The notes beneath the pieces were generated by a model. The model was given only the letters and a program-made list of their open reading frames with translations. It made no database searches and had not been told where the DNA came from. Made by a program: the position numbers and the translations under genes. 42,185 nucleotides of DNA. Origin: an uncultured bacterium. GTDB lineage: Bacteria; Gemmatimonadota; Gemmatimonadetes; Gemmatimonadales; Gemmatimonadaceae. The DNA is taken from contig CAXBQP010000027.1 in assembly GCA_963978095.1 (NCBI GenBank), forward strand, positions 1 to 42,185, read 5' to 3'. This document shows, piece after piece, positions 1 to 42,185 of this stretch. Position 1 is the first letter of the stretch, and the number at the start of each line of letters is the position of its first letter.

Positions 1-1174
<1,174 letters not shown>

Positions 1175-1197
1175 GACTCCATCTTCTCACACAATGG

Positions 1198-1224
1198 AGC
1201 CTCCGGGAATCCCGGGGCGATTCA
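1198..1224 (-). repeat. IS left terminal inverted repeat (IRL)
   Basis: 5'-TGAATCGCCCCGGGATTCCCGGAGGCT, beginning 50 nt upstream of the orfA ATG; composition changes just outside it; partner IRR not in window. Confidence 0.8.
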
Positions 1225-1530
1225 GTCGTACAGACGGGCCACGAGATTTTCTATGGTCGCGGCCAATCTACAATCACCATGAAAGTGAATCGGTGATGGG
1301 AGTGTTTTGTAACTCCAAATCGCGCAGCAACACAGACCAAGCGAGACCGTCAGTGTGAACCAACGAGCAGAAGAGTCGTCACTGAAACGATTCGCCTGCC
1401 ATTAGATTACTTCGAGTCAAGTTAGCGGCAACCGTCTACATGCGCTTGCGTTGCATGTCAGACGTGCGCGGATAAAGCTGGGCCGCATCCATGAGACGAT
1501 GTCCCACAAAATGGTCGGGTACTAACAACT

Positions 1531-3207
1531 ATGGCTCCGCAGTTCATTTATGTAATGAAGGCGCTGCGCAAGGTGATACCGCCCCAGCGCATCATCCTGG
1601 ATGACATCTGGCTCTCCTTCTATCCGGGCGCCAAGATCGGCGTGCTGGGTCCCAACGGCGCCGGCAAGTCGTCGTTGCTGCGCATCATGGCGGGGGTCGA
1701 TCAGGAGTTCCAAGGGGAAGCCTGGGCGCACAAGGGCACGCGCATCGGGTATCTCCCGCAAGAGCCGCAGCTCGACCCCAACAAGACGGTCAAGGGGAAC
1801 GTCGATGAAGCGGTGGCGGTGCAGCGCGCCAAGCTCGACCGCTTCAATGAGGTCTCGATGAAGTTCGCCGAGCCCATGAGCGACGACGAGATGAACGCGC
1901 TGCTGGAGGAGCAGGGGAAGCTCCAGGAGTACATCGACAACCACAACCTGTGGGAGCTCGACCGCAAGGTGGAGATCGCCATGGATGCGTTGCGGCTGCC
2001 GCCAGCCGACGCCGACGTCACGCACCTGTCGGGTGGTGAACGGCGTCGCGTGGCGCTCTGCAAGGTGTTGCTCGAAGAGCCGGACATGCTGCTGCTGGAC
2101 GAACCCACCAACCACTTGGACGCGGAGAGCGTCGCGTGGTTGGAGCAGTTCCTGGCATCGTTCCCGGGCACGGTGGTGGCCATCACGCACGATCGCTACT
2201 TCCTCGACAACGTCGCCCAGTGGATCCTGGAGCTCGACCGCGGCAAGGGGATCCCGTGGGAAGGGAACTACACGAGCTGGCTCGACCAGAAGCAGAACCG
2301 CATGGCCCTCGAAGAGAAGACGGCGAGTGCCCGCCAGCGCACGCTGCAACGTGAACTCGAGTGGGTGCGCATGGCCCCACGGGCTCGGCAGGCCAAGAGC
2401 AAGGCGCGTATTCAGGCCTTCGAGGAGCTGCAGAGCGAGGAGCAGCAGGCCAAGGTCGCCACGAACGAGATCGTGATCCCGCCGCCGGCGCGGCTCGGCA
2501 ATGACGTCGTGATCGCCAAGAAGGCCAGCAAGGCGTTCGGGGAGAAATTGTTGTTCGACGATCTCAACTTCTCGTTGCCGCGTGGCGGGATCGTGGGGAT
2601 CATCGGCCCGAACGGCGCCGGCAAGACCACGCTGTTCAAGATCATGGGGGGCAAGGAGCGGCTCGACAGCGGCGAGATCAAGATCGGCGAGACCGTGCAG
2701 ATGGCCTACGTCGATCAGTCGCGGACGCTGAATCCCGAGAATACCGCCTGGCAGGAGATCTCCGGCGGACTCGAGCAGGTCATGGTGGGGAAGAAGGAGC
2801 TCAACAGCCGCGCGTATCTGAGCAGTTTCAACTTCCGCGGCTCGGATCAGCAGAAGAAGGTCGGGATCCTCTCGGGCGGCGAGCGGAACCGGCTGCATCT
2901 GGCCAAGACCCTCATGGAGGGGGCCAACCTCCTCCTGCTCGACGAACCGACCAACGACCTCGACGTCGACACGCTGCGCGCGCTGGAAGAAGCGCTGCTC
3001 GACTTCGCCGGCTGCGCGGTGGTCATCACCCACGATCGCTGGTTCCTCGACCGGATCGCGACGCACATCCTCGCCTTCGAAGGCGACTCGGAAGTGGTGT
3101 GGTTCGAAGGGAACTACGGCCTCTACATCGAGGACCTGCGCAAGCGAAAGGGGCCCGACGCCGATCAGCCGCACCGGATCAAGTTCAAGCCGCTCGTGCG
3201 CGAATAG
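1531..3207 (+). CDS. ettA: Energy-dependent translational throttle ABC-F ATPase EttA/ChvD
   Basis: MAPQFIYVM start, [19 protein letters not shown], two ABC cassettes ([24 protein letters not shown]), ELEWVR linker, PHRIKFKPL end. Confidence 0.95.
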
Positions 3208-3381
3208 GGTACGGCCCGGTTCCTGTCGACGGGGTGGAAGGAGCCGCGGGCGCGGTCCGTGCCGTAACGGAACGTCCGCGGCTGCGTATTGTATATGAAG
3301 GCAATAGGCCCCAGTGAGCCCGGTATCCTCCGGGCCCTGACGAAGGATGGAGGGGCCGTACGCTGGGTGCAGGAGGGAATC

Positions 3382-4131
3382 GTGATCAACTCACCGGTCG
3401 GTATCGCCGTGTTCGCCGCCATCATCGCCAGTGGATGGAGCACGGCGGCGCGCGCCCAGGATTCCGGCAAAGGATTTTTCTTTGGTCGTCCGGACGCGTC
3501 GCTGGTGATCCGCGGGGGGCTCACGGTCCCCAGTGCCTCCAGTGATGTGTTCGCGCAGGCCATCAAGGATCTGACGCTCGACAAAGGGGCGTTCCAGGCG
3601 GCATCGATCGGTGCCGATCTGCAGATCCACGGCACCGACCGCTACGACGTCACGCTCGGGTTCGACTTCGCCGGTTCGAACACGAAATCGGAGTTCCGGA
3701 ACTGGGTCGATAACCTCAACCACCCGATCGAACAGTACACGACCTTGCAGCGCATGCCGGTCACGATGGCGATCAAGTACTATCTCGTGCCGAATGGCCG
3801 GAGCATCGGTCGGCTCGCTTGGGTGCCCACGACGTTCACCCCGTATGTCGGACTCGGGGGCGGGTGGATGTGGTACCAGTTCCGTCAGAATGGCGACTTC
3901 ATCGACATGACGACCAAGAACGTCTTCCACGACGACTACAAGTCGGATGGATGGACACCGACGGCGCAGGCATTCGCGGGCGTCGATTATTCCGTAAGCC
4001 CGCGGTACGCCATCACGACGGAGATGCGGTACACCGCTGCGCGCGCGACGCTCAGCGGGGATTTCACCGGGTTCAGTCGGATCGACCTCTCCGGTCTTGC
4101 GACGAGCATCGGCATCCATGTCAGGTTCTGA
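3382..4131 (+). CDS. Outer-membrane beta-barrel protein (OmpA/OmpW-like membrane domain)
   Basis: AGGAGG RBS at 3371 before GTG 3382; signal peptide (ARA-Q); PYVGLGGG strand; alternating aromatic strands; C-terminal Phe (GIHVRF). Confidence 0.75.
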   Translation: MINSPVGIAVFAAIIASGWSTAARAQDSGKGFFFGRPDASLVIRGGLTVPSASSDVFAQAIKDLTLDKGAFQAASIGADLQIHGTDRYDVTLGFDFAGSNTKSEFRNWVDNLNHPIEQYTTLQRMPVTMAIKYYLVPNGRSIGRLAWVPTTFTPYVGLGGGWMWYQFRQNGDFIDMTTKNVFHDDYKSDGWTPTAQAFAGVDYSVSPRYAITTEMRYTAARATLSGDFTGFSRIDLSGLATSIGIHVRF

Positions 4132-4141
4132 GGAGATGAAC

Positions 4142-5470
4142 ATGCGTATCACGACTCGTGTGCTCCGGTTCGCGGCGGTCACCACCCTGTGGTCGGCGAC
4201 GATCGTTCCCGTCGCTGCCGCGCAGCAAGGCGGCGATGCGCGTTGGCATCCCTGGATCGGCTGCTGGGCACCGCAACAAGCCGCCATGCTCGGCGGCGTC
4301 ACGCCACCACAACTCTGCGTCGTGCCGACCGGCGGTGCCGTTGCCGATTTCATCACGATCGCTGATGGCAAGGTGGTGGAACGCACGGCCGTCGATGCCA
4401 GCGGAGCACGTCGCGCGGTGGCCAAGGACGGCTGCACGGGATGGGAGCAGGCCGGATTCTCGAAGGACGGGGATCGGATCTATGTGCGATCGGAGCTCAC
4501 CTGCGCGTCGGACATGAAGCGCACCTCGAGCGCGATCGTCGCCATGGCGGGACAGTCGAACATGCTGCATGTGCAAGGCATGACGTCAGGCGAGTACACC
4601 GGGATCCATGCGGCGCGTTACGCACCCGCCCAGCCACCGACCGGACTTCCGCCGGAGGCCATGGCGGCGCTGCAGGTGAATCGCGCCGGCGCCGCAACGT
4701 CGCGATTGCTGGCAACCCGCCCCTTCACGATCGCGGCCGTGAAGGAGGCGGTGACCGCTGTCGACGGGCCCGTGGTGGAAGCGTTCTTGACGGAGCGCAA
4801 GCAGCGCTTCAATCTGGACGCCAAGGCACTCATCGATTTGGCTGACGCCAAGGTCCCGGCGCGCGTGACCGACTTGATGGTCGCCCTCAGCTACCCCGAC
4901 GTCTTCGCGGTGAATCCGTCGACCGGGGAGTCCGACTTCATTCCGGACGAACGTGAGGGGGCGCGAGGGGAAGGGCGCGCCGGATACCCGCGGATGTCCG
5001 ACCCCTACTACGGATGGGAACGGTACTATGGCATGGGGCTGTATCCGTTCGGCTACTCCCCCTACGGCTACTCGCCCTACGGGTACTACGGATACGGCTA
5101 TCCCATGAACTATGGCTACGCCGGTTTCGGCTACGGTGGGTACGGGATCGGTGGCGGCTGGTACTACGGAACAACGCCCGTGATCATCGTCCGCAACGAT
5201 GCCAATACCCCGAGCCCTGCGGCCCCGCATGGACGAATGGTGAAAGGGGGTGGCTACCAGCAGGGTGGGAGCGGCAGCGGGACATCGGGTGGCCCGCGGA
5301 CCTCGAGCGCGCCGTCGAGCAGCGGAACCGGGAGCTCGTCCAGCGGATCGTCGAGCGGCTCCTCGAGCGGTGGGTCGAGCGGTGGGTCCAGCCCTGCGGC
5401 TCCGCGCACCGCCGTACCGAAGACGCCGGACGGCAAGACACCGGACGGCAAGACGCCCAGCGCCGGCTAG
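4142..5470 (+). CDS. Exported hypothetical protein with Tyr/Gly-rich and Ser/Gly-rich low-complexity C-terminus
   Basis: AGGAG RBS at 4131; signal peptide (AAA-QQ); Cys-containing N-terminal domain; YGYSPYGYYGYGY tract; SSSG tract. Confidence 0.8.
   Translation: MRITTRVLRFAAVTTLWSATIVPVAAAQQGGDARWHPWIGCWAPQQAAMLGGVTPPQLCVVPTGGAVADFITIADGKVVERTAVDASGARRAVAKDGCTGWEQAGFSKDGDRIYVRSELTCASDMKRTSSAIVAMAGQSNMLHVQGMTSGEYTGIHAARYAPAQPPTGLPPEAMAALQVNRAGAATSRLLATRPFTIAAVKEAVTAVDGPVVEAFLTERKQRFNLDAKALIDLADAKVPARVTDLMVALSYPDVFAVNPSTGESDFIPDEREGARGEGRAGYPRMSDPYYGWERYYGMGLYPFGYSPYGYSPYGYYGYGYPMNYGYAGFGYGGYGIGGGWYYGTTPVIIVRNDANTPSPAAPHGRMVKGGGYQQGGSGSGTSGGPRTSSAPSSSGTGSSSSGSSSGSSSGGSSGGSSPAAPRTAVPKTPDGKTPDGKTPSAG
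5420..5457 (+). repeat. 15-bp tandem repeat (x2.5) encoding KTPDG-KTPDG-KTP
   Basis: aagacgccggacggc aagacaccggacggc aagacgcc. Confidence 0.8.
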
Positions 5471-5511
5471 GGGAGATTCCCGCTGGGCGGTGCCGGCGGC
5501 ATATTGGCAGG

Positions 5512-8253
5512 ATGACCGCTCTCACCAGATTGTCCCGCTTGGGCCGCCCGACGTCGATTCTTCGCGCCGGTGCGGCCCTTTCCTTCGTCACCGTGTTGGG
5601 CACCGTCGCCGCCGCGCGCGCCGTCGCGCAGCAGGGCAGCGTGCCGACGCCTGAATCCGTGCTTGGATTCCCGGTCGGCGCCGATTTCAAGCTCGCGACC
5701 TACGACGAAAGCATCCGCTACTTCCAACGACTCGCCGCCGCGAGCAACCGCATCAAGTTGCTCGATGTCGGCAAGACCTCGAGCGGACACGCGTGGACGC
5801 TCGCGGTAATCTCGAGCCCCGAGAACCTCGCCAAGCTCGATCACTATCGCGACATCGCGCAGAAGCTGGCGCATCCATCGGGACTCACCGACGACCAGGC
5901 GCGCACACTCGCCAAGGAAGGGCGCGCCTTCGTCGACATCAGCGGTGGGCTCCACGCGAGCGAGATCGCGGGATCGCAGCACACGATCCAGCTCGCGTAC
6001 GACATCCTCTCCAAGCCCGACGACCCAAAGATCAAGGCGATCCTCGACAACACCGTCCTGTTCCTCTGGCCGAGCATCAATCCGGACGGACAGAACATCG
6101 TGGTGAACTGGTATCGCGAGAACGTGGGCACGCCGTACGAGGTCAGCCCGTTGCACGAGCTCTACCAGAAGTACATCGGCCACGACAACAACCGCGACGG
6201 CTACATGCTGAACGTGGTGGAGTCGCGCGTCGTCGCACGGACCTGGCGGCAGTGGGAGCCGAATATCATCTACGTGCAACACCAGACGGCCCCCTTCCCG
6301 ACACGCATCTGGCTGCCGCCGTTCGCCGATCCGATCGCGCCGCGAGTGAATCCCATGATGTCGCGCGAAGTGAATACGATCGGCATGACGATTGCCCAGA
6401 ACCTGGAACAAGAGGGGAAGCCAGGGGCCACGCACATGGGGACGGGCTTCGATGCCTGGTATCCGGGCTACATCGACTACCTCCCGATGTTGCAGAACAT
6501 CGCCGCCTTCTGGACGGAGACCGCGCTCTACCAGTACGCCACGCCGCACTTCTATACAGTGCGTGACATCGGCGCCGACAATCTGCGACCGACATCGCTC
6601 TACAACAGCCCATGGCAAGGCGGATGGTGGCGGCTGAAGGACGCCGTGGATTACATGCGCACGGCATCGCTGGCGGTGCTCGATTACGCGGTGAAGTACC
6701 GCGAGGACCTCCTGTACAATCGATATCAGGCTGGACGCAACACGATCGCCAAATACACCGCGAATCCGCCGTATGCGTACATCGTGCCGCAGAACCAGCG
6801 CGATCCCGGCACCGCGGTCGAACTGCTTCGTCGCTTGGCCTTCAACGGGATCCGCGTGTCGCAACTCGAGCGTGATGTGCGCTATGAGAACACCACGTTC
6901 CCGCGCGGCACGTGGGTGATCCCGATGGACCAGGAATTCGGCGAGCTCGCGCGTCAGGTACTCGAGAAGCAGGAGTATCCGGATCTGCGCGAGTTCCCGG
7001 GCGGGCCGCCGGAGCAACCCTACGACGCGGCCGGCTGGACATTGCCCTATCAGATGGATGTGAAGGTGCTCGAGGCCAAGTCGCCGCTGCCGGCGGAGTT
7101 TCGCGCCGCGCTCAAGCCGCTCCAGGCCAAGGGGACCGATCTCGCGAACGCCGACGCGCCCTTCACCACCGATCCGCGCGCGGCGGCGATCATACCGCCT
7201 CCGGCGCGCATCACCGGAACTGGTGATCAACTCGTGCTGGATCCCGCACAGAACAACGCGTTCCGTGTCTTGGCGCGCGCGCTCAACGAGGGCGCCACCG
7301 TCACCTTCGACGGCGGACGCTACGCACTCAGCGGTACAGGAATCGACAAGGCGCTCGCGATGACGGAGGAGCTCGGACTTCGCGCCGAACGTCGCGCCGT
7401 GACGAGCAGCGGTGCGGCGGTGCGCAACCGCGTGGCCATCTACAAGCCGTGGACCGCGAGCATGGATGAAGGGTGGACGGAGTGGCTGCTCGACGGTTGG
7501 GGCTTCAAGTACACCATCCTCACCAACTCCGACATCCAAGCCGGCGACCTCAGCAGCAAATACGACGTGATCCTCTTCGCGAGTGATCGCGCAGGGTCGA
7601 TCACCGACGGTTTCGCCAAAGGGAGCGTGCCACCTCGCTTCGAAGGGGGGATCGGCGACGCGGGGATCCGTGCCCTCGACGCCTTCGTGCGCGCGGGTGG
7701 CTCGATGGTCACCTTCAGCCAGAGCAGCGACTTCGCGATCAACGCGCTGCATCTGCCGGTGAGGAACGTGGTCGCGGGACTCAAGCGGACGGACTACTTC
7801 TCGAGCGGAAGCATCCTCGAGGTGAACACCGACGCGTCACACCCGGTGATGGCGGGGATGCCGGAGAAAGCCAAGGTGTTCGTCGAAGGGAGCCCGGTGT
7901 TCACGACGACGGACGGATTCGAGGGCACCGTGCTCGCCCGCTACGCCAAGGACGGGTCCCCCCTCATGAGCGGCTACCTGCTCGGCGAGAAATACCTGCA
8001 AGGGCAGGCGGCGGCGGTCGATGTGAAGCATGGCCGCGGGCATGTGGTATTGATCGGATTCCGGCCGCAGTGGCGCGGGCAGCCGTTCGGGACCTTCAAG
8101 GTGGTGTTCAACTCGTTGTTCTTTGGAGGAGCCGTGTCGCAGGCAGCGAAATCCGCGCCCGTTGCGCCGTCCGCCGCACGAACACCGGAGCGCACCGCCG
8201 ACAAACCGGCGAATCGACCAGGAGCGCCGAACGACCGGCCATCAAGGCGGTGA
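5512..8253 (+). CDS. Exported M14-family zinc carboxypeptidase with C-terminal class-I GATase-like domain
   Basis: GLHASE (HxxE), NPDG, HDNNRD, QHQ Zn ligand, PYDAAGW, MDEGWT; signal peptide after ATG 5512 (the ORF-track extension upstream overlaps the previous gene). Confidence 0.88.
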   Translation: MTALTRLSRLGRPTSILRAGAALSFVTVLGTVAAARAVAQQGSVPTPESVLGFPVGADFKLATYDESIRYFQRLAAASNRIKLLDVGKTSSGHAWTLAVISSPENLAKLDHYRDIAQKLAHPSGLTDDQARTLAKEGRAFVDISGGLHASEIAGSQHTIQLAYDILSKPDDPKIKAILDNTVLFLWPSINPDGQNIVVNWYRENVGTPYEVSPLHELYQKYIGHDNNRDGYMLNVVESRVVARTWRQWEPNIIYVQHQTAPFPTRIWLPPFADPIAPRVNPMMSREVNTIGMTIAQNLEQEGKPGATHMGTGFDAWYPGYIDYLPMLQNIAAFWTETALYQYATPHFYTVRDIGADNLRPTSLYNSPWQGGWWRLKDAVDYMRTASLAVLDYAVKYREDLLYNRYQAGRNTIAKYTANPPYAYIVPQNQRDPGTAVELLRRLAFNGIRVSQLERDVRYENTTFPRGTWVIPMDQEFGELARQVLEKQEYPDLREFPGGPPEQPYDAAGWTLPYQMDVKVLEAKSPLPAEFRAALKPLQAKGTDLANADAPFTTDPRAAAIIPPPARITGTGDQLVLDPAQNNAFRVLARALNEGATVTFDGGRYALSGTGIDKALAMTEELGLRAERRAVTSSGAAVRNRVAIYKPWTASMDEGWTEWLLDGWGFKYTILTNSDIQAGDLSSKYDVILFASDRAGSITDGFAKGSVPPRFEGGIGDAGIRALDAFVRAGGSMVTFSQSSDFAINALHLPVRNVVAGLKRTDYFSSGSILEVNTDASHPVMAGMPEKAKVFVEGSPVFTTTDGFEGTVLARYAKDGSPLMSGYLLGEKYLQGQAAAVDVKHGRGHVVLIGFRPQWRGQPFGTFKVVFNSLFFGGAVSQAAKSAPVAPSAARTPERTADKPANRPGAPNDRPSRR

Positions 8254-8277
8254 TGGTCACGCCATCCGGCCGGACCC

Positions 8278-10014
8278 TCATCTCGGCGCGAAGTTCAGGA
8301 CATTCTGTGGTACCGCCGCGGAGCGCGCACGAGTCACGTCACGGGCTTCTCGCAGGATCCAGTGCGTGATGTCGTTGGCGGACAGGCGCACCTCCCACGA
8401 GGAGCCTCCGCGGTTGTTGAGCGGAACTCCGACATCGAGTCGGTACACACGCATTCCGCCGGAAGGATAGGATCCGAGCAGCGAAAGACCGACTGACGCC
8501 TTCACCTCACTGGTACGACTCAGCGGCGCACCGCCCGCCCATACCTTGCCGGCGTCGACGAACTCGGCGAGAGCCAGATCGGCCCGAGGAAAATACCAGG
8601 TGAGCAACTGACGTTCCTCGGCGCGCAATACCAATCGCGCGCCCCCCGCCTCGTGCGACGTCACGAATCCGCGCAATCCGCCTTCTTGGTCGGCGAAGGT
8701 CAGCTGGATGGGATACGTGAGCGACCGAATGCCGGAGAGTTCCGCGTTCAGCACCCGCGTGCGCGTCGCGGACGGTTTGCTGTACCATGCGGCAGTCGCG
8801 CTGCCCACCACGCCTTTGAGCTCGTGCGTCCCCTGTTGCAGACGCGTTTCGCCAACGACCCGCACCTCGGCGAACGATCCAGGTCCTCCGTTTGCCGCAT
8901 AGAAGTCGCCGTGCACGAAATAGTCATGCGCTCCGGTCGACGCGCGCAGACTGGGCCCGGCGATCATGATGAACTGGGTGCCGGTGGCGACGTCCTGCTG
9001 CGCCCGCAGCGCATCGAAGTTGCGGACGGTCTTGTACGAAAGTGCGCGATATCCCGTGACGATCGCCGCGCGCGTGACCGTGAAGGGCGCGATCCCACTG
9101 AGGAGTGACGGCATCGGGGCGGTGGGTACGATCCCGCTGTCGGAGAGCACCACGAAGTTGTCCGTGTCGATGTGCGTGTCTTCGCCCATCAGGAGCCCGC
9201 CGAGAAGTCCCACGACTCCTCCTGGTTCTCCGAGTCTCCACACCATGCCGGCGTCGTAGGCGCTGCGGCGGACGAAAAGTCCGATTGCATCACCCGTGGC
9301 GCGTGTGAGACCGTAGTAGTCGGTGGTCGACGTGATTCCGGTGTGAAAGCTCAGGCGCTGCAGGTCCGTGAGCAGTGGGTCGGTGAACTCCACGCCCCAT
9401 GCTTCGCCGGTCGGACCTTGTTTGGCGCGCAGCGTGACGTTCCACGGTTTGTCGAAGAGACCGAATCGCGTGGCCTCGAATCCGTAGCCGTTGCGATAGC
9501 TGAATCCACGCTCCACGAAGACACTGGCCGCGAGTCCATTGCCCCCGAGATTGCCGTTGCCGATGCCGAGGCTGGAGAGCGTGCCGTGGCCAAGACTCCC
9601 GGAGAAGAGCCACGGCAGCTCGTCGACGGTGTCGATTTCGAGGCGCACACGGCCCGCGCCATCATCGATGGGTCGTACGACAGCGTCGGCGATGAACGGT
9701 TGGCCACGCACCATGCGCTCGGCTTCGTGACGTGCGAACTCCGAGCAGCGATCCCCAACGGTGATCGGGACGTAGTGCGATATCAGTTCGGAACGCGTGG
9801 TGGAATGCCGGAGGCCCGTGAACTCCTGCCACAACCGATTCGCCTCCGCGAGTTGTCCACGGAACGCAGGGGGGCGCTGAGAGTACGTGATGGCAGTGAT
9901 GGTCTCGCCACGGCAGGGGCGGGCGCGGACAAGGCCCTGCGCTTCCGCCGTGCAGGGGGTCGCGACCATCCATCCCAGAAGTATTCCGCGGATCAATCGG
10001 CGCGTTGCCAGCAT
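8278..10014 (-). CDS. Omp85/BamA-TamA-like outer-membrane protein (POTRA-like N-terminus plus barrel)
   Basis: Signal peptide; EAERMVRGQPFIADA POTRA-like segment; NLGGNG barrel start; GGLRGF; AEFVDAGKVW; RLDVGVPL. Confidence 0.65.
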   Translation of the reverse strand: MLATRRLIRGILLGWMVATPCTAEAQGLVRARPCRGETITAITYSQRPPAFRGQLAEANRLWQEFTGLRHSTTRSELISHYVPITVGDRCSEFARHEAERMVRGQPFIADAVVRPIDDGAGRVRLEIDTVDELPWLFSGSLGHGTLSSLGIGNGNLGGNGLAASVFVERGFSYRNGYGFEATRFGLFDKPWNVTLRAKQGPTGEAWGVEFTDPLLTDLQRLSFHTGITSTTDYYGLTRATGDAIGLFVRRSAYDAGMVWRLGEPGGVVGLLGGLLMGEDTHIDTDNFVVLSDSGIVPTAPMPSLLSGIAPFTVTRAAIVTGYRALSYKTVRNFDALRAQQDVATGTQFIMIAGPSLRASTGAHDYFVHGDFYAANGGPGSFAEVRVVGETRLQQGTHELKGVVGSATAAWYSKPSATRTRVLNAELSGIRSLTYPIQLTFADQEGGLRGFVTSHEAGGARLVLRAEERQLLTWYFPRADLALAEFVDAGKVWAGGAPLSRTSEVKASVGLSLLGSYPSGGMRVYRLDVGVPLNNRGGSSWEVRLSANDITHWILREARDVTRARSAAVPQNVLNFAPR

Positions 10015-10068
10015 CCAGATAAGGTCGCCAACGCGGACCGGTGTGGAAAGCTCGTCTGCCGAAAATGC

Positions 10069-10761
10069 CTACCGGCGGTTCGCCGCACACAGCGACTGCT
10101 TGATTGCCGGCAGCATGGCGCCCTCCCGCCGCAGATCCGCATGCGGCGCATCTTCCAGGTGTGTCGGCGCGTAGACGCCCTGCGCATCAGCGACAAGCAT
10201 GGTGCCATACAGCTGCCCCCGCCCGTTGCGCACGCGGATCCGGTCTTCGAGCATCGCGACATCGGTGGCGAAGGACTCGGAGGGTCCGGCTTCCATGAAC
10301 CGTCGGGTCGCACCGGCTTCGAGGGCCGAGTCGCCGAGCACGAGCATCCACGCGGCATGCATCCCCGCCGCGCCGACGACAGAGCGCGTCGGCCACTCCG
10401 AGCCGCGGGTGGCGAGTCGTGTCCTGAGCAACGCGCGGATCTCATCACCCGCGGCACCGCCGGTCAGTGGTGCATCCTTGATCGTGAACCCCGGCTTCAG
10501 CGCCAGCGCGCCCTTCACATCGAGTGCCGCCGCACGCAACAGTGCCGTGCGCAGCGAGTCGTTCGTCCAATCGTTGCCCGCCTCGGTGAGCCACGTGCGC
10601 TGATCCTTGGCCCAGGCCTTGGAGGTGTCGGGCAGTGGGCATTTTGAGGCGCTCGCCTGAGCCGCTGGTTTCCCCGCGGCTTTCGCCCGCTGTGCCCTCA
10701 TGCATACCGGTAGCACGAGCGTCAGCATTGCCGCGGCGGCGAATCTCCGGGTCGCGCTCAC
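10069..10761 (-). CDS. Exported DUF6624-like protein
   Basis: GTG start overlaps upstream TGA (GTGA); WPTRSVVG..AAWMLV, AMLEDRIRV..G..QLYGT, DLRRE motifs. Confidence 0.7.
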   Translation of the reverse strand: MSATRRFAAAAMLTLVLPVCMRAQRAKAAGKPAAQASASKCPLPDTSKAWAKDQRTWLTEAGNDWTNDSLRTALLRAAALDVKGALALKPGFTIKDAPLTGGAAGDEIRALLRTRLATRGSEWPTRSVVGAAGMHAAWMLVLGDSALEAGATRRFMEAGPSESFATDVAMLEDRIRVRNGRGQLYGTMLVADAQGVYAPTHLEDAPHADLRREGAMLPAIKQSLCAANRR

Positions 10762-11477
10762 TTGTCGGTCCTCAGCACGGTGAACCCTTCGAACTCCGTC
10801 ATGCTGTCGGTCTTGCTCCACAGTCCGACCTTGCCGGACACCGGTTCCTTGAGGGTGAACTCCACGGCCAGCTGCCCGTTGAGATACGCCTTGAAGTCGG
10901 TACCGTGTACCACGGCCTTGAGCTCGTTCCAGGTACCGAGTTCGAGCGGATAGCTTCCCGTGCCGCGCTTCACGAAGCTGCGCTTGCCGTCGTTGAAGGT
11001 CCAAAGGACGACGTTGTCCTCGGTCCCGTTGAAGCGTACCGCCAGGTAATCCCCCTTGGGCTTCACATTGAAGAGGATCCCGCCACACCGGTCGAGGGCG
11101 CCGCCGATCATCTTGAACTTCACGCGGATCTCGCCGTTCTCGAAGTTGTCGATGTCCTTGGCCACCGCGATCGGGAAATAGGCGAAGGCCTTCACATTGT
11201 CGATGAAGTCCTCGTGCCGCGCGCCGTAGATCTCGCGGGCCTTGTCCGCCAAGCCGCCTGCGGGCTGTCCGCGCTTCCACTTGCGACCGTCCACGAGGAT
11301 CACATGGCGCCCCTCGTCGCTGGACACCACCCAATCGCCGACCATCGGAAGGAACTTCTGTGGTTCCTTGCCGACCTTCTCGTTCTTGAGGTCGATGGTG
11401 ACCGGCTTGGAACCCTGCGCCGCCACTGGGGCGGCGAGGGTTCCGGCAAACAGCAGAACAGCGACAAAAGGGCGCAT
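10758..11477 (-). CDS. Exported beta-sandwich protein (DUF1080/ConA-lectin-like)
   Basis: Signal peptide; FENGEIRVKFK, GGILF, WNELKAVVHG, YLNG, SGKVGLW pattern. Confidence 0.65.
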   Translation of the reverse strand: MRPFVAVLLFAGTLAAPVAAQGSKPVTIDLKNEKVGKEPQKFLPMVGDWVVSSDEGRHVILVDGRKWKRGQPAGGLADKAREIYGARHEDFIDNVKAFAYFPIAVAKDIDNFENGEIRVKFKMIGGALDRCGGILFNVKPKGDYLAVRFNGTEDNVVLWTFNDGKRSFVKRGTGSYPLELGTWNELKAVVHGTDFKAYLNGQLAVEFTLKEPVSGKVGLWSKTDSMTEFEGFTVLRTDK

Positions 11478-11485
11478 ACCGGATC

Positions 11486-11542
11486 CTGTGAATTCATGAA
11501 ATGTTCACAGTCAGTATACGCTTACCCCAGCGCTTTTACCAA
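11486..11542 (-). promoter_or_regulatory. Putative sigma70 promoter (TTGGTA-N18-TATACT) with downstream inverted repeat CTGTGAA-N11-TTCACAG
   Basis: -10 TATACT at 11518-11513, -35 at 11542-11537, palindrome at 11486-11510, in an AT-rich gap. Confidence 0.4.
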
Positions 11543-12790
11543 GTCGGCCACCTGCCGCACTTTCGCCTCGACGATCGGCGATTCGGGAAGTACGCCTTCC
11601 ACCACGTCGAGGGTCTTGAGCCCGTTGCCGGTGATGCAGATGACCACCTCGTCCTCGAACGTGAGCTTCCCCTCACGAGCGAGCTGCACGGCGCCAGCCA
11701 CGGTCGCCCCACCGGCGGTTTCCGTGAACACGCCGGTGGTCTCGGCGAGCAACCGGATGGCGCTCACGATTTCCTCGTCGCTGACCTTGGCGCCCCAACC
11801 GCCGCTCTCCACAATGGCCTTGGCGGCGTACGGGCCGTCGGCGGGATTCCCGATCGCGATGCTCTTGGCGATCGTGTTCGGGATCTCCGGCACGATCTGC
11901 GCACCACCGCTTTCCACGAGCCGCACGATCGGTGCGCAACCACTGGCCTGCGCTCCATACAGCCGCGGGAGCGGACCACTCACCAGTTCCGCCGATTGGA
12001 ACTCGCGGAACGCTTTACGAAGCTTGGTGAGTAGCGAACCGCCGGCCATCGGCGCGATCACTGCCGTGGGCAAGCGCCAGCCGAGCTGTTCCGCGATCTC
12101 GAAGCCCATCGTCTTCGAGCCTTCACCGTAGTAGCCGCGCAGATTCACATTCACGATCCCCCAGCCGAAACGGTCGGCGAGCTGCGCGCAGAGACGATTC
12201 ACGTCGTCATAGTGTCCCTTCACCCGCACGAGGTTCGGGTTGTAGATGGCGGTGCCGAGGATCTTGGCCTGTTCGAGATTCTCGGGGATGAAGATCCAGG
12301 CGTTGAGTCCCGCGCGCGCCGCGTGCGCTGCCACGGCGTTCGCAAGATTCCCCGTCGAGGCGCAGCCGATCGTGTCCAAGCCGAGGGCGTGCGCGGCGTT
12401 GATGGCCGTCGTGACCACGCGGTCCTTGAAGGACAGCGTCGGCTGGCTGACGGCGTCGTTCTTGATCCACACACGTCCCACGCCCAGATGCGCGGCGAGG
12501 CGCGGGGCGTCGATGAGCGGCGTGAAACCGGTGTCGCGCGAATACGCCGGCTCCCCGATGAACGGAAGCCATTCACGATAACGCCAGAGGTTCGGCGCGC
12601 GGCGGGCGATCTCCTCACGCCCCGGGAGCACACGATCCTTGGGGTACCTGGGTTCGAGCGGTCCGAGGCACTTGTCGCAGATCGCGATCGGTGCCGCGTC
12701 CTGCTCGGTGCCGCAGAGCTTGCAGATCTGCGGCAGGATGCCGAGCGGGGGGCGTGACGCGGCGACGGGTTCGACCAGGGAAGTAGCCAT
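11522..12790 (-). CDS. thrC: Threonine-synthase-family PLP enzyme (fold II) of the sulfur-carrier-associated type
   Basis: N-terminal CxxC..CxxC; LWRYREWLP; PTLSFKDR (PLP Lys); CASTGNLA; EGSKT; ITGNGLKT; ATG 2 nt after the moeZ stop. Confidence 0.88.
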   Translation of the reverse strand: MATSLVEPVAASRPPLGILPQICKLCGTEQDAAPIAICDKCLGPLEPRYPKDRVLPGREEIARRAPNLWRYREWLPFIGEPAYSRDTGFTPLIDAPRLAAHLGVGRVWIKNDAVSQPTLSFKDRVVTTAINAAHALGLDTIGCASTGNLANAVAAHAARAGLNAWIFIPENLEQAKILGTAIYNPNLVRVKGHYDDVNRLCAQLADRFGWGIVNVNLRGYYGEGSKTMGFEIAEQLGWRLPTAVIAPMAGGSLLTKLRKAFREFQSAELVSGPLPRLYGAQASGCAPIVRLVESGGAQIVPEIPNTIAKSIAIGNPADGPYAAKAIVESGGWGAKVSDEEIVSAIRLLAETTGVFTETAGGATVAGAVQLAREGKLTFEDEVVICITGNGLKTLDVVEGVLPESPIVEAKVRQVADLVKALG

Positions 12791-12792
12791 GG

Positions 12793-13986
12793 TTAGTACT
12801 TGGGAATGGTGGGGTCGACGTCGTCGCTGTAGCGGGTGATCCCGCCGGTGAGGTTCCACACGCGCGTGAAGCCTGCGGCCTGCAGCGTGCGGAGCGCCTT
12901 GGCACTGCGCACGCCGCCCTTGCACTGGACGACGATGTCGCGTGAGCGATCGAGTTCGTGGAGGCGATCCGCGACGGTGGCGAGCGGAATCAACCGGGCC
13001 CCTTCGATGCGCGCGATCTCCCACTCGTGCGGTTCGCGTACGTCGATCAGATCCACGGTGCCGAGCGTGAGCCGTTCGGCGAGCTCGCGCGGCGTGATCT
13101 CGGGGAGTTCCCCGTCGCGGGCGGTGGCGGCCGCGGCTTGCGGCACGCCGCAAAACTCCTGATAGTCGATCAGCTGCGTGATTTCACGCGTGCCGCATGA
13201 CGGACATTCCGGATTCTTGCGGAGCTTCACGGTGCGGAACTTGGCATCGAGCGAATCGACGAGCAGCAGGCGGCCGATGAGCGGCTCACCGATACCGAGG
13301 ATCAGCTTGATGGCTTCGGTGGCCTGGATCGTGCCGACCAGTCCGGGCAACACACCGAGTACCCCCCCCTCGGCGCACGACGGGACGAGTCCCGGCGGCG
13401 GCGGCGACGGATACAGGCAACGGTAGCACGGGCCGTTCTCGGTGGAGAACACGGAGGCTTGTCCTTCGAACCGATAGATGCTGCCGTACACATTCGGCTT
13501 GCCGAGGATCACGCACGCGTCGTTGACGAGATAGCGCGTGGGGAAGTTGTCGGTGCCGTCGATGACGAGATCATATCCGGAGATGATCTCCAAGGCATTC
13601 TCGCTCGTGAGCGCGCGTTCGTAGGTGGTGAGCTCCACGTTGGGGTTCACGTCGCGGATCCGGTCGCGTGCCGAGTCGAGCTTCTTGCGCCCGACGTCCT
13701 TGGTGCCGTGCAAGAGCTGGCGCTGGAGGTTGGTGACATCGACGACGTCGAAGTCCACCAGGCCGATGTGTCCCACGCCGGCGGCGGCGAGGTAGAGACC
13801 GAGCGGTGATCCCAGTCCTCCGGCGCCGATGAGCAGGACGCGCGCCGCCTTGAGCTTCTTCTGCCCGGTGATCCCCACGTCGGGGATGATCAGATGGCGC
13901 GAATAGCGGAGGATCTCCTCCGGGGAGAGATCGGGAAGGGCGTCGGCGGCGGCCGACGGTTCGGGAAGGAGCGTCGCGGCGGACAT
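12793..13986 (-). CDS. moeB: MoeZ/MoeB-rhodanese fusion (ubiquitin-like protein adenylyltransferase + sulfurtransferase)
   Basis: RYSRH, GAGGLGS, NLQRQ, DGTDNFPTRYLVND, CYRC, SCAEGGVLG, CPSC; rhodanese DVREPHE...CKGGVRS. Confidence 0.93.
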   Translation of the reverse strand: MSAATLLPEPSAAADALPDLSPEEILRYSRHLIIPDVGITGQKKLKAARVLLIGAGGLGSPLGLYLAAAGVGHIGLVDFDVVDVTNLQRQLLHGTKDVGRKKLDSARDRIRDVNPNVELTTYERALTSENALEIISGYDLVIDGTDNFPTRYLVNDACVILGKPNVYGSIYRFEGQASVFSTENGPCYRCLYPSPPPPGLVPSCAEGGVLGVLPGLVGTIQATEAIKLILGIGEPLIGRLLLVDSLDAKFRTVKLRKNPECPSCGTREITQLIDYQEFCGVPQAAAATARDGELPEITPRELAERLTLGTVDLIDVREPHEWEIARIEGARLIPLATVADRLHELDRSRDIVVQCKGGVRSAKALRTLQAAGFTRVWNLTGGITRYSDDVDPTIPKY

Positions 13987-13993
13987 GGGTGAC

Positions 13994-14266
13994 TCAGCCT
14001 CCCGCGATGGCCGGTACCACCGTGAGTTCGTCGCCATCATTGACGGTCGCCGAGAATCCGCCATTGAAGCGGATGTCTTCGTCGTTCAAGTAGAAGGTCA
14101 CGTAGGCGTAGGGATTGCCGTCCGTGTCGCGGAGGCGCGGTGCGAGGTCCGGGAAGCGGGCAACGGCATCGGACACGAGTTCGCCGACGGTCGTCCCGGA
14201 GACGGGGATTTCCTTGGCATCCGCCAGCTTGGCGAGGACGGCGGGGAGGAACAGAGTAGCAGCCAC
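13994..14266 (-). CDS. Ubiquitin-like sulfur carrier protein (MoaD/ThiS family, CysO-like)
   Basis: 90 aa; LNDEDIRF..GDELTVVPAIAGG with free C-terminal GG; AGGAG RBS. Confidence 0.92.
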   Translation of the reverse strand: MAATLFLPAVLAKLADAKEIPVSGTTVGELVSDAVARFPDLAPRLRDTDGNPYAYVTFYLNDEDIRFNGGFSATVNDGDELTVVPAIAGG

Positions 14267-14305
14267 GGGTGGAACTCCTGAGAAGAGATGGAACGGGGTG
14301 GGAAA

Positions 14306-15211
14306 TCAGGCGGTCTTGCGGGCGAACGGCTCGCGCGAGAACTGGGCGAGGGCCGCGGCTTCGTTGGCGTCGATGCTGTACCAGTGTGTGGGGGACGGGA
14401 ACTGACCGGATCGCACGTCGTCGGCGTAGGAGCGGAACGCCGTCTCGACGACCTGATCGAGATTGGCGTACCGGCTCACGAACTTCGGTGCGATATCGCC
14501 GACGAAGTTGCCGAGGATGTCGTGCGAGATCACGAGCTGCCCATCGAGATGCGGGCCTGCGCCGATGCCGTAGCAGATGATGTCGAGGCGCTCGCGGATG
14601 TAGGCAGCGCTCTCGGGGGGCAGTGCCTCGAACAGGATGGCGAACGCGCCGGCCTCCTGCAGGGCGAGGGCGTCGTCGAGCACGCGCTGCGTGGCAGCGA
14701 GGGTCTTCCCCTGCACGCGATAGCCGCCCTGCTGTCCGAGCGACTGCGGGGTGAGGCCGAGGTGGCCCATCACGGCGATCCCCGCGTCGGTGATGGCGCG
14801 GACGCGACTCGCGACGCGCGCGCCCCCTTCGAGCTTCACCGCATCGCAGCCCGCAGCGATGAAGGCGCCGGCGTTGCGAATGGCGTCCTCGTCGGTGACC
14901 TGATACGAGAGGAAGGGGAGATCGCCCACCACGAAGGCCCGCTGCGCGCCGCGCGCGACGGCGCGGGCGAAGACGAGCATCTCCGTCATCGTGATGCTCA
15001 GGGTGTTGGCATGGCCGAGGACCGTCATGGCCGCTGAGTCACCAACCAGGAGGAGATCCACGCCGGCGCGATCGGCAAAGGTCGCCGTCGGGTAGTCGTA
15101 GGCGGTGACGAACACCGCCTTCTCGTCGCGTGCCTTGAGGGCGGCGAGCGTGTGGACCGTGACCTTCTTGTGGGGCGCGCGGGTCGAGCAGTTGGCGGTG
15201 GTCGTGGTCAT
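14306..15211 (-). CDS. panB: 3-methyl-2-oxobutanoate (ketopantoate) hydroxymethyltransferase
   Basis: TAYDY, LVGDS, GDLPFLSY, AVKLEGG, GHLGLTPQS, YRVQGK, GIGAG, DGQ, PKFV motifs. Confidence 0.93.
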   Translation of the reverse strand: MTTTTANCSTRAPHKKVTVHTLAALKARDEKAVFVTAYDYPTATFADRAGVDLLLVGDSAAMTVLGHANTLSITMTEMLVFARAVARGAQRAFVVGDLPFLSYQVTDEDAIRNAGAFIAAGCDAVKLEGGARVASRVRAITDAGIAVMGHLGLTPQSLGQQGGYRVQGKTLAATQRVLDDALALQEAGAFAILFEALPPESAAYIRERLDIICYGIGAGPHLDGQLVISHDILGNFVGDIAPKFVSRYANLDQVVETAFRSYADDVRSGQFPSPTHWYSIDANEAAALAQFSREPFARKTA

Positions 15212-15468
15212 GACAGGTTCTTCAGGCGAGGGGTCCAACGCAGAACGGCCATTCTCCTGGGGGGAGAACGGCCGCAAATACGCATTGACAGTGGAACTGA
15301 TCGCCTGGAGGTATCCGCGAGCGTACCGGATACGAAAATGCCCGGGGGCATAGGGGGCCACCAGGCGGTCGCGTTTTTAGCATTTCTTTAGCGTGGCTGC
15401 AATAGGCGGCAAATGACCACGGGCTTCGATTGTCTGATAAGGATCGCCGGTCTGGACGTGGAAGTCAA
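15212..15468 (-). promoter_or_regulatory. Promoter plus long structured 5' leader of the panB-sulfur-carrier operon (candidate attenuator/riboswitch)
   Basis: TTGACT (15468-15463)-N17-GATCCT; multibranch stem 15299-15370; 12-bp hairpin 15246-15274 with a G-U pair on the minus strand. Confidence 0.5.
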
Positions 15469-15512
15469 GGGGGGCGTGATGATGTTCGGGGACGCCCGGC
15501 GGTGCCCCGCTT

Positions 15513-16019
15513 CTACCTCGTGCTGAGCCGCACCTTCGGCGGGCCGTCGATCACGCTCAGCATGAGCGAATCGAAGGTCGCCGCAACGGGCGTCCCTGCG
15601 GGATACGGGTTCTTGGTGGCAAAGGAAAGGCCGAATACGTCGTCCCCGCGGGATCCTGCCTCCACCGCCATGGGTGGCCCGGGGCGCGCCTTCAGCTTCG
15701 ACCACGCGTTGCCGGGAAAGATGCGCACCAGGAAGAGCGTGGTTTCCGGCACGCCGCTCGCCGGTGGCGGAGTGAAGACGAACTCCACGGTCATCCGTGC
15801 GCCGGCGGTGGAATCGTTCCGCTCGACGGCGCGATACCGGCCCTTCCAGTAGATCGGAAAGTCCATCGCGAACTGTCCACGGGCACTCTCGAAGTGCTCA
15901 CCCGGGCCCGCGGACTCCGCGATCTGATCCGCGGCATTCTTCGGCGGGGACTTGGTGTTGGCGCCGCCGGAACACGCGGCGATCACAGCCATGGGGAACA
16001 GCAGCAGCGCGGTGCGCAT
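15513..16019 (-). CDS. Hypothetical lipoprotein
   Basis: Lipobox IAA-C after a hydrophobic N-terminus; GC3-rich codon usage. Confidence 0.7.
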   Translation of the reverse strand: MRTALLLFPMAVIAACSGGANTKSPPKNAADQIAESAGPGEHFESARGQFAMDFPIYWKGRYRAVERNDSTAGARMTVEFVFTPPPASGVPETTLFLVRIFPGNAWSKLKARPGPPMAVEAGSRGDDVFGLSFATKNPYPAGTPVAATFDSLMLSVIDGPPKVRLSTR

Positions 16020-16170
16020 AGTCCGAGGGCGAAAGGAGGAACAGGAAAACTAGCAGGTTCAATCCGCCGGGCGTCAGCCGGTGCGCCCGGGGCTGCCGAC
16101 CGACTCAAGTATTTGCCGCCGCGGTCGAGATTATCCTATGACGGCTTGCGAGGCTGAAGGCCGCCACCAT

Positions 16171-16243
16171 TGGGGTGTAGCTCAACTGGCAGAGCATCGC
16201 ACTGTTAATGCGACGGTTGGTGGTTCGATTCCACCCGCTCCAG
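16171..16243 (+). tRNA. tRNA-Asn (GTT), CCA not encoded
   Basis: Acceptor TGGGGTG/CGCTCCA+G; D arm GCTC..GAGC; anticodon arm TCGCA-CTGTTAA-TGCGA; T arm GGTGG-TTCGATT-CCACC. Confidence 0.96.
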
Positions 16244-16261
16244 CGTCTTCCTGACATAAGC

Positions 16262-16297
16262 CGGCGGTCCGCAGCGATGCGGGCCGTTGCGCGTTTT
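16262..16297 (+). terminator. Probable intrinsic terminator after tRNA-Asn
   Basis: CGGCGGTCCGCA-GCGA-TGCGGGCCGTTG hairpin (GNRA loop) followed by cgcgtttt. Confidence 0.6.
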
Positions 16298-16377
16298 GGC
16301 CACTCGGCGCACTCTTTCGGTGCGCGGCCCGCCGAGCGTATACTGTATCCTGCGGCATCACTCACGGGAGAGGAGAG

Positions 16378-16758
16378 GTGCCGGTTACCGCGCGATTGTC
16401 CCAAGCGTTCTATGAGCGTTTGGGCGAAGACGTCACCAACGAACTCGTACGGTGGTTCAACGACGTGGACGCCACGTATCGGAACGACCTGAAAGACCTC
16501 AACGAGCTCAACTTCGCACGATTCGACGCGAAGCTGGAGCAACGCTTCGCGCAGCATGATGCGAAGTGGGAAGGACGCTTTGCGGCAATGGACGCGAAGT
16601 GGGAGACGAGGTTTGCAGAGCTCGAGCTGAAGGTGGAGAAGCGATTGGCCGACTTCTCCGTGAAGATGGAACGCAGTCTCGCTGCCCAAACGCGCTGGAT
16701 GTATCTCGCATGGGCCGCCCAGATCGCCGCAATCCTCAGCCTCTGGGCCAAGAAGTAG
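16378..16758 (+). CDS. DUF1640/CCDC90-like coiled-coil protein with C-terminal membrane anchor
   Basis: GAGGAG RBS; head (YERLGEDVTNELV), 11-residue repeats (DAKxExRFAxx), TRWMYLAW..IAAIL TM tail; TATACT at 16339-16344 upstream. Confidence 0.75.
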   Translation: MPVTARLSQAFYERLGEDVTNELVRWFNDVDATYRNDLKDLNELNFARFDAKLEQRFAQHDAKWEGRFAAMDAKWETRFAELELKVEKRLADFSVKMERSLAAQTRWMYLAWAAQIAAILSLWAKK

Positions 16759-16775
16759 CACGAGGCAGAAACATC

Positions 16776-16806
16776 ACGAGGCGCCGGCGACTCGCCGGCG
16801 CCTCGT
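16776..16806. terminator. Perfect 15-bp inverted repeat between convergent genes (likely bidirectional terminator)
   Basis: acgaggcgccggcga-c-tcgccggcgcctcgt. Confidence 0.6.
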
Positions 16807-16827
16807 ACTCGGGGCAGGGACCTCCCG

Positions 16828-17295
16828 CTACCCCCGCCGGGCGTACACGCTCGACTTCCCGTCACGCGTGAAGGCGATCACCTGATAGGGTTGTTTCGGC
16901 CCATCGTCCATCCCCGGCGGGCCGTTCACCATCCCCGGGACCGACAGGCCGACGATCTTCGGCTTCTCCGTCAGCATTTTCCGCACGAGATCCGCGGGTA
17001 CATGCCCTTCGACCACGTAGGAGCCGATCAGCCCGGTGTGGCACGACTCCATCGAAGGGAGCACGCCGGCGCTGCGCTTGATTTCCGAAAGGTCGTCCAT
17101 GTCGATGACCTTCAGGTCAAACCCTTCATTCTTCATGTACGCGATCCAGCTCTTGCAGCATCCGCAGCTGGGACTCTTGTACACCGTCATCTTGAGCGGC
17201 GGTGCGCCTCGCGCTCCGGCCAATACGCCGCGGGGCGACAGCGCGGCCAACGCACCGAGCGCCGAGGCGACTCCGAGGAACTTCCGGCGATCCAT
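16828..17295 (-). CDS. DUF411/CopG-family metal-binding protein with Tat signal
   Basis: MDRRKFL twin-arginine; YKSPSCGCC, SCHT, EGHVP, VPGM..GPPGM; GGAGG RBS. Confidence 0.88.
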   Translation of the reverse strand: MDRRKFLGVASALGALAALSPRGVLAGARGAPPLKMTVYKSPSCGCCKSWIAYMKNEGFDLKVIDMDDLSEIKRSAGVLPSMESCHTGLIGSYVVEGHVPADLVRKMLTEKPKIVGLSVPGMVNGPPGMDDGPKQPYQVIAFTRDGKSSVYARRG

Positions 17296-17306
17296 GATCC
17301 CCTCCG

Positions 17307-19310
17307 TTACGGTTGCGTCGCGGGTGGCGTCGCCTGCCACACGTTGTTCGTACGGTCGGTGTCCACCAAGCGATTGTCCGGGTCGAGCTCGATCCGTACG
17401 ACCTTCTTCCCCGTGAAGTTGTACTGCCGCACGTAGCGAACCGTGTTCGTGCTCCACACCTCGGCCGGATAGTTGTAATCCGTCGTCGTGCCATCGCTGA
17501 ACGTGAAACGCGCACGGATCGGCAATACGCCCCGGGCGTGATTGCCGAAGGCGACCACATACTGCGTCGTATCGCCCTTGCTGCGCGCGCTGACGTCATC
17601 GACCCCCTGATCGAAATGCGGGTTCTCGATGAACCACTCCCGGAAGAACCAGTCGAGACGTCGACCACCCACATCTTCCATCGTGCGGAAGAAATCGGCA
17701 GGCGTGGGATGCTTGAACGCCCAGCGCTTGGTGTAGGCGCGGAACGCATCGTCAAAGGCCTCGGGACCGAGGATCTCCTGACGCAGCAGTTGCAATCCGA
17801 CCGACGGCTTCACGTATGCCTGGAAGCCGAGAAGGTTCGGGTCGATGCGATCGGGGCCGACGTTGATCGTGCGGTCCATCTGCGACCGCATCAGGTTTTC
17901 GATCATCGCGCGCTCCTGCGCGGCACGCTTCATCTGGTCCCCACCCTCGGGATACCGCTTCGCCTCCGAGAACGTGTTGATGAAGGTGTTGAATCCCTCG
18001 TCCTGCCACATGTACACGCGCTCGTTGCTGCCGACGATCATCGGGTACCACATATGCCCGATCTCGTGCGTCACGACGTTGTACAACTCCTGTTTGGTGT
18101 CGCTCTTGGTCTCCATCGCGATCATCGGATACTCCATGCCGCTGATCGGTCCTTCCACCGCCGAAATGTGCGGCCACGGATACGGGAACCACCGCTCCGA
18201 GTATTCCTGGATGCTCATGCGGCTCATGTCGGCCGCTTCCTTCCAGAGCGCCGCCGCCGACGGCCGGTAATACGCGAAGGCCATCGTGCCCTTGTAACTC
18301 GACGCGTCCCACTGATACTCCGGACTCGCGGCCCACACCGCGTCGCGCACATTCTTGGCGGTGAACTTCCACGTCTGCATCCCGTCCTTCTTGGGACGCG
18401 CCGCACCGCTCTTGAGTTCGTCGGCGGTGATGATGCTCACGACGTTCTCCGACTTGGCGGCGTCGGCGAGCCGCGCGATCTGCGCCGGCGTGAGCACCTC
18501 TTTCGCATTGTCGAGTGAGCCCGTGGCGGCCACGACATATCCGGCCGGAACCGTCACGCTGAGCGTGAAGTCGCCGTACTCCAGATAGAACTCGCCCTGC
18601 CCGAGATAGGGCTCGATGTTCCAGCCGCGCACGTCGTCGTACACGGCCACACGCGGATACCACTGGGCAATCTCGTAGAGCGTGCCGTCACGCCCCATGC
18701 GGTCCGCCCCGTGCTCGGGGACGGGAAAGCTGTACGCGATGCTGATCGTGGCCGAACGGCCCGGTGCCAGGGGTTCGGCGAGATGCACCTTGAACATCGT
18801 CTCGTTCTCGCGCGTCGACACGGGGACGCGACGCATGGGCTTGCCCCCCATCGCGGGCAGCACCTGCTCCACACGCGAGAAGGCATAGCCGCCCGCAAAG
18901 TCACGGGCGCCGAACCGTGACCCTTGCGGGAAGATGAACGCGTTGAGCGAGTTGGCCTTGAACGCGTTCTGTTCGGTCTGCAACCAAATGAACGTCAACG
19001 TGTCCGGCGAGTTGTTGGTGTACTTCAACGTCATCTCGCCCGAAACGGACTTGTGGGCGGTGTCGAGGGTGGCCTTCAAATCGTAATCGGCCTTGTTCTG
19101 CCAGTAGCGCGCGCCCGGGGCGCCGCTGCCCGTCCGCACGGCGCTCGGACTGGTCCCGATCACCAGGGGGGCGAAGATCGAGGTATCCCCCACACCGGTC
19201 AGGTCCATCTTCGGGCGCGCCCCTCCCACCGGATTGATCGACGCGACCTGAGCACCCACGGTGCCGGCGACCAGTACCAACCCTGCCACTCCACGCAGCA
19301 ACCGCTTCAC
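17307..19310 (-). CDS. Exported M1-family metallo-aminopeptidase
   Basis: GMEYP exopeptidase motif; HEIGH..WQDEG; YWQN, AQWYPR, HPTPADFFR; GGAGG RBS before GTG 19310 (alternative ATG 19346). Confidence 0.9.
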   Translation of the reverse strand: MKRLLRGVAGLVLVAGTVGAQVASINPVGGARPKMDLTGVGDTSIFAPLVIGTSPSAVRTGSGAPGARYWQNKADYDLKATLDTAHKSVSGEMTLKYTNNSPDTLTFIWLQTEQNAFKANSLNAFIFPQGSRFGARDFAGGYAFSRVEQVLPAMGGKPMRRVPVSTRENETMFKVHLAEPLAPGRSATISIAYSFPVPEHGADRMGRDGTLYEIAQWYPRVAVYDDVRGWNIEPYLGQGEFYLEYGDFTLSVTVPAGYVVAATGSLDNAKEVLTPAQIARLADAAKSENVVSIITADELKSGAARPKKDGMQTWKFTAKNVRDAVWAASPEYQWDASSYKGTMAFAYYRPSAAALWKEAADMSRMSIQEYSERWFPYPWPHISAVEGPISGMEYPMIAMETKSDTKQELYNVVTHEIGHMWYPMIVGSNERVYMWQDEGFNTFINTFSEAKRYPEGGDQMKRAAQERAMIENLMRSQMDRTINVGPDRIDPNLLGFQAYVKPSVGLQLLRQEILGPEAFDDAFRAYTKRWAFKHPTPADFFRTMEDVGGRRLDWFFREWFIENPHFDQGVDDVSARSKGDTTQYVVAFGNHARGVLPIRARFTFSDGTTTDYNYPAEVWSTNTVRYVRQYNFTGKKVVRIELDPDNRLVDTDRTNNVWQATPPATQP

Positions 19311-19342
19311 GACGGCCTCCCTAGGTGCGTGTGATATTGTGA

Positions 19343-20650
19343 TCATGGCGTGATCGACTTCGGCAGTCCCGCCAGCGCGGCCACGAGCAGGAGCGCCCAC
19401 TGCGGTCCCTTATACCCCTCCGGGCCGTCCTGGTACCATTCGGTGATTGCATGCGCGCCGCCGCCGGAACCGCCACCACCGATCGTGATGGCCTGGATTC
19501 CCAAACTCATCGGGATATTGGAGTCCGTGCTGGACGCGCCGGTTTCGACGTTCGACTGACCCAGCGCCTTCCCTGCCGCCAGAGCGGTGGCCACGATCGG
19601 CGTGGCCTCGGTCTGTGGCACCTTTCCCACGGGACGGATGCCGATGGTGTCGTACTTCACCGCGATCTTGGCCTTGGAGTTCGGCCACCGCGCATTCTCC
19701 GCGGCGAGCCCCTTGGCGATCGCATCCTGGATACGCCGGTCCATCTCATCGAGGTTCGACACCGACTCGGAGCGCATGTCCACATCCATGGTGCCGTCGG
19801 GAGAGATGGTGTTCACCGACGTCCCCCCCTTCACGATCCCCACGTTGAAGGTCGTCTTCGCACCGGCGGGGACCTGCAGGTCGGAGATGTTCGCGATCGC
19901 GCGCCCCATCGCATGGATCGCGCTCGGCATGCCGAACGCCCCGTACGAGTGGCCGCCCGGACCGGTGAACTTCACGCTGTAGCGCTTGCTCCCCACAGCC
20001 CGGTCCGTGACGTGAATACCAAGACCATCGACGGAGATGAAGTAGTCCACCTTGCCCTTGTACTCGTTGCCGAACATGTAGCGCACGCCGCGCAGGTCGC
20101 CCGGCCCTTCCTCACCGACGTTCGCAACCAGGATCACCTTGCCGGTGGTCTTGATGGCGCCTTCGTTCAGCGCCTTCGCCACCGACAGCACGACCGCCAG
20201 TCCGCGGCAATCGTCGCCGATTCCCGGCGCATCATACCGGTCACCGGTCTTCTTCACCTTCACGTCCGTGCCTTCCGGAAACACCGTATCGAGGTGTCCG
20301 GCGATCATCACCGTGGGCCCATTCCCGGTGCCGGGGCGTTCCACGATCACATTGCCGATCGAGTCGATCCGGGCCTGCGGGTAGCCGAGCGCCGCGATCC
20401 GCTTCCGAAACTCGAGGCCGCGCGCCGTTTCCTTGAATGGCGGCGCCGGGATCTCGCACAGCCCGACCTGCTGCTCCAGGATCCACGCGTTCCACGACTT
20501 GATGTTGTCCATCCCCTTCCGGACCGACGGATCATCCGTGGGCAGAGGGCGACCCTGCGCACCAACAACCGTGGGTCGGGCCACCCCGAAGGCGGCGCCG
20601 GCAGTGAATCCGAGGGCGGCGAGGATGTGGCGGACCGTGCGACGATGCAT
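19343..20650 (-). CDS. Exported M20/M25/M40-family metallohydrolase
   Basis: GHLDTVF, GIGDD, VGEEG, GGHSYG, STDSN, AH..EW; signal peptide. Confidence 0.9.
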   Translation of the reverse strand: MHRRTVRHILAALGFTAGAAFGVARPTVVGAQGRPLPTDDPSVRKGMDNIKSWNAWILEQQVGLCEIPAPPFKETARGLEFRKRIAALGYPQARIDSIGNVIVERPGTGNGPTVMIAGHLDTVFPEGTDVKVKKTGDRYDAPGIGDDCRGLAVVLSVAKALNEGAIKTTGKVILVANVGEEGPGDLRGVRYMFGNEYKGKVDYFISVDGLGIHVTDRAVGSKRYSVKFTGPGGHSYGAFGMPSAIHAMGRAIANISDLQVPAGAKTTFNVGIVKGGTSVNTISPDGTMDVDMRSESVSNLDEMDRRIQDAIAKGLAAENARWPNSKAKIAVKYDTIGIRPVGKVPQTEATPIVATALAAGKALGQSNVETGASSTDSNIPMSLGIQAITIGGGGSGGGAHAITEWYQDGPEGYKGPQWALLLVAALAGLPKSITP

Positions 20651-20729
20651 ATTCGGCAAGTTCAAAAGTGGACAGTTCGGCCTGACGAGCGTTTGTTGAA
20701 CCTAATCCAGAACAAACCGGTTCCGCACC

Positions 20730-22442
20730 ATGACTCAGCACTCCGACCACCCCTGGTTCGCGCACTACGACGCCGGCGTTCCCCGCACCCTGGGCGAATA
20801 CCCGGAGCGCACGCTCGCGGATTACATCCACGACACCGCCGCGCAGCGGCCGGAGCACCCGGCCTTCATCTTCAAGGGACGCCCCTTCTCGTATGCGGAC
20901 CTCGAGCGCTCGGCGAATGCCCTCGCCGTGGCCCTCCAACACCTCGGCGTCACACGTGGCGACCGGGTGGCGGCGATGCTCCCCAACTGCCCGCAGTTCT
21001 TCATCGTGGAACTCGCGGCGTGGAAACTCGGCGCGAGCTTGGCGCCGCTGAACCCGATTTACACCGAAGAGGAGCTCCTGGCACCGCTCCAGACGAGCGA
21101 GCCCGAAGTGGTGGTCGCCCTCACCCCGTTCTACGACCGGCTCAAGGCGGTGCAGTCGCGCACGACGGTGCGCCACGTGATCACCACGAACATCAAGGAA
21201 TATTTTCCGACCCTGCTGCGGTGGGTGTTCACCGTGGCCCTTGAGAAGAAGGCCGGGCATCGGATCACCCGTCGCGATGGCGATCCCGCACTCGCCGATC
21301 TCCTCGCGGCCAACGCCGGCGCGACCCCCTCGGGCGGGGGCGCTCGCCCCGACGACATCGCGCTGCTGCTGATGAGCGGCGGGACGACCGGCACCCCGAA
21401 GTGTGTCCCCGGCAAGCACCGCGATCTCGTGACCTCGGGGCTCCAGCTCCAGACCTGGGTCGCCGACGCGCTCCCGGCGTGGACGGGGAAGTTCATGCTG
21501 CCGCTGCCGATGTTCCATTCATACGGCGCGTGCGCGGCGCAGTCGGTGGCCTTCATCGGCCATAACCCGATTGTCCTCGTGCCGAATCCGCGCGACATCC
21601 CGGATCTGCTCAAGACCTTGGCGCAAACGCGGCCCCAAGTCTTCGCCGGTGTGCCGACTCTCTACAACACCCTGCTCAATCGGCCGGAAGTGAAAGCGGG
21701 GAAGGTCGATTTCACCTGTCTCCGGGTGTGCGTCAGTGGCGCCGCCCCGCTCATGGCGGAAACCAAGAAGCGCTTTGAAGCGGTGAGTGGTGCGCAGATC
21801 ATCGAAGGGTATTCGCTGACGGAATCGTTGCTCGCGGCCACCGCGTCGCCGGTGCGGGGGATGAGCAAGATCGGTTCCGTGGGACTCCCGATGCCGGACG
21901 TCACCGTGTGCATCGCGGATGTCGACGACCCGGCCAAGGCGATCCCCACGCGCGAGGTCGGCGAGATCCTCATTGCCGGGCGCCAACTGATGGACGGCTA
22001 TTGGCGCAACCCCGAGGAGTCGGCCCTGATGCTCTGGACGGATGCCGCAGGGACCCGCTGGCTTCGCACCGGCGACCTCGGCTACCTGGACAGTGACGGC
22101 TACCTGTTCATCGTCGACCGCAAGAAGGACCTGATCAAGCCCAACGGATTCCAGGTGTGGCCGCGCGAAATCGAGGAAGTCATCGCCGCGCACCCGGCGG
22201 TGGCCGAGGTCGGGGTTCGCGGCTTCCCCGACATGGCGCGCGGGGAGATCGCGGTGGCGTTCGTGGTGTTGCGTTCCGGGGCGAGCGCGACCGCCGAGGA
22301 GCTGCGGGAGTATGCGAAGGCGCACTTGGCGCCGTACAAGGTGCCCGGCAAAGTCGTCTTCCGGAATGAACTTCCCAAGTCGTTGATCGGAAAGGTGTTA
22401 CGACGGATGTTGACGCTGGATTCCGATACCCCGGCGGCGTGA
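20730..22442 (+). CDS. Long-chain fatty-acid--CoA ligase (FadD-like)
   Basis: SGGTTGTPK P-loop, LPMFH, EGYSLTE, RTGDLG, DRKKD, PKSLIGK. Confidence 0.9.
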   Translation: MTQHSDHPWFAHYDAGVPRTLGEYPERTLADYIHDTAAQRPEHPAFIFKGRPFSYADLERSANALAVALQHLGVTRGDRVAAMLPNCPQFFIVELAAWKLGASLAPLNPIYTEEELLAPLQTSEPEVVVALTPFYDRLKAVQSRTTVRHVITTNIKEYFPTLLRWVFTVALEKKAGHRITRRDGDPALADLLAANAGATPSGGGARPDDIALLLMSGGTTGTPKCVPGKHRDLVTSGLQLQTWVADALPAWTGKFMLPLPMFHSYGACAAQSVAFIGHNPIVLVPNPRDIPDLLKTLAQTRPQVFAGVPTLYNTLLNRPEVKAGKVDFTCLRVCVSGAAPLMAETKKRFEAVSGAQIIEGYSLTESLLAATASPVRGMSKIGSVGLPMPDVTVCIADVDDPAKAIPTREVGEILIAGRQLMDGYWRNPEESALMLWTDAAGTRWLRTGDLGYLDSDGYLFIVDRKKDLIKPNGFQVWPREIEEVIAAHPAVAEVGVRGFPDMARGEIAVAFVVLRSGASATAEELREYAKAHLAPYKVPGKVVFRNELPKSLIGKVLRRMLTLDSDTPAA

Positions 22443-22494
22443 ACATCAGCCGGCTCGCCATCCCGGGATGCTCGGTGATGTCTATTTTTGGCGG

Positions 22495-23757
22495 ATGACA
22501 TCATTCGTTCGTCGCACCTCCGTGCTCGCCTCCGTCGTTGTTGTCGTCGGGCTGCTCGGCGCGCTCGCGCCGGCCGGGGCGCCGAGCACCACGCGTCATC
22601 CGGCGGCTCCGCCGTCCGTAGTCGTGCTGATCTCGCTCGACGGGTTCCGCGCTGATTACATCACGCGCCCCGGGGCCGTGCGCTTGCGCGAGCTGGCCGC
22701 TCGCGGCGTGCGTGCGGAACGCCTGGTGCCGTCATTCCCGTCCAAGACCTTCCCCAATCACTACTCGCTCGTCACCGGCCTGTATCCCGAGCACCACGGC
22801 ATCGTGGCGAACGCCATGTCGGATCCCGAGCTCGGCCGATTCGCGATCGGCGACAACCCTGCGGTGCGCGACGCGCGCTGGTGGGACGGCGAACCGATCT
22901 GGGTAACGGCGGAAAAGCAGGGGGTGCGGACGGCGCCCTTCTTGTGGCCCGGCAGTGAGGCGCCGATCGGTGGGATTCGTCCACACTGGTGGGTGAAGTT
23001 CAATGGTACGATGCCGTACGCGGATCGGGTGAAGAAAGTCCTGGAGTTCCTCGAGATGCCCGCCGACAGCGCGCCACGTCTGGTGACCGCGTACTTCCAA
23101 GCCACGGATGATGCCGGGCACACGTACGGTCCCATGAGCGTCGAGAACGATTCGGCGATCGCACGTGCCGATTCTGCGATCGGCGCGATCATGGATGGCA
23201 TCGCCGCGCGAAAGGTCGGCGACCGCGTGAATCTCATCGTCGTGGCCGATCATGGCATGGCCGCGGTGAGCACCGAACGGCAGATCTATCTGGATGACTA
23301 CATCGCGATGCGCGATGTGGATGTGGTCGACTGGACGCCGGTGGGGGCCCTCGCGCCGGTGCACGGCACCGTCGACGCGCTGTACGCGGCACTCAAGGAC
23401 AAGCACCCGCATCTGCAGGTGTTCACGAAGGGCAATGTCCCCGCGCGCTTTCACTTCAACGCCCACGCGCACATCACGCCGATCGTGCTGATTGCCGACG
23501 AAGGGTGGACGATCACCACCCATGCGCGCGCGGCGAATGCGCCGCGCAGCGCGAACGGTGGCGCGCACGGGTACGACAATCAGCTGTTGAGCATGGGCGC
23601 GCTCTTCGTGGCGGCCGGTCCGGCATTCAAGCGCGGGGTGGTGGTGCCCCCGTTCCAGAACGTGCACGTGTACGCGCTGATGGCGCAGTTGCTCGGCCTC
23701 ACACCGGCCAAGACGGACGGCGCGCTGGACTCAGTGCGTGTGATGCTGCGTCCGTGA
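22495..23757 (+). CDS. Ectonucleotide pyrophosphatase/phosphodiesterase (alkaline-phosphatase superfamily), exported
   Basis: LISLDGFR, PSKTFPNHYSLVTGLYPEHHGI, WWDGEPIW, DDAGH, ADHGM, HGYD. Confidence 0.92.
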   Translation: MTSFVRRTSVLASVVVVVGLLGALAPAGAPSTTRHPAAPPSVVVLISLDGFRADYITRPGAVRLRELAARGVRAERLVPSFPSKTFPNHYSLVTGLYPEHHGIVANAMSDPELGRFAIGDNPAVRDARWWDGEPIWVTAEKQGVRTAPFLWPGSEAPIGGIRPHWWVKFNGTMPYADRVKKVLEFLEMPADSAPRLVTAYFQATDDAGHTYGPMSVENDSAIARADSAIGAIMDGIAARKVGDRVNLIVVADHGMAAVSTERQIYLDDYIAMRDVDVVDWTPVGALAPVHGTVDALYAALKDKHPHLQVFTKGNVPARFHFNAHAHITPIVLIADEGWTITTHARAANAPRSANGGAHGYDNQLLSMGALFVAAGPAFKRGVVVPPFQNVHVYALMAQLLGLTPAKTDGALDSVRVMLRP

Positions 23758-23811
23758 GGCGGGGACCGTCCGCACCCGCGCGCGCGTAGCACGCGTTCCT
23801 GGCACGCGTTC

Positions 23812-23985
23812 TCAGAACTCGCGCCGCTTCATCTCCTTGAAGAACTTCTCGCGGTCCAGCTCATGGTCGTCCACGACGCGCGCGGGCGCGGTCTTGTCGT
23901 AGGTCTTGCCGAACTCCGTCTTCGGCTTGGGCTGGCTGGTGAGCTTCTTGACCAGCGCGGCAATCTTCTTGTCGTCGTTCGCCAT
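23812..23985 (-). CDS. Small hypothetical protein (57 aa)
   Basis: GGAGG RBS 3 nt before ATG 23985; strong host codon bias; MANDDKKIAALVKKL...EKFFKEMKRREF. Confidence 0.7.
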   Translation of the reverse strand: MANDDKKIAALVKKLTSQPKPKTEFGKTYDKTAPARVVDDHELDREKFFKEMKRREF

Positions 23986-24097
23986 GATCCTCCGGTGGGG
24001 CTGATGGCCGAGCTTTGAATCTACGCGAAATCGGGGTAACGTGCTCAAGTGGCACGCGGCCCCTGTACGTCCGGTACTGCCGACTTCCTGAGGTTCG

Positions 24098-25744
24098 ATG
24101 AAAACGAGCACCACCCCCCTCGCCGGTTCGACGTCGACCGGCGCCGACCGTTTCACCGTCGCCGCGCTGGGCGTGGGGGCGCTGTCGTGCGTGCTCGTCG
24201 TGCTCCCGTATCGATCGTTCGACCTCGACCGATTCCTGGTGCCCAAGGAACTGCTGCTGCAGCTCACGGTGCTCGTGACAGGGATCGTGACCCTGTGGCG
24301 CCGGCGCAGGACCGGTGACCTCTCCATGGACGCGGCCGCCTGGCTGTGGATCGCCTATCTCGCGCTGACGACCCTCTCGGTGGCGGTCGCGCAGAATGGA
24401 TGGCTCGCCTGGCGTGCGAGCACCCTGACCATCAGCGCGGCCATGGCCTTTTTTGTGGGCCGCTCACTCCAGCGCGTGGGACTCGGCGGCGCCGTGGCAC
24501 GCGTCCTCGCTGCGGTCGTGACGGCAGGCGCCATCACCGCGCTGCTGCAAGCATACGGCATCAAGATGGAATGGGCCGCGATGAGTCGTGCCCCGGGCGG
24601 CAGCTTCGGCAATCGCAACTTCATGGCACATCTCGCCGCCGCGGGCGTGCCGTTGCTCTTCTATTGCATCGCGACGGCGCGCGGGTGGATCGCGTCGCTG
24701 GTCTCGTCGGCGGCGCTCACCATGTGCGCCGGGGCGTTGGTGCTGTCGCGGACGCGCGCGTCGTGGCTGGCGTTGATGGCGTGGGGCGCGGCCGCGTTCG
24801 TGCTGGTGGTGCGCGGCCCGTCGCTGTTCGATGTGACGGGAGCGAGGCGTCGGGCGTCCGTCGCACTCACGGCGACGATCGTGGGGGTCGTGGCTGCCGT
24901 GGTGATCCCGAACCGGCTCGAGTGGAAGAGTGACAATCCCTATCTCGAGAGCGTGACCGGTGTCGTGAACTACAAAGAAGGGTCCGGCGCCGGGCGGCTT
25001 CGTCAATATCAGAACTCGGCGCGGATCGCACTTTCCTATCCACTAGGGGTAGGTGCCGGGAACTGGCCGGTCCAATATCCGAGCTTTGCGCCATCGGGGG
25101 ATCCGAGCATGAGTGAGACCACGGGGATGACGGCGAACCCGTGGCCAAGCAGTGATTGGATGGCGACCCTGTCGGAACGCGGCGGTCTGGGGGTGGCCAC
25201 ATGGGGCGCGCTGGTGGCGATCCTGCTGCTCACGGCGTGGCGCGTGCGCCATGACGCGGCGCGTACGGCGGCCGAGCGGCTGGCCGCGGTCGCCGGTGCG
25301 AGTGTGTTGCTGATTGCGTCCATCGAGGGGCTGTTCGACGCCGTGCTCCTGCTCCCGGTGAACGCACTCGTGGTGATGGCGGTCGCAGGTGCCATGATCC
25401 CGGCCGGCGACGCAGCGGGGCCGTGGCGCGGGCGGCTGATGATCGGTGCGGGGCTGCGGACCGTGGGGACCGTGGTGGTCGGGCTGCTGCTGGGCAGCGC
25501 GGTGGTGCAGAGCGCGGGGCGCGTGGAGGCCATGCGACTGTACACCGAGGGACTGTTCGACCTCGCCGCCGCCCGCGATCCGGGGAATTTCCGGGTCCGT
25601 GTGCGTGCAGCGGAGCAGTTCATCGCGCGCGGCGACTGCAAGCGTGCGCGTCCGCACGCGGCCGCGGCGAAGCGCTTGTTCCCGAGCGCACCGGCGGCTG
25701 CGCGGGTGAGCGCGGCATGTCGCGTGAGCGAGCGATCGCGGTAA
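24098..25744 (+). CDS. O-antigen ligase (Wzy_C) family membrane protein with short TPR-like tail
   Basis: Multiple TM helices; GSFGNRNFMAH, LSRTRASW, PLGVGAGNW motifs. Confidence 0.8.
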   Translation: MKTSTTPLAGSTSTGADRFTVAALGVGALSCVLVVLPYRSFDLDRFLVPKELLLQLTVLVTGIVTLWRRRRTGDLSMDAAAWLWIAYLALTTLSVAVAQNGWLAWRASTLTISAAMAFFVGRSLQRVGLGGAVARVLAAVVTAGAITALLQAYGIKMEWAAMSRAPGGSFGNRNFMAHLAAAGVPLLFYCIATARGWIASLVSSAALTMCAGALVLSRTRASWLALMAWGAAAFVLVVRGPSLFDVTGARRRASVALTATIVGVVAAVVIPNRLEWKSDNPYLESVTGVVNYKEGSGAGRLRQYQNSARIALSYPLGVGAGNWPVQYPSFAPSGDPSMSETTGMTANPWPSSDWMATLSERGGLGVATWGALVAILLLTAWRVRHDAARTAAERLAAVAGASVLLIASIEGLFDAVLLLPVNALVVMAVAGAMIPAGDAAGPWRGRLMIGAGLRTVGTVVVGLLLGSAVVQSAGRVEAMRLYTEGLFDLAAARDPGNFRVRVRAAEQFIARGDCKRARPHAAAAKRLFPSAPAAARVSAACRVSERSR

Positions 25745-25772
25745 GTCGGCGCAGGAGGTGCGCCCGTCGGCG

Positions 25773-26699
25773 CTAGCCGCTCGCCCGCTGCAGCGCCTCC
25801 AGCACACCAGCCAACCGCACGCTTTCCTCACGCCCGAACACCGGTACCGCGTCCCCGGCGACGACGTCGGCGAAGTGCTCGACGAGACCGGCAAAGGCAT
25901 CGCCGCCCGCACATGCGATGCGCGCGATCGACCCGTCCTTCCGCTCCACGCACAGCTCGCTCGGCTCGAGCGCCCCCGGCACGTGCGCCCCCGGGAGCGT
26001 GATGACGGCGTCGCTGGTCGTGAGCGCCATCGTGCGGTGCACCGGTGCGTCGAACGACACGTGAAACGAGGAGCCGAATCCGTCGCCCCAATCGATCCAG
26101 CCGGTCATGGACGTGTCGATCTGCGCGCTGTTGCGGACGGCGTTCGCGGCGACGCGCACGGGGTGATGCCCCGCCATCATCATGAAGGGCGCGATGCAGT
26201 AGATTCCGACGTCGAACAACGCGCCGGCGCCTCGCGGGTCGAGGCGATGATCATCGCTCGACAGATTCATCGGCCAGCTGAACGCGCCGTGTCCCGACTG
26301 CGGGGTCCCGACCTCTCCGGATGCGACGAGCGACAGCAGGCGACGCGCGCGCGGGTGATGTGGCCACATGTAGGCTTCGAGCACCACACGCCCGGCGGCC
26401 TCGGCGTGCTCGCACACGGCAATCGTGTCGGCCACGGAGAGCGTGAGCGGCTTTTCGCAAAGCACGTGCTTTCCCGCCTCCAAGGCGCGATGCGTCCACG
26501 TCGCATGCAGGTGATTCGGGAGCGGGTTGTAGACCGCGTCGATGTCGGACCGCGTGAGCATGGCGTCATAGGCGGCCAACGAATCCCCCGCGCGGCTCGC
26601 CTCCGCGACGATCGTGTGTCCCGAGGCGAGCAGCGCGGGCTTCAGACTCTTGCGGTAGATGCGGCTGGATCCGCCAAGGACTCCCCAGCGTAATGGCAT
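25773..26699 (-). CDS. Gfo/Idh/MocA-family NAD(P)-dependent oxidoreductase
   Basis: LRWGVLG, AVYNPLPNHLH, GKHVLCEKP, GALFDVGIY. Confidence 0.9.
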   Translation of the reverse strand: MPLRWGVLGGSSRIYRKSLKPALLASGHTIVAEASRAGDSLAAYDAMLTRSDIDAVYNPLPNHLHATWTHRALEAGKHVLCEKPLTLSVADTIAVCEHAEAAGRVVLEAYMWPHHPRARRLLSLVASGEVGTPQSGHGAFSWPMNLSSDDHRLDPRGAGALFDVGIYCIAPFMMMAGHHPVRVAANAVRNSAQIDTSMTGWIDWGDGFGSSFHVSFDAPVHRTMALTTSDAVITLPGAHVPGALEPSELCVERKDGSIARIACAGGDAFAGLVEHFADVVAGDAVPVFGREESVRLAGVLEALQRASG

Positions 26700-26841
26700 G
26701 CGCGTGCCTCGGTGCGTACCGCGTTCACAACTCGTGGGGTCGGGCGCCTGTCTGGAAGTATGGCAACGCGTGACCTTTACGCCAGCCGCCCCGAGCGGTT
26801 CATTAATCCGTCCTCGTGTTCCCCCCCCGCCCCCCATCGCC

Positions 26842-27234
26842 ATGACCATCTACGGCACCGCGTTGCTCGCTGCCTGTCATATCCTGGGAATCCTGCTCGG
26901 CGAACTCCTCGGGCGCGCGCTCGGGGTCAAGACCAACGTCGGGGGTGTCGGGATTGCCATGCTCCTGCTGATCGCGGCGCGATATCACGGGCATGCGCGC
27001 GGGTGGCTCTCTGCCAAGAGCGAAGACGGCGTCAACTATTGGGCCGCCCTGTACATCCCGGTCGTGATCGCGATGGCCATGCAACAGAACGTGCTCAAGG
27101 CGATCAGTGGCGGACCGATGGCACTGCTCGCGGCCGTGTTGACGGTGGCCGCGTGCGCGGTGTGCATCTCGTGGATCAATCGCCGCGAAGTGATCCCCGC
27201 CGGCAACACGTCCACCACCGACGTGAGGAGCTGA
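26842..27234 (+). CDS. madL: Malonate transporter subunit MadL
   Basis: MTIYGTALLAAC..G..LG..LGVKTNVGGVGIAMLLLI, YIPVVIAMA..QNV..A..GGP. Confidence 0.92.
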   Translation: MTIYGTALLAACHILGILLGELLGRALGVKTNVGGVGIAMLLLIAARYHGHARGWLSAKSEDGVNYWAALYIPVVIAMAMQQNVLKAISGGPMALLAAVLTVAACAVCISWINRREVIPAGNTSTTDVRS

Positions 27235-27238
27235 ACCG

Positions 27239-28000
27239 ATGGACGCCCTCCTCCAGAAGATCGCGACCGACAACGGATTGATCCTCTCGTTCGCGGTGAT
27301 CGGGCTGGTGGTGTTCTGCTCCGGGTACATCAGTCGGTGGCTGACCATGGGGCGGATCCAAGGATCGGCGATCGCGATCCTCATCGGTCTCGCCCTCGCG
27401 TATGTCGGTGGGCGCATGACCGGCGGCAGCAAAGGACTCGCCGATATCAGCTACTTCAGCGGCATCGCGCTGTTGGGGGGCAACATGCTTCGCGATTTCG
27501 CGATCGTCGCCACGGCCTTTGAAGTCCACCCTGCCGAAGCCAAGCGCGCCGGGGGGATCGGTGCGATCGCGCTGCTGATCGGCACGGTGCTCCCGTTCAT
27601 GATCGGGGTGTCTGTAGCGTGGGTGTTCGGGTATCGCGATGCGGTGAGCCTCACCACGATCGGCGCGGGCGCCATCACCTACATCGTTGGACCGGTCACC
27701 GGAACGGCCATCGGGGCGACCCCGGAAGTCATCACCCTCAGCATTGCGGCGGGGGTGTTCAAGGCGATCCTCGTGATGGTCGTCACGCCCATGCTCGCCG
27801 GTTTCATGCGCCTCAAGACGCCGCGGTCCGCCATGGTGTTCGGTGGGCTCGCCGGCACGGTCAGCGGCGTCTCGGCGGGGCTCGCGGCGACGGACCGGAC
27901 CTTGGTGCCCTATGGCGCCCTGGTGGCCACCTTCCATACCGGGATCGGATGTCTCTTGGCACCGTCCGTGCTGTACTTCGTGGTGCGAGCCCTGGTCTGA
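27239..28000 (+). CDS. madM: Malonate transporter subunit MadM
   Basis: GSAIAILIGL, GGSKGLADI, GGNMLRDFAIVATAF, TYIVGPVTG, LVPYGALVATFHTG. Confidence 0.93.
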   Translation: MDALLQKIATDNGLILSFAVIGLVVFCSGYISRWLTMGRIQGSAIAILIGLALAYVGGRMTGGSKGLADISYFSGIALLGGNMLRDFAIVATAFEVHPAEAKRAGGIGAIALLIGTVLPFMIGVSVAWVFGYRDAVSLTTIGAGAITYIVGPVTGTAIGATPEVITLSIAAGVFKAILVMVVTPMLAGFMRLKTPRSAMVFGGLAGTVSGVSAGLAATDRTLVPYGALVATFHTGIGCLLAPSVLYFVVRALV

Positions 28001-28018
28001 TCCCTCGTACGTTACCGC

Positions 28019-29338
28019 ATGCATATCGCGATCATCGGCGCCGGCCCATCGGGAATCACCGCGGCCAAGAACTGCGCGCAGGCTGGGATCCCGTTCACCT
28101 GGTTTGAGAAGAGCGCCAACGTCGGCGGGAACTGGGTCTTTGACGACGCCCTGGGTCATTCCAGCGTCTACGAGAATACGCATTTGATCTCCTCCAAGAC
28201 GCTCTCGTCCTACGAGGACTTCCCGATGCCGGCCTCGTACCCGGATTATCCGAACCACCGGCAGCTGCACGCGTACTTCGAGTCGTACGCGCGGCATTTC
28301 GGCATCCTCGACCAGGTACGCCTTCATCACACGGTGCGACACGCGCAACCGACGCGCGACGGCGAGTGGGTACTCGACGTTGCCGGGCCCGACGGTGTGA
28401 CGACGACCGCATTCACGCACCTGATGGTCGCCAACGGTCATCACTGGAATCCACGCTGGCCCGAGATTCCGGGCACCTTTGCCGGGCGCTACCTCCACAG
28501 TCACGATTTCAAGCGCGCCGACGACACGTGGCGCGGTCGGCGCGTGCTGGTCATCGGTGCCGGGAACTCGGCGTGCGATGTCGCCGTGGAAACCGCCCGC
28601 ATCGCCGATGCCGTCCACCTGTCGATGCGTAGCCCACAATGGTTCGTGCCGAAATATCTGTTCGGAACGCCGTCCGATGTGCTGGCGTCGCGTTCCGCCT
28701 GGTTGCCGCGTGCCTGGCGCCAATGGGGACTCACCGCGCTGCTCGGGCTGGTGCAGGGTCGGTATCGTGACATCGGGTTGCCGGAGAACACGCGACCGGT
28801 GTTGTCGCATCATCCGACCGTCAACTCGGAGCTCTTGGATGTCATTCGGCATGGGCGCATCGTCCCGCGTCCCGGCATCGCACGATTCGAGGGGTCCGTT
28901 GTCCACTTCACCGACGGCAGCTCCGACCACTACGACGTGGTCGTGGCGTGCACCGGCTTCAAGATCACCTTCCCGTTCTTCGCGTCGGGATTCTTCGATC
29001 TCGAGCAGGCGGAACAGGTCCCGCTCTACCGCAAGATGATGCACGCCGAGCATCCGTCGCTCTATTTCATCGGCCTCTTTCAACCGTTGGGCTGCATCTG
29101 GCCGCTGGCGGATCATCAGGCGAAACTCGCCTGTGCGGAAATCCAAGGACGGTATCAGCGGCCGCGCGACATGCCGGCGGCGATCGCCCACGAGCTGGCG
29201 CATCCGCACTATCGCTGGGAAGCCGCCCCACGGCATTCCACGGAAGTGGATTACCATATGTTTCGCCGGGAACTGCTCGCCGAACTCGCCAAGGCATCAG
29301 GGCCACGCGCCGCCACCCACACCAGGAGCCAGTCATGA
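28019..29338 (+). CDS. Flavin-containing monooxygenase (class B FMO)
   Basis: GAGPSG; VGGNW; FMO fingerprint FAGRYLHSHDF; GAGNSACD; CTGF. Confidence 0.9.
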   Translation: MHIAIIGAGPSGITAAKNCAQAGIPFTWFEKSANVGGNWVFDDALGHSSVYENTHLISSKTLSSYEDFPMPASYPDYPNHRQLHAYFESYARHFGILDQVRLHHTVRHAQPTRDGEWVLDVAGPDGVTTTAFTHLMVANGHHWNPRWPEIPGTFAGRYLHSHDFKRADDTWRGRRVLVIGAGNSACDVAVETARIADAVHLSMRSPQWFVPKYLFGTPSDVLASRSAWLPRAWRQWGLTALLGLVQGRYRDIGLPENTRPVLSHHPTVNSELLDVIRHGRIVPRPGIARFEGSVVHFTDGSSDHYDVVVACTGFKITFPFFASGFFDLEQAEQVPLYRKMMHAEHPSLYFIGLFQPLGCIWPLADHQAKLACAEIQGRYQRPRDMPAAIAHELAHPHYRWEAAPRHSTEVDYHMFRRELLAELAKASGPRAATHTRSQS

Positions 29339-30366
29339 TGCACGAACGACCGGTTGCGTCTGCTCGCGCCACGGCGGTGACCGTGGTTCTCACGTTGATG
29401 TGCGCCATCGGGAGTGCCGCCCGGGCCGGCGCGCAGGCGCAGCCCGTCCCGGTGACATCGGCCAAGCCCGGGTGGCAATGGAGTTTCGACAGCGCGCAGA
29501 CGGTCGTGAACGCGGTCCGCGCCGGGCGCGATCTGTCGCCGGCGACATGGCCGGGTGGAGCGAAGGCGGCCGTGTTGTTGTCGTTCGACGTCGACAACGA
29601 AACCGTTGCGCTCCGCTACGGGGAGCCGACCGTGGGCGCATTGTCCGAAGCGCAGTACGGCGCGCGCGTGGGGCTCCAGCGCATCGTTTCCTTGCTCGAC
29701 CGGTACCACCTGCCGGCCACCTTCTTCGTGCCGAGCGTGAGTTTGCGCCTGACACCGACGATGGCCGATGTCATCAAGAAGAGTGGCCGGCACGAGTTCG
29801 CGGTCCACGGATGGATTCACGAGCTCAACACCACGTTGCCGGATTCCGTGGAGCGGCGGCTGCTGCGGCAGGCGATCGCGGAACTGACGCAGCTCACCGG
29901 TACGAAGCCGGTGGGATATCGCGCGCCGAGCTGGAATTTCTCGCCGAACACGCTGTCGATCGTCCGCGAGCTGGGATTCCGCTACGAGAGCTCGTTGATG
30001 GCCGATGATCGTCCGTACGAACTGTTGCAGCGCGGCGCGCCGACGGGGATGGTGGAGATTCCCGTGCAGTGGATCCTCGATGATGCGCCGCTGTTCGACC
30101 CGCGTGGCCAACGCTACGCCTCACCGCGCGAGATCGCCCAGGTCTGGATCGACGAGTTCGACAAAGCGCTGGCCGAGCATTCGATGGTGGTGTTGACGCT
30201 GCATCCGCACATCAGCGGGCATCGGTCGCGGATCGTGGCGCTGGAGCTGTTCCTGGCGCACATCCGGAAGCTGCCGAAGGGGACGGTGTGGTTCGGCACG
30301 CACGCGCAGGCGGCGGACTACGTGCGTGCCGGCGCCAAGCTGGGCGACCCGTCCGGTGGTCGCTGA
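29335..30366 (+). CDS. Polysaccharide deacetylase (CE4, PuuE/HpPgdA-like) with N-terminal signal peptide
   Basis: ATGA overlap with FMO; WPGGAKAAVLLSFDVD, HEFAVHGWIHE, GYRAPSW, LHPHISG. Confidence 0.85.
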   Translation: MMHERPVASARATAVTVVLTLMCAIGSAARAGAQAQPVPVTSAKPGWQWSFDSAQTVVNAVRAGRDLSPATWPGGAKAAVLLSFDVDNETVALRYGEPTVGALSEAQYGARVGLQRIVSLLDRYHLPATFFVPSVSLRLTPTMADVIKKSGRHEFAVHGWIHELNTTLPDSVERRLLRQAIAELTQLTGTKPVGYRAPSWNFSPNTLSIVRELGFRYESSLMADDRPYELLQRGAPTGMVEIPVQWILDDAPLFDPRGQRYASPREIAQVWIDEFDKALAEHSMVVLTLHPHISGHRSRIVALELFLAHIRKLPKGTVWFGTHAQAADYVRAGAKLGDPSGGR

Positions 30367-30423
30367 CTCAGGTATTTAGCGTCACTAACAAGCCATCAAA
30401 ACGACAATAAAGCGCCATTTCCA

Positions 30424-31905
30424 CTATGGTGCTTTCACTGACGGGCGCGGGTATGCGGATTCGAGCGCCTTCAGGTACTCGGCGAACAGTGCCTTTGTCG
30501 TCTCCAGTTCGCGCTTGACCGCCGCGCGATACTCGGCGCGCGTCGCGAAGTCGTAGAGCAGGGCCGCCATCGCCTGCGCGTCCACCACGAACCCGTCGTG
30601 GCCGATCGCGCTCAGGGCGTCGGCCTCCATCTCATACGTGTGGAACCCGCCGCTCGAGGTGTACGCCGAGAAGCCGGTGCCGGGGATGTCGCGTGAGACC
30701 GTGCCGGTTTCCTCGAAGCCCTGCGGCTTGCCGCGTTCTTCCTGGACATGCGTCCCGCCGAACTTCCTGATGTACGCGAAGGCCACCTCGTTCAGCGTGG
30801 ATTCGGCGATGCCGTCGCGCATGCTGCCGTAGGGCTCGATCTTCACCTGCGTGCCGGTGGCGAGCGCGGCGGCGCGGGCGGCGTTGTCGACCATCTCGCG
30901 CACTTGCGCGAGGTAGACTTGGTCCGGATAGCGGATGTAGAAATCGGCCACGGCGAGGTCCGGCACCACGTTCGGCGCCTTCCCGCCTTCCGTGATGATG
31001 CCCTGGATGCGCGTCTCGGGGCGCATGTTGCGCCGCATCGCGTCGACGTTGTTGAACAGGTGGATCACGGCGGTGAGTGCGTCGCGCCCTTCCCACGGCG
31101 TCATCTGATGCGCGGGCGCGCCGGAGAACGTGTACTTCACGCCGTCGATGTTCAGGCAGCAGGAGCCGAATCCGGAGGCAGCCCGCTGGCTCGCCGTGCT
31201 CGAATGCGAGCGCACGATGATGTCGGCGCCGTCGAACACATGGGCCTCGTGCATGACGGTCTTGGCCGGTGGCGGCATCATCTCTTCGGCGGGGGTGCCG
31301 TAGATCGTGACCGTTCCCGGCGTCTTCGTGCGCGTCAGGAACTCGGCCACTGCGATCCCGGCGGCCATGCCCGTCGGGCCCTGCGCACTGTGCTGGTCGC
31401 CATGGAAGTTCCCCTTGGTCCCGCGGAGGGCGTCGTATTCCACGATGATCCCCAGATTCGGTCCGGGCGTGCCGTTGTGGTACTTGGCCACGAAGGCTGT
31501 CGAAAGGCCGCCGACCCCCATCGTGATGTCGAAGCCGTGCCGCTTAAGGTATTCGGTGAGGGTGAGCACCGAGCGCGTTTCGGTGAAGCCGATCTCCGGA
31601 TGCCTGGTGATGTCGTCGGCCATCGCGAGGAGTTCGGTATCCATGAGCTGCTTGGCGCGGGCCGCGATCGCGTCACGCACCGGGTTCGCCGCGGTGAGTT
31701 GGCTCACCAGTGCGGGGACGCCGAGCGACTGCTGGAGCGCCCCCATCTTCCGGACGACCTCGGCGGCGGCGGCACGCTCGGCAGGAGTCTCCTGCGCACC
31801 GAGCGTCGCGCGGGTGAGTAGCAGGAGGGCGAGCAGCGGAAGGGCGAGCAGCGCGAGGGCGCGCAGCACCCTCACGGCGCGGCCGGTGAGCGAAGAACGG
31901 ATCAT
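30424..31905 (-). CDS. Exported M20-family amidohydrolase (ACY1L2/AbgB-like)
   Basis: HPEIGFTE, EYDAL, GTPAEE, AH...PWEGRDAL, GGKAPNVVPD; signal peptide; GGAG RBS. Confidence 0.85.
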   Translation of the reverse strand: MIRSSLTGRAVRVLRALALLALPLLALLLLTRATLGAQETPAERAAAAEVVRKMGALQQSLGVPALVSQLTAANPVRDAIAARAKQLMDTELLAMADDITRHPEIGFTETRSVLTLTEYLKRHGFDITMGVGGLSTAFVAKYHNGTPGPNLGIIVEYDALRGTKGNFHGDQHSAQGPTGMAAGIAVAEFLTRTKTPGTVTIYGTPAEEMMPPPAKTVMHEAHVFDGADIIVRSHSSTASQRAASGFGSCCLNIDGVKYTFSGAPAHQMTPWEGRDALTAVIHLFNNVDAMRRNMRPETRIQGIITEGGKAPNVVPDLAVADFYIRYPDQVYLAQVREMVDNAARAAALATGTQVKIEPYGSMRDGIAESTLNEVAFAYIRKFGGTHVQEERGKPQGFEETGTVSRDIPGTGFSAYTSSGGFHTYEMEADALSAIGHDGFVVDAQAMAALLYDFATRAEYRAAVKRELETTKALFAEYLKALESAYPRPSVKAP

Positions 31906-32016
31906 CGTGAAGCTCCGGAGCGGGGGTCGCGTGAAAAGTGTTCGCGGTGAGAGTGGAGGGGAACCTCCCGGTCCGTCGTGCTTGCGACGGTGCGACCCGC
32001 GCGGCACGTTTTGGGG

Positions 32017-32907
32017 ATGAAAATATCCGCTCTCTTGCGAGCCGCCCGGCGCATGGCGGTCGGCATCGCGCTCGTCGCCGCCCGCCCGAATCTCGCCCAT
32101 GCCACCTGGTCGGTGATTGCCGTGGACATGGCCACCGGCCGCATCGTGATCGCCTCGGCGACCTGCGTCAACAACAATGATCGCTTTCTGATGGGGGTGC
32201 AGGCGGTGGTCGTGCCCGGGTTCGGCGTGGCGGCGTGTCAGGCCGGCGTCGACGGTACGCATGCCAACCAGATGCTCGTGTTCGAAGAGCTCAAGAAAGG
32301 CACCGATCCCAAGCGCATCATCGAGTTGCTGAGTGCCGATCCCGCGTTCCAGTCGCGGCAGTTCGGCATCGTGGACCTGAAGGGGCGCATGGCTGGGCAC
32401 TCCGGGCTGACCAACGGCTACGTGTCGCAGGACATGCACGGCCAGGTGCCGGGCACGCAGATCTTCTATTCGATCCAGGGGAACATCTTGCGCCCCGGGG
32501 AAGTGATTCCCAATGCGGTCCGCGCCTTCGTGAATACCAAAGGCGCCATCACCGACCGGGTGATGGCCGCGCTGGAGACCGCGGATACCTTCGGAGGCGA
32601 CAGCCGCTGCAGCTGTCCAGCGTTGCCGGACGGTGCGATGCCGGCGATTCCGTGCGAGGGGCGCACGGCGTACGTCGCCTATATCCTGATGGCCGAAACA
32701 GGGGACAAGGCCGGCGAGGGCGCGCTGCGGATGTCGGATTCCACTTGGGCGCACAACAACGGTACGTACCGCATGTACATCACCGTGACACAGCCCGAAC
32801 AGGGTGGGCCGAACGCGATCAAGCCGGGGGAGAATCTGAATCCCGTGAAGACGCTCCGCATGCGCTATGAGGCGTGGCGGAAAGTCCAACCCTCGTCCTT
32901 CAAGTGA
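32017..32907 (+). CDS. DUF1028-family putative Ntn-hydrolase, exported
   Basis: AHA-TWSVIAVD..TG, GVAACQA, RQFGIVD, QGNIL, GGDSRC. Confidence 0.8.
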   Translation: MKISALLRAARRMAVGIALVAARPNLAHATWSVIAVDMATGRIVIASATCVNNNDRFLMGVQAVVVPGFGVAACQAGVDGTHANQMLVFEELKKGTDPKRIIELLSADPAFQSRQFGIVDLKGRMAGHSGLTNGYVSQDMHGQVPGTQIFYSIQGNILRPGEVIPNAVRAFVNTKGAITDRVMAALETADTFGGDSRCSCPALPDGAMPAIPCEGRTAYVAYILMAETGDKAGEGALRMSDSTWAHNNGTYRMYITVTQPEQGGPNAIKPGENLNPVKTLRMRYEAWRKVQPSSFK

Positions 32908-32918
32908 GGCATCCATCC

Positions 32919-33593
32919 ATGACGCGGATCGTGATCGGGATGACACGTGGTATGGTGGCGATGCTGGCGCTGGTGGTCGTGGCGCAGAGTTCCGCGGCGC
33001 GTCTGCAGGCGCAGACGCCGGGCGCGGCCGCCCGCGGCGGTGGCCGCGGCGCCATTCGGATCATGACGCTGACGTCACCCGCGTTTCGTGATGGCGGGAT
33101 GATTCCCGAGCCGCATGCGCAGGCGGGACGCGATGTCTCGCCGCCACTGGCATGGAGCGGCCAGCCGGATTCGGTCGTCAGCTACGTCTTGCTCGTTCAC
33201 GATGCCGACGCGGTGACCGGTGACGGCATCACCGACACGATGCACTGGATGGTCTGGGGGATTCCGGGGTCCGTCACCGCGCTTCCGGAAGGACTGCCGC
33301 AGGGCACGACACTCACGATCCCCGGCGTGTCGGCGAGCGCGAGCGGCGGTCGTGGCGGTGCACCGGTGCGCCAGTTGAGTGTGAGTGGCCCGTACTACCG
33401 AGGCCCGGCGGCGCCCTCCACGGGGCCGGCGCATCACTACGTATTCGACCTGTACGCGCTCGACATCGCCATCACGGTGCAGGCCGCCGGGCAGCAGACG
33501 CTGCCCACACGCGAGGCCGTGATGGAGGCGATGAAGACGCACGTCCGCGCGAAGGGGACGCTCGTCGGCGTGTATCGCCGACCCGCGCCCTGA
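32919..33593 (+). CDS. YbhB/YbcL-family (PEBP/Raf-kinase-inhibitor-like) protein, exported
   Basis: LTSPAF, SPPLAW, HDADA, HWMVWGIP, YRGP, HHYVFDLYALD; start uncertain (32919/32940/32952). Confidence 0.87.
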   Translation: MTRIVIGMTRGMVAMLALVVVAQSSAARLQAQTPGAAARGGGRGAIRIMTLTSPAFRDGGMIPEPHAQAGRDVSPPLAWSGQPDSVVSYVLLVHDADAVTGDGITDTMHWMVWGIPGSVTALPEGLPQGTTLTIPGVSASASGGRGGAPVRQLSVSGPYYRGPAAPSTGPAHHYVFDLYALDIAITVQAAGQQTLPTREAVMEAMKTHVRAKGTLVGVYRRPAP

Positions 33594-33697
33594 TCGCCAT
33601 CATCTCGACGTCGCCCCTCTTTCCACGCCGACCGGCTGGGGCACGACATGCGTCTCGCGACCGTGTCTGGTTGGCAATACCCGCAGGGAACCTCGGC

Positions 33698-36457
33698 ATG
33701 ACTTCGCAACGCTGTTTCGCACGTCTCGCACGGCGGATCGTCCGGCACGCGGTCGGGTTCGCGCTGGCCGCCGCCTCGACGACCGCCCTCACCGCCGCAC
33801 GTGCGGACGCGCAAGTGCTCCCGCCCAACCCGAATGGACCGCAGGCGAACTGGGCGCTGTTCGAGAAGTTCAGCACCGCCAACGCGCGTCTGTTGACCTA
33901 CAGCACGACCATCACCCCGCGGTGGATCGGCCAGACGGATTCGATGTTCTACAGCTGGCGCGATCACACCGGTGAGCACTGGTATCTCGTGAACGCCGCC
34001 ACGCGGAGCAAGAAGCCGCTCTTCGATCAGGCGAAGCTGGCGACGCAACTCACGGCCCTGCGCAAGAAGGCCATCGACGCCTTCGCGCTCAATGACCTGT
34101 TCACGATCATCAACATCACCAAGGATCACAAACATCTGCGGTTCGCGGTGGACAGCACCCGCTACGACTGGAACCTCGCGACGGAGACGCTGACGAGTCT
34201 CGGGTTGTACCGTGGCGCGCAGGACTCGCTGCTGACCAAGGACGAGGAAGTCGATGCCGCGCTTGGCAGCGGTGGTCGTGCCGGGGGCGGCGGTCGTGGT
34301 GGGGCGGCGGCCGGCGGGCGCGGCGCGGCGCCGGATTTCCGCAACTGGGCGCCCGACAGCTCGGCGTTCGTCTTTGCGCGCAACCACAACCTGTATCTGT
34401 GGGAGAAGGCCAAGGGGGATACGGTACAGATCACCCGCGACGGCATCGAAAAATTCAGCTTTGCCGGTGGTGGCGGTCGTGGGGGCCAGCAGGATTCCAC
34501 GCAACAGATGCTCGACGAGACGCTCGATCAGGCCGCCGCCGCCGCGCGGCCATCGCGGCCGGCGCTGATCTGGTCACTCGACTCGAAGGCGTTCCACATC
34601 ACCCGCACGGACAACCGCGGCGTCAAGAACATGTTCCTGGTGCGCTCGCTCACGACGCCGCGTCCGACGCTCATGCAATACGCCTACCCGATGCCTGGCG
34701 AGGACAGCATTCCGAAGCCGGAGCTCTGGACGTACGTGCGCGGTGACAAGGAAGCCAAGAAGGCGCCTCTCGATCGGTGGCGTGATCAACGCATCGTGGC
34801 CTCGGGCCAGGTTGGCGTGACGCAACAGGGGGGACGCGCCGGTGGTGCGGGGGGCGCAGCGGCCGCGGGACCGAACTATTGGATGGGGAAGACCGGCACC
34901 ACGATCCGCGTGGTGCGTCGCGACCGGTTGCAGCGGAACGTCGAGTTCGTGGAGCTGGATGTCGCGACCGGAAAGAGCAAAGTCTTGCTGAGCGATACGA
35001 AGGGGGATTTCGGGTCCCTGGAACTCCAGTCGCCGATCTACGTGAAGTCCGGGGGCGATTTTCTCTGGTTCTCCGAGCGCGACGGTTGGGGGCATTACTA
35101 TCTGTACAGCTACGACGGCACGCTGAAGCGTCAGCTGACCTCCGGGGAGTGGCGCGCCGATGCGATCGTCGGCATCGACAGCATCCGGGGGGTCGCGTAC
35201 ATCCGGGGTCAGGGGCGCGAGCCGGGGGAGAATCTCTACAACACCCATCTGTACCGTGTGAGTCTGGCCGACGGCGCCATCACCTTGATGGATCCGGGCA
35301 ATGCGTCGCACGCGTCCACCCGCTCCGAGAACTTCCGCTGGATCGTCGACCAATCGTCGCGGGTCGACACGGTTCCGCGCGTCCAGCTGCGCGACGGCGC
35401 GACCGGCAAGGTGGTGCTGGATCTCGAGACCGCCGACCTCTCACGTCTGACCGAAGCCGGGTGGAAGTATCCGGAAACCTTTCAGACCCTCGCGGCCGAC
35501 GGCGTCACGAAGATCTTCGGCAACATGTGGAAGCCGTTCGATTTCGACTCCACCAAGAAGTATCCGATCATCGCGAATGTGTATCCGGGTCCGCAGACCG
35601 AGTCGGTCATCGGGACGTTCAACGCCACGGCGGCGCCGCAGCAACTGGCGCAGCTGGGGTTCGTCGTCATCCAGATCGGCAACCGCGGCGGGACGCCGGC
35701 CCGTTCGAGCATGTATCAGGACTTCAGCTATTTCGACATGCGCGACTACGCGCTGGCCGACAAGAAGACCGGTATCGAACAGCTCGCGTCGCGCCACAAA
35801 TGGATCGACCTGGATCGCGTGGGGATCTTCGGTCACTCGGGGGGCGGCTTCCTGACCGCGGCCGCGCTGCTGCTGCCGCCGTACAATGAATTCTTCAAGG
35901 TCGGCGTGAGTGAGTCAGGGAATCACGACAACAACATCTACAACAACAACTGGTCGGAGCAGTACCACGGTCTGAAGTGGGTCGCGGCCTCCGACACGGC
36001 CCGCCTCACCGCCGAGGCGCGCTCGAAAGGCCGTTCGGCGGACTTCGCGGCGGGCGTCGCGATCGCGACGACGGAGTTCGGCGGCGGCCGGGGCACGGGG
36101 ACGGGACGCGGCGGCGTTGGTACGACGGGACGTGGCGGCACGGCGGCCGTCCCCGACAGCGTGTTCTGGATCTACGTTCCCACCAACATCGACATCGCCA
36201 ACAACCTCAAGGGCAAATTGCTTCTCGAGACCGGTGACGAGGACAACAACGTCAGCCCCAGCAACACCATCCGCCTGATCAACGCGCTGATTCAGAGCGG
36301 CAAGCGGTTCGACTTCATGCTCTATCCCGGGCAGCCACACGCCTATGGTCCGATGGCTCCCTATGCGTTCCAGCTGCAGGCGGAATACTTCGCCGAGTTC
36401 CTGCTCGGCGATCGCAGCTTCCGCATGAGCGCGGATTTCAAGAAGCACACGCCCTAG
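33698..36457 (+). CDS. S9B dipeptidyl-peptidase IV-family protein, exported
   Basis: SERDGWGHYYLY propeller; VYPGP; GHSGGG nucleophile elbow; DNNV; GQPH catalytic His. Confidence 0.9.
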   Translation: MTSQRCFARLARRIVRHAVGFALAAASTTALTAARADAQVLPPNPNGPQANWALFEKFSTANARLLTYSTTITPRWIGQTDSMFYSWRDHTGEHWYLVNAATRSKKPLFDQAKLATQLTALRKKAIDAFALNDLFTIINITKDHKHLRFAVDSTRYDWNLATETLTSLGLYRGAQDSLLTKDEEVDAALGSGGRAGGGGRGGAAAGGRGAAPDFRNWAPDSSAFVFARNHNLYLWEKAKGDTVQITRDGIEKFSFAGGGGRGGQQDSTQQMLDETLDQAAAAARPSRPALIWSLDSKAFHITRTDNRGVKNMFLVRSLTTPRPTLMQYAYPMPGEDSIPKPELWTYVRGDKEAKKAPLDRWRDQRIVASGQVGVTQQGGRAGGAGGAAAAGPNYWMGKTGTTIRVVRRDRLQRNVEFVELDVATGKSKVLLSDTKGDFGSLELQSPIYVKSGGDFLWFSERDGWGHYYLYSYDGTLKRQLTSGEWRADAIVGIDSIRGVAYIRGQGREPGENLYNTHLYRVSLADGAITLMDPGNASHASTRSENFRWIVDQSSRVDTVPRVQLRDGATGKVVLDLETADLSRLTEAGWKYPETFQTLAADGVTKIFGNMWKPFDFDSTKKYPIIANVYPGPQTESVIGTFNATAAPQQLAQLGFVVIQIGNRGGTPARSSMYQDFSYFDMRDYALADKKTGIEQLASRHKWIDLDRVGIFGHSGGGFLTAAALLLPPYNEFFKVGVSESGNHDNNIYNNNWSEQYHGLKWVAASDTARLTAEARSKGRSADFAAGVAIATTEFGGGRGTGTGRGGVGTTGRGGTAAVPDSVFWIYVPTNIDIANNLKGKLLLETGDEDNNVSPSNTIRLINALIQSGKRFDFMLYPGQPHAYGPMAPYAFQLQAEYFAEFLLGDRSFRMSADFKKHTP

Positions 36458-36504
36458 GGCTACCACCCCGGACTCCCATCCAGGGCTGTGACTGCTTCCG
36501 ATGC

Positions 36505-36538
36505 CGACAGCGCCGCGTCGAATGACGCGGCGTTGTCG
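36505..36538 (+). terminator. 15-bp GC-rich hairpin after the S9 gene (terminator or mRNA-stabilising stem)
   Basis: cgacagcgccgcgtc-gaat-gacgcggcgttgtcg with one G-U pair; no clear U-tract. Confidence 0.45.
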
Positions 36539-36658
36539 TGTGCACCCCCCGCGCGGGACAGGCGAATCGTCCGCGACGGATAGACGAACGGGATGCAACG
36601 AATCACTATACAGGGGTCAGGAGCACCAGCACGCCCCCCCAGTGCACAGGGAATCGGC

Positions 36659-39301
36659 ATGAGATCACCGTGGTGTGTGTGGCTCGTCGGCGCGCTGCTC
36701 GCCCTGCAGGCGAGCGCATCCGCGCAGCAACCAATAACGGCGGCCGACCGCGCGGCCGCCTGGACGGCGCACCAGACGCTCGCCGGCGAGTCGCCCTACC
36801 GCACGCTTCCGTGGCGTGCCGTCGGCCCGGTGAAAACGGGCGCACGCATCGAGGCGATCGCGATCCCACGCGGCAACACCGGCACGATCTACGCCGGCGT
36901 CGGCACCGGGAACCTCTGGAAAACCGTCAACAACGGCCTCACCTGGACGCCGATCTTCGAACATGAGAGCGCCTTTGCCATCGGCGATGTCGCGGTCGCG
37001 CCGAGCGATCCGAAGACCGTATGGGTCGGCACGGGCGAAGCACAACCACGATTCGCAGGCTACGCCTACGGCGGCAGCGGCGTCTTCAAATCCGTGAACG
37101 GTGGCGCGTCCTGGCGATCCATGGGACTCGCCGAAACGCAGCATATCGCCAAGGTCCTGATCCATCCGTCCGACCCGAATGTCGTGTATGTCGCGGCGAT
37201 GGGGCGACAGTGGACCCCGAATCCGGATCGTGGCGTCTTCCGCACCACCGACGGGGGCGCGCACTGGAAGAAGGTGTTGTTCATTGACGACTCCACCGGC
37301 GTCGTCGACGTGGTCATGGATCCGCGGGATCCGCGGTCGCTCTACGCGTGGGCGTGGCGCATCGAGCAGGGGACTCGCGGCGGCCTGTTCGTCTCGCGTG
37401 ATGGTGGCACCTCGTGGGCCCGCGCCACCGCCGGGCTCCCCACCGGGCCGCTCGGACGCGCGAACATCGACGTGGCGCCGAGCGATCCGCGCGTGCTGTA
37501 TCTGTTCCTCGACAATCGGGCCGCGACGAACGTCACGGGTCGTCCGTATGTCGGCGGCGAAGTGTACCGCTCCGATGATCGCGGCGCCCATTGGCGCAAA
37601 GCGAACACCGACGATCTCTACGACGTCTTCGGTGTCTTCGGTTGGAAGTTCACCGACGTCCGCGTCGATCCGCGCAACCCCAAACACGTCTACATCCTCG
37701 GGAATCGCGCCTTCCAGTCATTCGACGGCGGCGCGACCTGGCGACGGCTCGGCGACAAGATCCTTCGCGTGCACGACACACCGGGGCGCGCCCTGCATCT
37801 CGACCACCACGAACTGGTGATCGATCCCGCGAACCCGGACCGCCTCCTGCTCGGGAACGATGGCGGGCTGTTCCTGTCGTACGATGCCGGCGAGAGTTGG
37901 CTGCATCTCAACAACATCCCCGTCGCGCAGATGTACTTCGTCTCGACGGATGATCACGCGCCCTATCGGATCTTCGCCGGTACGCAGGACGACGCTGCCG
38001 TGTACGGGCCGAGCACCAACTCTCTTGACGATGCGATCCCGGATCAGTGGAAGAGCGTCTACCTCGACCGGTGGACCGGCGGTGACAGCTACGTGACGTT
38101 GCTCGATCCGACCGACGAGCGGATTGTCTATTACGAGCACCAGAACGGCGCGATGATGCGGATGGACATCACGGGCGGCTCGGTGCTCACGAGCGGACCG
38201 TCAACGGTGGACATCCGCCCTCGTGCTCCCCGCGGCGCACCGCCCGTGCGTTTCAGCTGGTATACCCCCTTCTTCATCTCGCCCCATAATCCGCGCACCT
38301 TGTACGCCGCGGGGAATCAGGTGCTCAAGTCCACCGATCGCGGCGACAGCTGGACCGTCGTCAGCCCCGATCTCGGCGAGCCGGCTGGTGGCGATCGCGC
38401 GACCGTGCCCACCGGCGCCTTCACGATGCTCACCGAGTCCCCGCTCGTGCGCGGCATGCTTGCCGGCGGCACGGAAGGGGGACATCTCTGGCTGTCCACG
38501 GACGACGGCGCGAACTGGCGCGCGATCGACAGCGGCCTCCCACGGAAGTGGGTGAGCCGCGTGACCCTCTCGGCGAAGCAGGCGGGCACCATCTACGCGA
38601 GCTTGACCGGATTCCGCGAGGACGACACGCGTCCGTACGTGTATGCGTCCACCGATACGGGTCGCACCTGGCGTTCGATCGCCGCGAATCTCCCGCAGGA
38701 AGCGGTGAATGTGATCAAGGAGGATCCCGCGGATCCCGCCATTCTGTATGTGGGCACCGATCTTGGCGTGTACGTGTCCCGCGATCGTGGCGCCCGATGG
38801 GAATCGCTCAGCGCGTTGCTGCCGACCGTCGCGGTCATGGACCTGACCGTCCAGAACCGCGAGCGCGAGTTGGTGATCGGCACGTATGGCCGCGGCGCGT
38901 GGGTCCTCGATCTGGACCCGATCCGTGACCGCAGCGCGCATCCCACGGGGCTCTTCCTCTATCCGATTCGGTCGGTGAATGCCGATCCCTTTCCCTGGGA
39001 GACGGTACCCGGAAGTCGCCGCGGGCGTCGCACGGTCCGCCTGCAACTCTCCAGCGCCACGTCAGGCACGGCGACCATCACCGTGAGTGATCTGTCCGGA
39101 CGCGAAGTGCGCCGGACCGACGCACCGGTGACGGCCGGGCTCAACACGCTGTTCTGGGATCTGCAGGTGCAGGTTCCAGGCGGCCGGCTCGACGACGCCC
39201 CGACGGGGACATACAGTATCGAAATCCAACTCGGCAACGAGCGGGCCCGTCGCGTTGCCGTGGTGTGGCCGGAAAGCGGGCCCAACACGAAATCGCCATA
39301 A
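36659..39301 (+). CDS. VPS10/BNR (Asp-box) beta-propeller protein, exported
   Basis: Many SxDxGxxW Asp boxes; WRAVGP, VWVGTGE, GNDGG, GTYGRG; FlgD-like C-terminus. Confidence 0.88.
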   Translation: MRSPWCVWLVGALLALQASASAQQPITAADRAAAWTAHQTLAGESPYRTLPWRAVGPVKTGARIEAIAIPRGNTGTIYAGVGTGNLWKTVNNGLTWTPIFEHESAFAIGDVAVAPSDPKTVWVGTGEAQPRFAGYAYGGSGVFKSVNGGASWRSMGLAETQHIAKVLIHPSDPNVVYVAAMGRQWTPNPDRGVFRTTDGGAHWKKVLFIDDSTGVVDVVMDPRDPRSLYAWAWRIEQGTRGGLFVSRDGGTSWARATAGLPTGPLGRANIDVAPSDPRVLYLFLDNRAATNVTGRPYVGGEVYRSDDRGAHWRKANTDDLYDVFGVFGWKFTDVRVDPRNPKHVYILGNRAFQSFDGGATWRRLGDKILRVHDTPGRALHLDHHELVIDPANPDRLLLGNDGGLFLSYDAGESWLHLNNIPVAQMYFVSTDDHAPYRIFAGTQDDAAVYGPSTNSLDDAIPDQWKSVYLDRWTGGDSYVTLLDPTDERIVYYEHQNGAMMRMDITGGSVLTSGPSTVDIRPRAPRGAPPVRFSWYTPFFISPHNPRTLYAAGNQVLKSTDRGDSWTVVSPDLGEPAGGDRATVPTGAFTMLTESPLVRGMLAGGTEGGHLWLSTDDGANWRAIDSGLPRKWVSRVTLSAKQAGTIYASLTGFREDDTRPYVYASTDTGRTWRSIAANLPQEAVNVIKEDPADPAILYVGTDLGVYVSRDRGARWESLSALLPTVAVMDLTVQNRERELVIGTYGRGAWVLDLDPIRDRSAHPTGLFLYPIRSVNADPFPWETVPGSRRGRRTVRLQLSSATSGTATITVSDLSGREVRRTDAPVTAGLNTLFWDLQVQVPGGRLDDAPTGTYSIEIQLGNERARRVAVVWPESGPNTKSP

Positions 39302-39390
39302 CTCCGACGGCAGCCGTCGGCCAACGTCGTCCCTTGTTGTGCCGTACTTTGCAGTGGCGGTCTTCCTCTCCATCCCCCTTGGAGCCATTC

Positions 39391-42009
39391 ATGCACGTCC
39401 CAGCATCCCGCGCGTGGCTGCGCCTCTCCGCAGCGCTCGTCCTCGTCAGTACCTCGCTCCGCGCGCAGAGCGCACCGGTCGCCGAGGAATTCAACAAGCT
39501 CCACTTCCGGTCGATCGGTCCAGCGATCATGTCGGGGCGCATCTCCGACCTGGCGGTCTACGAGGCGAATCCGGCCATCTGGTACGTGGGCACGGCGCAC
39601 GGCGGCGTGTGGAAGACCACCAGCAACGGCGCGACCTTCACGCCGTTGCTGCAGGACCGCGGACTGCTCAGCATCGGTGATGTCGCCGTGTCACAGAGCA
39701 ACCCCGACATCGTCTGGGTCGGCACCGGCGAATCGAACAATCGTCAGTCCACGAGCTGGGGAGATGGCGTCTGGAAGTCCACCGATGGCGGCAAGACCTT
39801 TGCAAACGTCGGGCTCAAGGATTCCAAGCACATCAACCGCATCATTCTTGACCCCAGCAACACCGAGGTCGCGCTCGTCGCCGCCACCGGCCCGCTCTTC
39901 GGCCCGGGCGGTGAACGTGGCGTCTACAAGACGACGGACGGCGGCAAGTCCTGGAAACTCGTGCTCAAGGGGGATCAGGACACCGGCGCCAACGACATCG
40001 CGCAGTCCTTCACCGATCCGAAAACGCTGTACGCGTCGCTCTACCAGCGTCGTCGCACAGCCTGCTGCATGAATGGCGGCGGTCCCGGGAGCGCGCTCTA
40101 CAAGTCCACCGATGGTGGCGACACGTGGACCCGGATCACCGGCGGGGGCTTCCCCGGCGGTTCGCTCGGGCGTATTGCGGTCGACGTCTTCCGTGGCAAT
40201 GCCAACACGGTGTATGCGTCGGTCGAAGGGAACACCGAGGCGAACGGACTCTTCCGCTCGAATGACGGCGGCGCCACCTGGACCAAGGCGAGCGGGGCCA
40301 ATCCGCGCCCGATGTACTTCTCGCAGGTGCGCATCGATCCCAAGAATCCCGAGCGCGTCTACATGGGCGGCGTGAAGATGCAGCTCACGATCGACGGCGG
40401 CAAAACCTTTGCCACCGATGCCTCGCTCGTGATCCACGACGACATCCATGCCATCTGGCTCGATCCCGCGAACCCCGATCACGTGCTGATCGGCGGCGAC
40501 GGCGGGCTCGGCGTGTCCTACGACGGCGCCAAGACCTGGATCTTCCACGCCAACATGCCGGTCGGGTTGTTCTACCATGTCAGCTTCGACATGGAGCGCC
40601 CATACAATGTGTGCGGCGGGATGCAGGACAACTACGACTGGTGTGGCCCCTCGCAGTCACGCGCGCAGCAGGGGATCTACAACCACGAGTTCTTCCAGAT
40701 CCAGGGCGGCGACGGCTTCCAGGCGGTGCAGGATCTGCGCGACTCGCGCATCGTGTACACCGAATCGCAGGACGGCAACTTGATCCGCCGCAACAAGGTG
40801 ACGGGCGAGTCCAAGTCGATCCGTCCGAACGCGCTGAACGTCACGCCGGCGCCGAAGAAGGACGAGACCTTCCGCTTCATGTGGGACACGCCGGTGATGC
40901 TCTCGCCGAGTGACCCCGGCGTGCTGTACGTGGCGGGCAACCGCCTGTTCAAGAGCACCGACCGCGGGGATTCGTGGACGGTGATCAGCCCCGACCTGAC
41001 CACCAATACGAACCGCGACACCGTGGTGACGATGGGGCTCAAGGGCGCCGACATCACCATCAGCAAGAACGACGGCATCGTGAGCTACTCGACGATCGTC
41101 GCGATCGGAGAGAGCAAGAAGCAGCCCGGCGTGCTGTACGCGGGTACGGACGACGGCGTGCTGAGTGTGACGCGCGACGGCGGCAAGACGTGGGAGAACG
41201 TCACGAAGAACCTCCCTGGATTCCCGGCCGGCGGCTATATCAGCCGCGTGGTACCCTCGGCGTTCGACGCGGGGACGGTCTACATCACCGTCGACAACCA
41301 CCGCCTCAACGACTACGCCCCGCACATCTGGGTCAGCACCGACTTCGGCAAGACGTTCCGCTCGCTCGTGAACAACCTCGGTCCCGAAGTGGCGCGCACC
41401 CTCACCGAAGATCTGAAGAACCGCGACGTGCTCTACCTCGGCACCGAGACGGGGATTTTCCTCTCGCTCGACCGCGGCACGAGCTGGAAGCGCCTCAAGG
41501 CCAACTTCCCGACCGTGCGCGTCGATGAGATCACCCTGCATCCGCGCGACAATGCGATGCTCGTGGCGACGCATGGCCGCGCACTCTGGATTCTCGATCA
41601 CCTCGAGCCGATCCAGGAGTACACCGCGGCCAAGGCGGCGGCGGATGCCAAGCTCTACAGTGTGCCGACCGCGCTGCAGCTCAAGCGCAAGAACGAGCGC
41701 AACGCCGAGTTCTGGGGGCATCAGTATTTCGTCGGCGAGAATCCCCCCGCGGATGCGATGATCCAGTTCCAGGTGAACAAGCCGGTCACGGGGCTGGGCA
41801 TGCGCATCAGCGCCGCGGGCAAGGTGGTGCGCACGCTGACGATGCCTCCGAACCGCAACGCTGCCGGCATTCAGACCGTGTGCTGGGACATGCGGGTGGA
41901 GCCGATCGCGGCGGACTCTGGCGGAGCCGGCTTGGGTGCCGGTGGCGGCGGAGCCGGTGCCGGTGCCGGAGCCGGAGAAGCCAAAGACGCATGTCGAGGA
42001 CATTGCTGA
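39391..42009 (+). CDS. VPS10/BNR beta-propeller protein, probably 3'-truncated near 41950-41980
   Basis: FRSIGPAIMSGRI, VWVGTGESN, STDGGKT repeats, ATHGRALW; runs into a Gly/Ala tract and then foreign-looking sequence. Confidence 0.85.
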   Translation: MHVPASRAWLRLSAALVLVSTSLRAQSAPVAEEFNKLHFRSIGPAIMSGRISDLAVYEANPAIWYVGTAHGGVWKTTSNGATFTPLLQDRGLLSIGDVAVSQSNPDIVWVGTGESNNRQSTSWGDGVWKSTDGGKTFANVGLKDSKHINRIILDPSNTEVALVAATGPLFGPGGERGVYKTTDGGKSWKLVLKGDQDTGANDIAQSFTDPKTLYASLYQRRRTACCMNGGGPGSALYKSTDGGDTWTRITGGGFPGGSLGRIAVDVFRGNANTVYASVEGNTEANGLFRSNDGGATWTKASGANPRPMYFSQVRIDPKNPERVYMGGVKMQLTIDGGKTFATDASLVIHDDIHAIWLDPANPDHVLIGGDGGLGVSYDGAKTWIFHANMPVGLFYHVSFDMERPYNVCGGMQDNYDWCGPSQSRAQQGIYNHEFFQIQGGDGFQAVQDLRDSRIVYTESQDGNLIRRNKVTGESKSIRPNALNVTPAPKKDETFRFMWDTPVMLSPSDPGVLYVAGNRLFKSTDRGDSWTVISPDLTTNTNRDTVVTMGLKGADITISKNDGIVSYSTIVAIGESKKQPGVLYAGTDDGVLSVTRDGGKTWENVTKNLPGFPAGGYISRVVPSAFDAGTVYITVDNHRLNDYAPHIWVSTDFGKTFRSLVNNLGPEVARTLTEDLKNRDVLYLGTETGIFLSLDRGTSWKRLKANFPTVRVDEITLHPRDNAMLVATHGRALWILDHLEPIQEYTAAKAAADAKLYSVPTALQLKRKNERNAEFWGHQYFVGENPPADAMIQFQVNKPVTGLGMRISAAGKVVRTLTMPPNRNAAGIQTVCWDMRVEPIAADSGGAGLGAGGGGAGAGAGAGEAKDACRGHC

Positions 42010-42185
42010 CCGTCTAAAGTTTGGGTTTCCCAAGTCTGGCCGGTCAGAGACGAGCTACAAGTACGATGGTAAATTTTGTACAGAAAAGGAGGAACCCAAG
42101 GAGGGGGTGGAGCCTTTGGATAACGAGATTGGCACACCTATCGATGTCTACTCGGACCAGACGAATAAGGAGTACGAAGAGCTCC
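41951..42185 (+). other. Compositionally foreign terminal segment with its own open frame (probable chimeric junction)
   Basis: Abrupt GC drop; +1 frame open to the end: EPVPVPEPEKPKTHVEDIADRLKFGFPKSGRSETSYKYDGKF...EYEEL. Confidence 0.65.

Follow-up and report, generated by a model that had tools for sequence, protein, structure and literature searches.

The window, that is, the whole stretch of 42,185 nucleotides of Gemmatimonadaceae DNA analysed here (genome G000, 91% complete), contains four co-directional minus-strand genes in the order panB2-metO-moeZ-metM, with intergenic gaps of 39, 7 and 2 nt; ORF coordinates, Pfam and NCBIfam bear out this spacing and the domain identities given in the original prediction. 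The first gene, panB2 (14306..15211, minus strand), was identified by ORF and profile matches as a PanB-family paralog with the ketopantoate hydroxymethyltransferase fold (PF02548, 1.7e-99; panB TIGR00222, 285.6 bits vs. a cut-off of 207.6). It is followed by metO (13994..14266, minus strand), coding for a ThiS/MoaD-like sulfur carrier of 90 amino acids (PF02597 ThiS, 8.2e-11) that ends in AIAGG with no residue after GG, and by moeZ (12793..13986, minus strand), a fusion of an E1-like adenylyltransferase with a rhodanese sulfurtransferase (PF00899 ThiF, 1.9e-83, 279.7 bits; PF00581 Rhodanese, 2.9e-18, 66.6 bits); since its score against the MoeZ equivalog model NF005902 (517.7 bits) stays under the cut-off of 647, the protein is MoeZ-like by its ThiF plus rhodanese architecture. 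The last gene, metM (11522..12790, minus strand), encodes a ThrC-fold PLP enzyme (PF00291, 3.5e-65; thrC TIGR00260, 251.6 bits vs. a cut-off of 167.1) with the lysine motif SFKD and an N-terminal zinc ribbon (CxxC..CxxC), predicted to act as a homocysteine synthase that depends on MetO-thiocarboxylate. MetM is distinct from the housekeeping threonine synthase of the same genome, a thrB-linked ThrC on contig C55 with which it shares 34% identity, and which supplies the second thrC considered in the original prediction. The best explanation of the locus as a whole, a SAM-II-riboswitch-controlled methionine-branch operon including the PanB2 mechanism proposed below, has in our estimate slightly less than an even chance of being correct in full.

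Riboswitch, leader and operon junction

Upstream of the operon, a SAM-II (SAM_alpha, RF00521) riboswitch aptamer (15356..15430, minus strand) matches the full model (positions 1-79) with 35.3 bits (E 1.1e-5 in 2.3 kb), which is 0.7 bit below the gathering score of 36. That threshold is cleared by orthologous elements in two sets of loci, by 8 of the 12 related loci in the first and by 4 of the 8 in the second, where a fifth scores 35.2 bits; the passing elements reach 36.3-51.8 bits in 12 related loci. Among the best 80 of the 563 MetM relatives found, which were those examined, the SAM-II core motif is kept upstream of 23 MetM loci. In the window and the related loci the elements are positioned upstream of methionine genes, and they are common to hom-metM operons (L123, L124) and PanB2 operons (L098, L108); the 30 unique copies differ too little from one another for covariation to inform on the pseudoknot. 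The element resembles the Rfam families RF00521 and RF01726 in its full-length match, conserved core and downstream methionine genes, and differs in its host, a member of the Gemmatimonadota, and in a spacing of about 145 nt to the start codon of the first gene. The intervening leader (15212..15355, minus strand) shares 92% identity with its counterpart at the related locus L008. It contains an upstream ORF of 47 codons, with a stop that overlaps the start codon (ATG) of panB2, and two hairpins, one of 13 bp and a weak one that resembles a terminator (15338-15351). The riboswitch was absent from the original prediction.

Comparison with L008 by blastn also reveals a junction (15207..15236, minus strand) that lacks the class-I aminotransferase gene carried by the nearest relatives; approximately 1.28 kb, corresponding to L008 2309-3588, are absent. 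An ortholog of this operon aminotransferase was not found elsewhere in G000, where the best match has 37% identity. Of 36 PanB2 loci that could be assessed, about 16 lack the gene, and it is present also in operons without PanB2; both observations, like its loss here, weigh against the homoserine mechanism proposed below.

The predicted thiocarboxylate route to homocysteine

By homology and genomic context, MetM, MetO and MoeZ very probably represent an already published route that uses a thiocarboxylate to turn O-phosphohomoserine into homocysteine and that in Streptomyces albulus involves MetM, MetO, MoeZ and Mec (Hasebe et al., 2024, Appl Environ Microbiol 90:e0124724, as cited in PMC13759103 and PMC12172450; the citing papers are one on GapMind from 2026 and one in mSystems from 2025). 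To the extent that these papers describe the pathway, it matches the homocysteine variant of the original prediction, in which the ThrC-like enzyme, carrier and MoeZ may act on O-phosphohomoserine. The GG terminus of MetO would be adenylated and then sulfurated by MoeZ, and MetM would combine the resulting MetO-thiocarboxylate with O-phosphohomoserine, for whose supply G000 encodes a homoserine kinase, thrB (C55:13449-14543). A MetO homolog adjoins MetM in 57 of the best 80 related loci.

Judged by the published description, the S. albulus system and the window share a ThrC-like enzyme beside a GG-terminated ThiS/MoaD-like carrier, a MoeZ-type E1-rhodanese protein, SAM-riboswitch control and dependence on homoserine kinase; the window differs in that its riboswitch is of the SAM-II type, moeZ lies within the operon, and a PanB paralog has joined it. 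A further difference concerns Mec: a Mec/JAMM hydrolase was not found in the 91% complete genome G000, where the best Prok-JAB match scores 21.6 bits against a cut-off of 25. MetO already terminates in GG, and C-terminal trimming is not needed. As stated originally, moaE, thiG, cysM and JAMM genes are not among the window ORFs scanned.

PanB2 and the pantothenate pathway

Phylogenetically, PanB2 forms a narrow clade (40 rows, SH-aLRT 100) apart from the canonical PanB clade of the family; identities are 65-92% within the clade vs. 39-54% to the panC-linked PanB of the family. PanB2 shares fold and family with canonical PanB of E. coli (1m3u) and Mycobacterium tuberculosis (1oy0; E 3.6e-63), and its residues D58, S59, D97, K126, E128, H150 and E195 align with E. 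coli D45, S46, D84, K112, E114, H136 and E181, which we take to have catalytic roles; all match canonical PanB, so that ordinary ketopantoate activity may remain. The sequence GDSAAM, originally regarded as a variant motif, is no peculiarity of PanB2, as 1oy0 also reads GDSAA. Divergence appears at L226, I228, Y214 and L193, which are bulkier than the V, V, I and V of 23-25 of 25 canonical sequences; bulkier PanB2 residues stand opposite E. coli 200, 212 and 214. In E. coli ketopantoate hydroxymethyltransferase (KPHMT), a class II aldolase that adds 2-oxoacids to formaldehyde, shrinking the residues that match these four positions widens substrate scope.

It is very unlikely that PanB2 acts as an ordinary ketopantoate hydroxymethyltransferase in pantothenate and CoA synthesis, co-transcribed with methionine genes by chance. 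PanB2 does pass the panB equivalog model with all catalytic residues kept, and G000 encodes no other PanB; against this stand SAM-riboswitch control and the distribution of panC. The latter gene was not found in 4 of 14 PanB2 genomes (G000, G037, G027, G031), or in 5 of 5 further same-genus PanB2 genomes (G116, G236, G274, G198, G261); taken together, the same-genus PanB2 genomes without panC are G000 and six others, 7 of 7. All 10 panC-bearing PanB2 genomes keep a second, canonical panB beside panC and away from PanB2, and none of 38 PanB2 loci lies beside panC, as judged from panC coordinates in PanB2 genomes. With PanB2 being a separate paralog, these observations also speak against the link to CoA and pantoate synthesis, the main idea of the original prediction; the panB next to panC that it considered was not found in G000.

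The separate clade, the panC-less genomes, the SAM riboswitch and the methionine genes that set PanB2 apart from canonical PanB argue that it is probably a distinct paralog serving the methionine branch, not pantothenate synthesis, and a new element of this operon. In accordance with the panB linkage originally noted, methionine genes are neighbors in 38 of 38 PanB2 loci (at least 64% identity): the surroundings are MetM-type operons or metY-metX clusters, or else the neighbor is the operon aminotransferase or homoserine kinase. The occurrence of PanB2 both in metY-metX clusters (two metY-metX-panB2 cases) and in MetM operons points to homoserine use as the common denominator; homoserine kinase lies inside the PanB2 operon in G048, G027, G025, G028, G039 and G026.

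A candidate homoserine supply from pyruvate and C1 units

In sister operons, the slot of PanB2 is occupied by the homoserine dehydrogenase gene hom, in the orders riboswitch-hom-metM (G054, G052) and hom-thrB-metM (8 Acidobacteriota loci), and the SAM-II riboswitch is shared; a metX-hom-metY order occurs in G042. PanB2 might replace the short homoserine dehydrogenase at the equivalent slot as a SAM-repressed homoserine supply. Both would provide methionine-regulated homoserine alongside a threonine-branch enzyme, a parallel to the isozyme logic of ThrA and MetL in E. coli; their fold and chemistry are unrelated, since homoserine dehydrogenase reduces aspartate semialdehyde and PanB2 would build a C4 compound from C3 and C1. 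As the most likely mechanism, although a tentative one, we infer that PanB2 converts pyruvate and either 5,10-methylene-tetrahydrofolate or formaldehyde to 4-hydroxy-2-oxobutanoate, which an aminotransferase would convert to L-homoserine, and homoserine kinase would turn homoserine into the substrate of MetM. The aminotransferase would be the operon enzyme in the relatives, and a housekeeping enzyme in the window's genome, where the operon gene is deleted. A shade more tentative is the fuller proposal that PanB2 is a natural 4-hydroxy-2-oxobutanoate synthase that, with an aminotransferase, yields homoserine from pyruvate and folate-bound C1 in an aspartate-independent, SAM-regulated manner. 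From the original prediction, the fallback of a dedicated hydroxymethylated keto acid comes closer to the evidence; its assignment to an unknown sulfur metabolite does not, as the likely product feeds homoserine.

If true, PanB2 would open an aspartate-independent entry into methionine synthesis, and in hom-less genomes also into threonine synthesis, and it would be the natural counterpart of a step in the engineered "homoserine cycle", the original work on which was reportedly done in E. coli. In this synthetic cycle, as the preprint outlines it, pyruvate and formaldehyde form 4-hydroxy-2-oxobutanoate, which is transaminated to homoserine, and the PanB of Pseudomonas putida partly restored growth to a selection strain deleted for hom, via 4-hydroxy-2-oxobutanoate (bioRxiv 10.1101/2025.02.17.638773). 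On this outline, the chemistry is that proposed for PanB2 plus aminotransferase; the difference lies between an engineered use of promiscuous activity and a proposed natural, dedicated and regulated paralog. As a counterargument, SAM repression of PanB2 would starve threonine synthesis as well if it were the sole homoserine source.

The distribution of hom (PF00742) bears on this proposal. The gene was not found in G000; it is present in 12 of 55 PanB2-bearing genomes vs. 175 of 246 PanB2-less genomes, and absent from 43 and 71, respectively. None of the 55 has the short hom, vs. 39 of the 246; the 12 hom-bearing PanB2 genomes carry long hom. Hardly any genus has both PanB2 and short hom, and the mutual exclusion may therefore partly reflect phylogeny. 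As a long, ThrA-like hom is found in 5 of 5 PanB2-bearing and 5 of 5 PanB2-less genomes of one further, close group, PanB2 is no simple substitute for a missing hom.

An alternative that we regard as possible, if rather unlikely, is that PanB2 serves the methionine branch through another reaction, such as hydroxymethylation of a different 2-oxo acid, formaldehyde handling, or retro-aldol release of a C1 unit; in the last variant, the C1 unit would be transferred to tetrahydrofolate for homocysteine methylation. PanB chemistry uses 5,10-methylene-tetrahydrofolate and methionine synthesis requires a folate one-carbon unit, a shared link that favors such a role, as do at least 17 genomes in which PanB2 and long hom are both present and an aminotransferase-PanB2-class-III-aminotransferase module away from MetM in G055; operon and riboswitch association by themselves show only that PanB2 is methionine-related. 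Yet a plausible hydroxymethyl donor is not encoded nearby, and this alternative leaves unexplained the 43 of 55 PanB2 genomes that keep thrB without hom, as well as the slot shared by PanB2 and short hom and their zero co-occurrence.

It is also conceivable, but improbable, that hom-less genomes obtain homoserine by an unrecognised non-orthologous dehydrogenase or by uptake, and that PanB2 is unrelated and anticorrelated with hom by shared ancestry, for which the near-disjoint genera and the 71 PanB2-less genomes without hom could be cited. With aspartokinase and an asd-like gene both encoded, aspartate semialdehyde would be on hand for such a reductase, and a permease, in G000 an amino-acid permease, is divergent from the thrB-thrC pair in G000, G023 and G078. 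Moreover, 8 genomes of an 81-genome sample (G014, G018, G023, G032, G058, G075, G078, G080) have thrB with neither hom nor PanB2, so that the family must have a further source of homoserine or take it up. These 8 belong to 28 hom-less, PanB2-less genomes in the sample, of which the other 20 also lack thrB and look auxotrophic, vs. thrB in 13 of 13 hom-less genomes with PanB2, a contrast that favors homoserine supply by PanB2. Also against this alternative, PanB2 presence varies within the window's genus: PanB2 occurs in 10 of 21 genomes, and hom in 1 of these 10 vs. 5 of the 11 without PanB2.

The operon and its sulfur-carrier enzymes

The operon comprises four minus-strand ORFs, each with its family verified by Pfam and NCBIfam: panB (hereafter panB2; 14306-15211), a gene for a 90-aa ThiS/MoaD-like sulfur carrier ending in AIAGG (MetO; 13994-14266), a ThiF+rhodanese fusion (MoeZ; 12793-13986), and a ThrC-like PLP enzyme with an N-terminal CxxC..CxxC motif (MetM; 11522-12790). 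These coordinates and the tight gaps of 39, 7, and 2 nt bear out the original prediction of a four-gene operon; moaE, thiG, cysM, and JAMM peptidase genes, said to be missing, were likewise not found among the window ORFs scanned. By its related loci, the source organism belongs to the Gemmatimonadaceae; the closest of these loci (L008) encodes a MetM 95% identical to that of the window. The other window ORFs encode unrelated proteins, among them peptidases, the malonate transporter pair MadL and MadM (26659-28000, plus strand), and an ABC-F protein. At the window start lies an IS3-family transposase whose two frames carry HTH_Tnp_1 and the rve integrase core (81-1174, minus strand); its region includes a frameshift element of the ALIL pseudoknot type (RF01497, 83.7 bits; 780-896).

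In Streptomyces albulus, O-phosphohomoserine is converted to homocysteine via a MetO thiocarboxylate, MoeZ, and the ThrC-like enzyme MetM (Hasebe, 2024, as summarized where it is cited in GapMind 2026 and mSystems 2025 papers). By sequence, the window genes fit this pathway: MetM shares only 34% identity with the thrB-linked ThrC on contig C55 of the same genome (G000), which is the second, canonical ThrC that had been suggested as a point to check; a homoserine kinase is encoded in G000, and the C-terminus of MetO is already GG. The proposal that the ThrC-like enzyme, the carrier, and MoeZ form a thiocarboxylate sulfur route was therefore right, and is already published. A Mec/JAMM hydrolase, also suggested as a genome check, was not found in G000 (91% complete). 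Among the best 80 MetM loci of 563 relatives, 57 have a MetO homolog and 37 have MoeZ. NCBIfam holds no MetM-specific model and its ThrC equivalog accepts MetM; annotation pipelines still call this half of the operon threonine synthase, and recognizing MetM corrects methionine-pathway predictions for the Gemmatimonadota. G000 also encodes a third ThrC-like paralog (C17:47906-48967; L003), 35% identical to MetM and under the thrC cut-off, with counterparts (33-39% identity) in nearly all of 81 family genomes, those lacking thrB or homoserine dehydrogenase (hom) included.

PanB2 and its genomic setting

The PanB paralog is the operon's real lead. A link of panB to pantoate and CoA synthesis, as originally envisaged, is not supported: panC was not found in G000, and the window PanB, the single PanB of this genome, is a paralog distinct from the panC-linked enzyme. 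Among 81 Gemmatimonadaceae genomes of at least 85% completeness (including the unpublished G007 and G026), panC-adjacent, canonical PanB proteins are 39-54% identical to the window PanB, and a second class, PanB2, is 65-76% identical. PanB2 occurs in 14 of these genomes, G000 included; in each of the ten with panC, that gene has a canonical panB next to it, and the other four have neither gene. Five further PanB2 genomes of the same genus (95-100% complete) likewise all lack panC. In a maximum-likelihood tree (quick search, 125 rows), PanB2 forms a clade of 40 rows with an SH-aLRT support of 100; the main clade of canonical sequences (16 rows, support 99) stands apart from it. The PanB2 clade is narrow, since among 1.84 billion cluster representatives only one full-length and a few fragmentary sequences exceed 60% identity. 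The motif GDSAA(M), singled out earlier as a variant signature, was rejected as a marker of PanB2; GDSAA is shared with Mycobacterium tuberculosis PanB. Annotations throughout label PanB2 a vitamin-B5 enzyme, so that pantothenate prototrophy is predicted too often.

The gene neighborhood was surveyed at 38 PanB2 loci of at least 64% identity, pooled across three sources (genome collection, sampled genomes, metagenome scan) and possibly including duplicates; the adjacency to methionine-pathway genes is kept at all 38. The commonest arrangement is riboswitch-(aminotransferase)-panB2-(thrB)-metO-moeZ-metM. Two loci (L104 and L108) have metY-metX-panB2 instead; their MetY passes TIGR01326, their MetX-like protein falls under the MetX cut-offs, and the L108 cluster is headed by a SAM-II riboswitch like that of the window. 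At the remaining loci, several of them on short contigs, the operon aminotransferase or thrB is the sole such neighbor. The MetM and metY-metX routes have no enzymes in common; homoserine is the start of both. The operon represents a novel form of the MetM system that carries a methionine-dedicated PanB paralog; a literature search found no paper on it.

In the closest relatives a class-I aminotransferase gene precedes panB2; it is precisely absent in the window (junction approximately 15236-15207), and no ortholog was found elsewhere in G000. An obligate partnership between this aminotransferase and PanB2 was rejected, because each occurs without the other. A separate module of aminotransferase, PanB2, and class-III aminotransferase lies apart from metM in G055 (L105, 4626-8341), with no riboswitch detected at E 0.01. 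In G028, the stretch between panB2 and thrB contains a long hairpin that looks perfect (L098, 6966-7063); each of its strands matches several models of microRNA precursors, and it is probably a palindromic repeat or a terminator.

The probable SAM-II riboswitch and the leader

An Rfam scan revealed a feature absent from the original prediction, a full-length SAM-II riboswitch match (RF00521; 15356-15430, minus strand) that scores 35.3 bits, slightly below the gathering score of 36 (E 1e-5). Of 12 related loci, eight carry an orthologous element that reaches this threshold; the element does so in L123, L124, L108, and L098 as well, and falls slightly short in L100 (35.2 bits). Among the best 80 MetM loci of the 563 relatives, 23 have the core motif upstream of the operon. 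In a covariation check of the pseudoknot across 30 unique copies, P1 was nearly invariant and the single variable loop/tail pair was inconsistent.

The panB2 start lies about 145 nt from the aptamer, and a weak, terminator-like hairpin in the intervening leader is the sole terminator-type candidate. The leader (15208-15351, minus strand) also contains a 13-bp hairpin and a 47-codon uORF that starts right after the aptamer and whose TGA overlaps the panB2 ATG (ATGA); this uORF may be a chance ORF, because its conservation with L008 is at the nucleotide level only. A tRNA gene (16171-16243, plus strand) lies approximately 750 nt upstream of the riboswitch, and the same-genus locus L097 has a tRNA at the equivalent place (3193-3265).

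PanB2 and the supply of homoserine

Homoserine dehydrogenase (PF00742) was not found in G000, which retains thrB-thrC, aspartokinase, and an asd-like gene, nor in its closest sampled relative, G116 (100% complete, 10 contigs, PanB2 92% identical). Among 301 genomes of at least 90% completeness (including the unpublished G026, G225, G204, G296, and G302), hom is present in 12 of 55 genomes with PanB2 and in 175 of 246 without; short monofunctional hom occurs in none of the former and 39 of the latter. Excluding unpublished genomes, on which no claim solely depends, hom is found in 12/53 and 172/243, respectively. Among hom-less genomes of the 81-genome sample, thrB is present in 13/13 with PanB2 vs. 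8/28 without. In 10 sampled genomes the short hom immediately precedes metM, and in G042 it lies between metX and metY; eight acidobacteriotal loci have the order hom-thrB-metM, and in G054 and G052 hom-metM is headed by the same SAM-II riboswitch as the PanB2 operons. In two operon types, PanB2 holds the riboswitch-controlled slot that short hom fills in sister lineages. Its annotation masks a gap: dozens of near-complete genomes encode homoserine kinase, threonine synthase, and MetM or MetX/MetY without hom.

On this comparative evidence, the most likely role of PanB2 would be that of an aspartate-independent homoserine source. The simplest chemistry tying a PanB-type enzyme to homoserine would take two steps: PanB2 would hydroxymethylate pyruvate to 4-hydroxy-2-oxobutanoate, which would then be transaminated to homoserine. 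E. coli PanB (KPHMT) is described in a review as a class II aldolase that adds 2-oxoacids to formaldehyde, its nucleophile scope being widened in variants I202A, I212A, and V214G; according to a preprint, Pseudomonas putida PanB allowed partial growth of a hom-deletion selection strain via 4-hydroxy-2-oxobutanoate (bioRxiv 10.1101/2025.02.17.638773). In the alignment, PanB2 retains the catalytic residues. Opposite E. coli I200, I212, and V214 it has Y, L, and I, and at position 193 it has L; these are consistently bulkier than the I, V, V, and V found there in 23-25 of 25 canonical family sequences. The bulkier residues would fit a smaller substrate. If PanB2 does make 4-hydroxy-2-oxobutanoate, a C3 + C1 route to homoserine would already be natural, and PanB2 would be a dedicated, evolved enzyme available for engineering it. 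Synthetic biologists are engineering this route for methanol and formate assimilation.

Several observations weigh against this role. In its strict form, simple replacement of hom by PanB2 was rejected, given the coexistence with long hom in the 12 genomes that have both; in one close group, a long, ThrA-like hom occurs in 5/5 genomes with and 5/5 without PanB2, and PanB2 could therefore be at most a supply for the methionine branch. Hom is also missing in 71 of the 246 PanB2-less genomes, eight sampled genomes have thrB and lack both hom and PanB2 (in one of these, G075, metM runs up to the contig end), and the operon aminotransferase is also found outside PanB2 operons. The mutual exclusion of PanB2 and short hom may be partly phylogenetic, since their genera hardly overlap. 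If the sole source of homoserine were repressed by SAM, threonine would be limited too; this issue arises equally for G020, G072, and G051, where the single hom is metM-linked.

Some loci show further features around hom and thrB. In two PanB2-less long-read MAGs (L188 and L189) the long hom is split by a TGA, reflecting either decay or sequencing error. In G014, which has thrB and lacks hom and PanB2, a 212-aa ORF without a Pfam or NCBIfam match (L127, 5336-5974, plus strand) overlaps the thrB start and is a candidate to fill a further homoserine-related gap. In G000, thrB-thrC is divergent from an amino-acid permease gene (C55:12155-15822; L125), as in the likewise hom-less G023 and G078 (L131 and L135); this permease might import homoserine or threonine.

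Follow-up and report, generated by a model that had tools for sequence, protein, structure and literature searches.

Introduction

The SAM-II class of riboswitches (RF00521; metA motif) is described by Corbino et al. 2005 (PMC1273637) as a P1 helix combined with a pseudoknot, with a promoter just 5' of P1 and often a terminator, and is read there as an OFF switch. In S. meliloti, Scheuer et al. 2022 (PMC9373788) describe a Rho-independent terminator 3' of the aptamer of the metZ leader, giving rise to a short leader RNA, and, for the metA leader, an aptamer that controls translation as well as a further terminator downstream, for which no control by SAM was predicted. On the metabolic side, MetM, MetO and MoeZ are described as converting O-phosphohomoserine to homocysteine by way of a thiocarboxylate (Hasebe et al. 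2024, cited in the GapMind 2026 preprint, 10.1101/2024.10.14.618325), and a further preprint presents a synthetic homoserine cycle, in which pyruvate and a C1 unit yield 4-hydroxy-2-oxobutanoate and then homoserine, and in the context of which a strain deleted for hom grew partially on sarcosine when given P. putida PanB (10.1101/2025.02.17.638773).

Here, we describe the leader of an operon headed by a panB-like gene, located in a 42,185-nucleotide stretch of DNA from an uncultured bacterium of the Gemmatimonadaceae (the whole of this stretch being referred to as the window). The leader shares with SAM-II, as described in PMC1273637, the P1 helix, the AUUU / UUGC / GCUAAA core, a (here putative) promoter abutting P1, a terminator-like hairpin before the open reading frame, and methionine genes downstream. 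Unlike the known examples, its host belongs to the Gemmatimonadota and not to the Proteobacteria or Bacteroidetes, the first gene controlled is a PanB homologue, and the long partner of the variable loop stretch (L2) lies in the apex of the terminator instead of straight after GCUAAA, as in the consensus. Two tandem hairpins precede a single start codon, an arrangement that differs from the S. meliloti leaders. We consider it very probable that this leader, whose elements are listed in Table 1, is a SAM-II class riboswitch that shuts the operon off through premature transcription termination. The aptamer match, the conserved order of aptamer and terminator, the covariation in T2 and the complementarity of L2 to the terminator apex are direct observations, and from these we infer the ligand (SAM), the direction of switching (OFF) and the function of each helix. 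The novelty at the level of the RNA is small, adding one phylum and one operon type to a class known since 2005. However, the probable SAM control of a MetM/MetO/MoeZ-like operon casts light on the PanB paralogue, and it is here that we see the main value of the locus.

Table 1. Positions of the leader elements and operon genes discussed in the text, in window coordinates.
Feature	Position	Strand	Details
Putative promoter	15439..15467	(-)	-35 TTGACT 15467-15462, 17-nt spacer, weak -10 GATCCT 15444-15439
SAM-II (SAM_alpha) aptamer match	15356..15430	(-)	RF00521 cmscan match and pair counts over 49 aptamers
P1	15421-15416 with 15397-15392	(-)	aptamer part
CAUUU	15415-15411	(-)	aptamer part
L2, variable loop stretch GCCGCCUA	15410-15403	(-)	aptamer part
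UUGC	15402-15399	(-)	aptamer part
GCUAAA	15381-15376	(-)	aptamer part
Proximal P2	GCG 15372-15370 with CGC 15408-15406	(-)	short, 3 bp
H1, terminator-like hairpin	15330..15366	(-)	from minimum-energy fold of leader
H1 outer stem	GCCUGG 15366-15361 with CCGGGC 15345-15340	(-)	inner stem GGC/GCC
H1 tail AUUUUCGUAU	15339-15330	(-)	U tract
GGUGGC	15362-15357	(-)	complement of aptamer stretch L2
Hairpin GUAUCCG-GUACGCUCG-CGGAUAC	15311..15333	(-)	lineage-specific; -8.5 kcal/mol
Closing-helix 3' strand CCAGGCGAUC	15299..15308	(-)	pairs with 15370-15361, excluding H1
T2	15237..15275	(-)	13 bp GCGGCCGUUCUCC-CCCCA-GGAGAAUGGCCGU 15275-15245, weak tail UCUGCGUU 15244-15237
panB-like ("class A" PanB), operon gene 1	14306..15211	(-)	PF02548 1.7e-99, 332.9 bits
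metO-like ThiS/MoaD-like sulfur carrier	13994..14266	(-)	90 aa, GG end; PF02597 8.3e-11
MoeZ-like adenylyltransferase/sulfurtransferase (ThiF + rhodanese)	12793..14064	(-)	PF00899 2.2e-83, PF00581 3.2e-18
metM-like threonine-synthase homologue, last operon gene	11522..12769	(-)	PF00291 3.3e-65, TIGR00260 251.6 bits

Results and Discussion

The Aptamer and Its Relatives

A permissive cmscan of positions 15100-15600 on both strands, with all 4227 Rfam families and E <= 10, returned SAM_alpha (RF00521; 35.3 bits, E 2.3e-6, model positions 1-79), SAM-II long loop and two chance snoRNA matches, and nothing else; the same RF00521 match is returned at this leader by a search of the whole genome. The score lies 0.7 bit below the gathering score of 36, and a scan of the whole window at gathering scores gives only ALIL and a tRNA, with SAM_alpha absent. 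The minus-strand match bears out the suggestion of a first-pass annotation of this DNA that the region is a riboswitch-type leader read on that strand. The match spans the first 75 nt of the interval delimited in that annotation, where the aptamer had gone unnoticed.

When the aptamer is aligned with those of its relatives (49 aptamers, window included; 44 distinct sequences), the core elements AUUU, UUGC, CCACG and GCUAAA are invariant in all 49. The six pairs of P1 are formed in 100% of cells, five of them being constant and one alternating between CG (26) and UG (18), so that P1 gives no covariation in this set. In the P2 pseudoknot, the conserved GC/GC is present, plus one covarying pair. 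This pair, which joins the final base of the loop to a base further downstream and was predicted by Barrick and Breaker 2007 (PMC2258182), occurs as GC 13, AU 10, GU 6, CG 1 and UA 1, and in 13 cases as another combination. The proximal 3-bp helix is paired in 93.9% of cells, with one pair found as GC in 24 and CG in 14, although a helix of only three pairs could arise by chance given the G+C-rich sequence.

Related genomes carry the same element widely, with an RF00521 match above the cut-off in 31 of 41. SAM_alpha lies upstream on the same strand in all 12 relatives with a close PanB (>= 71% identity) and at 17 of 19 further order-wide loci of this PanB class, the scores of these 17 leaders spanning 33.3-60.6 bits and exceeding the cut-off in 13. 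A second SAM_alpha match in the window's genome precedes metF-metH, the hairpin that follows it having no U tract. Our literature search for SAM-II in Gemmatimonadota found no report. We note that these leaders provide a clean comparative set on how the SAM-II pseudoknot is wired to a terminator, with respect to both the pairing of L2 with the apex and the tandem hairpins.

The putative promoter was assigned by eye from the arrangement seen in related leaders (CTTGAC, 17-18 nt, TAnnnT, 5-6 nt, ACAAT), and a sigma-70 consensus scan gave no site meeting the scan criteria. Transcription probably starts near A15433, the A of the conserved ACAAUCGAAG. The 229-nt leader folds at -83.6 kcal/mol on the sense strand, with a z score of -3.9 relative to shuffled sequences; however, the antisense strand likewise beats its shuffles (z -3.3), and thus the stability of the fold is by itself little informative. 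Positions 15230-15375 are present as a single copy in the genome, which rules out reading the leader as a dispersed repeat.

Terminator-Like Hairpin and Its Complementarity to the Aptamer Loop

H1 alone has a folding energy of -14.4 kcal/mol, and its U tract contains four U only. A comparable hairpin with a U tract is found 3' of the aptamer in 45 of the 49 related SAM-II leaders, as counted by a per-sequence hairpin finder that missed four (L038, L024, L028 and L002), and the layout of a sensor followed by an expression platform, which the first-pass annotation had proposed in general terms, is thus conserved. RNAalifold on a MAFFT alignment of H1 from 19 leaders was rejected, as the stem registers differ and four spurious pairs were returned.

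The Rfam consensus, as we read it, places the long partner of L2 about 2 nt past GCUAAAG; here it is found 14-17 nt further on, within the terminator. A Watson-Crick run of at least six between L2 and the terminator apex is present in 38 of 63 unique leaders, compared with 303 of 3350 (9.0%) when the L2 of one type is set against the terminator of another type. The matched types are GCCGCC:GGCGGC, GCCGCG:CGCGGC, UGCCGC:GCGGCA, UGCCCG:CGGGCA, GGAGGC:GCCUCC, CGAGGC:GCCUCG and GCGGCG:CGCCGC, while the window's own match comprises four Watson-Crick pairs, or six including one G-U. Shuffling within types is marginal for three of them (94, 164 and 79 of 2000) and not significant for the eight others, the window's included, such that the case depends on the spread of types and on the constant position of the complement. 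Most of the related leaders have an L2 complementary to the terminator apex, with covariation between the two. We read this pairing as the antiterminator of a SAM-OFF switch.

On this reading, transcription would begin a few bases 5' of P1, near 15433, and the first ~60 nt would fold into the SAM-II pseudoknot, comprising P1, the AUUU / UUGC / GCUAAA core and the short proximal P2. With SAM bound, L2 would be kept within the aptamer, the hairpin at 15366-15340 and its U tract would form, and transcription would stop. In the absence of SAM, L2 would instead pair with its complement (GGUGGC here, and GGCGGC, CGCGGC, GCCUCC or others in relatives), which lies in the upper 5' strand and apical loop of the terminator hairpin, thereby blocking the terminator and allowing the polymerase to read through. 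The SAM-II loop may switch between two partners, a short one within the aptamer and a longer one in the terminator apex, which would be a new element of mechanism.

If, however, the distal pairing of L2 belongs to the SAM-bound state, then the switch would be ON and not OFF. In such a case, L2 paired with the terminator apex would represent P2a of the SAM-bound pseudoknot, shifted 14-17 nt downstream, and SAM would prevent the terminator from forming and raise expression. The Rfam consensus, in our reading, does have the variable loop stretch paired with the 3' tail when the ligand is bound; P2 is reported to be required for the SAM response (Corbino 2005, PMC1273637), and the distal helix of 6-7 bp makes a better P2a than the proximal 3 bp, while also sharing, in the window, five of its six bases with the terminator stem and hence excluding the terminator. 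Nevertheless, we regard this direction of switching as improbable. The genes involved, metF-metH as well as metM/metO/moeZ, are genes of homocysteine and methionine synthesis, and we know of no precedent for the induction by SAM of de novo synthesis. No other antiterminator candidate could be found by eye in the leaders inspected, so that in the ON reading the free state would always terminate. In addition, the terminator-bearing SAM-II leaders described in the literature are read there as OFF (PMC1273637, PMC2258182, PMC9373788).

Second Hairpin and Lineage-Specific Helices

In the SAM-OFF reading, T2 (15275-15245) could serve as a back-up terminator or give the leader RNA a stable 3' terminus; T2 and the 176-nt RNA contig described below are comparable to the extra terminator of the S. 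meliloti metA leader (PMC9373788). T2 folds at -23.6 kcal/mol and is kept across 12 aligned leaders of the genus, with 11 consensus pairs, four of which show compensatory changes (RNAalifold). It was located through its GGCCG...CGGCC foot, an automatic search having been rejected for the unrelated G-U-rich pairings it gave in several leaders. A U-rich tail (TTTTTT, TTTTT or TTTCGTTTT) follows T2 in eight of the 12, and is weak in the window's lineage. Among the contigs of four sequencing runs, the sole metatranscriptome contig on the leader (15421-15246, 176 nt, depth 3.2) passes through H1 and reaches the foot of T2; it is an assembled contig, from a library that may include DNA, and gives no start, end, strand or level, and its limit at 15246 is a weak hint toward the 3' end near 15246/15240 that had been anticipated from the sequence.

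The first-pass annotation had further read a three-way junction at 15370-15299 as a sensor, possibly one responding to a CoA/pantothenate or sulfur metabolite, for which the 12-bp hairpin would act as expression platform and which might be related to the "pan" motif. The four helices it drew do exist on the minus strand at the positions it gave: the AUGCC-CCCG-GGCAU hairpin at 15351-15338 has its 5 bp and the GUAUCCG..CGGAUAC hairpin at 15333-15311 its 7 bp; the hairpin CGGCCGUUCUCC-CCCCA-GGAGAAUGGCCG at 15274-15246, with one G-U, can be extended to 13 bp at 15275/15245; and the closing helix 15370-15361/15308-15299 is present with nine of its 10 pairs, C15368/A15301 being a mismatch. This helix also appears in the local minimum-energy fold of 15372-15295 (-29.8 kcal/mol, vs -26.9 kcal/mol with H1 enforced), and the annotation of the downstream gene as panB, which is all that the locus shares with the "pan" motif, would fit a pantothenate-related signal.

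Despite this, we find it very hard to sustain the junction as the sensor. Conservation in orthologous leaders, which the 12/13-bp hairpin displays in 12 of them, does not extend to the other helices: the junction, through its closing helix, is confined to the window and three close relatives (L063, L035 and L038), and its middle hairpin to the window and two, the GUAUCCG hairpin being found among 19 panB-type leaders in the window, L063 and L035 only. Most orthologous leaders run directly from the terminator into T2, and four lack T2 as well. The closing helix shares its 5' strand with the terminator hairpin, which relatives conserve, and a complete SAM-II aptamer, the pseudoknot to which we assign sensing, lies immediately upstream. 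Rfam pan gives no match with E <= 10 over 15100-15600, and none when the whole window is scanned at gathering scores. Finally, panC was found in one of 24 genomes of the genus, the window's not among them, which leaves a pantothenate signal without a pathway. Of the ligands suggested, a sulfur metabolite is the probable one, in the form of SAM as expected from the riboswitch class. In the SAM-OFF reading, the closing helix would be an alternative fold, which RNA could adopt only once transcription has gone beyond the first terminator.

That the leader is coding, or acts by leader-peptide attenuation, through a 53-codon ORF at 15383-15222 or an extension of panB to GTG 15361, is scarcely credible, as although both frames are open in the window, the closest relatives L063 and L035 carry a 1-nt deletion within them, the panB frame of L063 opens merely 18 nt before the aligned start, and the lengths of orthologous leaders range from ~75 to 145 nt.

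Operon Genes and a Possible Role of PanB

The gene content of the operon underlies its fit to a methionine regulon, and we propose, from family matches and gene context, that it is a homocysteine-synthesis operon under a SAM-II leader. Like the MetM/MetO/MoeZ route (10.1101/2024.10.14.618325), it brings together a homologue of threonine synthase, a carrier of the ThiS/MoaD type with a GG end and a MoeZ homologue composed of ThiF and rhodanese domains, and it differs from that system in having a PanB homologue first. The assignment of the metM-like gene is from family and context only; a separate second thrC adjoins thrB on another contig (C55) of the window's genome. The MoeZ-like gene, whose start codon is uncertain, also matches MoeZ and MoeB models. 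The panB-like product scores 285.6 bits against TIGR00222, over the cut-off of 207.55.

This is the sole PanB found in the window's genome, and panC (PF02569) was found neither there (the genome being 91% complete) nor in any of the 10 further members of the genus that carry class A PanB. In the 16 genomes with panC, this gene adjoins the other PanB class (~46% identical) wherever coordinates were compared, and, of the 24 genomes with class A PanB in a sample taken across the order, 20 also have an ordinary PanB. As for hom, it was found in two of these 24 genomes vs 106 of 177 others (Fisher p 1e-6), a contrast in which kin are not independent, but which recurs within genera g1, g4 and g13. 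Where a metM-like gene is present without class A PanB, hom was found in four of five genomes. The window's genome has thrB, thrC and the metM-like gene, and hom was not found in it. Class A PanB has a class I/II aminotransferase next to it in 13 loci or more, and a thrB equivalog in two.

Taking these observations together, we tentatively suggest, as a possibility for which we would claim rather less than even confidence, that class A PanB transfers a C1 unit from 5,10-methylene-tetrahydrofolate onto pyruvate, and that homoserine and homocysteine are thereby made along a natural route not described before. With pyruvate and not 2-oxoisovalerate as the acceptor, the product would be 4-hydroxy-2-oxobutanoate, which the linked class I/II aminotransferase could convert to homoserine; ThrB would then phosphorylate the homoserine, and MetM with MetO/MoeZ would carry it on to homocysteine, such that the pyruvate route would replace homoserine dehydrogenase in these Gemmatimonadota. 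The genes around class A PanB correspond to steps of the synthetic homoserine cycle, namely a C1-adding enzyme acting on pyruvate, a transaminase and homoserine kinase, whereas the published cycle is an engineered one that relies on free formaldehyde and on aldolases (10.1101/2025.02.17.638773). A literature search found no natural pathway of this pyruvate plus C1 to homoserine kind. If the suggestion is correct, it would constitute a natural folate-dependent route from pyruvate to homoserine, a chemistry so far discussed as engineered C1 assimilation, and the occurrence of a PanB under putative SAM control, alongside MetM/MetO/MoeZ and in genomes in which panC and hom were not found, makes the claim testable. 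At the level of the protein, 22 positions separate the two PanB classes, to which we give no weight as they are not tied to substrate contacts, and class A PanB scores about 217 bits against the M. tuberculosis PanB structure 1OY0.

A SAM-II Aptamer in the Leader of the panB Operon

At curated thresholds, none of the 4227 Rfam families scanned matched the leader. In a permissive scan of 15100-15600, the SAM-II aptamer model SAM_alpha (RF00521) gave a full-length match at 35.3 bits (gathering score 36; E 2.3e-6), the SAM-II long-loop model matched more weakly, and the 'pan' motif, which the first-pass annotation had proposed as the class to test, gave no match. A second SAM_alpha match in the same genome (33.5 bits) precedes metF-metH, and among 41 related genomes (Gemmatimonadota by locus titles), matches reach E ≤ 0.01 in 34 and exceed the cut-off in 31. 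Aligning 49 aptamers, 44 of them distinct, showed the stem P1 paired throughout, without variation, and AUUU, UUGC, CCACG and GCUAAA invariant. Barrick and Breaker (PMC2258182) predicted that in SAM-II the last loop base pairs with a base farther 3′; here this pair is GC in 13, AU in 10, GU in 6, CG in 1, UA in 1 and other in 13, and a 3-bp helix between the variable loop stretch L2 and bases 3-4 nt 3′ of GCUAAA has 93.9% of its cells paired (one pair GC 24, CG 14). Judged by its sequence, P1, core, context and terminator, and with the variable helix of the pseudoknot excepted, the leader RNA is a member of SAM-II.

Features of the leader, the operon and its surroundings (window coordinates)
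Feature	Coordinates	Strand	Description	Occurrence
Promoter-like element			CTTGAC / TAnnnT, ending 5-6 nt 5′ of conserved ACAAU	19 panB-type leaders
Aptamer	15356-15430	-	SAM_alpha match	19 panB-type leaders
L2	15410-15403	-	GCCGCCUA, between AUUU and UUGC	
L2 complement	15362-15357	-	GGUGGC	
H1	15366-15340	-	G+C-rich hairpin, then U tract (AUUUUCGUAU)	19 panB-type leaders
T2	15275-15245	-	second hairpin	13/19 panB-type leaders
PanB homologue	14306-15211	-	first downstream gene	
ThiS/MoaD-like protein	13994-14266	-	second; 90 aa, C-terminal GG	
MoeZ homologue	12793-14064	-	third; ThiF-rhodanese	
Threonine-synthase homologue	11522-12769	-	fourth	
168-aa ORF	15513-16019	-	directly upstream of leader	
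tRNA-Asn (GUU)	16171-16244	+	~700 nt upstream of leader	
DUF411 protein	16828-17457	-	twin-arginine-like signal RRKFLGVASALGALAAL	
ALIL pseudoknot (RF01497)	780-896	-	83.7 bits	

The metF-metH aptamer (L002; G000:C41:19678-19752 plus ~150 nt downstream) keeps the loop:hairpin complement CGAGGC:GCCUCG and, unlike most relatives, lacks a U tract 3′ of the hairpin; L028 shares this pattern. Locus L095 of genome G063 holds a back-to-back pair of SAM_alpha matches, at 138-213 (minus) and 421-494 (plus) with 60.6 and 35.5 bits, in what looks like divergent operons under predicted SAM-II control. A 517-nt DNA contig from freshwater metagenome run X5 matches the aptamer only (window 15357-15421), differing at 5 positions and by a single 1-nt deletion, and beyond the aptamer its flank is unlike the window; nearly the same aptamer is therefore carried, between different flanks, by other organisms of that sample.

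Conserved Hairpins 3′ of the Aptamer

All four helices named in the first-pass annotation occur on the minus strand as drawn, with the closing helix (15370-15361 / 15308-15299) forming 9 of its 10 pairs (C15368 opposes A15301) and the long hairpin, T2, reaching 13 bp when extended. The three-way junction and long hairpin read there as sensor and expression platform lie 3′ of the aptamer, which occupies the 5′ third of the interval it marked. Leader stability alone is uninformative, since the antisense strand (z -3.3) beats shuffles as the sense strand does (z -3.9). The GUAUCCG hairpin is confined to the window, L063 and L035, and the closing helix to these and L038. The closing helix is favored energetically in the finished transcript (-29.8 vs -26.9 kcal/mol); it cannot decide termination at H1, as its 3′ strand is made after the U tract of H1. 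A repeat element was rejected for 15230-15375, which occurs once in the genome.

SAM_alpha lies upstream, on the same strand, in all 12 relatives with class A PanB (the window's type, at least 71% identical to its protein, with class B, the ordinary PanB, at 44-50%) and, in a sample across the order, at 17 of 19 additional class A loci, being absent at L096 and at L089, whose contig begins 1.7 kb upstream. Comparison of 19 unique panB-type leaders gave the four shared elements in the table, always in the order promoter-like element, aptamer, H1 and, where present, T2. Across all gene contexts, a simple finder located a hairpin and U tract directly 3′ of the aptamer in 45 of 49 SAM-II leaders (44 of 48 without L006, from unpublished genome G006), the four without being L038, L024, L028 and L002. 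Aligning 12 of the 13 T2 hairpins (L069 excluded) gave 11 consensus pairs, 4 of them with compensatory changes; a U-rich tail follows in 8 of the 12, and the window's lineage has just UCUGCGUU. No claim depends on any one of the unpublished genomes (G006, G087, G098 and G208) alone.

Predicted Pairing of L2 with the Terminator Apex

L2 is complementary to the apical loop and the top of the 5′ strand of H1, with matched L2:H1 types GCCGCC:GGCGGC, GCCGCG:CGCGGC, UGCCGC:GCGGCA, UGCCCG:CGGGCA, GGAGGC:GCCUCC, CGAGGC:GCCUCG and GCGGCG:CGCCGC. A Watson-Crick run of at least 6 between L2 and its own terminator is present in 38 of 63 unique leaders, compared with 303 of 3350 combinations (9.0%) of L2 with a terminator of another type; an earlier version of the comparison gave 28/49 own and 25/1140 cross-type (without L006, the own counts are 37/62 and 27/48, respectively). 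Shuffling tests of the complement within single types were weak. The distance from GCUAAA to the start of the complement is 11-17 nt for the majority of the 16 L2 types; outside this range are GCGGCG (27-28 nt), two GCGC types (at 24 and at 40 nt) and some leaders of the GCCGCC and GGAGGC types. The window's complement forms 4 Watson-Crick pairs, or 6 pairs including one G-U, and 5 of its 6 bases also lie in H1 stems, such that L2 pairing and H1 are mutually exclusive. L2 has a further complement in the genus's canonical leaders, AGGCGGC at the T2 5′ foot, which it matches over 7-8 bp, and, from reading the leader sequences, CGACCGCC 5′ of H1 is able to pair with GGCGGCCG at this same foot.

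We read the leader as a predicted SAM-OFF transcriptional switch. With SAM bound, L2 would be kept in the aptamer through a short proximal P2 (the pseudoknot helix of L2 with the 3′ tail) stacked on the conserved core, allowing H1 to fold and terminate transcription; without SAM, L2 would take the H1 apex before the H1 3′ strand exists, and polymerase would read through. T2 may act as another terminator or else provide a stable 3′ end, and in canonical leaders its 5′ foot would be held either by L2 or by the freed H1 5′ flank, coupling T2 to the same decision. The OFF direction follows from the regulated genes and from published work in which terminator-bearing SAM-II leaders are read as OFF switches (PMC1273637, PMC2258182, PMC9373788). 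An ON switch, in which the distal L2 pairing would be the displaced P2a of the SAM-bound state, strikes us as very improbable.

Nineteen public runs contain part of 14700-15700, one of them recorded as RNA, and the four examined are contigs without information on ends or strand. Metatranscriptome run X11 has a single contig on this stretch (176 nt, 15421-15246, depth 3.2), extending from the first base of P1 to the last-but-one paired base of T2, and nothing over panB. DNA may be present in this library, and the contig hints at most that leader RNA reaching T2 outnumbers mRNA; it also shows read-through of H1.

The PanB Homologue and a Candidate Route to Homoserine

The RNA belongs to a known class, and the PanB homologue, the odd part of the operon, is the more novel lead. 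We found no literature joining a Gemmatimonad with SAM-II, and no link between a SAM riboswitch and panB in the best 10 of 18 literature matches, mostly titles and abstract openings. The last three operon genes are consistent with the thiocarboxylate route (MetO/MoeZ/MetM) by which O-phosphohomoserine is turned into homocysteine, as described, citing Hasebe 2024, in the GapMind 2026 preprint (10.1101/2024.10.14.618325).

Class A PanB is the sole PanB detected in the window's genome, in which panC was not found; nor was panC found in 23 of 24 genomes of the genus, including 10 other members with class A PanB, and it adjoins class B PanB wherever coordinates were compared. Among 201 genomes sampled across the order (each at least 90% complete; class A at 65% identity or more), 24 carry class A PanB, 20 of them with a class B copy as well. 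Homoserine dehydrogenase (hom) was detected by PF00742 (positive in 14/14 control genomes) in 108 of the 201. Of the 24 with class A PanB, just two, G072 and G108, gave a hit; the Fisher p of 1e-6 for this contrast is overstated, as kin are not independent. The contrast is repeated inside genera g1, g4 and g13, with genus g19 as exception; these counts include unpublished G087, G098 and G208, without which hom is found in 105 of 174 non-class-A genomes. A MetM-like gene (at least 67% identity) occurs in 18 of the 41 relatives, and among these hom is found in 2/13 with class A PanB vs 4/5 without. Lacking class A PanB, G031 and G033 have a SAM-II match directly 5′ of the metM-like gene, and G012 a partial one ~1.9 kb 5′ of it.

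At least 13 loci have a class I/II aminotransferase adjoining class A PanB; in G020 and G002 it separates the leader from panB, and in G027 it sits immediately 5′ of the leader. Homoserine kinase is encoded downstream in L070 and L072 (TIGR00191, 207.7 bits vs a cut-off of 168.25). These two Gemmatimonadaceae loci (L070 1519-6722, L072 1481-4973) are the fullest operon version seen, with one SAM-II leader followed by aminotransferase, class A PanB, thrB equivalog and moeZ. In the genome of the window, contig C55 carries thrB and thrC without an adjacent hom.

The simplest chemistry joining this gene set would lead from pyruvate to homocysteine: pyruvate and methylene-THF would give 4-hydroxy-2-oxobutanoate, which would be converted to homoserine, then O-phosphohomoserine, and finally homocysteine. 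In an engineered C1 assimilation, a P. putida hom deletion strain overexpressing its own PanB grew partially with sarcosine (10.1101/2025.02.17.638773); the literature found on 4-hydroxy-2-oxobutanoate with PanB and homoserine describes no natural route. Against the proposed route count the 71 genomes of the 201 that have neither class A PanB nor hom, the dependence of threonine synthesis on a SAM-repressed gene that it would entail, and a comparison of the PanB classes that linked no residue change to substrate choice.

Surrounding Genes

The start of the 168-aa ORF resembles that of a lipoprotein (..AVIAACSGG..), the protein matches nothing in Pfam or NCBIfam, and a stretch related to its C-terminal part lies 5′ of the leader at L038. 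The tRNA-Asn gene is on the strand opposite the leader, and the DUF411 protein is unrelated to the leader finding. The ALIL pseudoknot is the frameshift signal of IS3-family transposases, and the start of the window thus probably holds an insertion sequence.
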